Source: Octopus vulgaris (Eukaryota). Taken from it: a DNA stretch of 64,000 nt. Numbering within the stretch: position 1 is the stretch's first letter; every line of letters starts with the position of its first letter. Below are positions 1-64,000 of the stretch, one piece after another. The notes under the pieces were generated by a model. The model did not search any database and had not been told where the DNA came from. It saw only the letters and a list, made by a program, of their open reading frames with translations. The stretch spans positions 127,534,001-127,598,000 of the forward strand of contig OX597819.1 of NCBI GenBank assembly GCA_951406725.2, given 5' to 3'. A program made the position numbers and the translations under genes.

Positions 1-159
1 ATAGTATGTGCTGCAAAACTGTAAAGGCCATATATACATAAAACCTAAAAATGACAGTTTGTATAGAAGATGGGTGTAAAAAAAACATATCTTCGACAGA
101 AATACAACGTACATAAAACAATCCAAAGAAATGCCGTCGGAAAATAACGAAAACAAAGC

Positions 160-412
160 CATACACACACAGATACACACTTACACACACACACACACGC
201 ACACACACACACACACACACACGCATACACACACACAAAACGACTCATACGCACGCATAAGACACGCATGTGTATGTGTGCACGTAAGTATGTATATATT
301 ATATATCTGAAACTATATTTATATCAATGTATATATATATATATATATTTTTGTATGTATGTATGTATGTATGTATGTATATACACATATCTATGCGTAT
401 ATGTATACATAC

Positions 413-458
<46 letters not shown>

Positions 459-525
459 GTATATATATATGTATATATATATATATGTATGTATATATAT
501 ATATGTATATTTATATATATATATG

Positions 526-558
<33 letters not shown>

Positions 559-659
559 GCATATATATATATGTACATACATACATGTATACATACATAC
601 GTGCATATATACGTAGATACATACAGACTCATATATATTCATGCATATATATATATATA
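160..659. repeat. (CA)n followed by (TA)n/(TATG)n compound microsatellite
   Basis: Direct reading; the overlapping YI/CV-rich ORFs are artefacts. Confidence 0.95.
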
Positions 660-1120
660 CAGGGTACAATGGGTCAATTGTCGCCATTTTATGCTTTTTA
701 TTTCGTGCATTCGCATTGCTTCTTTTTGATTTTGTCGACTACACAGTATAGTAGGGTCAGCTGGACACCGTCTATGAGAGAATGAGTGCCATGACGCAAT
801 TCACTCTACCAGAAATTCGAAAACGTCATGCTGTATTGCTTGGCATTCACACCAAAAGCTCTAATACGAATATTCCAGAGTGTTTAGGTGTCAATCTGAG
901 GACAGTGCAATCGGGGAACATGTAGCGAGAGTGATAAAAATCAAACATCCAGTCAACATTATGGTATTTGGAGTGATCACTAGTGATGGCGACGTTATGC
1001 CGCCATTCATCTTACCACACAGCCTCAGACTCAACACGGAGGCCTACATCAAGTGCTTGGTGGAGGTAGTGTTGTCCTGGGTAAGATGGTGGCTGCTGGA
1101 AGACCCTATGTCTGGCAACG
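660..1120 (+). mobile_element. Tc1/mariner-superfamily (maT/Tc1-like) transposon remnant, 5' end plus part of catalytic domain
   Basis: Starts TA-CAGGGT, a typical Tc1/mariner terminus. ORF 880-1278 contains KHPVNIMVFGVITSDGDVMPPFILPHSLRLNTEAYIKCLVEVVLSWV, matching the KHP.S.MVWG.I...G segment of DDE_3 transposases. Truncated. Confidence 0.75.
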
Positions 1121-1215
1121 ATGGATGTAGTTCGGCAAGCTGTCGGTTTACATCCTGCCGGACTTATCTGTTGGAAGGCATAACACTTCTCCGTTCCTCG
1201 TGCGCTACATGCGCT

Positions 1216-1442
1216 TACGTAGACCATATGCAGGTATATTCCCGACTTGTTGGGCCTCTGTCCTATTCTGTCTCTTAGTGTATAGATTTAAAATCTGTCT
1301 AAGTTTGGTCCTAGTAACCACATGAAAGCACAATTCCCTATAGCTAGGACCAAATATAGACGGATTTTAAAACTATACACTAAGAGAAAGAATAGGACTG
1401 AGGCCCAACAACTCGGGAATATATCCGCATATGGCCTACGTA
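1216..1442. repeat. Long imperfect inverted repeat (~99-bp arms, 29-bp loop), foldback/MITE-like
   Basis: 1216-1314 TACGTAGACCATATG...TTTGGTCCTAG is the reverse complement of 1344-1442 CTAGGACCAAA...CATATGGCCTACGTA with about 10 mismatches. Confidence 0.9.
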
Positions 1443-2119
1443 CAGGCTAAAACATGCCCATTGAAAATATACTTAAATAATATATAGCAAATAGAGGAGT
1501 TAATGAGAATTAAAAATATAAAAAGACAAGAAGAACATACAATGCATGATAACTCTGCTTCTCTGTTCAGTCACAGGATGGAGGCAATATAACCAAAAGT
1601 ATTACTGCTTTGATTGTTTAGCCGTACGTGAATTCTGATTAAATACACCGATGATGAAAGGTTTTGCTAACAATAATTATTCCGCATTTGATGTCTGTTT
1701 TTTCTTGCCATCCACAAACTGTATCCAGAACCCGGATATTTACTTATTTAATTTTGTCCAAAGATGTTATGTGAGGCAGTTATTATTATTATCATTTTTT
1801 TGCTACTTCTTAGAGGCTGAGAAAGGAAGTAGAAACTTGCTCAGTTGGCTCATATCAAATAATGTGAATGAATTGGGATTAAATAACTGTCTGATATTAT
1901 GTTGATAAAGTTGAAGCAAACGTAATATATAACTTGCTGTTTCTAAAAGACAAAGAAAGTTAATGGGGTATACTCGTGGATATCATACGAGTCTATAGTA
2001 TTATGTAATACGAATTTTGTGTTTGGGTAGCTACTTTTATTTCCTATTGCCTTACCCCTAAAAAGTATGTAATCTGGGTAATATTTCCTTCGAACTTTAC
2101 TTTTGTTACATTTGTTCAA

Positions 2120-2290
2120 GCCTCAAAGAATCCCTCTTAATATACATATGCCTACGTTGCTCCCCCGCTACTTCTGCTCACGGTCAGAGATGCCTATATT
2201 GTTAAAAGGAACATTCTCAAGAGGTTAAGGTCAAGCAACTGATAAGCAAACCTGAAGTATTGAACAGAATATTTGCTATAACGATATCTC
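2120..2290. mobile_element. Diverged fragment of the interspersed repeat at 37632-38186
   Basis: CTCAAAGAATCCCTC...GCTCCCCC.CTACTTCTGCTC...CAGAGATGC...AACTGA.AAGCAAA.CTG...CAGAATATTTGCT aligns to 37920-38085. Confidence 0.75.
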
Positions 2291-2511
2291 TGCTTCAGCA
2301 ACCCGGCATTGAATCTCTGAAAAATGTAATGGAAAATAGGTCGGTTTCAAAACATTGATGTCCAGCTCACTACAGCACAGTTTAAAGGGAACATTAGTCA
2401 TTTCTTTTCATTCCTGATAGAAGTAGAAGCAAATAGGAAATAACGCTTACTGACCAAAGACAAAAAGAAAACGAAAATTTTATTACACATTGTAATACTT
2501 GAATGTAATAT

Positions 2512-2741
2512 ATTTCTTTACTACCCACAAGGGGCTAAACACAGAGGGGACAAACAAGAACAGACAAAGGGATGAAGTCGATTACATCGACCCCAGTGCG
2601 TAACTGGCACTTAATTTATCGACCCCGAAAGGATTAAAGGCAAAGTCGACCTCGGCGGAATTTGAACTCAGAACGTAACGACAGACGAAATACCGCTAAG
2701 CATTTCGCCCGGCGCGGTAACGCTTCTGCCAGCTCGCCGCC
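2512..2741 (-). mobile_element. tRNA-derived SINE, family A (full length)
   Basis: Minus strand begins GGCGGCGAGCTGGCAGAAG (A-box-like), has GTTCAAATTCC (B-box-like) and a GCCTTT.ATCCTTTCGGGGTCGATAAATTAAG core. Flanked by the target-site duplication TTGAATGTAATAT (2499-2511 / 2742-2754). Confidence 0.9.
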
Positions 2742-2899
2742 TTGAATGTAATATGGTTAATGATAGCCCATGGAGGGATACTAGTAATTTGAGAGCAATT
2801 AGCGCACAGATGTTTGGTTTTTACTGAACAAAATTAACAATTTGAAATTTAAGTTTAAACGCTTTTCAAGCGTATGTATCTACAAGTACGTATGTACCC

Positions 2900-3047
2900 A
2901 TCTATCCATCCGATTGTCTGTCTGTCTGTCTATCTGTCTGTCTCTCTCTATTTCTCTCTCTCTATCTATTTATCTAGTAAGCTATCTATCTATGCATATA
3001 TATGTATACACACACATATATACATACATATATATATATATACATAC

Positions 3048-3127
<80 letters not shown>

Positions 3128-3235
3128 GTATATATATATATATTTATATACATATATATAAATGTACACACATGCATACATACATACTTACACACACATA
3201 CATACAACCATATGTATTTGTGTGTGTGTATATGT
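2900..3235. repeat. (TCTG/TCTA)n and (TA)n/(CA)n microsatellites
   Basis: Direct reading. Confidence 0.95.
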
Positions 3236-3768
3236 GCGAGCGGAAATGTTTGCTTGTTTCTATGGGGGTATATACAAACGCATCTCCACATCTCCACATA
3301 TGTGCTACAAGAGTACGTTTGAGCGGAGGGGGAAAGTATTTGATCGATCTAATATCTAAGTCGATTGTGAAACACTTAGATATTTAAAAACGCGAAATTA
3401 ATGTTGTAAATATTCATATGATCATAATGCATGATGGAATTAATATTAGTACAAAAGCCATCAGGTGGTAATCTGTCGGCGTATTAATACATTTACAATC
3501 CATTTCTACAATAGAATACATGAAGGATTTCATTAATTTCATAGCTATATTGTTGTATTAACTGATCTTTTTCGTTGTTTATCTTTGATTTCAGCGAATA
3601 TTTTTGCTTGTTTGTAAATTTTATTCACACATTACATTTTCCATCATACACCTCGTATTTCCGAGCGAAATTTCAAATGATTGTATATACACGTATGTAG
3701 AATGCGTGAGCACACGTGTATGAATATAAATATATACATACATACAATCACACACATATATATATTAC

Positions 3769-3815
<47 letters not shown>

Positions 3816-3817
3816 TG

Positions 3818-3857
<40 letters not shown>

Positions 3858-4395
3858 TATATTATGTATATATATGTATGTATATGCATATGTAGATGTA
3901 TGTGTTTATATATGTTCATATATTTTATGTTTTTATCTTCACATTTTCAAAAACAGATTTCTCTTTATAGTATAAAAACATCAATTAGATTAATAACTAA
4001 ACACATATTCTCCAGGGAGTTATCAATCGAAGAATTAAAAAATCACAAACAGGAGCACACGCCCGCACACACATACACACACACATACACACACATGCAC
4101 ATACACACACACACATACACACGCGCTCACACAGAAACACACACACACATATGCACCTATATGAAATGAAATACAGAAATACATTGAAAGCTGGTTGCAA
4201 AATACAAACGCACAGAGAACATCACAATCATGGCTACGTCTGTGTGCGTCTAATTAAAAAGTTTCCAAATAACCCCTAATTTTTTTTAATTTCGTTTGAA
4301 GAACACGAAGAACAATAACATTTATAAAACAACAATTATAATCTTAGCAATAATATGCGGCAGCGGCCTCTGCAGCAGTTACTGCTGCTGCTGTC

Positions 4396-5103
<708 letters not shown>

Positions 5104-5473
5104 TAGTGAAATAAATGAAAGGCTGTTTTGATATTTTCATTTTTTTCATAGCATTCAAAAGTTTTTTTTTTGAAATTTTTATTTCTCTTGTGGTATTCAA
5201 AAACTTGATACTTTTTGGTTTTAAATAACGGCAGGAATTATGGAATTATCAACTGAGTTCCTCTTGTCAGAATATAGGTCAAACTTGATTTCAATCTTTC
5301 CCCAACACAATCAACTCTATCTTTCCACAGCCATACAAATATACATAGATACATACAAATACATAAAAGTTTATGTATACATACATATATACGTACGTAG
5401 ATTAATGAATTCATACATATATACATATGTGTGAGTATACACATACAAATACACCATGCATATATGAATAAAC

Positions 5474-5522
<49 letters not shown>

Positions 5523-5559
5523 GATAGGTGTGCATGTATATGTGTGTCTCTATACACCC

Positions 5560-5629
<70 letters not shown>

Positions 5630-6109
5630 ATATCTATATCTATATATATATATACATATATATATTCATACATACATACATACATACATACATACATACA
5701 TACATACATACATACATACATACATACATACATACATACATACATGTATTATACATTTATACGTGTCTGAAACAAATATATGTACACCTGACAACATATA
5801 TGTGAATATTTGTTTTAAATTATTAGTAAGCATTTAGAAATATTTAATACGTATAAGCGTATGTGTGTGAATGTGTGTGAATGAGAGAGAGGCTGAGGGA
5901 GAGACTGAGAGGGAGGTAGAGAGAAAGAGAGAGAGAGTGTGTAATCGTTCTATGTTTCTACTGGGAAACAAATACTGCTTCTTTTTGAATCTTGATAGTT
6001 GAAAAAATCACGTGTAAACTAATATTTCGAGGCAACATATATATATACAAATATTAAGTATGGGCTTATATTAATGTAGCATTTATGCGTATGTGTATAT
6101 ACATATATG

Positions 6110-6171
<62 letters not shown>

Positions 6172-6263
6172 AATATTTATATGTATATATATATGAAATT
6201 TTTTGCGTAATGGGATAAAAAAAAACAAGCCTGTATAGATATTAGAGCATTTATAGATAGAAG

Positions 6264-6318
6264 GTCTTACAGCTGTTTCTAGAATACTAATTAATAATAA
6301 TGTCCCTTCATCGGAGAC
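6264..6318 (-). ncRNA. Type I hammerhead-ribozyme-like motif (U4C core)
   Basis: Minus strand: GUCU-CCGAUGA-AGGGAC...GUAUUCUA-GAAA-CAGCUG-UA-AGAC. Stem I GUCU/AGAC, palindromic stem III, GUA cleavage triplet; stem II imperfect. Confidence 0.55.
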
Positions 6319-6573
6319 GGTGTGAGAGGAAAAGTTAAGTCATAGTTAGTTTCGATGTGATACAAATAGAGAGTGAGGTGGAGGAAAGAAAATAGGTGTG
6401 AGATATGTATGGTTATTGAATTCATAAATCCATTTTTATAGGCATAATGGTATATATGTGTAATATTCCAATATCCTTTGAGTAAAATCCAAAAGTCCAT
6501 ATATATGCATATATGTATGTTTATATACATATATATATGAATACACACACACATATATATATATATGTATATA

Positions 6574-6630
<57 letters not shown>

Positions 6631-6634
<4 letters not shown>

Positions 6635-6860
6635 ATCCCATCAACTTTAAACGGAGTCTGGATAGATTCCTTCAAAGAATACCAGATAAGCCACCCATAA
6701 TTGGATACAACTCACCCAACAAAAACTCACTACCTGAATGGACCATAAGCAAAACTTGACTTAAACAGGATTCAAATAATCCTATCAGGTGGTGCTATTA
6801 AGTTAGACATGGCCTGGACCAATCATTGGTCGAAGCACATCTAAGTTTATCTAAGTTTAT
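6631..6860 (+). mobile_element. CR1-group LINE extreme 3' end (ORF2 C-terminus, 3' stem-loop, tandem tail)
   Basis: [21 protein letters not shown]...NSL is homologous to FKIKLDLFLSGVPDKP...SNSL at 17389-17817. It is followed by CATGGCC, the hairpin GACCA-ATCAT-TGGTC and the tail (ATCTAAGTTT)x2. Confidence 0.75.
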
Positions 6861-6889
6861 ACATACATATAAATATATATATAATATAT

Positions 6890-6937
<48 letters not shown>

Positions 6938-7301
6938 TGTATATATATTTATATATATATGTATGTATATATATTATATATATATTTATATGTATGTATA
7001 TATATATATACATACATACAAATATATATATAAATATAGCACATCTAAGTTTATCTAAGTTTATACATACATATAAATATATATATAATATATATACATA
7101 CATATATATATATATATATATGTATGTATATATATTGTATATATATTTTTATATATATGTATGTATATATATTATATATATATTTATATGTATGTATATA
7201 TATATACATACATACAAATATATATATAACCCCATATATATATATATATAAATATATATATAATATATATACTTACATATATATATAAATATATATACAA
7301 T

Positions 7302-7340
<39 letters not shown>

Positions 7341-7358
7341 CTTGATATTATATATATA

Positions 7359-7412
<54 letters not shown>

Positions 7413-8489
7413 GCACGATGGGACTGGAAAGTTATTAACTTTAATGGTGTCGCGAAAGGAAGACCCAGCCTTCCGAATTCTTTTATAGAGCTCAGAAACA
7501 GTGAAGCACCGCTGCAAGATGAATGTGAATCTGAGAGGGGAATATGTTCCTCCTGTTTGTTTTTTCTTTGTCCAAAACCAGGAACATTTCAGTGCCGCCT
7601 CTTGCACCTCTGCAATGCATATGTGTGTGAGCGTATCTTTATATCTGTAGATGCATACATAGATTTTCAAGGGATGCTGCAGTTATCAACGTAATTGCGG
7701 CAGCCATAAGAAATGCCACAGGATAAGGATTAAAATATCATTTCAGAACGACACTACAAAGTCTAAAAGATAGTTACAATCTAATTCCAAATGGTTATGA
7801 ATGCATAATATTAGAAGACATAGGCCTTTGACGGGTGTTTTCTACATTAGTACCGGTCCTGTCTGTAATAAAAAAAAATCAGTAAGCGTACTTACACAAA
7901 TACAGCAGAAAGAGTTTTGCAGCTAGCGAAAGAACTTAGTAGAGTTGCGCAAGAATGAAATGGAGTAAGTCCTAGTGGAATATATATATATATATATATA
8001 TTATTTAGAGATAGCAGTCCCCATCATCACACCAATATAAAAGAATTTTATTTTAATACTTACTACTCATTTCTAAATCTCTGCTACACGTGTGTCTTGA
8101 GGTTTTTGTATGGTTCCTTCAGCACGCAGTGTTTTACAGGAACATTTCTTAAAACGCAACCCCAATCGTCAGGTCTCTAAATAACTTTATTATAGTTCAA
8201 TACCAAATACTATATTTTAATTTTAACAGATGAGTATGCGTGTGTGCAAAGAAATTCGCCGAATTTATACCTGTAATTATTGGGGCTCTGGGATATATAA
8301 CACACTGCCTACATACCAATCTTGAGAAATTAGGCTTCTCAAAACCAGAAAGGAGAAAGCTAAGTCGAAGACTACAGATCCAATCCATCACTGAAACTAA
8401 AAATCTGTAAAACTTTCCAGAAATTTATCATGTAAATATATACGATGGTGTCTAGATATGTAACTATATGCAGGAGAATACATACGTAA

Positions 8490-8623
8490 AACATACAAAT
8501 TTGCACATACATACATATATACATACATGCACACATACATACATACATACATACATACATACATACATACATACATACATACATGCATGCATACATACAT
8601 ACATACATACATATATACATACA

Positions 8624-8657
<34 letters not shown>

Positions 8658-8790
8658 CATACATGCACACATACATACATACATACATACATACATACAT
8701 ACATGCACACATACATACATACATACATATATACATACATACATACATACATACATACATACATACATACATACATAATACATACATACA
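8490..8790. repeat. (TACA)n tetranucleotide microsatellite
   Basis: Direct reading. Confidence 0.95.
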
Positions 8791-9711
8791 AAAATACCCT
8801 GTTTATGATGTTGCAATTCCAATGAAGGAACCTTGGATCTAGGTTAGAAACCGGTATTTTCTCTATTGGCAAGAAATCTTCAAATAAACTGAATAATGAC
8901 ATACATACATATTTACATAGATACACGTATCAACTCGCTGGAGCAAAGTGGGCTTGAACTTGGGTTCTTGAGGAGTAGATGCAACTCCTTAACTCAAGCA
9001 CTACAAATGACCATGATATCTGGATCAAGGAATATCTGCTAGACCTTCTTATGATTTAAAGGAAGATCTAAAGTAATATGCTTTCCTTCACAACCTTACA
9101 GTAAAGAGAAGAAAAAATAATTATCTGCACCCATGTTGGCTACAATTCGATCTCGATCAATGTAATGTCATCGTATTATTGTTTCGTTAATCATTGGCAG
9201 CAGTATGTGACTTCCCAGTCCTGCTAGGAACTAACAGGTACAGGTGCAGCAACGATGGACTCCTCTTTCAATAGATATGCCTTCGTTCCATCACAGAAAT
9301 TTTCATTCAGTCCTTTTTTTTTATATTGACCAGCCATTGCCTGCAGCATTATTGCAATATTAATAAAAGTTGAAAGAGTTAAACAGTTTTACTATGTATT
9401 GTATGTTTGTTTCTTTTACGAACCAAGTTTTAGGAAGTTTTGAAGTGTGTATATGATTGATGGTGTGTAATTGTCGTCATATGTTAACGTATCTCTATTT
9501 AGGATAGTGCGGCTATAGTTTTTCTTAAAGAATTATCTGAAAAGAATTTAGGCTTGGTTAGGCAACTTAATGGATGTTATACATACTTTGATGCCATATT
9601 CGTTCCTAATTTCGAGTTTTTCGAGTATTTACTGCATGTTATGCAGAATACAGCTGAGATTTAGATGCCAATGCAAGAATTAAGGAAGTTAGTAAAGTTA
9701 CTTATCTAGAC

Positions 9712-10063
9712 CTGTAGTTCTCAACCGGGGTTCATATGATCGCTAAGATTTTTTGTGGGGGCGGGCATAGGGTCAACGTGACAAAATAGTGAAATGAGGA
9801 TCCACAATAACACTTTAAGAGACCCTGAAAAACTTTTGCTGTAGATGTATGTATTGATATATATTGCAAGAAACAGTTTGTTTTTTTTCTCTGACATTTT
9901 ACATAGTTCAACCTACACAAGTTAATGTGTGAAAAAAATAGGTATTTTGAAAGAGGTTTATAGAAAACTAGTTCTTAAACATCAAATCGCTCTAGGGTTC
10001 CTCCAGAATAAAACAACAATCAATGGGGTCATAGATTAAGAAAAAAATTATTGAGAACCCGTG
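9712..10063. mobile_element. Non-autonomous hAT (Charlie-like) element
   Basis: Degenerate TIRs CTGTAGTTCTCAA / TTGAGAACCCGTG. Perfect 8-bp TSD ATCTAGAC at 9704-9711 and 10064-10071 fits the NTCTAGAN hAT-Charlie preference. Confidence 0.8.
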
Positions 10064-10508
10064 ATCTAGACCTTGCGATTCATATATGGAATGGGTTTTC
10101 GGTTAATAATTTACACGAAAAAACTAATTAATTCAAGTTTAAGATCACAGAAATTTGTTTACTTCATGAAATGTGAATTAATGTGTACGCAGCAGAGATT
10201 ATAAGATTTTGGAAAATACATAACGTTGATTTAATGGTATAAGGGAGTGAAAATTTGACAACGTGAATGATCATTCAGGGTTTTAATGTCAAAGGTTAGC
10301 TTAGAAATTTAGGTGTGCTCTCGATATAAGAATAATGGTATTTGCATAACTATGGAATGATTTCAACTATATTAAACGTTGAAATCATAGTGATAGATTT
10401 GGTTTAGTTTGGTTTGATATAAGAATTACGGAATTAAACAAATGATTACACCTAAGACGTGTTTGTATTAAAAGATTAATTTAAAAATTCTGGCGTATTC
10501 AGGATATA

Positions 10509-11406
10509 CAGGGGTTGAACAAAATAATGGAAACACCTTAAAATTTTAAACAAATATATTTTAATATGGGGTAGGATCACCTTTAGCAGTAATTACAGCT
10601 TGAATTCTACGAGGTGTTGACTCGTATAAAGTTTGAATTGTTTTTCAGCTAAAACAGTCTCCAGTTCTTGTAGTGATGATGCTGGAAGATATTGACTCCT
10701 TATTTATTTTTCCAAAATGCACCATAAATGTTCAATTGCGTTTCCCTCCAGAAACAGTTCCGCAACTATAGAATAACAGTCTTCCACTGCTCTGGGGACC
10801 AATTCTGTAGGTCTTTACTCCACTCTAATCTCTTTGCAACGTTTATTTTTGAAAGTAGTGGTTTTCTGATTGCAGCCCTCCTGTGACATCCGGCTTTGTG
10901 CAGCTCCCGGTGAAAAGCTTTTGTGGAAACTGGGTTCTCGAGGTGGTCATTAAGCGATGCAGTAATTTTGGGAGCTGTACTTTTGAGATCCTTTCTAACA
11001 ATTCGCGTGAGAGTCTGACGGTCCCTATCTAAAAGTTTTGGTTTACTTCCGGAGATTTGTTTCGACGAGGAGGCTTTTCCCTCTTTTTCAAAAGCTGTCA
11101 TTACTTTCAATACAGTACTTCTTGATACACCAAACATTTCGGCTGTTTTCGTTACGCTAGCACCTGCCATACAAGCACCAACAATTTAACCTCTTTGAAA
11201 GTCCGATAGATCTGCCATTTTAATGAATTTTAATTACTTTTTCTGATGATATCTGAAAAGAAACAGCAATTGTAGCAAACCATATTATACAACACTAATA
11301 ATAAAGCAACAAAAATAAATATAAACAAGCTTTTGATGGTTTTATAGATATTCCAAAATTATGATGCTATGATGTTAGGTGTTTCCATTATTTTGTCCAA
11401 CCCCTG
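10509..11406 (-). mobile_element. Tc1-like transposon, internally deleted, both TIRs present
   Basis: 30-bp TIRs CAGGGGTTG(A/G)ACAAAATAATGGAAACACCT (10509-10538, 11377-11406) with TA on the left. Transposase N-terminus MADLSDFQRG*IVG...GASVTKTAEMFGVSRSTV (HTH) through RKPLLS; C-terminus IEHLW...ESTPRRIQAVITAKGDPTPY*. Most of the DDE domain is deleted. Confidence 0.93.
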
Positions 11407-11790
11407 TGTATAATATTTTTGAAGGAATAAAGAAAAAGTTTGGTTCACAACTCAAGACTGACTTAAAATATTACGTATAGTAAAAGTGGTTAGGTATGCG
11501 TGGAAGCATAGAATTATAGAATCCGATATGAAGGGCTTTTACAGTCAAATAGTTATGCTTAGATAGATTGCGTATAGGTTAGATTTCCCAGTATTTGTTT
11601 CTTTGCTTCTTATCGGAAGATTACTGTCACTTCAGCCGCATTGAGCTTGAATCCGGCTTTTTTAGTCATAGCATGTGGAGGAGATAAAGCTTTAGAACAG
11701 GTTTTCCAGTGAGTAGAAATTTTAATTTTTGGGTGGAATTATTAAATTATTTATTTAGTAATGTCATTCCCTATTATGAATTATTTAAGA

Positions 11791-12152
11791 CTAGCACTAT
11801 GACCCGGCAACGCCGTGTCATAGTGCTAGTGCATGCATATACAGCTGCGTGCGTGCACACATACACGCGAGTACTGTCCAAATCTCCGACCTATCACATA
11901 CAGCTAGCTGGCTTTCAATTGGCGTATCAAGTTTCGGGCATTTTGATTGGGTTTTGGATAGAAAATTCACAAAAAAGTCACTTCTATTGAATTTTTAATG
12001 GCTTTGCGGGGTGACTGGGGAAATGTAAAGATGTGCGCGACCACCCTTGGACGGTTTTAAATGACCATAGAAAGTGCGAGCCCTCTAACTGAAAAATTGT
12101 GGATTTGTATAAAGGGCACACACACAGACATTTTGCCGTTTATATATAGAGA
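11791..12152 (-). mobile_element. Non-autonomous Helitron-like element
   Basis: Minus strand 5' A|TCTCTATATATAAACGGCAAAATGTCTG is shared with the element at 25065-25448. The 3' end has a GC-containing hairpin then CTAG|T; no TSD. Confidence 0.75.
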
Positions 12153-12490
12153 TTTTTTTAGTTGTGGTTCAATCAGTAATCATATCTGATTTAGAATATG
12201 TATGTGTATTTGGTCATTAAGTGTACATAGTTGATTATCATATGATATTATTTTGTCTGTTTCTGAATACGTTGGTGATATTCGACAGCGTTCATGGTTT
12301 TATTGTATCTACGTAGATTAGTTTATGTGTTATTCGTATATTTTAGTTTATTCTTTAGAGGAGTTATGCATGGATGATTGACTTGTACTTTTTAATCTAT
12401 TTGATTCAATTATTATAATTTTTTTTTTGCAGTGTGATCGTTTAAAAGGTGGTTAAGTTTGTAATTATGACCTAGTATATTCCCAGGTGT

Positions 12491-12805
12491 GGAGGCGCAA
12501 TGGCCCAGTGGTTAGGGCAGCGAACTCACCGTTGTAGGGTCGCGGTTTCGATTCCCAGCCCGGGCGTTGTGAGTGTTTATTGAGCGAAAACACATAAAAC
12601 TCCACGAGGCTCTGGCAGGGGGCTGGTGGCGATCCCTGCTGTACACTTTCGCCACAACTTTCTCTCACTCTTTCTTCTGTCGGCCTACTCGCTTAGCCAG
12701 CGGGGTTGGCGTCATTTGAAGGCTAAAACAATGTAAAGCGCATTGTGACCAGCGATGTGTAGTAACATCTGATAGCCTGGTCGGTCACGGGGATCACGGT
12801 GATAT
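12491..12805 (+). mobile_element. tRNA-derived SINE, family B
   Basis: GGAGGCGCAATGGCCCAGTGGTTAGG (A box)...GGTTTCGATTCCC (B box); near-identical reverse copy at 30175-30480. Confidence 0.9.
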
Positions 12806-13184
12806 TATCAGGTAGCAATAGAACATATTTCTATGACTGATAAACACCGACGGATGTAATGAGCCTGCTTACAGAATTTGAAACCATATTAATATCCGTT
12901 AGGCACCTAAAGAGGGAACCGCAGCTTTGTTATGTTCAATCTCTATGTTGGCTATGTTTCTAAGGCTATCTGATTGATTATTCGTACATATTTCTACCTG
13001 TTTATACTTTTATATACTTTGATGCTGGATTCTGATACTTGTTGCTACTGCTTATCTATCGACTTCTTTCAGTGTATTACAGTTTGTTAAGTAAAGCATT
13101 TGGTTCTGAAATTGCTAGGAATTCTCAATTAGTTTATTTCATACGTTTTTGGGGATATACAGGTTTAGGTTAAATAAGAATCTC

Positions 13185-13530
13185 ACTTTGCAACCACGGG
13201 GTTTCGAGTTCAATCTCACTGCGTGGAATCTTGGAGAATCTTGTTCTTCTACTACAGCCCCAAACTGACAAATGCGTTATGAGTGAACTAGGTGGATGGA
13301 AACTCTGCGGAAGCTCCTCGCATGTGTGGTGCGTTTGTGTGTCTTTGAGCTTGTGTTTGTCACTCCCACCGCAACGACAACCACTGTTGGTTTGTTTACG
13401 TTCCCGTAAATTAGCTCTTTGGCAAAATAAACAGAAAATAGGTACTAACTACTTGCATTGTTTGCGATTTGTTCAAGGCAGTGCCCCAGCATGTCCACAG
13501 TCAATTAGCTGAAACAAATAAAATATAAAA
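13185..13530 (+). mobile_element. Degenerate SINE, family C
   Basis: CAACCAC...GAGTTCAATCTCACTGCGTGG head and GCCCCAGCATGTCCACAGTC...CTGAAACAA tail match 14507-14903. Confidence 0.7.
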
Positions 13531-13776
13531 CATAACAGATGTATACATGCATACATTTAATAAGTGATACAATCGAAATGTTTGATAGAAATATTTATAT
13601 TTTTTATTGCTCAATGTATCTCCCGTTCCAGGATATTAAGTAACAGTCTGATAAAATCATTGAATAAAATTACCAACATTCTTCAAAGTTTTCTTGAAAA
13701 TTTTCCAATGATATGTTATTTTAGAAACGTGTGTATAACGTTTTTTTAGAACGATTTAATATACATACACACATAA

Positions 13777-13833
<57 letters not shown>

Positions 13834-13867
13834 CATGCATATATATATACATACATATATATACATG

Positions 13868-13898
<31 letters not shown>

Positions 13899-13934
13899 GT
13901 GTGTGTGTGTGTGTGTGCGTGTGTATAAATATAC

Positions 13935-13967
<33 letters not shown>

Positions 13968-14506
13968 CATACATATATCTGTATGCATGTTGGTTATATA
14001 TATACATATATATGTGTGTGTGTGTATCGGCACAGTCCTAGACGTGTCGTTAATTATTTCGTTTTGCAACGAGCAATTCCCGATTCGAATGTTCTGCTAC
14101 AGGACGTCACGAGAAAGTGTCTTGTACTGTAGGCTGAATGTAACGAATACTTTTTTGCGTGGAATTTGGTAGATAAAACCTATGCGGTAATCTGTCTTTT
14201 ATAAATATGTTTGTATTTATGGCTATACCGGATTTAACAACAGGTGTAGCGTTTCAATGTGCAACATTTTGTTGCCATAAAGAAGTAGTTGAAAAACATA
14301 GAGATTACCAAATCAGTACGAGATTAATATAAGAACTTTTATCATTAATATGATTGACGAGTACTTTCAAGGTGATGTCCCAAATCACCAGCGGATTATA
14401 CTGGAAGTAACACGGAACAGCCACATTGATGTGGCGGTTAACTTTACTTGTTAGTACAGTTACTTCTCTTATCTCTTTTTGAGATTTTGCAACTAGCTAT
14501 TTTGCT

Positions 14507-14903
14507 TGGCTGTGTGGTAAGTAGCTTGTTTAACAACCACATGGTTCCGGGTTCAGTCCCACTGCGTGGCACCTTGGGCAAGTATATTTTTCTATAGCCT
14601 CGGGCCGACCAAAGCCTTGTGAGTGGATTTGGTAGACGGAAACTGAAAGAAGCCCGTCGTATATATGTATATATGTATGTGTATGTATATGTTTGTGTGT
14701 CTGTGTTTGTCCCCCTAGCATTGCTTGACAACAGATGGTGGTGTGTTTATGTCCTCGTTACTTAGCGGTTCGGCAAAAGAGACCGATAGAATAAGTACTG
14801 GGCTTACAAAAAAAAAAGAATAAGTTCCGGGGTCGAGTTGGTCGATTAAAGGTGGTGCTCCAGTATGGCCACAGTCAAATGACTGAAACAAGTAAAAGAG
14901 TAA
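14507..14903 (+). mobile_element. tRNA-derived SINE, family C (CORE-like domain, CR1-like tail)
   Basis: TGGCTGTGTGGTAAG...GGTTCAGTCCC head, GGCACCTTGGGCAAGT CORE-like motif, internal (TA/TG)n, 3' GGTGCTCCAGTATGGCCACAGTCAAATGACTGAAAC; many copies in the window. Confidence 0.9.
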
Positions 14904-14904
14904 A

Positions 14905-14955
<51 letters not shown>

Positions 14956-15423
14956 CGTTTGGAGATGATGTACAGGTATTTTATATTAGAAGAAATGAGG
15001 TACTCAGAAATTCGGATGGTTTTATATTTACAGATATTTATTTGTATATTACATTTTTTTATGCATCATATAACTTATATCATATATCATATGTTAGCGC
15101 TTTCGTCCATTCTGGTGGATTTTTCAAATTGAACTAAGTTCCCGTGGAAAAAGTTTGACCATTTTATAGTGTTATTGAGTGTGTAGTGGTGGGGAGGGAT
15201 ATAAGATAGTACAAGAGGGTGATGGATGGGGAGAAAGTGAGAGAGAGAGAGCATGTGTGTGTGTGCGTGTGTGTGTTTGTTTTTGTATCTGAAAGCAGGG
15301 TTAAAGAAAAAGAAGGGAAGGAAGAAAAGGGAGAGAGGGAAGAAGAAAAAATTGTTTTGCTGGTTTCTTTTGTAGTTGGTCAGGATGTTTACTCCAAGGG
15401 AGGGTCTAAGATCTTGGGGAATA

Positions 15424-15553
15424 TGTTGTGAGTGTTTATTGAGCGAAAACACCCAAAGCTCCAAGAGGCACCGGCAGGGGGTGGGGTGGCGATCCCTGCT
15501 GTACTTTTTCGCCACAACTTTCTCTCACTCTTTCTTCTATTGGCCTGCTCGCC
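15424..15553 (+). mobile_element. Truncated SINE family B abutting the LINE 3' end
   Basis: Matches 12566-12692. Confidence 0.8.
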
Positions 15554-15579
15554 AATCTATCTATCTATCTATAGATATG

Positions 15580-16887
15580 TTTCTTTATTAGCCACACAGG
15601 GCTGCACACAGATAGAACAAATTACAAGGTAGAGCTTTTCTTTTGAAGGCTTAAAAAAAAAAAAGGAAAGGGGAGTTTCGATCAAAAGGGATCGTAAAAG
15701 GAGAGAAAGAGGACAAAAAAAGGGGGGTTAAAAAAAGAGGGGGAGAGGAAAAAAATTGATCAATAGGGATCGTTATCACAGAAATGTCAATATGAAGTGT
15801 AAAGGGGAGGACAGGTGAGGTTTACCCGTGGAAAGAAAAGCCTACGGAAAAGACCACGGTAACCTCGGTCAATGGAGTCACATGTTATATTTCTTTTTTT
15901 TTTTTTTTTTGCAAATAAGCAACTCTCTGGGTTCATAGGACTATGCTCAAGGTGGCTTCGTCATTCATACGTGCCATTCTTGCTACATTCACCCATCTCT
16001 TTTTAAAACATTCGCTAGACAAAACTTGCCTCTCTACTCTCACTTTCCTTTTCAAGTGGTACTTGAAGAAGTTGATGAGAGATTGACCAGAGAGGAAAGT
16101 GTTTGTCTCCAATCCTTTCAGACGCGTCCACCAGATACATTCTTTCGCCATAGCCACAAGGATGATGAAAATAGCTCTTCCTTCCCGTTTGAAGGAAGGA
16201 GGCGTGACAATATTGACGATAGACTCAGCTGATAAACCGACTCGTCCCACACGTGACAGCAGTTGTTCGACATAAGCCCACAGGTCGGAAATTGTTGGAC
16301 ACTGCACGAGTGCGTGCAGAACGGTTTCGTCGCTCTGACCGCATCTCGAGCAGGTCGGCCCCGTGTTTCTCGAGCCGTGTCTGTAGAGTTTATCCCGAAC
16401 GGGTAGCGCTTCTCGGTAGCACTGCCAGGCCAGGGATCTCTGGAAGTTGTCCATGGGCCCTGGCCCGAAAGTCGTCCTGAACAGGCGGGTCAGGTACTCC
16501 TCGTCGACGTCCAGGTTCGCCCCGAGCTCGTCGTCGTACCTCCCCTCCACTAAACCCCTATAGAATGCTTTGGTTGTGTTGAAGTCACTCATGGTCGACC
16601 CAGGACGGCAGAGTTGCTTGAGAGCAACGCGACACTCGCGGTGCCATTCGCCCTTCCTCGGCCTCTTTTTGATCCACGACTGCAGTTCGGTCATGGAGAT
16701 GAGCTGCGGGAAAGCGTGTCTTCACAAACGGCGACCACACTTGTTCACCGTCGTCTACATAGAGCCAGAGATGTCGCAGTCTCAGCGCGTGTCTGCGCAT
16801 CATCAACCACGGCATGCCCAGCCCTCCTTTTAACGGGTGTTGACAGCAAATGGATCGCCTGACCATCGGGACGCATCCTTTCCACAA
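15580..16887 (-). mobile_element. 5'-truncated L1/Tx1-clade LINE (ORF2 C-terminus with zinc-binding zf-RVT-like domain, plus 3' UTR)
   Basis: LWKGCVPMVRRSICCQHPLKGGLGMP (post-RT GGLG motif) frameshifts into ORF 15933-16694 with W...REALPVRDKL...CSRCGQSDETVLHALVQCP...W. The 3' UTR ends with AATAAA at ~15585-15590 on the minus strand. Confidence 0.88.
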
Positions 16888-16907
16888 GAAGCGAAAGAGA
16901 ATGCGTT

Positions 16908-16957
<50 letters not shown>

Positions 16958-17303
16958 TGATAGACAGACAGATAGGCAGAAGTATTTCATATGCAGATGA
17001 GAGAAACAGTACTCAATGAATAATGTAGGATATATTGTTACATTCGTTGCTGGCAATTCACTCTTCTGCAGCTCAAAGCTTTTCGCTTCATACACCCAGA
17101 TGTGCACAAAAATATAAGCGTAAAAAGAAATGAAGAATTGACGAGATGGAAGTGAGAGTGGGAGTAATGAAAAAATGAAGAAAAGAGAAAATAATGCAAC
17201 TATATAGAGGATATTGGTTTGTCCCTTTTCCCTGCGCCCCATTCATTAATGAAGTGATGAAAACATATCCCGCTTGTTAGAATAGCTTCAGCCCGATATT
17301 GTA

Positions 17304-17797
17304 TTTTTATTTTATTTTATCTAGTTTCAGCTCACGAGCTGTGGCCATGCTGGGGCACCGCCATTTGGTGTTACTACATGATTTTACTTCACGAATGCTT
17401 TTTAGCAACTGCCATTTGGTGCATGAGAGAGTTCGATGCAGCTGCCCTCATCTGCACCTCCTGCCGTGAAGTTGGTTTATCTGGGACACCTGACAGGAAG
17501 AGATCCAGTTTTATTTTAAATACATCTGCATCCACACCATGCAGGTCTCTCAGGTTCTTCGGGAGGTTATTGAAGAGCTGTGGGCCTCGGAAGCCCAGGC
17601 TATCACAGTATCTTGTCCTACATCTTGATGGCAAATTTGGAGTCCTTGGCACCATGCAGTGGCGCCCAGTTCTAGCATTTGTGTAACTCTCAATGCCAAA
17701 GTTTGGGACTAGTCCTTCTAGGATCTTCCAGATGTATATTATGGCATATCTGCGCTCTAAGGAATAGAGTCTTAATCTCTTGAGTCTTTCCCATATT
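17304..17797 (-). mobile_element. 5'-truncated CR1-group LINE 3' end
   Basis: WERLKRLRLYSLERR..YAIIYIWKILEGLVPN...GPQLFNNLP...FKIKLDLFLSGVPDKP is a typical CR1-group ORF2 C-terminus. The 3' stem-loop CAGCTC-GT-GAGCTG is followed by an (ATAAA)n tail. Confidence 0.88.
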
Positions 17798-18200
17798 TTC
17801 TGATCGGTTTCCGCCATAAGTTGGACTCTTTATTCTGTTAACTCCCAAAATATAAATGCAGGATTGACTTACGTTGGTTTCGAACGTTGAACGTAGATAG
17901 CCGAAAAACAAAATATCGACTCTGTAAATGTTCTTTCATTTTACCGAATGTTCTATATGATTAATAATAAGATAGAGGTTACATAGGCAGAAAAACAATA
18001 TTGGAGGAGGAGGGGGAGGAAACGGTCGATTAAACCGTCTCCATAATTTGACTGGTAAGAATTTGACTCGAACCTGAAGGGAAGAAAGTTGAACATTATG
18101 CAGTTTAAACTCAATACGTGAACAACCTGAATAAATATCGACTTTCTAACGATTCTGCTAACCCTCTGCTTTTTCCTTTAAAAAAAATAATATAATGATA

Positions 18201-18615
18201 GGCGCTGGCTTGGCAGTGTTGTAAGAAGCATGCTTCCAAACCACGTCGTTCCGGGGTCAGATCTACTGCGTGGTACCTTAGGCAAGTGTCTTCTACTATA
18301 GCCTCATGCCGACCGAAACCTTGTGAGTGGATTTGGTAGATGGGAACTATCATATATGTATATATATATATGTGTGTGTGTGTGTGTGCGAGCACGTATA
18401 TATCTTTGTGTCTGTTTTTGACCCCACCACCGCTTGACAACCTGTGTTCATTTGTTTACTTCCTCGTAACGTAGCAGTTCGGCGGAAGACATCGATAGAA
18501 TAATTATCAGGCTCAGAAAAGTGAAGTACTGGGGACGATTCATTCGAATAATTTTTCTCTTCAAGGCATTGCCCCAGCATGGACACAGTGTAATGGCTGA
18601 AACAGAAAAAAGAAA
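18201..18615 (+). mobile_element. SINE family C
   Basis: Colinear with 14507-14903. Confidence 0.85.
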
Positions 18616-19389
18616 ATGGATACATATTTTTAAATAATACTCGAGCCGTGGAACAAAAGACAAGTTTTTAAATAATTTATCAACTCAGTCCTATTTCTAC
18701 TTTCGGTTGCTGCTAATTCACTTATTAAACATAATCGATGTTCTTTAGAAAAGTTTCCACGATACTCTGATTCTTGCTTTTTTGAAATTTGCTTCATGCC
18801 GTCAAATGAAGACAAACCATATTCAATATTAGCGTGAGCTCGTGAGTAAAGTCATTATAAACTTAAGGCTAATTTCGATCGGCTTTGGCAATTTATATAC
18901 CTATGATAATTCTGTACGTCATAGTATTCTATATTCTGTCCCCTATAAATTTAATGCCCTCAGCACAGTCAACATCAATCAATGTTTCATACATTATCAA
19001 TATTAAAACACTAAAATTCTATATGCTTTCTAACGTACTTGGAATCATAGAAGATAAAAAAAAAAAAAGTTATCGGATAATTGTAAATTATTGCAAAATA
19101 TTGATTCGTCTCCTAGAGTTGATCATTTCGTTTCTAGCGCTGATAATGAAATTACTTTTTATAGCAAAATTGTTTTTATTCCAACAAGCCTTTTATTTCA
19201 AAATGCCTTTATGGTAATTTTTTCTTTTTTTTTTGTATAGTATTTATTTTCTTTTAAGAAAAAAAAATCAACTGTTTTTCGCTTATTCTTTCTCTGAACT
19301 AAAAACTATATCAAATAAACGAAAAATTACAATATTTACAAACGAGAGGCACAAAATATATTCTGAATACATACGTACATGTATGTGTT

Positions 19390-19431
<42 letters not shown>

Positions 19432-20495
19432 TATATGTATATGTATAAAGATATATATATATATATAGATAGATAGATAGATAGATATATAGATATATAC
19501 ACACACACACGTTTGTGACTATGTATATACATATACATACATGTGTGTGTGCGTGTGTGTGCGTGTGTTTCTGTGTGTGCGCGCGCAAGAGATGGAGAAG
19601 AGGGGAAATTTTACAAATTGTTAATGAGAAAGTTGCAAATTTTATAACCAAATCTGTGATCGTTTCAGCAAATTTTATACGCGAAGTTTTTTGAGATCTC
19701 TCGAGTACAAAAGAAAACTGTCAATATGGTACAACACAGAAACGATGGAATTAATGGCTTTGGAGGAGATAGATGAACGAATATATTATATATTTTATAT
19801 TAATGTCGAAGCAAAATTCGTGCGATTTTCAAAACGGAAAAATTGCAGAAAGGATATATTGAAAAATGAAGAAATATTGAAATATAGTGTTTTGTACAAA
19901 GAGATGTAGAGTTTCGTTCAAAGAAATCTGTATTATCCCGTATTTTCATTAACGCCTGCAATAATTAAATGCGAGGCAATTGATTATGCTTAATGAGAAT
20001 TTTGAATATGGATTACTTGAATAGCTATTAAATCTTAAATGTATAGAAAGGAAAGCGAGAAATAGATTTTCCTATCGACATTTTAATTCAAATGTATGAA
20101 TAAAATTACATGAGAATATTATTCTAAGGAATCGAAACTGGATCAGAAAGTAGAATATTTCTAGAATGCAACATTACATTGCGTCATCCATTCAATAAAA
20201 ATATAGAAGAACGTCAAAGAGTTATTTCTATATTCAACTGAATCGGTGCAACAAGTCTGAATGGTTAAGAATAGTTAAGCAGTCACGAGGTCCTGGTTTC
20301 GATCCTACCGAGTGACATATTAGGCAAGTGTTTTGTACTAAAGTGTCAGATTGACCGACGTGTTGCAAGTGAAGTTTGGCACAAACAGAAACTGTGAAGA
20401 CGTCCCTCAGCTAATTGTACATGTAACTTAAAGATGCAGGATTTTTTTATCGCTCACCGTTTCACACTAATTCCGCCTGAGAACTACGTTAAAGG

Positions 20496-20804
20496 ATTTT
20501 GTTTGTTTGTTCCTTCTCGAGCGACGCCTGGCTCATAAGGGCCAGTTTCCCGGTTTCCTTGGTGTACAGGTTCCCCACCTGGACGAGACGCCGGTCCGTC
20601 GCAGGTGAGCTGCAAGATGCAGGAGGAAAGAGTGAGAGAAAGTTGTGGCGAAAGAGTCAGCAGAAGTTCGCCATTACCTTCTGCCGGAGCCGCGTGGAGC
20701 TTAGGTGTTTCGCTCATAAACACATACATCACCCGATCTGAGATTCGAACCTGCAATCCCTCGACCGCGAATCCGCTGCTCTAATCACTGGGCCATGTGC
20801 GTCC
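20496..20804 (-). mobile_element. SINE family B head with V-domain-like body
   Basis: tRNA-like head related to 12491. The body on the minus strand has CCTGCGACGGACCGGCGTCTCGTCCAGG (V-SINE-like motif) and an (AAAC)n tail. 13-bp TSD ACTACGTTAAAGG at 20483-20495 / 20805-20817. Confidence 0.85.
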
Positions 20805-21055
20805 ACTACGTTAAAGGTGCACGTGTCCGTGGAATTCAATGAACAGGTTGTTCAGTTCAATTCAATGAACAGGCTGTTCAGTTCATCTGAAATCGACAGA
20901 CATCTATATATATTGAATAGAGATACGATCGTTACATATATTTAATATTTTTTCCTAGCATACAAGGTTACAGAATATTGGAGATGAGATAAAATTCAAA
21001 TTCATTGCTTTCTTCGTCATTCATGTTTTTTTTTTCTATTCTCGTTTAATTCCAG

Positions 21056-21148
21056 AACAATTCTTACAGAAAAGTTAAGAACAAACGCATCCCAGCCTTG
21101 GCAATCCATATGATGCCTAAATGGAGGACTGTTCCTACATGTGACATA
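21056..21148 (+). other. Candidate 93-nt internal exon (unverified)
   Basis: Polypyrimidine tract plus TTCCAG acceptor and GTAAGA donor; only phase 0 is open (NNSYRKVKNKRIPALAIHMMPKWRTVPTCDI). No recognised homology. Confidence 0.2.
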
Positions 21149-21311
21149 GTAAGAATAGGCCACTCGACTAATCGGTTGATTGCTTTAACCCTTTAGTGTT
21201 CAGATTACTCTGTTAAATGTAATAATTTTTCACTCAAATTGTTTTGAATTAATCATACATTATCTTATAGCTTTGAGGTTTCAATGAAGTGATTGTTTGT
21301 TTTTAGAATAT

Positions 21312-21512
21312 CAAACACAGAGAGGACAAACAAGGACAGACAAACGGATTGAGTCGAATATATCGACCCCAGTGCGCAACTGGTACTTAATTTATCGACC
21401 ACGAAAGGGTGAAAGGCAAAGTCGACCTCGGCGGAATTTGAACTCAGAACGTAACGGCAGATGAAATATCGCTAGGCATTTCGCCCGGCGTGCTAACGAT
21501 TCTGCCAGCTCA
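21312..21512 (-). mobile_element. SINE family A (slightly truncated)
   Basis: Colinear with 2512-2741. Confidence 0.88.
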
Positions 21513-21988
21513 CCATCTGAAGTTTCCCCCCTTCCTGCAGTCGCCCACTTTCAATATTTTATGGTATACATTAGCAACATTTATCTCACCAGTGTCGGAG
21601 GACCGGAGAAGGCCAGGAGTATTACCTCTTTATCATGAGGTATTTATTTTCATTTTTATTTTTATTTTCTATAAAAAGAAAGGCCTTTTAGGAGTGCCTC
21701 CATTATCGTATACATATATGTATACGCTAATGCATTTGTATTGCAAGATTCCTGATGTGAAACCATGTGTTGAAACAGATATTCTTGTCTTTCTGAATGA
21801 TCACCTTTTTTTTCGGAGATGGTCAATACCAAAAGAAGAAAAATATGACCATTCTGAAATAGAACTGTAGAGTGTGTGTGTAGGTATGTATGTATGTATG
21901 TATGTATGTTCTTTATAAAATTATTTTAGCATTTTCTATCTTGACTTGTTTTTTCATATATATATATATATATGTATGTATGTATGTG

Positions 21989-22094
<106 letters not shown>

Positions 22095-22355
22095 TATATC
22101 CTGATTTGGCATCGTGAGCTATTCTTGAAAATGAATTTATTGCTGCCGTTGTGGAGTTGTGCCAGTTGTTCTGGACTTCAATTCCGTAGAAATAGCCGTT
22201 CAAAGAGTAGAAGCTATCATCATCCGCTTCCTCTATCTATCTGTCTATTTATCTGTCTGTCTGTGCGTCCGTCTGCTTTATTGTCTGTCTATGTATGTAT
22301 CTATTTAATCATATATATAATATATAAATATATACATATATATATATAAATATAT

Positions 22356-22405
<50 letters not shown>

Positions 22406-22417
22406 GTACATACCTAC

Positions 22418-22481
<64 letters not shown>

Positions 22482-22493
22482 ATACGCATGCAT

Positions 22494-23100
22494 ATATGGG
22501 TACAGGACGTCAAAAATCGTGAACAAAATGAGAAACGAGAACATAAAAACAAAAACATAGAAAACGAACTTTTTTACAAAAAACGAAAGAAACAAAAGGA
22601 GAAACGAGGCAAGCAACATAAAGAACATTCCCATCGTCAGTTGTTCCCAGTTTTATCTACTCCGCTATCGAAGATAGGGACAAGACGTGACTTCGTTAAA
22701 ACAGTCCTTCCCACAAAGCAAATTAAATAAAATTTGGGATTTTTTGCGGAGGGTTAAAGTGGTGACAAAAACGGGACAGTAAGAACAAAATAGTAAAAAC
22801 AAACGGTAAGGACTGTTAAGCCATGACGAGGTGAAGTGGTGAACGCTAGAAAAACGAGCTTTGAGAAGAGACACGCAAAAGCACGTCTTGTTTTCAGGAA
22901 GGAAGTGGACGAAAGAAACGTAGATAGCCGTTGGTCACGGGAAGAAGATTGAGAAAGAGAGGTAACGGTGAAGGGGAGAGGAGAAGAATAGGGAAAGGGT
23001 GGGAGAGAAAAACAGGAAAGAAAATCATGAGAGGGAGATAGATAGAATTGAGATAGGATGTAGAGTGCGCATCGGAATTATTAAGATAACGGAATATCCG
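22494..23100 (-). mobile_element. Probable terminal (pseudo-LTR) fragment related to the PLE at 47195-50213
   Basis: Shares ATATGGGTACAGGACGTCAAAAA next to a TA-rich microsatellite with 47230-47252; a purine-rich tract follows in both. Confidence 0.5.
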
Positions 23101-23253
23101 ATTTTCTCACGAACCAAGGTTCACAGTCGCTAACTCTAACGTTTTATCCTGACAATTGTTTGTTTTACAACGATGAAGAGTTACATGCGTGGCGTTCGAT
23201 CATATAATAATATAAATAATAGATAAATATATGCATATATACATACATATATG

Positions 23254-23319
<66 letters not shown>

Positions 23320-23610
23320 CATTATATATAATCATTAATTTAATAAAATCAACAAATTTCACCTTGTAGTTTTTAGCTATGGAAAAGGACCATATAAAAA
23401 CTTATACAAAAAGTTTTTTTATATATATAATTATAACAATAAGGGCTTTGCAACAAGTTGCTTGACCACATACCAAAAATTTTAGAAATAGCAGCCAAAA
23501 GACTACTATTTCCTTTTTCTACAAAAATATGTCTCCACAGACAACAATATTTGTAACTCACACATGGCAAAAAAAGAAGAAAAATACTGAAATCAAACAG
23601 TCTTCCAATA

Positions 23611-23667
23611 ATTATGGACGTGTTTCTGGATTAGAATCATAAGATTCATTTCCTTCATCAACACAAT
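23611..23667 (-). ncRNA. Degenerate type I hammerhead-like motif
   Basis: AUUGUG-UUGAUGA-AGGA(aau GAAUC uuau GAUUC uaa)UCCA-GAAA-CACG-UC-CAUAAU. 6-bp stem I; C3U change and non-palindromic stem III. Confidence 0.4.
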
Positions 23668-23997
23668 ATTCCGATAAATAAATAAATCTGGAAAGGCTAG
23701 GAAAACATACCCCTTATATTTCTAACCAAGCGTCATCAGAACGTATAAAAGCTAATCCGCATATCCACATTCATATAGACGAGTGAATTCGTATTTCCCT
23801 CCAAATTTTCTACCATGTGTGTCACAAAATAGTACTGCCGAAAAAAGATTCGTAGTTTTGTCGTAGGGGAGTGAATTAATCATTACCGAATATGGTCCTT
23901 TTCCATACCGAAAAACTACAAGGGGAAATTTGTTGATTTTATTTAATTAATTATCTTTCACCCTATATCTGTAATGATTATTTCACTCCCCTACTTC

Positions 23998-24330
23998 TGA
24001 AGTTACAGGAACTGAACTTGGAAGTAGTCTATCATCCATCATATTCACCAGACCTTACACCAAATGGCTATCACAATTTCTAGTTATTAAACAACTTTTT
24101 GCAAGGAAAATACTTCAAAATCTGAAGTAGATGCAAAATCAGCCTTTCGTGATTTCATCATTTCTTGCTCTCCAGAATTTTTCGTTGCCGGCATAAATAA
24201 GCTACCGATAAAATGGCAAAATTGTGTTGATAATTTATGTACATACTTTGATTAAATGCATTACTTTTTGTTGAGATAAAATAAAATAAACTTTCAGTTC
24301 AAAATCACACCCTTCATTCTTAATGAGCTG

Positions 24331-24333
<3 letters not shown>
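23998..24333 (+). mobile_element. mariner transposase 3' fragment with probable right TIR
   Basis: Translates LQELNLEVVYHPSYSPDLTPNGYHNF*LLNNFLQGK (YSPDL motif) and, in a shifted frame, GINKLPIKWQNCVD; ends ...TTCTTAATGAGCTGATA. Confidence 0.8.
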
Positions 24334-24361
<28 letters not shown>

Positions 24362-24751
24362 CGTATGTATGTATGTATGTATGTATGTATGTATGTATGT
24401 ATGTATGTATGTATATATGTATGTATGTATGTGTGTATGTATGTATGTATGTATGTATGTATGTATGTATGTATATATGTATGTGTGTATGTATGTATGT
24501 ATGTATGTATGTATGTATGTATGTGTGTGTGTATGTATGTATGTATGTATGTATGTGTGTATGTATGTGTGTATGTATGTATGTATATATGTATGTATGT
24601 ATGTATGTATGTGTGTATGTATGTATGTATGTATGTATGTATGTATGTATGTATGTGTGTATGTATGTATGTATGTATGTATGTATATATGTATGTATGT
24701 ATGTATGTATGTGTGTATGTATGTATGTATATATGTATGTATATATGTATG

Positions 24752-24817
<66 letters not shown>

Positions 24818-24888
24818 TGCATGCATGTATGTATGCATGTATGCATGCATGTATGTATGCATGTATGTATATATGTATATATTTGTAT
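24333..24888. repeat. (TATG)n microsatellite
   Basis: Direct reading. Confidence 0.95.
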
Positions 24889-24889
24889 A

Positions 24890-25671
24890 TCTTTATATAT
24901 AAAAGTGAGCTTGTGTGTCTGTCTCCTACGATTTAGATTCCTAACTACTCCCACATTTTGCGGTGTAGTTTAACCAAAACCGGGTATCTTATAGTCGTGC
25001 TTCATATCGAGCCCTTCTGGGTATTAGCACGCGTCTACGATGAGTCTACGATTTTAAAAAAAAACTAGCAGTATCGCCCGGCGTTGCTCGGGTTTGTAAG
25101 GGAAATAACTATAAAGTATTTTTAGAGAGTTATAGCCAAAAAATAGAAAAAATGGGAAAAAAAATTATGGTAAATTTTTTTTTGATAGTTAAAATGGTCG
25201 AGTTGCGTCCCCTAGACGGTCTGTGGTTTGGGTTTCTGATTGTCGACCCCATGTCGAATTTATCGATCTTTTTCAGAACTGGGGGAACTTTTCAAAATTT
25301 TCGCTGCGTTAGTTTTGAATTATGACATTGGGCTATGTGTGTGTCAAGTTTCATCAGAATCGGTTGAAAGCCGTGGTCAGAGTGAGGGTACAACCAAACA
25401 GACACACAGAAACACACACAGACAAACTGCCGTTTATATAGAGAGAGATTACCATCATTTTTTTCCATTTTAATGCATTTTTTCGCTATTAAATAAGGGA
25501 AGTAACTCTCTAAAAATGTCTACGATGAGTCAACGATGAAAAAAAAAATTTACCATCATTTCTTTTCCATTTTTAATGCATTTTTTTGCTATTTTTTGGC
25601 TATAACCCTCTAAAAATGCTTATATAGTTATTTCCCTTACAAACCCGAGCAACGCCGGGCGATACTCCTAG
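24890..25671 (+). mobile_element. Non-autonomous Helitron-like element (host of a nested copy)
   Basis: A|TCTTTATATATAAAAG 5' end; 3' hairpin CCCGAGCAACGCCGGG then CTAG|T at 25668-25672. Confidence 0.8.
25065..25448 (-). mobile_element. Nested non-autonomous Helitron-like element, opposite orientation
   Basis: Minus strand A|TCTCTCTCTATATAAACGGCAG...CCCGAGCAACGCCGGGCGATACTGCTAG|T; inserted at an A|T site with no TSD. Confidence 0.8.
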
Positions 25672-26178
25672 TATATATATATATATGCATGTATGTATGT
25701 ATGTATGTATGTATGTATGTATATACATATACGTGAATGTGATGTATTCATACATGTACAAATATGTATTCTACTAGGCATGAATATATTTCTGCTTGGT
25801 TAAAATCTGCGGTAAAAGTTATTATCTTCGATCCTTAATCATTAATTTGTTTTTCGTTGCAAATTTATATTTTTTTATGTATAATACCTGCGCTTAAACA
25901 TACATTATAAAATTGTGCAACAAATACATAATTGATGAGTTTTATTTGCTTATGAATACTTTAAATCATATCACTTTTTACACTCCCTAGACTGGTAGAA
26001 TACAATAATTTACAGTTTTAGAATGTAATACAAAATATATTAGTGTAAGAATTTAACCACGAGGTTTATGTAGTTTCGCTTGGATGGTGTTTTTAAACAG
26101 AGAATTCTTTCAAGCTGATATACATACATGCGCACATAAATACATACATCCATACATGTGTGTGTGTGTGAGTGTATA

Positions 26179-26209
<31 letters not shown>

Positions 26210-26342
26210 CTGTTGGTATATGTGTGTATATATATATGTGTATATATTGAGAGATGGGAGGGATAGGTAGATAGATAGATAGACAGACAGAGAGACAGAC
26301 TGACAGAGAGACAGACAGACAGACAGGCAGATAGATAGATAG

Positions 26343-26396
<54 letters not shown>

Positions 26397-26397
26397 G

Positions 26398-26428
<31 letters not shown>

Positions 26429-26430
26429 CT

Positions 26431-26672
26431 TTTTTTATTGTGGCCACACAGGGCTAAACACAGAAAAAAATGGACGAAATACAATGTAGAGTTTTTTTTC
26501 TTTTCGAGGTGGGATGGGTGGGACATACAAAGAAAAAGAAATGTTCGATCAATAGGGATCTCTGGGTTGTGTGGAGTATATAAATATAATATATATATAT
26601 ATAAATAAAGTTCACAGTTTAGGTGTAGCCCTGGAAAGAAAAACCTACAAAAAAGACCAAGGTCACCTCAGA
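26431..26672 (-). mobile_element. 3' UTR fragment related to the Tx1-like LINE at 15580
   Basis: GCCACACAGGGCT, GATCAATAGGGATC and GGAAAGAAAA.CCTAC..AAAAGACCA.GGT.ACCTC are shared with 15590-15870; it lies between (AGAT)n tracts. Confidence 0.75.
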
Positions 26673-26704
26673 CAGTTCGAAAATGAACACATGAGTAAGT
26701 CAAT

Positions 26705-26783
<79 letters not shown>

Positions 26784-27108
26784 CGGTATATCATTACGCG
26801 TGTTCCTCGCTGCAAACGCGGATATATGTGTATGAATGTGCTTGTAAATAAAGAAAACAGAATTTTACGGAAGCACGTTGTTCCTTCCTTTCAGTCATCG
26901 CAAAATTCGACGAACAGGAGAGAGGTACTGCGAAACAAAGACGCACTACGTAGCAGCATAACCTCGCAAGACAACGCCAGTCGTCATACTGATGCCTGAG
27001 GTTTTCATCAAGTGGCTTCTAGCAGTAAAATCCTGAACTACAACGGGCTTACTCCACAGAGAACGTTTTCGGTTACTTAGATATATATATCTATATATAT
27101 ATATATAT

Positions 27109-27259
27109 CAAACAAGGATAGACAAAGGGATTAAGTTGATTACATCGAACCCACTGCGTAACTGGTACTTTATTTATCGACCCCGAAAGGATGAAAAGCA
27201 AAGTCGACCTCGGCGGAATTTGAACTCAGAACGTAACGGCAGACGAAATACGGCAGACG

Positions 27260-27307
<48 letters not shown>

Positions 27308-27315
27308 GGCAGACG

Positions 27316-27405
<90 letters not shown>

Positions 27406-27484
27406 GGCAGACGAAATATATATATATATATTTATATATATATATATATAGGTAACATAAGGCGGCGAGCTGGCAGAAACGTTA
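27109..27484 (-). mobile_element. Rearranged SINE family A with (TA)n-interrupted repeats and an inverted head
   Basis: Body 27109-27250 on minus; CGGCAGACGAAAT recurs before (TA)n tracts; plus-strand head GGCGGCGAGCTGGCAGAAACGTTA at 27461-27484. Confidence 0.75.
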
Positions 27485-27512
27485 TATATATATACTTCTA
27501 CTTTTTTATTCT

Positions 27513-27842
27513 TTGATTTCTTTCAGTCATTTTGTCGGTGGCCATGCTGGAGCATTGCCTTTTAGTCGAAGAAATCGAACTCTGAGCTCATTCTTTTTAA
27601 ACCTAGTGCTTATTCTATCATTCTCTTTTGCTGAAACGTTAAGTTACGGGGACGTAAACACACCATCATCGGTTGTCAAGCGAAGTTGTGGGGACAAACA
27701 CAGACACACAAACATATACACACAAATATATACATATATAAACGTCAGGCTTCTTTCAGTTTCCGTGTACCAAATCCACTCACAGGGCTTTGGTCGACCG
27801 AGGCTATAGTAGAAGCTTCTTACCACACAGCTACGGCTGCGC
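27513..27842 (-). mobile_element. SINE family C
   Basis: Reverse complement of 14507-14903 with a deletion in the head. Confidence 0.85.
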
Positions 27843-27945
27843 CACATATGTATATGACATTTTTTCTACGAGTTGTTGTTTTTTTTTAGAAAAGTGGGTT
27901 CGAATCTTACAATTCTGTAAATAATAATAATCATATTTTATATGT

Positions 27946-28117
27946 TTAAAGCTTATAAGCGATCAACGTGTATCGACTAAAGAAATGTAGGTTTTCGACA
28001 GAAAAAAGGCGGGTTTTCCTACGCGTATAGAAAACTCACATTTTTCTTTAGCGAGCTTATATACCCCAATATCAGATTTTCTTCAGTCATTACCCGGTGA
28101 TCGGTTATAAGATTTAA
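27946..28117. repeat. Imperfect inverted repeat, MITE-like
   Basis: 27946-27985 vs 28078-28117 match at 33/40 positions in reverse complement; an inner hairpin is centred on TACGCGTA. Confidence 0.65.
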
Positions 28118-28736
28118 GCTTTTAATAAACACACGCGCCTGCACGCGCATATTTTAAGCGAGAAATTTAGTCGGAGAATACTGTCCACAATTCCATTGTA
28201 TATATATATATGTGTGTCTGTGTTTGTGTATGTCCACACATATATTAATTGTTAACGTGGGGTAAGAGTCTAGTTGGTATCCTATGTTTTTTTTTAAATA
28301 GTTTGGAAATTCAGTCCAAAATTGGTTAGTAGAAATCAACGACCTGGCCTGAGATTTTAAGCGAAATGGTAAACATTAAAGAAATGCATAATTTAGATTG
28401 TGCTTCTAACCATACGAACCTGGAAACACGTGAATGTGAACTGGACTTCTAGTCACGCGTTTTTGCATACGACTATCGAAAAATCTGATGAACTGACGTA
28501 CACGTAGTGTAAATTAACTGAAATAATAGCTCCAAGAAAAATCAAAATCTATTAAGGGTCACAGATTAAGAGCCACAGAATTCTTTTATCATTACTACTG
28601 CCGTTAATATATGATTATTATTATTTTTCTTTTGAAGTCGTTTTCAGCCCCTTGCCTCTTGTGTTGAGCTATGTTTAACAATTTCACTTAGAAAATTTAA
28701 ACGCCCTTTTTAATTTTTTACAAATATTTTATAAAT

Positions 28737-29000
28737 AGGCTTAGCTGAGCAGTAAAAAGCTTGCTTCCTAACCTCATGGTCCTGGGTTCAGTCCCACTGC
28801 ATGTCACCTTGGCCAAGTGTCTTCTAGTATAGTTTCGGACCGACCAAAGTTTTGTGATTGGATGTGGCAGACGGAAACTAGAAGAATCCCCGTCGTATAT
28901 GTGTATGTGTGTGACTTTGTGTTTGTCTTCCCCCACGTTCCCGTAACTTAGCGGTTCGGTAAAAGAGACCGATAGAATAAGTACTAGGCTTACAAAAAAG
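28737..29000 (+). mobile_element. SINE family C (3' truncated)
   Basis: Colinear with 14507-14815. Confidence 0.85.
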
Positions 29001-29552
29001 TCTAATGTGTGAAACAATTACGAAAAAAATTTTTTTTGATACTCATAGCATTAAATATTACTGTTTCTCCTCGCCTACGAATAACGCCTTCGATCAGCAG
29101 AACACTGGAAAGTCTTATGTCATTTAGATTATTGAGCCAAACATTTAAACTAGGAAATTACCTGGAAATAAATTCCCAATCCCTCACTATGTAAGCCATA
29201 TATTTATAGTATGTTTTAGTTTGATCATCATATTCTTACTTAGCGTTTGGCTTTAATATTTCGATTGTTGAAGTTGGTCAAGTATATCGTTGAAATGTGT
29301 ATAAACGACGAGAAATTTGTCAGTAGTTATAATAGGCGTAGTCAAGCATTAAATGCTATGACTGTTTCGTATCGTTTTTGTAATATTTTCTGTAAATACT
29401 TAATTCAAGGGTTGCACAACTGTAAAAGAACGGTAAAAAAAATAGAAATATATTCTTAGACTGGTCGATTTTACGAGGAAAAGCGTTGCTCACAACAGAA
29501 ACTATTGCCATAAAAAAGCACACACACGCACACACACACATGCTTCTATACT

Positions 29553-29591
<39 letters not shown>

Positions 29592-30174
29592 GCGTGTGTG
29601 TGTGTATGAATGTATGTATGTATAAATTTATGTACCTATGACAGTATTTATGAATATATGTAAGCATGCATGCATGTATGTATGTACGTACGTATGTATG
29701 TATGTATGTGTGTAGGTAGGTAGGTAGGAAGGAAGGAAAGAAGGAAGGAAGGAAGGAAGGAAGATGAAGTTCAATGCTTCAGGTAAGGAAGAGAAGAAGA
29801 GATGCTGATTTTTACTGTTATGATATAGTATTATAATACGGTCTCGCTTTCGGCAAGATATCTAAACCAATATGTTTTTTTTTCAAAGGTCTTACCTTCT
29901 AAATCAAATATAAGAAAGTGGTATGAGGCCAGAACTCCTGACACACCGTGATATTTTTATGGCATTTAAGAGAAAGTACATAAACAGATTCCAAATACTT
30001 GAATAAAGTGAGTAGTGAACTGTAAAACTTCACTTTCTACTCTTACTTTGCTTTCGACATTTCGCTGGCTTTTTCCTCTAGTTGCCTTTATTTGTTTTTG
30101 TAGTAGCAAACATTATTTATTTAAACATCTTTGATACATAGAAATAATCTATATAGAACTAATTATATATATAT

Positions 30175-30480
30175 ATCACGTGATCACGTGACCGACCAGA
30201 CCATCAGATGTTGCTACACATCGCTGATCACAATGCGTTCGCATTGTTTTAGCCTTCGAATGACGCCACCCCGCTGGCTAAGCGAGCAGGCCAACAGAAG
30301 AAAGAGTGAGAGAAAGTTGTGGTGAAAGAGTACAGCAGGGATCACCACCCCCTGCCGGAGCCTCGTGGAGCTTTAAGGTGTTTTCGCTCAATAAACACAC
30401 ACAACGCCCGGTCTGGGAATCGAAACCGCGATCCTACGACCGCGAGTTCGCTGCCCTAACCACTAGACCATTGCGCCTCC
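30175..30480 (-). mobile_element. SINE family B
   Basis: Reverse complement of 12491-12805; flanked by AATTATATATATAT on both sides. Confidence 0.9.
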
Positions 30481-31371
30481 ACAATTATATATATATAGCT
30501 AGCGTAAAAGAGTATCAAAATTCTATGTTCTTTTGATTTTCAAAAAAACCTAAAAATTTCGGCAGCGGGCGAAAAGAAAAGACAAATTGTTAGGCTGCCT
30601 TATGTTCATTAAGTTTTGGCCTTACATCTGATGGCTTAATAAAATCCATGTACAATGCATAGTACCGTATTATGCATGGATTTCACTTTTTATAGAAATA
30701 TACTATTCATGTTCTGAAATTTTACTATCTACATATTTTTTAATCACCAATTTATTTTATATGTATAAAAGAAATATTTTGCATTATAGTGAAGTGTCTG
30801 CTCTTTAATATTCAGAGAATACTGTCCACAATTCTACTGTATATGTATGTGCCTGTGTTTGTGTATGTCCACACATATATTATACGCTTACGTGGGGTCA
30901 AGAACCTTGTTGGTACCCTAAGTTTTGTCAGAACGTGTTATTATACAAGACATAGATTCTTTTAGACAATCTCGACAATCGAAACTGGGATGTGTGATAT
31001 AAATTGTAGCATATCAAACATGGAATTTTACTGTACTTGTGTTTACTCAGTCAACTGTATATACCTTCCACTTACAAAATTTAGTTTTACGCATCCTGAC
31101 GGTAAAAATTATACAAAGTTAACGCGATCATTTTCAATGCATTAGTTTTAGAGAAATAGGAAAATGACATTAATTTTATGCAACTCACAAGTTAAGAATA
31201 CTGTATGCGAACTAAAGTACCTGAAATCAGAAAACTAGACAAAGTGTTTAATTCAAGTGCGTGCAAAATCCATGGTAGAATTAGCATAAATGAAAGCGAA
31301 AAATCATATTTAAAGATATATTTCTTAACATCATAGTTCATAATACATGCTTTTGACAAAACTGCGTCATG

Positions 31372-31415
<44 letters not shown>

Positions 31416-31425
31416 CGAGTCGATA

Positions 31426-31456
<31 letters not shown>

Positions 31457-33345
31457 ACTCGGATTTTACAAAGAAACACCAAATTCTGCGTATAAGTGGT
31501 TATAGATAGTGTACACCAATCATAGATATAACGAAGCTGTGTATGGTGAAGCGACTCGAATTACAGTCTCTAATCTCATGGACTTGGATTGAAATACCAC
31601 TAAATCCTGCACAATAAGTATGAGTATATTTTTATACAAATAATTAGTTTCTTATCGTTAGAAATTATTTCAAATTAATAATTTTAAATTTTTTATAGAA
31701 ACCACAATATCGAGAGACAGAATACAGTAAAATATAACGACACCAATTCTCGACAAGTTCCTAACTTTACTGACACCGGATTAAATGCTGTAATGCGTGC
31801 AGTCTGACGTTTTTTCTGATTCTGACAAAACACCCGCCGTGTATTAACTGAGATAACTTTTTACTCTATTCTATTTATATTGCTGTGACACAACTTCAGC
31901 GATTTAAATTCGACTAAAGTTGATGAAGCAGTTCTTTCATCCATATGAAATTGATAAATTCAAAATAAGAGGAAAATATTTGAGATAGGCACATATTGAA
32001 TTGAATGGGGCACACCAGACCTGTAACCCAGCTTAAAATCATCATTTGTCCCTTGGCTGTTTTAACGAGACATTTTTACTCGGCGACGGATGATATTCTC
32101 GGTGAAAAGCTAACTCGATATCTCGGTATTCTAAACCGTTGCATCCTACTGCAGCAAGTTATGAGTTGCTATGAATTGTGATTTCTTCCGCCCTTTCCCT
32201 CTCCCCGGTCTCGGAGGCCTTGCAAAGGTCATGTATGTTGCCCTTCCTCCTTTGACTAAGCCATAAAAAAAAATGAGACGAGCCTATTAAACTGCATGGC
32301 TTGGATTGGCTGTTTTAATATCGTTTTAAGCTTTGTCATATTTCTTTGAAGCTAACTACGAAACAAAGATCATCTCCCAATTATGCATTTCATTTAAAAG
32401 AATACAATGCCAATAACACGAGAGTATTTGTTCCTTCTCTACTTTTTGTTTTTCTCTTTTTCGGTTTCCAACCTCGAATATTCTTAATAACATTTTGACT
32501 TATCCTTCTTTTGTTATCTAGAATAAAGATCTGTATTCGTTCATTTCATGTACGCATCGCATTTTCATAAAATGAACATGCAATACTAAGACAGTGTATG
32601 TAAAACACCTAAGAACTTTCTACAAGTAACGCGATATAAGATGGCAACGCATGAAATGAAACGGTTGATGCGTTCTATCCGTAGCCATTCGGCCATTGCA
32701 AAGCTGAAAGCGCAAATAATAACATGGCGAAAGTAGTTCGAATGAGTAAATGTGTAGACGTTTGCAAAGCTGTATTGAAATCATCACACTGATCGTTTCT
32801 TGTATTTGTTTGTTTGTTTGTTTACTGTCGTGTCACGTAGATCATTAGCATATCTCTTATGAAATCTGGCAAGGAATCTTATACCTTATTTTCCCATAAA
32901 TATTTGACCTATGATATCATGTGGAAAATAAGAGTTGTTGACAGATGAAACAGATTTCTGATTTAGAACAAAATGATACCTTGTTAACGTAGATGTAAGT
33001 TTAACATAACTACACTCTTGGGCAGTCATTCGAGAACAAAAAAAAAGGTAAAAACTACGAATAAAAAACAAAATACAGAAAAAAGGATATGTCGAAAAGA
33101 CGTGGTGTTGGTTATTCTTGTGAAAACATCAATATAACACCAGTGAGTATATGTGTATACGTGTGATGGAACATTTATATACGTGCATGCGTTTGTGTGT
33201 ATGTATATAATATGTATATATATATATACATATATAATATAAATATATATATATACATATATATACATATATATGGGTATATATATATATATATATATAT
33301 GTATGTACATATATGCATATATATAGATATACATATATAAATATG

Positions 33346-33418
<73 letters not shown>

Positions 33419-33631
33419 ATATATTTATATATATACATATACATACACGCAGCGTGGGCCAAAAGACATGCAGCAAAACTCTTGCCATTTTATTCATATT
33501 ACGTTGTTATTCATTTTGTTCCTGTGCAAATACGTGTACAGGCTTCATTATTTTATTTATTTCATTCAATTTTAGAAAAATTGAAGCATGTCTTTGACAA
33601 TTTCAGACTGTACTGAACATATTTTGGCCCA

Positions 33632-33677
<46 letters not shown>

Positions 33678-33863
33678 CGTATATATGTATGTATGTATGC
33701 ATGTTGGTATGTATTCATGTATGTATATATATATGTATATATATATATAGTAGTAACAGAAAGGAGGAATTTCGATTATCCCTACGTGGTGAGTTGTAAT
33801 GTATATAAGAAATTAAGAAAGGAAAATACACACACTTTACATAGTTTTAATACACTTTTTAAT

Positions 33864-33898
33864 ATATCGACCGGTTTCGCTATCGATATTCATGATAT
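33864..33898 (-). ncRNA. Minimal type I hammerhead-like motif with A3:U8 core
   Basis: AUAUC-AUGAAUA-UCGAUAGC-GAAA-CCGG-UC-GAUAU. 5-bp stem I, palindromic stem III, GUC triplet; stem II essentially unpaired. Confidence 0.35.
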
Positions 33899-34430
33899 TA
33901 TTTTTCTATCTATTTGAATATGCATTTTCTTAAGAATAAATTTTGTCCATGTCCTACGTGATGATATTTACGAGTGAATGACTTCGGAAGTAGAAAAACA
34001 AGGGGAGGTAATTGGTTATCATCATTATTGTTATTGTTGTGGGTAAGGGAGATAACTGTTCAGCTTCTTGGAATGGAAGGAGAATATATATGTACAGACA
34101 AAAACACAACGCCTAATGACCTAATGATACATCTTTTCTACCCTTCTGATGAGATTTTTGCCAGATATAATGATTTAATTATTGTAATTTAATCTTTTAG
34201 GCTAAATTGAAATAGCTGTAAAAGAAAATGTTGGATTTTTGCAGATAATAGATTTTATTAATGCTATATCTCCATTTTCTAAATTTTCTTTTGTATATAT
34301 ATGTGTGTGTGTGTGTGTGTAAAATTAATATAGGTTGCAATGTGTCTATATCAATTTACCAAAACCCAAATCTATAATTGCCATTAAATATGACTAAGGT
34401 GTTAGAAACACCTATGTTGTTAGGAATATA

Positions 34431-34684
34431 AGGCGGCGAGCTGGCAGAAAAGCTGTTGTTAGGAATATAAAGCGGCGAGCTGGCGAAATGCGTAGCCGTA
34501 TTTCGTCTGCTGCTACATTCTAAATTCAAATTCCACCGAGGTCGACTTTGACTTTCATCCTTTCGGGGTCGATAAATTAAGTACCGGTTACGCACTGGGG
34601 TCGATATAATCGACTTAATCCGTTTGTCTGTCCTTGTTTGTCCCCTCTGTGTTTAGCCCCTCGTGGGCAGTAAAGAAATATATA
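34431..34684 (+). mobile_element. SINE family A with duplicated head
   Basis: TSD TTGTTAGGAATA at 34417-34428 / 34685-34696; head and flank duplicated at 34454-34483. Confidence 0.88.
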
Positions 34685-34790
34685 TTGTTAGGAATAAGAG
34701 CTAAAATGTTCTAATGCTGCAGTCAAGGCACATAATTGCATACACATACTGACAGGGACTATAATCGCCTGAAAATACCCATCGAGAATT

Positions 34791-34841
34791 CCCTATACTG
34801 ACCGGTCAGTTTCAGCAATCTCCGTTCCCTCATCAGTAAGG
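34791..34841 (-). ncRNA. Type I hammerhead ribozyme motif (canonical core)
   Basis: CCUUA-CUGAUGA-GGGAACGGAGAUUGCU-GAAA-CUGACCGGUCAG-UA-UAGGG. Stem I CCUUA/UAGGG, 12-nt palindromic stem III, GUA triplet; one mismatch in stem II. Confidence 0.7.
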
Positions 34842-35239
34842 ACTGGCTCAATTTCGGCCGATTCCCGCCTTAATTCTCTCTGTCAGTAAATATGTTTGCA
34901 CCATAAAAATCTATGGATAATTTAGCAAATCGCTAATATGTATACAGAGGCAGCAGTCTACAATGTTTTACCAATGAAGAAAACTACAGTTGTCATTAAA
35001 TATGACTAGGGTGTTAGAAACACCTACATTGCTAGAAATAAGAGCTAAACTTCTATAATGCGGTAGTCAAAGCACATAATTGCGTGCATATATATACTGA
35101 TAGGGACTATAATTGTCCGTCAGCCGGAAGTTATAGCGTAAGGCACTGCAACGAAGTGCCATGCAGCAGGACTGAACCCGGAACCATGTGGTTTGGACAT
35201 AAGCTTCTTACCACACAGCCACACCTGCGCCTATATATA

Positions 35240-35316
<77 letters not shown>

Positions 35317-35979
35317 TCATATTTTGTTCGCCAAAGGCCCTTTAATAAACACATTCGTCGAAAGATCCTACAGGTGCTTACACTGGAAAAGACACACCTT
35401 TCATTCATATAAATAGTGACTAATATAGATAACCCCTCGAATTCCCAAAACATTTTTTGCTATATTTCACCCCAATAGTCAAAAAAGATTTTCTTATATT
35501 CCCAATTACTACTATCCATTCTTGCGTTGCCTCTCACCTCGCCCGATTCTTTCTCCCTTTCGCTATCTACTTTCCTTTCCCTACAGTAAACATAATCGAA
35601 CACACAGATACAGACCTTTCAACTCACAGCTGTCAGTTTTCTGACTTCTACCCATCCACAAACACAATCACGCATTCAGACACACACATACACACATTAA
35701 GACAGTTATATACAGTCACACACACAGGCACTCATTCACAAAAGAATACATTTAAACCCACCATTCTTTTGACCTGCACTCTCTCACCTTACTATTCTTA
35801 TGCCTCCCTCCTCCTACTTCGTTTGAACTCTTGAACCTTTAGAAACTTCTAGATTCTTCTATATTCAGCCACTCCGACGTCACTCATTATAAAGAGACAC
35901 TCATTATCGCCATGGGCTCCTTGAGAGAGGTCAGCTAAAAGTTTTTTTGTGCATTTTGATGTCGACATAAGTTTCCTTG

Positions 35980-36064
35980 ATTTTCCTGAAGAGAAATCTG
36001 CATAATGTACTCCTTATTCCTTCGGAATTAGGAATATGCAGCCTTCGAAACATATGTCGAGAAT
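35980..36064 (+). ncRNA. Type I hammerhead ribozyme motif (canonical core, long stem II)
   Basis: AUUUUC-CUGAAGA-GAAauCUGCAUA...UAUGCAGccUUC-GAAA-CAUAUG-UC-GAGAAU; predicted cleavage after C36058. Confidence 0.75.
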
Positions 36065-36120
36065 AAAGGACATTTGTTAACTAGTCGTTCAACTGCATTC
36101 TTTCAGATACTTATAATTTT

Positions 36121-36184
<64 letters not shown>

Positions 36185-36742
36185 CACATATATACATACA
36201 TATAATTGCCGATTTTCTTTCAAATTTAGCCAAAAAACCTTTTATCATTAATTAATAAATCTAAGGATAGCAAAAATCTTTTTTTTAAGCTTCCTTGCTA
36301 CCAGTGGTCAAGCGAGAAGGAAAAATTAGTCAATAGACTATATATTATTCATAGAAAAATACAGTGTACATTTAAACAAAAAAGAGATTACCATAATAGG
36401 ACATCTGACTCACTAGAAAGAGCAGTTAAACTCCAAACCACTAATAGTTGTAATTCTGAAAGGGAATGAGAAATAAAAACCTTTACCTTATCTTTCCTGG
36501 ACTATGCAAGTTTCGGCATAATAAAATTATTTATATACATACATACATACATACATACATACATACATACATACATACATACTTACATACATACATAGAT
36601 ACATACATACATACATACATGCATGCATGCATGCATGCATGCATGCATACATACATACATACATATATACATGCATACATGCATGCATGCATACATACAT
36701 ACATGCATGCATGCATACATACATACATACATATATATATAT

Positions 36743-36826
<84 letters not shown>

Positions 36827-36949
36827 ATCGATTAAGGAAACAGAAGATGGATTTGGTATAACTCTTTAATTTGTTTCCAGTGCTTTACTCAACACATCAG
36901 CACACTAATTGACATATACCCATTATTCCAAAATATTACATCCATCCAT

Positions 36950-36988
<39 letters not shown>

Positions 36989-36990
36989 TT

Positions 36991-37036
<46 letters not shown>

Positions 37037-37100
37037 GGATAGATACCCTCAGGTAAAAGTAACTGGAAACGTTCTTTGTGGGACAAAGTAGCTGTAGTTC

Positions 37101-37356
<256 letters not shown>

Positions 37357-37386
37357 TTAGAGACAAAACCACTATTATTATTATCA

Positions 37387-37458
<72 letters not shown>

Positions 37459-37631
37459 TACACATATATATATATAGGGAGTTTAGTTCAAAGGTGATCT
37501 AAACGATTAGGTACGCTAGGTAAGTGCTGCAGCGGATTATTATTATTATCGTCATTATCGTTATCAGCATCGCAGTTGTGATTATTGTTATTATTATTAT
37601 TATCATTATTATTATCATTATTATTATTATT

Positions 37632-38186
37632 GAGTGAGAGAGCAGTTCATGCCATCAAAGTGACACTGGGGTAATATACGAAGCCCAGTATACCCATCAT
37701 GACTACCCGTCTGATAAGGGGACACCAGGCACATGCATCACAATCATATGTGCGCGACATGGTGATCTCATATCACGATAAACAGCGCATGATCTTGCAG
37801 GTGGGGCCCAGTTAGAATTTTCTTCAGGTCGAGTAGCCCATCCTGCTCAAAAGGTCCCTGAATAAGGATTGTTTAAGGATGTTGAACGAAACACCCATGT
37901 TTCCAGAGGTGAATTATTCAAAACTCAAAGAATCCCTCTCAACACATGGCTATGATGCTCCCCCACTACTTCTGCTCGTGATCAGAGATGCACATATCGT
38001 CAGCCACCAAGGGACATGCTCAACTGGTTAAGGTCAAACAACTGACAAGCAAATCTGTGGTAATGAGCAGAATATTTGCTGTAGCCCATCTTTTATACCA
38101 AGACAAAACAATGTACATGATGACACTTCCAAACAGTTAAGATCAGAAGCCATGAGAGCCACTGCCTGGTACTGCATCAGGGCATC
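37632..38186. mobile_element. Interspersed non-coding repeat embedded in (ATT)n, possibly a non-autonomous LINE derivative
   Basis: GC-richer island flanked on both sides by (ATT)n; second copy at 2120-2290; no ORF. Confidence 0.6.
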
Positions 38187-38218
38187 TTTTATTATTATTA
38201 TTATTATTATTATTTTTA

Positions 38219-38318
<100 letters not shown>

Positions 38319-38679
38319 CAGCAGCAGCAGCTATGTAATATCATTGGTAGGAGTGTTAGTAAAAGTACTATTTTCAGTGATGGTAATATTGCCGTTGGTG
38401 TTAGTATTAATATTATTGCTAGTCCTATTAATAGCTGAAGTATATATATATTATTAGTTGTAGTGGTTATAATATAATTAGTATTGTTAGTATCAGTGTA
38501 CCCATTAGTGTTTACGTCGGTTTCATCTGTGCACCCATTACCCTCCGATGTGAGGACTATATTATGTATGTTTAAGTGGCCGGGCCAGGAGTATTAGATA
38601 TGTTATTACGATCGGTGTAAGTATTTTCATTGTGTATGTCTATGGTAGGGTTGTATGTGTTTAGATAGTAAGAGCTAAG

Positions 38680-40130
38680 TTTACATTTATTAGATGAGGT
38701 GATAATAGATTCTATATTTGGTGTAGATGAATAGGATAATTCAAAGTGGTTCTGTTAAAGATAGAATGATTACGTGTGAAATTGGATTCCATTATTTTCA
38801 AGATTGCTTTAGCGAGGCCCTTAATGTTTAAAGTGAATGTAGGTGTATACCAGAGAATAGATCTCCCACCGCTTTTATTAGGCAAGTGTGGAGAGGTGTA
38901 ATTCCTAGTGAATGTTAGAGGAGAGTTGGAAGGGCTAGTATTAATATTAGTGTTCGTAGATCGAGTGTTGTACGTGAGGTGCCAGGTGGGCGAGATGGTC
39001 TGATTGTAGTAGAAGGGTTTCGATTTCCAATATCTGTGCGCGTTTGTTTAGAGCTAAGTCTCAGGAGGTGTTCCTTAAGTCTAGATATGAATCTAATATT
39101 CTGGAATAAACCACTGGCAGCTACAGCTTGGTTATAGTAATTGGTGTAGTTATTGAAGATTTATTCATTGGCAGATAGATCAGATGTTCTGATGGATATG
39201 CCTTTGATTATGCTTTTGAAAATAGATTTATGGTGGCTATATTCTTTGTTGATGTATTTAAGGTATTGATTGGATTTATGATATGGGAAGTGAGGAGTTT
39301 AGATCTAAAGTAACATCTAGAAAATTTGCTGTCCTGTGAGAGTTTTCGAAAGAGACAGATACGTTAAAGTTGGCGAAGAATCTATGTAAGTGTTTTCTTG
39401 GTTTTTTTCTAATGCAGATTTTGTTAGGCCGGTTGTAATTAATAATCCGTCATCCCTATATAAACCCCCTTTGATATGGAGAAATTATGTGTGAAGCTGT
39501 TGAAGGAGTTACAATCCGACTAGATCCGTGACCTGAGCCGAGTCGGATGAACCCATGGTTATATCAAAGAAGTTGCTTCTGTTAGTATTGAGGGACCAAA
39601 GCTTATTATCGAAGGATATGAGGGTCTGTCTCGCAGGTAGAATTGCATCAATTTCTAAGGTTATGTTGGTTAGGCTTTTAGCTAAGGTAAGGGCGTTTTT
39701 ATGAAGGACAGGTGATATGGAGGCGTAGTAATTATTAATGTCAAATTGTCAGAAAGAGGGTGTGTTTTTGTTTTGAAGCAGCTAGGACCAGGTGGTTACC
39801 TCGCCTGTGCAGGACGTTTACATTTAGTTTCTCTCTAATAGAGGGTATGAATCTGTCTAGTATATTTTTGCTGATTCATCCTAAATCCAATTTGGTGGGG
39901 CAAATGAGTCTAATACGGGGTTTGGTTAACAAGTTTGGTTTATGGTCCTTAAGGTTGAAGTGTGGTATTCTTGGGTTGTAAGGCTCAGTGCGATCATCGA
40001 CTTCGAGTGTATTTACAAGCTTGCATTGGTTGGTATTGATGGTATCCAGTGCTGATTGTGGGTCTGTCCTATAGGATTTGTGTAGCTCCTTCCTAATAAG
40101 TTCAAGATATTCCTCGATGGTAAGAAGGTA
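38680..40130 (-). mobile_element. Degenerate Penelope-like element RT (Naiad-like motifs)
   Basis: Minus-strand peptides LKDHKPN...RIRLICPTKLDLG, FDINNYYASI, FDITMGSSDSAQVTDLVG, GLYRDDGL, NFLDVTLDL, WYTPTF and LSYSSTPNIESII, with many stops and frameshifts. Confidence 0.78.
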
Positions 40131-40412
40131 TAAGAAAATATAAACCTTGACCACCAAAATCCCATCATATAAATCCCCTAATATCTAATTCTAACTCCCA
40201 CTCGTGGTAGGGTATGTGGTGGGGTGGGATGGGATGGCTAGAGAAGGTGGGGTTGTCTTAGGAGTGGGGTTACGAGGGAAGGTGATGATGATGGGAGAGA
40301 GAGAGAAGGGAGAATGTGGGTAGGAGTGAAGAGAAGAGAGGAGAGGGGAGGAGGGTTAGATGAAGAGGGGGAGAGTTGAGCCAATGTTACTTTCAACCAT
40401 ATGTGCGTGTGT

Positions 40413-40450
<38 letters not shown>

Positions 40451-41147
40451 CTGTGGACCAGTGATTCATATTTCAATGCAGTAGATGTCTACAGCCATTC
40501 GATGTCTTAAAAAATCCTGTTATATTTCTATAATTGAATATTGTGACAAATCTTATGTAACAGATTTTTACCCATAAATTTTAACAACAAAATCTTAAGC
40601 GGAAGCCTAAAGTGTTTCATGAACCCCGGTTGAGAACCGCTGATCTAAGAAAAAACCTTTAATTTGACCTCATTGCGAAATTAAAGTCCAAGCTCCCAAA
40701 TATACATGCAGCCAATGATTTTGTTTTTAATACACCCATTTGGATTTAATGGCGGTATTGATTTGTAGTAAAGTTATCTTAAACAAATCAATGTCGTTGT
40801 TTCTGGTGTTTGAGGCATCACGTTCGTTGCGTGCAGTCATAGACTGTACGTTTGTCCCTTCTGTTCCTCAACAGATCATACACCGTGTTAATTTTATAAC
40901 TATTATCGTTAACACACACACACAAACACACATCAATTTCATTCAGGTGTTCACTCTGGAGTTTTCTCATTTAAGGTCATAAATGACTACAGACCATCGG
41001 ATATGTCTATAAATTAGAGATCGATTTTTTTTACAGAGTGTATCTTTGAAAATACGAATCTGTAGAATGAATATAATTCCAATCAATGACAGTGGGGTGA
41101 AAAATTTTTTTTATTACATTTATTTACATTTGCTTCAGCCTTTCAGA

Positions 41148-41556
41148 AGGCGAGCTGGCAGAAACGTGAGCACGCCGGGCGAAATGCGTAGCCGTATTTC
41201 GTCTGCCGTTACGTTCTGAGTTCAAATTCCGCCGAGGTCGACTTTGCCTTTCATCCTTTCGGGGTCGATAAATTAAGTACCAGTTACGCACTGGGGTCGA
41301 TAATCAACTTAATCCATTTGTCTGTCCTTGTTTGTCCCCTCTGTATTTAGCCCCTTGTGGGTAGTAAAGAAATAGGTATTTCGTCTGCCGTTACGTTCTG
41401 AGTTCAAATTCCGCCGAGGTCGACTTTGCCTTTCATCCTTTCGGGGTCGATAAATTAAGTACCAGTTACGCACTGGGGTCGATAATCGACTTAATCCATT
41501 TGTCTGTCCTTGTTTGTCCCCTCTGTGTTTAGCCCCTTGTGGGTAGTAAAGAAATA
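41148..41556 (+). mobile_element. SINE family A, partial tandem dimer
   Basis: A full unit is followed by a second unit restarting at GTATTTCGTCTGCC (41377). Flanking repeat TATTTACATTTG.TTCAGC at 41121-41139 / 41559-41577. Confidence 0.9.
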
Positions 41557-42002
41557 GATATTTACATTTGTTTCAGCAGTATTCAGCTGAAACAAATAGA
41601 ATATATAATATATTATTATATATACTATATATAAATAATAATATATATAGTATATTATTATATACTATATAATAATATATAGTATATATTATTATATATG
41701 ATATATAACTATAGACTAACTTGCCTAGCAGACATATTCTTTTCAGGATTCTGAATAGCATATAGAACGAAAATTCTAATAAGACGTACAGCTATAATGC
41801 GAAGAATTCCATTGCATTGATATAAAGATACACCTTCATTAGAAAGTTGCATATATTATATAATAGTACAGCAATCTTTTGGGTGTTCATATGGAAGTGA
41901 AACGATTATAAATTTATACAATAAATGAATTTGTTCAATCAAATCTCTTTGTAAATACATATATATATACCTACATACATACTTGCTTGCACATATACGT
42001 AC

Positions 42003-42079
<77 letters not shown>

Positions 42080-42147
42080 CATACAAACACGCACATATAT
42101 ATATATATATATATATCATATATATATATGCACACATATATATATAT

Positions 42148-42252
42148 CGTAAAGTCAATACCACCATGACTGATATCCAATCTACAGTGGAGAAGGCTAG
42201 CCACTGGATTTGGTTAAAAAGAGACGATGAGCGATGGCTAGAAATTCCGTAA
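42148..42252 (+). pseudogene. Extreme C-terminus of an RLE-type non-LTR retrotransposon ORF (HERO-like)
   Basis: TDIQSTVEKASHWIWLKRDDERW* resembles the EKAS.W(I/L)WLKR...W terminus I recall from HERO-clade LINEs; not searched. Confidence 0.5.
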
Positions 42253-42538
42253 GCGGAAACCACACACGGACCATATTGAGTTCATCTCACTAACCAGCAA
42301 AATACATTTGCTGATTTCGAAAATCTGTTCGAAAGCAATAACAATTCTCTAAAAGGGATATAGACAGTAACTGCTCGATAACATAAGGGACCCTCTGATA
42401 TGGCTAGGGACAGCAGGTGGTGGGGGTGTTACTGTTGCATTTAGCCCAGGCGAACATCGACGTCACCAGAAAGGCTCGACACCGTCACGGTGCCCTTAAC
42501 TTGCAAAGGGAGGTAATTCCCCGATGAAGCGGAAACCA

Positions 42539-42584
42539 CACACGGACCATGGTTTCAAGGTGTATTGCCTATCATCGGCGTGTG
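42539..42584 (-). ncRNA. Type I hammerhead motif, copy 1
   Basis: Exact reverse complement of 43121-43166. Confidence 0.7.
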
Positions 42585-42896
42585 GTAGGCCTCCGCTTCC
42601 TCGACGAATTCTCACTCTGCAGGATTTTCTTATATAGATTTTCAAGCAAAATACATTTGCTGATTTCGAAAATCTGTTCGAAAGCAATAACAATTCTCTA
42701 AAAGGGATATAGACAGTAACTGCTCGATAACATAAGGGACTAAAGCCATCTGAATATGGCTAGGGACAGGGCAGGGTGGTGGGTGTTACTGTTGCATTTA
42801 GCCCCAGGCGAACATCGACGTCACCAGAAAGGCTCGACACCGTCACGGTGCCCTTAACTTGCAAAGGGAGGTAATTCCCCGATGAAGCGGAAACCA

Positions 42897-42942
42897 CACA
42901 CGGACCATGGTTTCAAGGTGTATTGCCTATCATCGGCGTGTG
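42897..42942 (-). ncRNA. Type I hammerhead motif, copy 2
   Basis: Exact reverse complement of 43121-43166. Confidence 0.7.
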
Positions 42943-43120
42943 GTAGGCCTCCGCTTCCTCGACGAATTCTCACTCTGCAGGATTTTCTTATATAGATTTT
43001 CAAGCAAAATACATTTGCTGATTTCGAAAATCTGTTCGAAATCAGCAAATGTATTTTGCTTGAAAATCTATATAAGAAAATCCTGCAGAGTGAGAATTCG
43101 TCGAGGAAGCGGAGGCCTAC

Positions 43121-43166
43121 CACACGCCGATGATAGGCAATACACCTTGAAACCATGGTCCGTGTG
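43121..43166 (+). ncRNA. Type I hammerhead motif, copy 3
   Basis: CACACG-CCGAUGA-UAGG-CAAUACA-CCUU-GAAA-CCAUGG-UC-CGUGUG. Stem I is extended by GAAGCGGAGGCC/GGUUUCCGCUUC past a UAC/U internal loop. Confidence 0.7.
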
Positions 43167-43480
43167 TGGTTTCCGCTTCATCGGGGAATTACCTCCCTTT
43201 GCAAGTTAAGGGCACCGTGACGGTGTCGAGCCTTTCTGGTGACGTCGATGTTCGCCTGGGGCTAAATGCAACAGTAACACCCCCACCACCCTGCCCTGTC
43301 CCTAGCCATATTCAGATGGCTTTAGTCCCTTATGTTATCGAGCAGTTACTGTCTATATCCCTTTTAGAGAATTGTTATTGCTTTCGAACAGATTTTCGAA
43401 ATCAGCAAATGTATTTTGCTTGAAAATCTATATAAGAAAATCCTGCAGAGTGAGAATTCGTCGAGGAAGCGGAGGCCTAC

Positions 43481-43526
43481 CACACGCCGATGATAGGCAA
43501 TACACCTTGAAACCATGGTCCGTGTG
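43481..43526 (+). ncRNA. Type I hammerhead motif, copy 4
   Basis: Identical to 43121-43166, 360 bp downstream. Confidence 0.7.
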
Positions 43527-43694
43527 TGGTTTCCGCTTCATCGGGGAATTACCTCCCTTTGCAGGTTAAGGGCACCGTGACGGTGTCGAGCCTTTCTGGT
43601 GACGTCGATGTTCGCCTGGGGCTAAATGCAACAGTAACACCCCCACCACCCTGCCCTGTCCCTAGCCATATTCAGATGGCTTTAGTCCCTTATG

Positions 43695-43760
<66 letters not shown>

Positions 43761-43778
43761 ATACATACAAACACGCAC

Positions 43779-43809
<31 letters not shown>

Positions 43810-43943
43810 TATATATAGTATATGTATAGTATGCGTGTATATATATTTATATATATATATATTTACACGCTTAATATACATATACTATATATACTACATA
43901 TACGTGTGCATATATATATGCCATATATATATACATACATACA

Positions 43944-43976
<33 letters not shown>

Positions 43977-44974
43977 GAATATATGTACCTACATATATGT
44001 GTGTGCGCGAGTATGTGTGTATACATGCATTTGTATATATCTATATTTATGCAATATATATATATACACACATATACATATTGTACTTACATATGTATAT
44101 GAGTATACACACACACTTATTCGAACGTGTATGTGCGTGCATGCGCGTGTGTGTGTGTGTGTGTGTGTGTGTATTTTTACACATGTACACACGAGAGGAA
44201 GAGATGATAAGGATTAATAGCAACAAGGAGGTAGGTGTCAGAAAGTTATTAGAGTTTTAAAAGCCAACAAAATAGCCATTGTAGCTGGAGGCGCCCTAAT
44301 GTCGGTTGTAGTTCTCAGCGAACCGAAACTTCTTCTTGGTTTCGCTTCCTGTTCGAAACCATTTATTTTCCTTCAAGTCATCAATGTCTTTTGCGAAGAA
44401 AATAGCTTAAGTGGGACAGCGCCCCACCCGTCGTTTCTATATATTAATATTTGTCTAAAACGTGATGCTTTTGTTCTTTGGAAAATTTCTAGTAGATGCA
44501 TCCTACTTGAAGGGCAGATATTTAAGGCAAATATTTATGTCCACATATTTAGTGTTATAAAACGGAAATAATTGTTACTAAATTTTAAAAAGATGTACAC
44601 CTATAGTGGGAAGAATCATTAGAGTTAATTACGGTTCTTGAAAAGAAAGTCATAGGCAAGAACTCCAGAATATAAATTGATTAAATTGATTAAAACGTAA
44701 ATATGAAGATCATGTGTTGAGTGAATCTGCTCTTAGCAGTCCTTTCACATAGACCTTTAGAAAAAAGTCACACGGTGTCAAGACAGGTGACCGTGGTGGC
44801 CATTTCAGCAGCAGTATCACGGGAATGCCCGATCCAAACTTAGTTTTTACATATTTTGCCAAAATTTTAGATCATTTAAGTGAAAATTGACTGTTATAAA
44901 ACTATGAAATGATGTCAGGTTTGGTAGAGACACCCTGTATATTTGGCCTAGGGATTGCGATATTAAAAATTATT

Positions 44975-45575
44975 AGTACAACAAATTTCAGGTTCAAAGC
45001 AAGTACAAGAAAACTAAGACTTGTTTCTGGGTCAAAAAATTGTCCTGGTTCTGATTCTGAGCTTTATTTCTCCAGATTAGGCACCATTTTCCTGTACCAT
45101 GAACCATATTTTTTATAATATGCTGCATAATATTGCGTGTTGAACACGACATTGCAAATACTGAAAGTTACAGAAAACAAAATAAAAATTTAGTTGGTAT
45201 AACAAAACATATATTGGTTATGAATTAAAAACACACCTGTCAGTTTAAACAACATTTGCCCTTCTAAACCTCTTGTGCGGAGTGTGATCTTCTTCTTTTA
45301 TACCCCAGCAGTAGTCTGCCAACATGGCAGAGTACCATTTTCCTTTGAATCGTCGCTGAAATATTCTGATGGTATCTTTCGCCATGTTCATCACCAATAG
45401 TGCCAAGATTTTCCGCAAAAAAGTCCAAATGTCAGTGAAGTACACGAACTTTTAGAGACTTATTACATTTCATATCATGCTAATGACTCAGCCTATCATT
45501 CACAACTTGCACATAGTCTTCTGAACGATGGTTGCCTAGGAAGTTATCGCAAACTTTCTTGAATGACTTAAAGGT
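44975..45575 (-). mobile_element. DNA-transposon transposase C-terminal fragment (probably CMC/Chapaev-like)
   Basis: Frameshifted peptides FLGNHRSEDY, SLKVRVLH*HLDF, ENLGTIGDEHGERYHQNI and RFKGKWYSAMLADYCW match a common invertebrate transposase tail; superfamily assignment is from memory. Confidence 0.65.
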
Positions 45576-46197
45576 AGGTTATAACCTGGTGTAGAATTCA
45601 GTACTCGAAGGTTCCCAAACGAGGCGTCAGTCGAGTACAGAGCGGTAATAAGGAAAGTGAGATGACAAAAGATCAAACGATTACCTTGTGAACTTCATTA
45701 GCTCAGAGCTATTTCCGCTATAAACAAGCGGTGGACTCAGATTAGATGCCAGAGTAACAACTTGAGGCTTCGACGGAGCTTCAAAATTGAAGTCCAATTT
45801 ATTTGGAAAAAAAAAATTGCATTTATTCAAATATACGGGAAAATATTACCAATGAGATAGCATATGTGTGGGGGATGAAAACCAGGGGTTATTCCCCTAT
45901 TTAGAATAGGATTAATTCTGAGATGTGTATAATGATGGGTGTACCCAGATGTAGAGAAAGACTAAATAACAATCAGTAAGAATATACGCGCGCACGCACA
46001 CACACGCACACACACACATACATTCGCACAAACACATACACACACACACCAAACACACACACACAAACGCACACACGCACACAAACACACATGTATATAA
46101 TCGAATAAAATATACATTCAGAAAATACACACATACACAAACGCGTGCTCGAACAAAAACACACCCACACATATACATACATACATACATACATACA

Positions 46198-46231
<34 letters not shown>

Positions 46232-46232
46232 C

Positions 46233-46777
46233 ACATGGTGGCTGCCCCCTCGTTATCGAGTATGGCCATTGCACGAAGCTTAATCAATGTTGTTATCGTG
46301 CAATGCCTGTGCAAGAAGATTTCTTTTTAATGTGAGGAAAGGCTGTGCACTGAGTCAATCCCACTCACTAAGCAACAGCAGCCATAATCCGAAAAGAAGA
46401 ACAAGTCAACATCATCGGTAACCACTGAGCCGCAGGTTTTATGTCGGAGTTATCCCAGTTACCTGAGTTACCTTCTCCTAGAAGGATGCCCAAACAAACG
46501 CTAGGAGTCCTTCACTCCCAAGGGTTTAACCACGTGATCGGGTATTCAGTCCGATTATTTCTATGTCCCCGCGCATGATACATCCTTAAGACATTTATTG
46601 GATGGCCATTGACTCTCAAGAGTTCCTCCACCCTTTGACGGGTTTTGTTTTTCATCCCGCTGGGTGTCCAATAAACACCCTCCACATCATGCATGCTTGG
46701 TGGGGTTGCGACGACCCGACCATGCAACAGGTTGTACTGGGTTACATGTTACCAGTAGCACTCGAAAGTGACCTGAC
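46233..46777. mobile_element. Interspersed non-coding element inserted in (TACA)n, possibly an RTE-derived non-autonomous element
   Basis: GC-richer island with ACATG at both junctions; minus-strand GGCATCCTTCTAGGAGAAGGTAACT resembles an RTE 5' UTR motif. Confidence 0.45.
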
Positions 46778-46876
46778 ATGTACATACATACGTACATACA
46801 TACATACATACATACATACATACATACATACATACATACATTCATACATTCATACATACATACATACATACATACA

Positions 46877-46911
<35 letters not shown>

Positions 46912-46914
46912 TAA

Positions 46915-47095
46915 AATTATAAATAAGGTTATCTAAGAGATACTACCATGCTTGAAATAGCAGTCAAAATCTGACTCTAAAAACTACATCAAGTGTTCAA
47001 TGTGCTGTATTGATCACTTGATGTGGTTTTTAGAGACAGGTTTTGATTCCCATTTCAAGCATGTTGGTATCTCTTGGATACCCTTATTCATAATT
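46915..47095. repeat. Long imperfect inverted repeat (87-bp arms, 7-bp loop)
   Basis: 46915-47001 AATTATAAATAAGGTTATC...CATCAAGTGTTCAAT is the reverse complement of 47009-47095 with about a dozen mismatches. Confidence 0.9.
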
Positions 47096-47194
47096 CTTAG
47101 TAATAAATATAACCTATGAAGTTTTCTCCCCATGCTGCCACTTGATTTGATCGGTATTTAAAATAACGATCTTATCCTTATTTATATAGAAATT

Positions 47195-50100
47195 TACATG
47201 TATATATTTATATGTATATACACATGTATATATGGGTACAGGACGTCAAAAAACATACACAATCTATCATGGCGACTAGTGCCGGACAGAAGGTTCAAAC
47301 ACGAGGAGGAAAGTAGGAGAGATAACAAGGTAAAGATGACCCCCAACACAAAGGTGCGTGTGTGTATAAGAGAATATGTAAGTGAGTGTTGGGTGGGAAG
47401 AAGGAGGAGGGAGGAGGAGAGAGGAGAGAAGGAGAGTGAGGGAGCAGAGAGAAAGAGAGTAAGGGAGAAGAAGGAGAGAGAGTAGAGATGAAAAGATGTA
47501 GCAGTGAAGAGAAGTAGGAGTCGGGGAGGAGAGTTGAGCCCGAATGGCGGAAAAGAGCGAAGAGAGAAGAATAATCCCTGTTCACGGCGCAAACGAGAGT
47601 CCGGATGGCTTCTGTGCAAGGACATTCCGAACACAGACAGGTATTGCAAGGAGTGACCGGTGGAGTGGAAATGGCGTGAGACTGGGTTGTCATTGCCGAG
47701 GCGGATGTCTCGGAGGTGTTCCGCGAACCGGTCAGCCAAGCAGCGTCCCGTTTGTCCGATGTACAGGGAATGGCAGAGAGAGCAGGAGATGCAATAGATG
47801 ATATTGCTGGAGGTACAGGTGAAGGAGTCGAGGATGCGATAGGGTAGATGATGGGTGCCGGTGAGGAGGGTGGTGTTGGAGAGGTAAGGGCAAGTGCGGC
47901 AGCGTGGTCGGAAGTAGGGGAACGAGCCAGGTTGGGAGGTAGGTTTGGGGAAGAAGCTGTGGACCAAGAGGTCTCGTAGGTTGCGGGCTCGTTTGAAGGA
48001 GGGGAGGGGTCGGTCAGGGAATATGTGTGAAGTGGACGGATCGGACTGGAGATGCCGAAAAGCTTGGAGAATGATGAGTTGGAGAGGTAGAGTAGTGGGG
48101 TGGTAGGTGAGGGGAAAAGGGAGGCGGGAGACTGCAGGGCGGGTTTGGGGGAGAGAGCAGATGCACGGTCCATGGAACGTGCTCTGGCAAGGGCGGTGTG
48201 GATAGTGGTGAGGGGATATCCACGTAGGATGAGGTGGTGAGCCATGAGTTGAGACTGAGTCTCAAAGTCATGGTCATCACTACAGAGCCTGCGTAGACAG
48301 AGGAATTGGGGATGGAAAGCTTGGTGTGTTTGGGGTGGGAGGAGGAGAAGTTTAGGTATGAGTGTGAGTCTGTGTGTTTGTAGTGGGTGGAGGTGGTAAG
48401 AGTGGAGTGATGAATGCTGACCGAAATGTCAAGAAAGGAGACAGAGGTGTCAGAGATAGTGCAAGAGAAGTGGCGAATAGAATGGAAAGATTTGACGAAA
48501 GAGAGGAAGGAGTCTAGATATTCGCGGGAGAGTGACGTGGCACCGATACAGTCGTCAATATAACGGCCATATAGTTCGGGAGTGGGACCAGTGAAACTAG
48601 AGAATATTTGGGCCTCGACATAGCCAACGAACAGGTTTGCATAGTTGGGGCCCATTCTCGTTCCCATGGCCACTCCCTAGAGATCTCTGGTAGAACTCGC
48701 TCACGAACAAGAAGCAGTTGCGTGAGAGGACAAGTTCGGCCAGACGAACGAGTGTGGAGGTGTTGGATTGGGGATTGGGTCGTAGGTCCAAGAAGTGTTT
48801 AAGTGCACGCAGCTTCTCGTGGTGAGGGATCACAGTGTAGAGGCTCTGGATGTCCATTGTAAAGAGAAGTTTGGAGGAGTCAGGAGGGAAGGAGAAAGAG
48901 TTGAAAAGACGAAGAGCATGATTGGTGTCATGGATGTGAGAAGGAAGAGAAGCCACTAGGGGGCAAGGACACAGTCGAGATATTTGGAGATAAGCTCGGT
49001 GGGGCGGCCAGGGTTCTTGGGTTTGTGGATTTTGGGGAGAAAGTAAATGGTGGGGTGCGGGGGATTCGGGCAATGAGGTTGGATGCGGTGTGGGGGAAAC
49101 GGGAGGACGAGATGAGGTCGTGGATGGTAGAGGAGGTCGTCTGTTGGTAGCTGGGCGTGGGGTAAGAGGACAGAGGGCAGTAGAAGGAGGTGTCAAGGAG
49201 TTGGTGGAGAGTTTCGGCCCTGTAGAGGTCCACGCGCCATACCACCACAGCTCTACCCTTGTCGGCCGGTTTAATAACGATGTTAGTGCGCCGTCGGAGG
49301 GAACGAAGAGCCGAGAGTTCGGCTGGGGAGATGTTGAGACGACGGTGGCGCCTGGAGAAGTTGAACTGTTCCAAAGCGCGCTGACAGGCACCCACAAAAA
49401 GATCCACTGCTTGGAACTGGCCAGGAGCAGCAGGCGTCCACTGGGATGGTCGGCGGCCCAGGTCAGTGAAGCAGTCCTCCTCGTTTGATGAGGGTGGAGT
49501 GTCGCGGAAAAGCGCACACAATCTGACGCGGCGCACAAAGCTTTGGATATCAGCACGAGTCTGACATTCCTTACAGGATGGAGTGAGGGGGATGAAACGC
49601 AGACCCCTACTGAGGATGGAGTGCTCTGCCACAGAGAGGGGAAGATCTAGGGGAATGGTAACAACAGACTAAAGTGGAGAAGGGGTGGATGGAATAGAAG
49701 TAGGAGGGGTGGATATGGTGGAGGTAGAAAGGTGGTAGGACTGGTAGAAGGCTGGGTGGTAGGGAGTGGGGATGTGTGAGTGGGGTTTGGAGGGACAGTG
49801 AGGTTGGGTGTGGGTGGGTGGAGCCTACCAGGGAGGGAGAAGGTTAGTGGAGGAGTTGGGGTAGTTGCATAGGGTGTGATGGAATGGAGGAGTGAATGGA
49901 GTTTATGAAGTTTGGTGTTGGTAAGAAATTGATGAAAGAGATGATTTAAATGAATTATATAACGCAACGTGTTGTGAGCATGGGAGGGTGGCAGAGAGGA
50001 GAAAAAGATGGAAAAAGCAGGAGGGAGAAGGCGGTCGATGGTATGTATTTTAGAGAAATTTGAGCGAATGGTGGCACGCATAAGGCGGTAAGAAGTGGTA

Positions 50101-50213
50101 CGGAGTATGGGTAGGACGGATGAATCAGCGGGCTCTGGTCGCCATAGCGCTCGCTGTGGTCTCGTAGCCGTGGACAGTGAGCCCAATGCCGCCCAGGGCT
50201 TTGCCCATGACAC
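47195..50213 (-). mobile_element. Penelope-like element (RT + Cys-rich linker + GIY-YIG endonuclease, Neptune-like), frameshifted
   Basis: LSRGLRFIP; IVIKPADKGRAVVVW; LFTMDIQSLYTVIPH; AMGTRMGPNYANLFVG; YGRYIDDC; SFLDISV; CRTCPY; NIIYCISCSLCHSLYIGQTGRCLADRFAEH. Split over six or more ORFs. Confidence 0.93.
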
Positions 50214-50340
50214 TCCATGGACCTAAGTAAGGCATGTGTAAAATTTGAATGAAATCGGTTGTGTAGTTCTCCAGTTTCAGGGATTTACACAGTCAGACAG
50301 ACTCACATTCTCAGTTTTATATATATATATATATATAGAT
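50214..50340 (-). mobile_element. Helitron-like 5' fragment
   Basis: AAATTTGAATGAAATCGGTTG...ACAGACTCACATTCTCAGTTTTATATATATAGA resembles the termini at 25340-25448. Confidence 0.55.
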
Positions 50341-50719
50341 ATAGATATACATATAGAAGTATATATCTGCGTGTACAGATATATGTATGAATGCAAATAT
50401 AAAAGGTAATATAAGGCACTTGAAGAGTTACCCGGCGTTGTCCGCGTTACATACAATTGAAGAATTAGACTTTTCCCTTACATTTTCTGTAATGAACTGG
50501 AATACGTGTGTTTCGAGTTTCATCAAATTTGCAGATGAGGGTTTTTTTCCTTCTTTACACACCCAAACAAAATTGTAATCGTGCCACAAATATCCCATAC
50601 TGCTAATTTTTATGCGCATATTCCAAAATTCCAGTCTTATAGCACCTGTTAAAAGGATTTTGCTCCTGAAAAATGTAGGTTATGGAGCTCTAAAATGTGA
50701 GCGTTAATGCCCCATATCG

Positions 50720-53710
50720 CCAACTACACTCCTTCCAACAAGCTCATCACAACCACTACCACCACCATCAGCAACACCAACACGACTACCACCACCACCA
50801 CCATCACAATCAACAACACCAATAACTGCACCACTACCAAAACTACTACTACTACCACCGCCACCACCAACAACAACATTAGCAACACCACGACTACCAT
50901 CACCACCACTAACACCCCCCCCCACCACCACCAGCAACACCAACAACTTCACCACCACCAAAACTACTACTACCACCGCCACCACCACTACCACCAACAA
51001 CATTAGCAACACCACGACTACCATCACCAGCACCATCATCAACACCACCACCACCAGCAACACCAACAACTTCACCACCACCAAAACTACTACCACCCCC
51101 ACCACCACCAGCAACAACAACATTAGCAACACCACGACTACCATCACCACCACCAATACCACCATCAACACCACCACCAGCAACACCATCAACACCACCA
51201 CCACCAGCAACACCAAAACTTCACCACCAAAACTACCACCGCCACCACCACCAATAACAACAACATTAGCAACACCACGACTACCATCACCACCACCAGC
51301 ACCACCACCAACACCACCATCAACACCACCACTACCAGCAACACCAACAACTTCACCACCACCAAAACTACTACTACCACCACCGCCACCACCACCAGCA
51401 ACAACAACAACAACATTAGCAGCACCACGACTACCATCACCACCACCATCAACAGCAACAACACCAACAACTGCACCACCACCAAAACTACTACTACTAC
51501 TACTACCACCACCGCCACCACTACTACCACCACCACCAACAACAACAACATTAGCAACACCACGACTACCATCACCATCACCAGCACCACCATCAACACC
51601 AACAACACCAACAACTGCACCACCACCAAAACTACTACTACTACTACTACCACTGCCACCGCCACCAACGACAACGTTAGCAACACCACGACCACCAGCA
51701 CCACCACAAGTAACATCAACTACAAAAACACCACCACCAGCTTCACCGCCGCCTGCAGAGCACCGCCACTGGCCTATCCACCTAGCAACATCACCAGTCT
51801 GTACCACCAAAAATTGCCTTTATCGCCACCACCACCACTACCGCCAATAACACAACCAACATCAAAATAATTACTACCACCACCACCACCACCACCACCT
51901 ATCAACGGGAACGAGAACACCATCAAAATCGCTGTGGTGGCCACTACCACTTCCACCACTAGCAATAATAACGATACCACCTTATACCAACATCACCGAT
52001 ACCAACAGTACTACTGTACCAACCATTATCACCGCCACCACCACCACCACCACAACCACCCCAAATTACTCCCGCCTCCGCTACTAGCTTCCAAATCAAT
52101 CGCAACCATTAATACCAGTAACGCCACCTCAAGCACCAGCACCATCGCCAACCACCACAGCGACACCTATATCGCCGAAGCACCACTTCCTCCGTGGCCA
52201 TCACTACCCCACCCCCGGCAACGCCATTACTAATAACATCAACAATAACAACAACTACATCAATACCACTACAACAACAACAACAACAACAACAACAGAT
52301 GCATCTCATCCACTGACACGGCTACTGCCACCTCAACCATCCCCAACCATTCTACCGACATAACATCATTACCCGAATACCACTACCACTACAACGACGA
52401 CAACCACTACCTCTGCCGACAACAACAACAATAACAACAGCAAAATGAACAATAACAATATCAACACTAGCACTAATATGAAGAGCCTTACCACCAATAC
52501 CATCCCCGTGCGCTATCAGCTCCATCTACATAGGCGCTGTTACCACTACAAATCACCACCACTGCTATCACCACCACAACTATCACCACCACTACCAGCA
52601 TCACCACCACTATCACTACCACCACCACTACTACCACCACCACCACCACTATCACCACCACTACTAGCATCACCACTACTAGCATCACCACTACCAGCAT
52701 CACCACCACTACCAACACCACCACCACCACTTTCACCACTACTACCACCACCACTTTCACCACTACTACCATCACCATTATCCCACCACTACCAGCATCA
52801 CCACCACTACCAACACCACCACAACCAGCATCACTACCAGCATCACCACCACTACCAACACCAACACCAACACCACCACTTTCACCACTACTACCACCAC
52901 CACTTTCACCACTACTACCACCACCACTTTCACCACTACTACCACCACCACTTTCACCACCACTACCAGCATCACCACCACTACCAACACCAACACCAAC
53001 ACCACCACTTTCACCACTACTACCACCACCACTTTCACCACTACTACCACCACCACTTTCACCACCACTACCAGCATCACCACCACTACTATCACCACCA
53101 CTACCAACACCACCACCACCACCACTTTCACCACTACCAACACCACCACCACTCACCACTACTACCACCACCACTTTCACCACTACTACCACCACCACTT
53201 TCACCACCACTACCAGCATCACCACCACTACTATCACCACCACTACCAACACCACCACCACCACCATTTTCACCACTACTACCACCACCACTATCACCAC
53301 TACTACCACCACCACTTTCACCACTACTACCACCACCACTTTCACCACCACTACCAGCATCACCACCACTACTATCACCACCACTACCAACACCACCACC
53401 ACCACCATTTTCACCACCACCACCACCACCACCACCACCACCACTACCAGCATCACCACCACTACCAACACCACCACAACCAGCATCACTACCAGCATCA
53501 CCACCACTACCAACACCACCACTATCACCACCACCACTACCAGCATCACCACCACTATCACCACCGCTACCACCACCACCACGACCACTATCACTACCTG
53601 CATCATCACCACCACTACTACTATCACCACCACCACCACTATCACTACCACCACTACCAGCATCACCACCACCACTATCACCAACACTACCAGCTTCACC
53701 ACCACTACAG
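50720..53710. repeat. Cryptic (CAC/CAA/CTA)n low-complexity array with higher-order minisatellite units
   Basis: TTAGCAACACCACGAC (one copy TTAGCAGC...) recurs at ~50879, 51003, 51123, 51266, 51416, 51551 and 51677; CTACCAGCATCACCACC units in 52590-53700. Confidence 0.9.
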
Positions 53711-53830
53711 ACTGTTTTTCCCCGATTTCTGCTATTTTATACTCAGTGTTATTATTGTTGCTATTTTATTCATTTGTTTATTTATTTTGTAATATTTTTA
53801 TCCATTTTGTTTTTGTTTTCTCCTCATCAG

Positions 53831-53961
53831 CGGTAGAACTGGCTCTGAAAAGGCAAGGCTTTCTGGCTGAATGTAGGAGAGCGCTTAAAGAGAATCACTT
53901 GGGTGCCCAGAATAGCGTGAAACTCCCATCTGTGCGTACATTGGCCAACGAAATGTACCAG
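53831..53961 (+). other. Candidate 131-nt coding exon (unverified)
   Basis: Strong polypyrimidine tract plus CAG acceptor and CAG|GTGGGG donor. ~50% GC unique island, open frame AVELALKRQGFLAECRRALKENHLGAQNSVKLPSVRTLANEMYQ. Confidence 0.35.
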
Positions 53962-54499
53962 GTGGGGCAAGGCACACATAGAGTTCATTTCTCGATGGGA
54001 TCAATTGTTTATGGAAAATATATAAAGTACAATGCAATAATACAATATAATAACACGATATAATAAAATTACATTACAATAACTTGTAACAACAATGTCG
54101 TCGACAACAAGAACAGCGGCAACGGAAACATGGAAATAAATATGAAGAAAAACAACAACAAAAAAACAAAAACAAAATGAACGAGGAACAACAAAAGCAA
54201 CGACAACCCTTCCTCTAGTTGTGGTGAGGCCATTAAAAACAATAACAATAACAACAACAATAAGAGTAATAGAACGTAATAACAAAAATTAAAAAAACAA
54301 CAACAAAAGAATAGCAATAAGAGAAAACAATAAAAAATAAATAGAAACAACTAAAAATTGAAGACTAACAACTGGAGTAACATCAATAAAAACAACGAGG
54401 CAAAAAGTAAAAAAAAAACAAAAAACAATAGCAATAACAACTGCTGTAACAACAACAATTGCAAACAACATAAAAATCAAGAAGACTAACAACAGCACT

Positions 54500-54500
54500 G

Positions 54501-54570
<70 letters not shown>

Positions 54571-54647
54571 TAATAATAATAATAATAATATTAATAATAA
54601 TAATAATAATAATTATAATAATACTGATGACGATGATGATGATGATG

Positions 54648-54690
<43 letters not shown>

Positions 54691-54776
54691 CAGCAAAAGA
54701 ACCTTCATCACCACCGACTTCATTAAGAACAGCAGTAGCGGCGGCAGCAGTATAACGATGATGATGATTGATGATG

Positions 54777-54818
<42 letters not shown>

Positions 54819-54960
54819 TAATAATACTGATGATGATGATAATAATAATGATAATAATAATAATGATGATGATGATAATAACAATAATAATAATAATAAT
54901 AATAATACTGATGACGATGATGATGATGATGATAATAATAATGATGATGATAATAACAAC

Positions 54961-55004
<44 letters not shown>

Positions 55005-55065
55005 TGATGATAATAACAATAATAATAATACTGATGATGATGATGATGATCATAATAATAATAGT
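54500..55065. repeat. (AAT)n/(GAT)n microsatellite
   Basis: Direct reading. Confidence 0.95.
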
Positions 55066-55192
55066 CGGCAAAATAATCTCAATAACAAGCAGTTATGGCT
55101 ATAATACCATTGAATAAAAGTGAGATGGCACCAGCGGCAGTAGCAGCAGCATAATTATTAGAAATAATAATAGAATCATCAACGACCGCAGT

Positions 55193-55550
55193 AGAGGAGC
55201 AATGGCCCAATGGTAAGGGCAGCGGACACACGGTCGGAGGATCGCGGTTTCGATTCCCAGACCGAGCGTTGTGTGTGTTTATTGAGCGAAAACACCTAAA
55301 GCTCCACGAGGCTCCGGCAGGGGTGTGGGAGGTGGCGACCCCTGTTGTACTCTTTCGCTCCAACTTTCTCTCACTCTTTCTTCCTGTTTCTTGTCCCCGA
55401 CTTCCTACGCAACCGCTGAGCCTGGATGCGCATTCATCCATCCATCGTTGCTCTCCGTGTCGGGGGTTGACCTGCTTTCTCTTCTGTGGGTCTTATGAAT
55501 AGCAAAGGACCACGTATCGGACTTCTCCCACTGGGACGAAGACCGCTTCA
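55193..55550 (+). mobile_element. SINE family B head and body with a third, different 3' tail
   Basis: 55193-55385 matches 12491-12680, then diverges (CCCCGACTTCCTACGCAACC...). Confidence 0.8.
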
Positions 55551-56404
55551 CTCAATAGCATCAACAGCAACAGTAGCAGCGGCAGCAATAGGCTCTACAA
55601 CTTCAGAGGCGTGGTTGTAGGGTAAAGAACTTCGCTTGGTAAACTTGTGGTTCCGGGTTCGATACTGTTTTATGTTATCCCTGTCAAGTGTTTCGTATTT
55701 AGCTCAGGATTGACAAAAGCCTTATGAGTGTACATCCTTACAAACATCCATGTGTATGTGAGAGAGTGTAATTTTATATAAAATTATAATACATTAAAAT
55801 ATTTTATTCAAATCATTATAATACCTTCACGGACACAAAACGTGCGTGTGAATTGCCGAACGCTATCTCTACATGTGATGAGAGCTCTTTTTTTCCTCGT
55901 CTGTAAACACACACACACACACACACACACATATGCGTGTGTGTGTACGTATATTATATTATAATATGTGTAAATCCTTTTTCGAATAATGGCTCTCGAG
56001 TCTTATTTTATTAACACCGGAATTATAAAAGGCAAAGTCGACCTCGGTAGAATTTGATCTCAGAATATATAGACAAGTGAAATGCCGCTATTGCAACAAT
56101 AATAGTATGTAAAATATTGGATTGTAAAACCCTTTTGTATGCTTTTGAGTGAATTAAAATGTTTCTTTGGGAATTAAATTGGGCTTTTTTTGTGTGTCTT
56201 AAAAAAAATTTTTTTTTTAGTTTCAGCTCAGAGCTGCGGCCATGCAGATGCACCACCGTGGAAGATGGTGGAAAGACTATTCCACAAACATATATCGCGC
56301 TTTAGTATTTTTGATTCCTCTAACGTTAAAGCATCCACCCTTAAAGCATTTTTGGGGGGCCGGGTGGAGGGTGTGTGTGCTTAACTGTACATTGCGAGGT
56401 ACAT

Positions 56405-56684
56405 CTTTTGTCTTTCACTTGTTTCAGTCATTGGACTGCAGCCATGCTGGGGCACTGCCTTGAGTCGAACGAATCGACCCCAGGATTTAACATATTTTTT
56501 TAAAGCCTGATACTTATTCTATCGGTCTCCTTTGCCAAACCGCAAAGTTACGGAAAGGTAAACACACCAACATAAGCGGTGGTGGGAAACAAACACAGAA
56601 ACAGACACGCGCACGCACAAACATATATATATACATACATGTGTGTGTGTGTACACACACACTCATATATATATATATATATAT

Positions 56685-56729
<45 letters not shown>

Positions 56730-56734
56730 CTGAC

Positions 56735-56773
<39 letters not shown>

Positions 56774-56838
56774 TAAAGGGCTTTTTAAAGTCTCCGTCGA
56801 GCAACTTCAGCAACAAGACTTTGGTTGGCCCGAGGCTA
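56405..56838 (-). mobile_element. SINE family C (headless)
   Basis: Reverse complement of 14595-14900. Confidence 0.82.
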
Positions 56839-58099
56839 TTCTTTTGACGTTGTTTACATAGTTGTTACCGCTATCGATATAATTTTAGAGCAAGGGCACT
56901 ATAACTTCATTTTACCTTATTTAATCAATGTTATCCTCTTATTGCTGTCATTATTCTTAATATAGTACATTTTAATGTAGCAGATATTACAGATGTTGTT
57001 CACATTGCCCTTTCTGATGTCGGTAATATATATATACATATCTGAAGATTATATTCCTGATAAGGGAGGATTACACGAGCTGTTCATAATAAGACCGTCG
57101 TGAATCCATCTTCTTGGGAATATGAGGATGTGATTGAGTACTGATGCAGGTAGTTTAGAATCAACAAGTACGAGGGAACGGAAATCGCCTTAAATTTCGC
57201 ATACAATAGAAAATCCTAGTGAAACCAACTGAAAGTGAGTTTGAGTGAAGACTAGTCTGTTAGGTGCTTTACTTTTATAACAAGGGCCTAGAGCGTACGT
57301 TTTCGTAGCGTATGAAGCATCGCCGGGATTTCGTTATTGCTTAGGTCTCTAGCCGCTTATATTTAGTGTTGCAATTCCTGTTAAAACATTTCCCTTGGTT
57401 TCGGCTCCAATAAAAGTCCTATATGACACTTTAGACACGTGTCATTTTGAGGGAAAAAAAAATTAACACAATAGTAATATAAAATTGACGCCTGTTACTT
57501 TGCTGGATTAGCCGTTTCCTTTCATTTTTTATTACTCGGGTATTAGTCAAACAATATTACTCAACAAGTATTTTCTTTAATATTCAATCGTAAAATTGAC
57601 GCCTGTGAAACAGAAAAACTTCTTGTGTGCTATAAAAATATTTCGGGAATTTTTTATGACGCTTGACTCTAATAAAGTTAATCTCGGTCTAATGTAAATT
57701 AGAATATCACCATATTGGATTTGTTTCAATAGGTATACAGGGAATAATCCTAACGGTCATTATAACTCAAACGAATCATGTGTAGGCCAGATGTGAAGTT
57801 TCATTTTTCTCTAATTTCAGTTTTCGGAATGTCTGTATTTTTGCGAAGTTTTGAGTTTATATTTAGGTGATAATGTTAGCATTGAATAGGTTTCTGTAAA
57901 TATTACCACACAGATTCTATATTTTGGTTGGATTTTTAAAAGTTATTTCTACATAGATCTGCTGTGTGATCCACTACACGTGTGTAAAAATCGGTGGGTA
58001 CTGCACAGTTGTTGTTAAAAATTACCCATGGAAAAATAAAACATCTCATTTGCTGTGATCCTATTAGAAATATTGATATTATCGTCTTCCTTCATCTTT

Positions 58100-58930
58100 T
58101 AATATTGGTTTCAAATTTTAGTACAGAAATTTCGGTAGGAGTGGTAAATCGATTACATCGAAGCAAGTGTTCAACTGGTATTTATTTTATCGATCCTGTA
58201 AGGATGATAAGCAAAGTCGACCCCGATGATATTCGAACACAGGAAGTAAAGTTGGAAATATTGCCACTGCCTTTTTTCCCTGGTGCGGTAGCCATTCTTT
58301 TCTACTCTTGGCACAAGGCCCGAAATTTTGGGGGAGGAAGCAGTCGATTAGATCGATCCCAGTCCGTAACTGGTACTTAATTTATTGACCCTGAAAGGAT
58401 GAAAGGCAAAGTTGACTTCGGTTGAATTTAGAACGTAGCGGCAGACGAAATACCTATTTCTTTACTACCCACAAGGGGCTAAACACAGAGGAGACAACAA
58501 GGACAGACAAACGGATTAAGTCGATTATATCGACCCCAGTGCGTAACTGCTACTTAATTTATAGACCCCGAAAGGATGAAAGGCAAAGTCGACCTCGGCG
58601 GAATTTGAACTCAGAACGTAACACCAGACGAAATACCGCTAGGCATTTCACCCGGCGTGCTAACGTTTCAGCCAGCTCGCCGCCTTAAGTAGAAAAAAAT
58701 ATTATTAATGTTTATAAGGCGGAAAGCTGGCAGAATCGTAAGACCTTCGGGCAAAATGCTTAGCAACATTTCTTCCGTCTTTACGTTCTCCGTTCAAATT
58801 CTGCGGAGGTCGACATTACCTTTTATCTTTTCGAGCTCGATTGAATAAGTACTAGTTGAGCACTGGGGTCGATATAATCGACTTATACCCCTCCCCGAAA
58901 TTGCTGGTGTTGTGCCAAAATTTGAAATCA
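58100..58930. mobile_element. Cluster of SINE family A copies: old minus copy (58100-58250), dimer (58295-58686, minus), older plus copy (58717-58930)
   Basis: Repeated GTCGAC...AAAGGATGAAAGGCAAAGTCGAC core, with an alternative 3' tail in the older copies. Confidence 0.85.
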
Positions 58931-59465
58931 ATATTATTAATATCGGTGAACAGGAGGAAGATATTTTGCCAATTAGCCACACATTGCAGTGTGCTGATTT
59001 TCACTCCCACCTGGTTAAAATCGACCTCGTATGATTTTGTAGCCGATAATGTAAATTTTATTTTATAATTGGCGATGATGATTTCCCTGCCAAAAATTGA
59101 ATTTAACCACAAACAAGATTTTACAATTTCTTACAGATTTTCCAATTAATAATTTCCAAGGGTTTTCACACATTATTTGTAAAGCAAATACGCAACTGTA
59201 ATGAACAGTGTACCTGTTTGCATTCAGCAAACCGTTGTCATACAACGATTTTTGTCCACACTAAGCTAAGAATATTGTCTGATATTGTTTGGAAACGACA
59301 TATGAAAGCTCGTCATTATCCTTACGCAAAAATAATTCTGAGTTCCATTTCACTATCTAACAGTTTCAACAAAGGTCCTCACAATGACTTTGTCTTAATC
59401 AATGTCGGTGGAATTTGGCAGACGGAAACTAGTAATTTATTCTATCAACCTTGGAAGTATGTATA

Positions 59466-59698
59466 TATTTCTTTACTATCTACAAGGGGCTAAACACAGA
59501 GGGGACAAACAAGGACAGACATAGGTATTAAGTCGATTATATCGACCCCAGTGCGTAACTGGCACTTAATTTATAGACCCCGAAAGAATGAAAGGCAAAG
59601 TCCACCTCGGCGGAATTTGAACTCAGAACGTGGCAACAGACGGAATGCGGCTACGCATTTCGCCCGGCGAGCTAACGTTTCTGCCAGCTCGCCGCCTT
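59466..59698 (-). mobile_element. SINE family A inserted in an older family A copy
   Basis: 21-bp TSD TCAACCTTG(G/A)AAGTATGTATA at 59445-59465 / 59699-59719. Confidence 0.9.
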
Positions 59699-60060
59699 TC
59701 AACCTTGAAAGTATGTATAGCAAAGTTGACATTTGAACTCAGGAAGTAAATACGAAGTTGGCTCCAAATCCTCAGGCTGAATTTGATTTCATGCGGAGCA
59801 GTTTTCGAGATATTCACTACCTGAGAAGACAATATTCCTTTCGGCAAAAAAAAAAAATGCTTCTGTGTATGTGGCTTTTCTCATGGCTTTTATACCCTAT
59901 TACATGTGACTGACTGATATTACGGAGATGTACTTGCATAGCGAGTGACTTGATCTGAGATCGTGTGCTGAAACGAAAACAATTGCAGCGTGGAAGGTGT
60001 TTATAAGCAATTTAAGAAACACACGAAAGCCGTTCGATTCACTTCAACATTTAAATTTAA

Positions 60061-60111
60061 TTTGTCAAAATATTTTCGTCGCTTTGAGACTGCGACCTGT
60101 TCACTGACAAA
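60061..60111 (-). ncRNA. Type I hammerhead-like motif with G3:C8 core
   Basis: UUUGUCA-GUGAACA-G-GUCGC-AGUCUCAAA-GCGAC-GAAA-AUAU-UU-UGACAAA; perfect stems I and II. Confidence 0.6.
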
Positions 60112-60754
60112 ACTTCGTGCTGCATATTGTTTTTCTTAAAATTTGATGGCATCAAATGCTCATGGAAGCAAACACTATCTCGCAGAATGAAGCTATGAAC
60201 TTTAGGACATGTCACGTGGTGCATCGTAAATTAGTACTCCCGGTTTATTTTTTCACTTGAACATAAGTCTTAGCTTTAGCTGCGCGCGCGAACACACACA
60301 CGCACACACACACTCACTCATTCGCTCGCTCGCTCACTCTCAAACACACACACAACCACACACACACGCACACACATAATTGTGATTTTTCATCATAATT
60401 ATTTCATCACTTTTAGTTAACTCTCTTTTAGATATATGTCACTCACGCACACACACACACACACACTCTCACAGAAACGCACATCAGACACGCGCACAGA
60501 TTCACACACATACATACACATAGATGTAGATATGAATAGATATATATATATATATACAAACATATGCATATATTTATGTATATGTATTTGAGTGTGTATA
60601 TATTTGTGTGCATAAGTCATATATATATTTATAATCGTTTATATAGTACTAACAGTATATATGTAAACGCATATTGTAAGTACTATACACACACACACAT
60701 GTGTGCATGTATTTACACACACATGTATTTTCACACACACACGCACACATGTAT

Positions 60755-60807
<53 letters not shown>

Positions 60808-61596
60808 CGCATACACATGCACATGTCCATCAATACACACGCTTATAGTGTATGTGTGTATGTGGGTTTTGTCATATATATATGTATTCATAAAATAGTT
60901 ATAAAATTCAAAACTTCATAATAAAACAAATAATTCCTCTTTTTAAAGAAACCCAATCTGTCGTCACTGAATAAAACATGGCTAATTTTACAGTGCTCTG
61001 TTCCTCTGATGGATGTTTATATTTGTCGCTATTAGCACGGAATATGCTTGATATAGGCGAAAGGAAAACGTAATTCCGTTCAATATTTTTAAAATACTTC
61101 ATCTGTCTGAGACCATACGCTAATCAAAACCGCACACAATAACATTGACTCTGTCCAGATGATGGGTTCATCTGATAATGAAACACTCGCATGACAGGTG
61201 GTCTATGGACTAAACTTGGATCATGAGCTCCTGAACTCTACTGCGACGACCACTGCTGTTACTTCTGCAATTTCTGCGACGGCTACAGCAAATTATGAGA
61301 ATAATAATAACAAGAACAACAATAGCATTGATGATAATGATATTACTGATAACAACAACAAAAACAACAGCAAAAACAACAACAACGACAACAATAACAA
61401 TGAATATGACCGTAATGGAAGATATAAAAATGACAAAGAAGAAGCAAATTAATCACAATAGATATGCAGGGATTGCCTCTGGCGGGAATAATATCATGGA
61501 GGAGGAGAGAATCTCTAACCAATACGTGAGAAGAAAAATGGTAAAAGATGCACCAGGAATAATTCTTATTAAAGTTACTCCATTTTCAATTCGTCG

Positions 61597-62355
<759 letters not shown>

Positions 62356-63152
62356 AATCTGTCAATCTCTAAAAGAACGACCGATTGAAAGAGAATGAGA
62401 AACTGAGGTATAAAGATAGAAATATTTGTCATCTAAACAAAGACGCAGGCAGTAGTCATCATTTGTCAACGATAGCAGAGTAATAATGAAAATATAAAAA
62501 GAAAGAAGGAAAGAAAGAAGGAAAGAAAAAAGAAAGAAAGAAAGAAGGAAAGAGAAGACAGATATGTTGCCATGACACATTAGGGTAGCGCAAATTTCTA
62601 CAACTTAAATTTCCATTGTCATATTTTTGACCCTCACTCCGTAACAGATGTTGTGGGTGGTTTGTTTTTATCTGATTACAGCTTATAACAATTTGTCAGG
62701 ATTCTGTGTACAACCTAATTCGCCTCTTATAACGCCTATAACGCCGTATTCACGCGCAAACAAATGTCAGATCACTCTTGCTAATGAAATAAAATCAAAT
62801 GAATAATTGAATGTATGAATAGGTTAATAGATTAATATGTTTATTTACTCAATCACAGAAACTAATGAAAGAGGAAATGATTGCAAAGATTTACGCAAAG
62901 ATATTTTCTTCAAGAAAATATTAATTAGGAATTCTTGTAACCGGTATAAGAATTTCAGACATCAAAACATTTTTAGTAATGGCTGAATCAGTATGGACTA
63001 CATACTTACCTACTTACCTATTTACTTACTGACTGACTTACCTACATACCTACCTACCTACCTACCCACATACCTACCTACCTACATACATACATACATA
63101 CATACATACATACATACATACATACATACATACATACATACACGCATACTAT

Positions 63153-63317
<165 letters not shown>

Positions 63318-63477
63318 GGAATTTACAAAAAAGCAATACAAAAGACGAAGATGGGTGTGTAAACAACAAACAGGTGTATTAGTTTGACGCTCGGGATGTG
63401 AGAAAGTCTTTTACGTTTCAAGCCTACGCTCTTCAACAGAAAGGAACACAGAAATAAGCAAAGAAAAACAAGTTTTA

Positions 63478-63533
<56 letters not shown>

Positions 63534-63594
63534 TATATACAAATATATATACATATATATATAGGAAAAAGGCAACAAGAATGGATCAATATAT

Positions 63595-63677
63595 CGGTAC
63601 AATTGTTTCGTACGAGGACATATTTAATAAAGCTGCAAAAATTGCAGTAAATATAGGTGGCTCGTACTCATCAGCCA
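63595..63677 (-). ncRNA. Type I hammerhead ribozyme motif (canonical core, long stem II)
   Basis: UGG-CUGAUGA-GUACGAG...CUCGUAC-GAAA-CAAUUG-UA-CCG. Perfect 7-bp stem II extended by UAUAUUUA/UAAAUAUG and CUGCAA/UUGCAG; stem I is only 3 bp. Confidence 0.7.
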
Positions 63678-64000
63678 GAAAAAACATCCGAGATTCCCAA
63701 ACATCAAAGGGGGTAATGTTACACTTATGAAACATCATGGAAAATTCTATAAAAATGAGAATTTAGATAACAAATTGGTTTCTAAGAGTTCAATTAGTAT
63801 TACACAGTCATATATCAGGTTATTAAAAAGTTTTTTCAAAACATTTTAGTTTTCCAGAGAGTGAAGATAACAATGAGGGCGTGAGTTTATCCGTATTGAA
63901 GAAAGTTTGATTCCTGGAGATCCGATGAGAGGTATTGAACTTATGTATATATATTTGTATATATTTATATATATATATATGTATGTATGTATGACCGTAA

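What the first reader, a model, noticed from the sequence alone, without database searches (positions are those of the whole stretch)
42296..43698. Tandem 360-bp hammerhead-ribozyme units: candidate cephalopod retrozyme / circular-RNA system
Seen: about four copies of a ~360-bp non-coding unit. Each contains CACACG-CCGAUGA-UAGGCAAUACACCUU-GAAA-CCAUGG-UC-CGUGUG, a type I HHR topology with a GUC cleavage triplet and a tiny palindromic stem III. Stem I extends to ~30 bp past an internal loop (GAAGCGGAGGCC/GGUUUCCGCUUC, then AAUUC/GAAUU). The rest of the unit is hairpin-rich (GCACCG-TGA-CGGTGT, AGCCAT-ATTCAG-ATGGCT, AGCAAA-TGTAT-TTTGCT), and copies are near-identical, so the array is young. Established: metazoan non-LTR retrozymes and PLE pseudo-LTRs are short tandem repeats with minimal type I HHRs. 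Their palindromic stem III allows cleavage as dimers, giving unit-length linear and circular RNAs thought to be copied by PLE RT. Inference: plus-strand transcription would be cut after 43160 and 43520, releasing a 360-nt monomer that could circularise. Caveat: the core has U4C and stem II closes U-U, so activity may be reduced.
Basis: partly seen in the sequence, partly recalled or inferred. Interest (0 to 1): 0.9.

Follow-up and report, generated by a model that had tools for sequence, protein, structure and literature searches.

The report
Ribozyme repeat hijacking Penelope retrotransposon machinery
A 360-base non-coding repeat carrying a predicted self-cleaving hammerhead ribozyme has recently spread to hundreds of places in this animal genome as two back-to-back arms of repeats with fixed ends, a pattern that likely records copying of a small RNA circle by a Penelope-type retrotransposon enzyme.

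Summary
The four hammerhead (HHR) motifs lie in two inverted arms, two per strand, not head-to-tail. The family is young and dispersed: 810 exact HHR copies genome-wide. Three older sister families share stem III, and stem I covaries between them, which supports the fold. U4C is fixed in the family. Cleavage and RNA were not tested.

The insertions carry the Penelope-like (PLE) signature: (TA)n flanks, inverted arms, and two fixed ends 44 nt apart. Among 86 loci, all 54 two-armed insertions with both ends at these sites use one end per arm. Arms run up to about 15 laps. Multi-site haplotypes are fixed in every lap of both arms, which suggests rolling-circle copying of a monomer circle; some mosaics point to multimeric templates. 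Intact Neptune-like PLEs with the same end geometry exist, but no sequence-matched partner was found. The window copy is atypical: a captured LINE fragment and a long flank duplication.

Verdict: a non-LTR retrozyme whose insertions give genomic evidence for PLE mobilisation. The scan had no note on this sequence; a ribozyme-free analogue was noted in another genome (e1-7881736).

The parts
42006..42147 (.). Left copy of duplicated target flank ((TA)n(TG)n-rich, about 140 bp)
   Evidence: local alignment to 43699-43820
42148..42298 (+). Captured piece of the ORF end / 3' UTR of a high-copy REL-type non-LTR retrotransposon (HERO-like; clade name recalled), interrupted at 42244-42274 by 7 unassigned bases and 24 nt of the unit; it replaces the usual long (342) end
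42296..43044 (-). Left arm: about 2.1 laps of the unit, antisense to the + strand
42539..42584 (-). Type I HHR motif, predicted cut between 42545 and 42544
42897..42942 (-). Type I HHR motif, predicted cut between 42903 and 42902
43019..43044 (.). Inversion junction between the arms, inside the TTCGAA-containing hairpin (unit 339-360)
43019..43698 (+). Right arm: about 1.9 laps, ending at the short fixed end (unit position 298)
43121..43166 (+). Type I HHR motif (C4 core, U.U at the base of stem II, palindromic stem III ACCAUGGU), predicted cut after 43160
43161..43520 (+). Predicted 360-nt monomer / circle between two cleavage sites
43271..43352 (+). Helix ACAGTAAC/GTTACTGT (43271-43278 with 43345-43352) enclosing the short priming site; a similar helix is seen in several sister-family copies; candidate RT-binding element (inferred)
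43339..43382 (+). 44-nt 'tail' between the two fixed ends (unit 299-342)
43481..43526 (+). Type I HHR motif, predicted cut after 43520
43699..43820 (.). Right copy of duplicated target flank, starting with (TA)n

Best explanation
This is one insertion of a young, non-coding, hammerhead-bearing retroelement family (a non-LTR retrozyme) that sits at hundreds of (TA)n sites as two inverted multi-lap arms and is likely copied in trans by a Penelope-like (Neptune-type) reverse transcriptase-endonuclease from a predicted 360-nt RNA circle. Steps: (1, inferred) tandem units are transcribed outward from inside an arm. (2, inferred) Two HHRs pair through palindromic stem III, cleave after GUC, and the 360-nt monomer is ligated into a circle. 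(3, ends shown, enzyme inferred) The PLE protein cuts both strands of a (TA)n target; one strand primes at unit position about 296-298 and the other at about 342. (4, multi-lap arms shown, rolling circle inferred) Each primer copies from under one to about 15 laps. (5, shown) The two cDNAs are joined head-to-head at variable points with short microhomology. In the window copy the long-end priming appears to have failed, and a LINE fragment and a long flank duplication were left instead (inferred).
For: 810 exact HHR copies, control 0. 54 of 54 two-armed insertions with both ends at canonical sites have one short and one long end, with no short/short or long/long, among 86 distinct loci; 125 of 137 canonical ends abut (TA)n. 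A 297 A>G variant is in every pass except the outermost base of the 298 arm in L147, L158 and L159, so the last bases come from the target primer. Junction overlap is >=3 nt in 20 of 52 loci against about 5% at random. In those 52 loci, arms cross the cleavage site 242 times, and 82 of 104 arms are longer than a linear monomer allows. 51 variants are fixed in all passes of both arms (up to 24/24), including nested haplotypes and 4 seen in one locus only; L150 alternates G-A-G-A-G, as a dimer circle would give. Stem I, not part of the search pattern, covaries across four families: 5 of 6 pairs change on both sides, covariation score 0.40, 0/500 shuffles, slid controls <=0.16. Intact 781-aa RT+GIY-YIG PLEs with (TA)n ends and their own tail exist in this genome, and a second PLE family has a C4, U.U-closed HHR. 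PLE RT primes at two adjacent internal sites that define the tail and extends both target strands in vitro (PMC11167929).
Against: There are no RNA data and no cleavage assay. No PLE with sequence similarity to the unit was found among 45 GIY-YIG loci, drawn from 150 scored of 6136 candidates; one lead (family X4 beside a PLE) proved to be a separate insertion. The core is U4C in the family (canonical variant pattern: 0 matches), and U4C lowers activity in vitro (PMC3088659). The active fold is predicted 7.4 kcal/mol above the MFE, stem II probability 0.08. Arm 5' ends show no excess at the cleavage site: 5 truncations among 11 matches against 10 among 20 at a control site, and 3 of 104. 29 variants occur in some passes only (several are alignment artefacts); some are mirrored between arms (L029, L112, L096), which needs a multi-unit template. 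HHR mutants did not impair insertion by the anole PLE in vitro (PMC11167929), and 8 of 9 Xenopus retrozyme dimers did not cleave (bioRxiv 2026.07.22.740005). The sister-family covariation rests on about four lineages, so the shuffle count overstates it.
Confidence: 0.62

Rival explanations
1. PLE machinery mobilises the element, but the template is the uncleaved multi-unit linear transcript of existing arrays; the HHR is weak or dispensable, and arrays are homogenised and lengthened afterwards by unequal exchange.
For: Mirrored single-lap variants (L029, L112, L096) and block duplications (L013, L102); no footprint at the cleavage site; U4C and weak predicted folding; unprocessed RNA was the dominant substrate for the anole PLE.
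Against: New mutations are repeatedly fixed across all laps of both inverted arms in several nested haplotypes, which needs a single-unit bottleneck followed by re-amplification each time. HHR stems are kept by compensatory change across four families.
Confidence: 0.25
2. The element is mobilised by the abundant REL-type (HERO-like) LINE or another non-LTR RT by twin priming, not by a PLE.
For: A piece of that LINE is fused to the window copy; several LINE copies also end in microsatellites.
Against: The fusion is seen in 1 of 86 loci examined; the unit shares no 3' sequence with the LINE; two fixed internal ends with a tail and an inverted arm are PLE hallmarks and are shared with PLEs in this genome.
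Confidence: 0.06
3. A DNA-level palindromic or satellite element (MITE- or foldback-like, or spread by extrachromosomal DNA circles) with an incidental HHR-like motif.
For: Each insertion is a giant inverted repeat in TA; no Rfam hit.
Against: The two ends are never identical (0 of 54), the centres and arm lengths vary freely, the terminal bases are target-derived, and the HHR stems covary.
Confidence: 0.05

Closest known systems
Metazoan non-LTR retrozymes (coral, mussel, axolotl; PMC7229834; bioRxiv 10.64898/2026.07.22.740005)
   Same: Non-coding tandem unit of about 350 bp, GC under 50%, one type I HHR per unit, dispersed short arrays, coexisting PLEs. The mussel unit is 350-390 bp, and an axolotl family has U.U at the base of helix II.
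   Different: Here insertions are two inverted arms with fixed ends 44 nt apart in (TA)n; 'inverted' occurs 0 times in the main text of PMC7229834 and only in a reference title of the 2026 preprint. The core is C4. No pLTR homologue was found, whereas 24 of 57 Xenopus families match known elements, nearly all PLEs. RNA is not shown here.
Endonuclease-bearing Penelope-like elements (Neptune, Poseidon, Naiad; PMC8557442, PMC11167929, PMC4209133)
   Same: Partial tandems, inverted 5'-truncated arm, optional 30-40 bp tail, (TA)n/AT-rich targeting, HHR upstream of two internal priming sites.
   Different: No ORF; 360 bp only; many laps per arm; the tail is 44 nt; the two priming sites are used strictly one per arm, whereas the anole PLE showed no strand difference in start site in vitro.
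Non-autonomous Chlamys PLEs such as MRC1 (PMC8557442)
   Same: [quoted passage not shown]
   Different: Those share 3' sequence with their autonomous partner, and most Chlamys lack a canonical HHR; this family has an HHR and no detected shared sequence.

Membership tests
Type I hammerhead ribozyme | Core C3-U4-G5-A6-N7-G8-A9, GAAA, UH in type I order | tested here: inconclusive
   All present except U4, which is C; U4C is a known natural variant with reduced activity; both C4 and U4 occur in sister families
Type I hammerhead ribozyme | Stems I-III maintained by covariation | tested here: met
   Stem I 5/6 pairs and stem II 3/4 pairs with two-sided change; stem III invariant, but it was fixed by the search pattern; 2 of 30 loci (L118, L139) were left out of the alignment
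Type I hammerhead ribozyme | Rfam hammerhead model match | tested here: not met
Type I hammerhead ribozyme | Self-cleavage after GUC | not testable with these tools
   needs an in vitro assay; genomic 5' ends show no excess at the site
Non-LTR retrozyme | Non-coding tandem unit of 150-450 bp, GC under 50%, with an HHR in each unit | tested here: met
   360 bp, 46.9% GC, HHR at 360-bp spacing
Non-LTR retrozyme | Dispersed multi-copy arrays, dimers to multimers | tested here: met
   810 HHR copies; arrays on many chromosomes, up to 23 HHR copies in one listed array
Non-LTR retrozyme | Expressed as linear and circular monomer RNA | not tested
PLE-mobilised element | Two internal 3' ends defining a tail, inverted arm, AT-rich/(TA)n target | tested here: met
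PLE-mobilised element | Sequence shared with an autonomous PLE pLTR | tested here: not met
   no significant match in 45 GIY-YIG loci; sampling was partial (150 of 6136 candidates scored)
Autonomous PLE | RT + GIY-YIG ORF | tested here: not met
   no such ORF in the unit or array

The most novel reading that the evidence does not exclude
These insertions are a direct genomic record of the PLE integration reaction run on a parasitic ribozyme RNA circle: an asymmetric RT-endonuclease complex primes each cut target strand at a different, fixed site (one per arm, 54 of 54) and rolls round a 360-nt circle. At least five non-coding families in this genome share the same palindromic stem III, so they could cleave one another in trans. 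The tails and inverted arms of all PLEs would then come from this concerted twin priming.
Probability: 0.4. Interest if true: 0.8.

Novelty: new variant of a known kind. Interest (0 to 1): 0.6.

Why it matters
Whether animal retrozymes are mobilised by PLE reverse transcriptase, and through a circle, has been argued from co-occurrence and pLTR homology. How PLEs make tandem/inverted/tail structures is described as unresolved (PMC8557442). This family is young, short and present in hundreds of near-identical insertions whose ends and lap-by-lap variants read out the reaction. The same genome holds intact candidate enzymes, so it supplies a 360-nt substrate and sharp predictions for an in vitro test. 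It is a mobile parasite; nothing here points to a host function.

Tried and rejected
Rfam scans found no hammerhead; the miRNA hits below gathering score reflect the inverted repeat. Search for a canonical-U4 version of the unit: 0 matches. Search for the partner PLE: no homology to 45 GIY-YIG loci; flanks of 19 single-arm loci and 5 junction inserts held ordinary genomic repeats, with no PLE arm; a U3-A8 core pattern gave 18 matches (control 5), mostly an unrelated repeat; family X4 looked like a pLTR in L227/L240 but is an insertion in (TA)n next to a PLE with its own 3' end. Three arms ending at unit 122 on chromosome C1 suggested in vivo cleavage, but the genome-wide pattern test did not beat a control site; the control lies nearer the priming site, so it is imperfect. 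An antisense HHR from the CCGAUGA on the other strand was rejected by inspection (no stem II); the matching UCAUCGG does not block the core in the predicted ensemble. A fold-back origin of the second arm was rejected: junctions are symmetric in only 3 of 52 loci, and either arm can be the longer (27 vs 25). No tRNA gene in the window and no Pol III A/B box on the sense strand; the bacterial promoter scan is uninformative for an animal. Expression could not be examined.

Full report
OBSERVATION. The hammerhead-like motif, the extended stem I and the named hairpins are in the sequence. The layout is not four head-to-tail copies. BLAST and TRF show a left arm antisense to the + strand (42296-43044) and a right arm in sense (43019-43698), two HHR motifs each, meeting in a TTCGAA hairpin. 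The predicted monomer 43161-43520 folds better than shuffles (z -4.0 linear; -4.8 circular). Rfam has no hammerhead match. Unit positions below count from window 43041.

FAMILY. An exact 24-base HHR pattern has 810 matches in the 2.8-Gb genome, control 0. Chromosome C1 has 83 of them in 18 loci, which scales to roughly 180-220 loci (my estimate). I analysed 86 distinct loci: 40 best-scoring, 20 taken mainly by position and 26 from two truncation patterns, after removing 6 duplicates. Most are 97-99.5% identical to the window unit; some older ones are 85-95%.

INSERTION ANATOMY. Outer ends fall at unit 298 (60 ends) or 342 (56 ends); my classes were 284-298 and 338-344. All 54 two-armed insertions with both ends in these classes have one of each, and none has two of the same. 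Eight have one non-standard end (the window among them), 19 are single-armed, and 5 run off the fetched DNA. 125 of 137 canonical ends abut (TA)n; two non-TA sites show 11-13 bp duplications (L109, L194). In three loci carrying 297 A>G, the variant is missing only from the outermost base of the 298 arm, so those bases are target-derived and the outer ends are the priming ends. Inner junctions vary freely, with >=3 nt overlap in 20 of 52 loci against about 5% expected (2 of the 54 left out for a split locus or an insert). Either arm may be longer; the longest are 5.2-5.3 kb. This matches PLE hallmarks: an inverted 5'-truncated copy, a 30-40 bp tail at one end, and (TA)n bias (PMC8557442, passages). 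It also matches the in vitro finding that a PLE protein cuts and extends both strands and primes at two adjacent internal sites bounding the tail (PMC11167929, main text read). The strict one-site-per-arm rule is what I add; that paper saw no strand difference.

TEMPLATE. In 52 loci, arms cross the predicted cleavage site 242 times, and 82 of 104 arms exceed what a cut linear monomer allows, so the template is a circle or an uncut multimer. At sites passed three or more times, 51 variants are fixed in every pass of both arms (up to 24/24), 4 in every pass of one arm, 133 occur once and 29 in some passes. Fixed variants form nested haplotypes (168T; +48T; +11T/51A/297G/319T; +14C). Repeated fixation of new mutations across whole inverted arrays is most simply a single-unit bottleneck followed by rolling-circle copying (inference); L150 alternates like a dimer circle. 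Against a pure monomer circle, L029, L112 and L096 have variants mirrored between arms, and L001, L099 and L105 differ in the first lap of one arm, so multi-unit templates or template switches also occur. Assembly artefacts were not excluded. 5' ends are not enriched at the cleavage site (5 of 11 matches against 10 of 20 at a control); this is expected for a ligated circle and also for an inactive ribozyme.

RIBOZYME. A pattern fixing only the core and stem III, and excluding the unit's stem II, gave 74 matches against 1 control. The first 30 loci fall mostly into three older families of about 350 bp, homologous to the unit downstream of the HHR, several in tandem or inverted form. Stem I reads CTCACA/TGTGAG, CCAGTA/TACTGG, CCTGTG/CACAGG and, in the unit, CACACG/CGTGTG. 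On 29 rows (28 of the 30 loci plus the window; L118 dropped as an unpaired chance hit, L139 as a junction of the unit itself) 88% of cells pair, score 0.40, 0/500 shuffles, slid controls <=0.16; the two pair-count measures were not significant (96/500 and 122/500), and the signal rests on about four lineages. The subfamily-fixed changes inside the HHR are at the free N7 position and an A-U to G-U pair. C4 dominates the family (322 of 323 passes; U4 pattern 0), occurs in two sister families and in one PLE family, and U4C is reported to reduce activity yet allow viroid infectivity (PMC3088659, passage). The active fold is predicted 7.4 kcal/mol above the MFE; stem III is unstable as a hairpin (+2.2) but stable as a palindromic duplex (-11.2), in line with dimer cleavage (PMC4209133, results and discussion read). 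A helix ACAGTAAC/GTTACTGT encloses the short end, and a similar one recurs at the same spacing in some sister copies (11 loci printed, not all pairing).

PARTNER. The genome holds many RT+GIY-YIG elements (6136 candidates, 150 scored). One family has many intact 781-aa ORFs with a CxxC linker (Neptune-like by the description in PMC8557442), short and long ends in (TA)n about 38 nt apart, and a U3-A8 HHR-like motif; another has a C4, U.U-closed HHR and a tail of about 30 nt. None shares sequence with the unit, and further leads failed. The partner is inferred from geometry only.

THE WINDOW COPY is atypical. Its right end is the standard 298 end. Its left end carries 42148-42298 of a high-copy REL-type LINE 3' end (Pfam zf-RVT below cut-off; HERO label recalled), interrupted by 24 nt of the unit and joined to the arm by an AGC microhomology, all inside a flank duplication of about 120-140 bp. 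This looks like template jumping during repair of a failed second priming (inference). It carries a private variant in all passes (334G) and another in 3 of 4. Both arms point outward, so an internal promoter would give sense-only RNA, while read-through from outside would form a long hairpin (inference); no promoter was identified.

COMPARISON. It meets the sequence-level definition of a metazoan non-LTR retrozyme (PMC7229834, passages and discussion; bioRxiv 2026.07.22.740005, introduction to discussion read). Those papers propose PLE mobilisation from co-occurrence and pLTR homology and do not describe inverted arms in their main text. Eight literature searches found no description of a cephalopod retrozyme or of this insertion rule; the library lacks most subscription journals, and supplements were not read. 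Earlier scan notes: nothing by sequence; one ribozyme-free tandem element with PLE-type ends in another genome, not checked.

VERDICT. A real, young retrozyme family with an unusually clean PLE insertion signature. Known class, new variant; interest 0.6.

Noticed in passing
window 47194-49700 (-): Frameshifted Penelope-like element (RT and GIY-YIG pieces, about 27-40% identical to the intact families); no match to the unit
   Followed up: partly
window 15933-16721 (-): 262-aa open frame that looks like the C-terminal part of a non-LTR retrotransposon ORF2 (by eye)
   Followed up: no
window 41194-41563: Two 182-bp tandem copies, 98% identical, of a common SINE-like repeat
   Followed up: no
L116-L145: Three older ~350-bp HHR repeat families (65-85% identity between copies), homologous to the unit, with the same stem III and apparently similar short and long ends
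   Followed up: partly
L215-L239, L240:1741-2835: A further family (X4; 3345 candidates, period about 460 bp) with the same stem III and GUC site, a long AT-rich stem II, inverted arms and (TA)n ends
   Followed up: partly
L084:768-4468: Young PLE family with an extra 479-aa upstream ORF (no Pfam hit) overlapping the 781-aa RT-EN ORF; two-ORF layout also in L240
   Followed up: partly
L092:2321-5483, L094: Autonomous PLE family with a C4-core HHR, an inverted arm and a ~30-nt tail on one end only, the same geometry as the unit
   Followed up: partly
L001, L099, L105, L021: The first-copied lap of one arm differs from all later laps; unexplained, may reflect a template switch after priming
   Followed up: partly
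L027:1168-1322, L162:1859-2122: Foreign DNA of 155 and 264 bp captured at or near the inversion junction, source unidentified
   Followed up: partly
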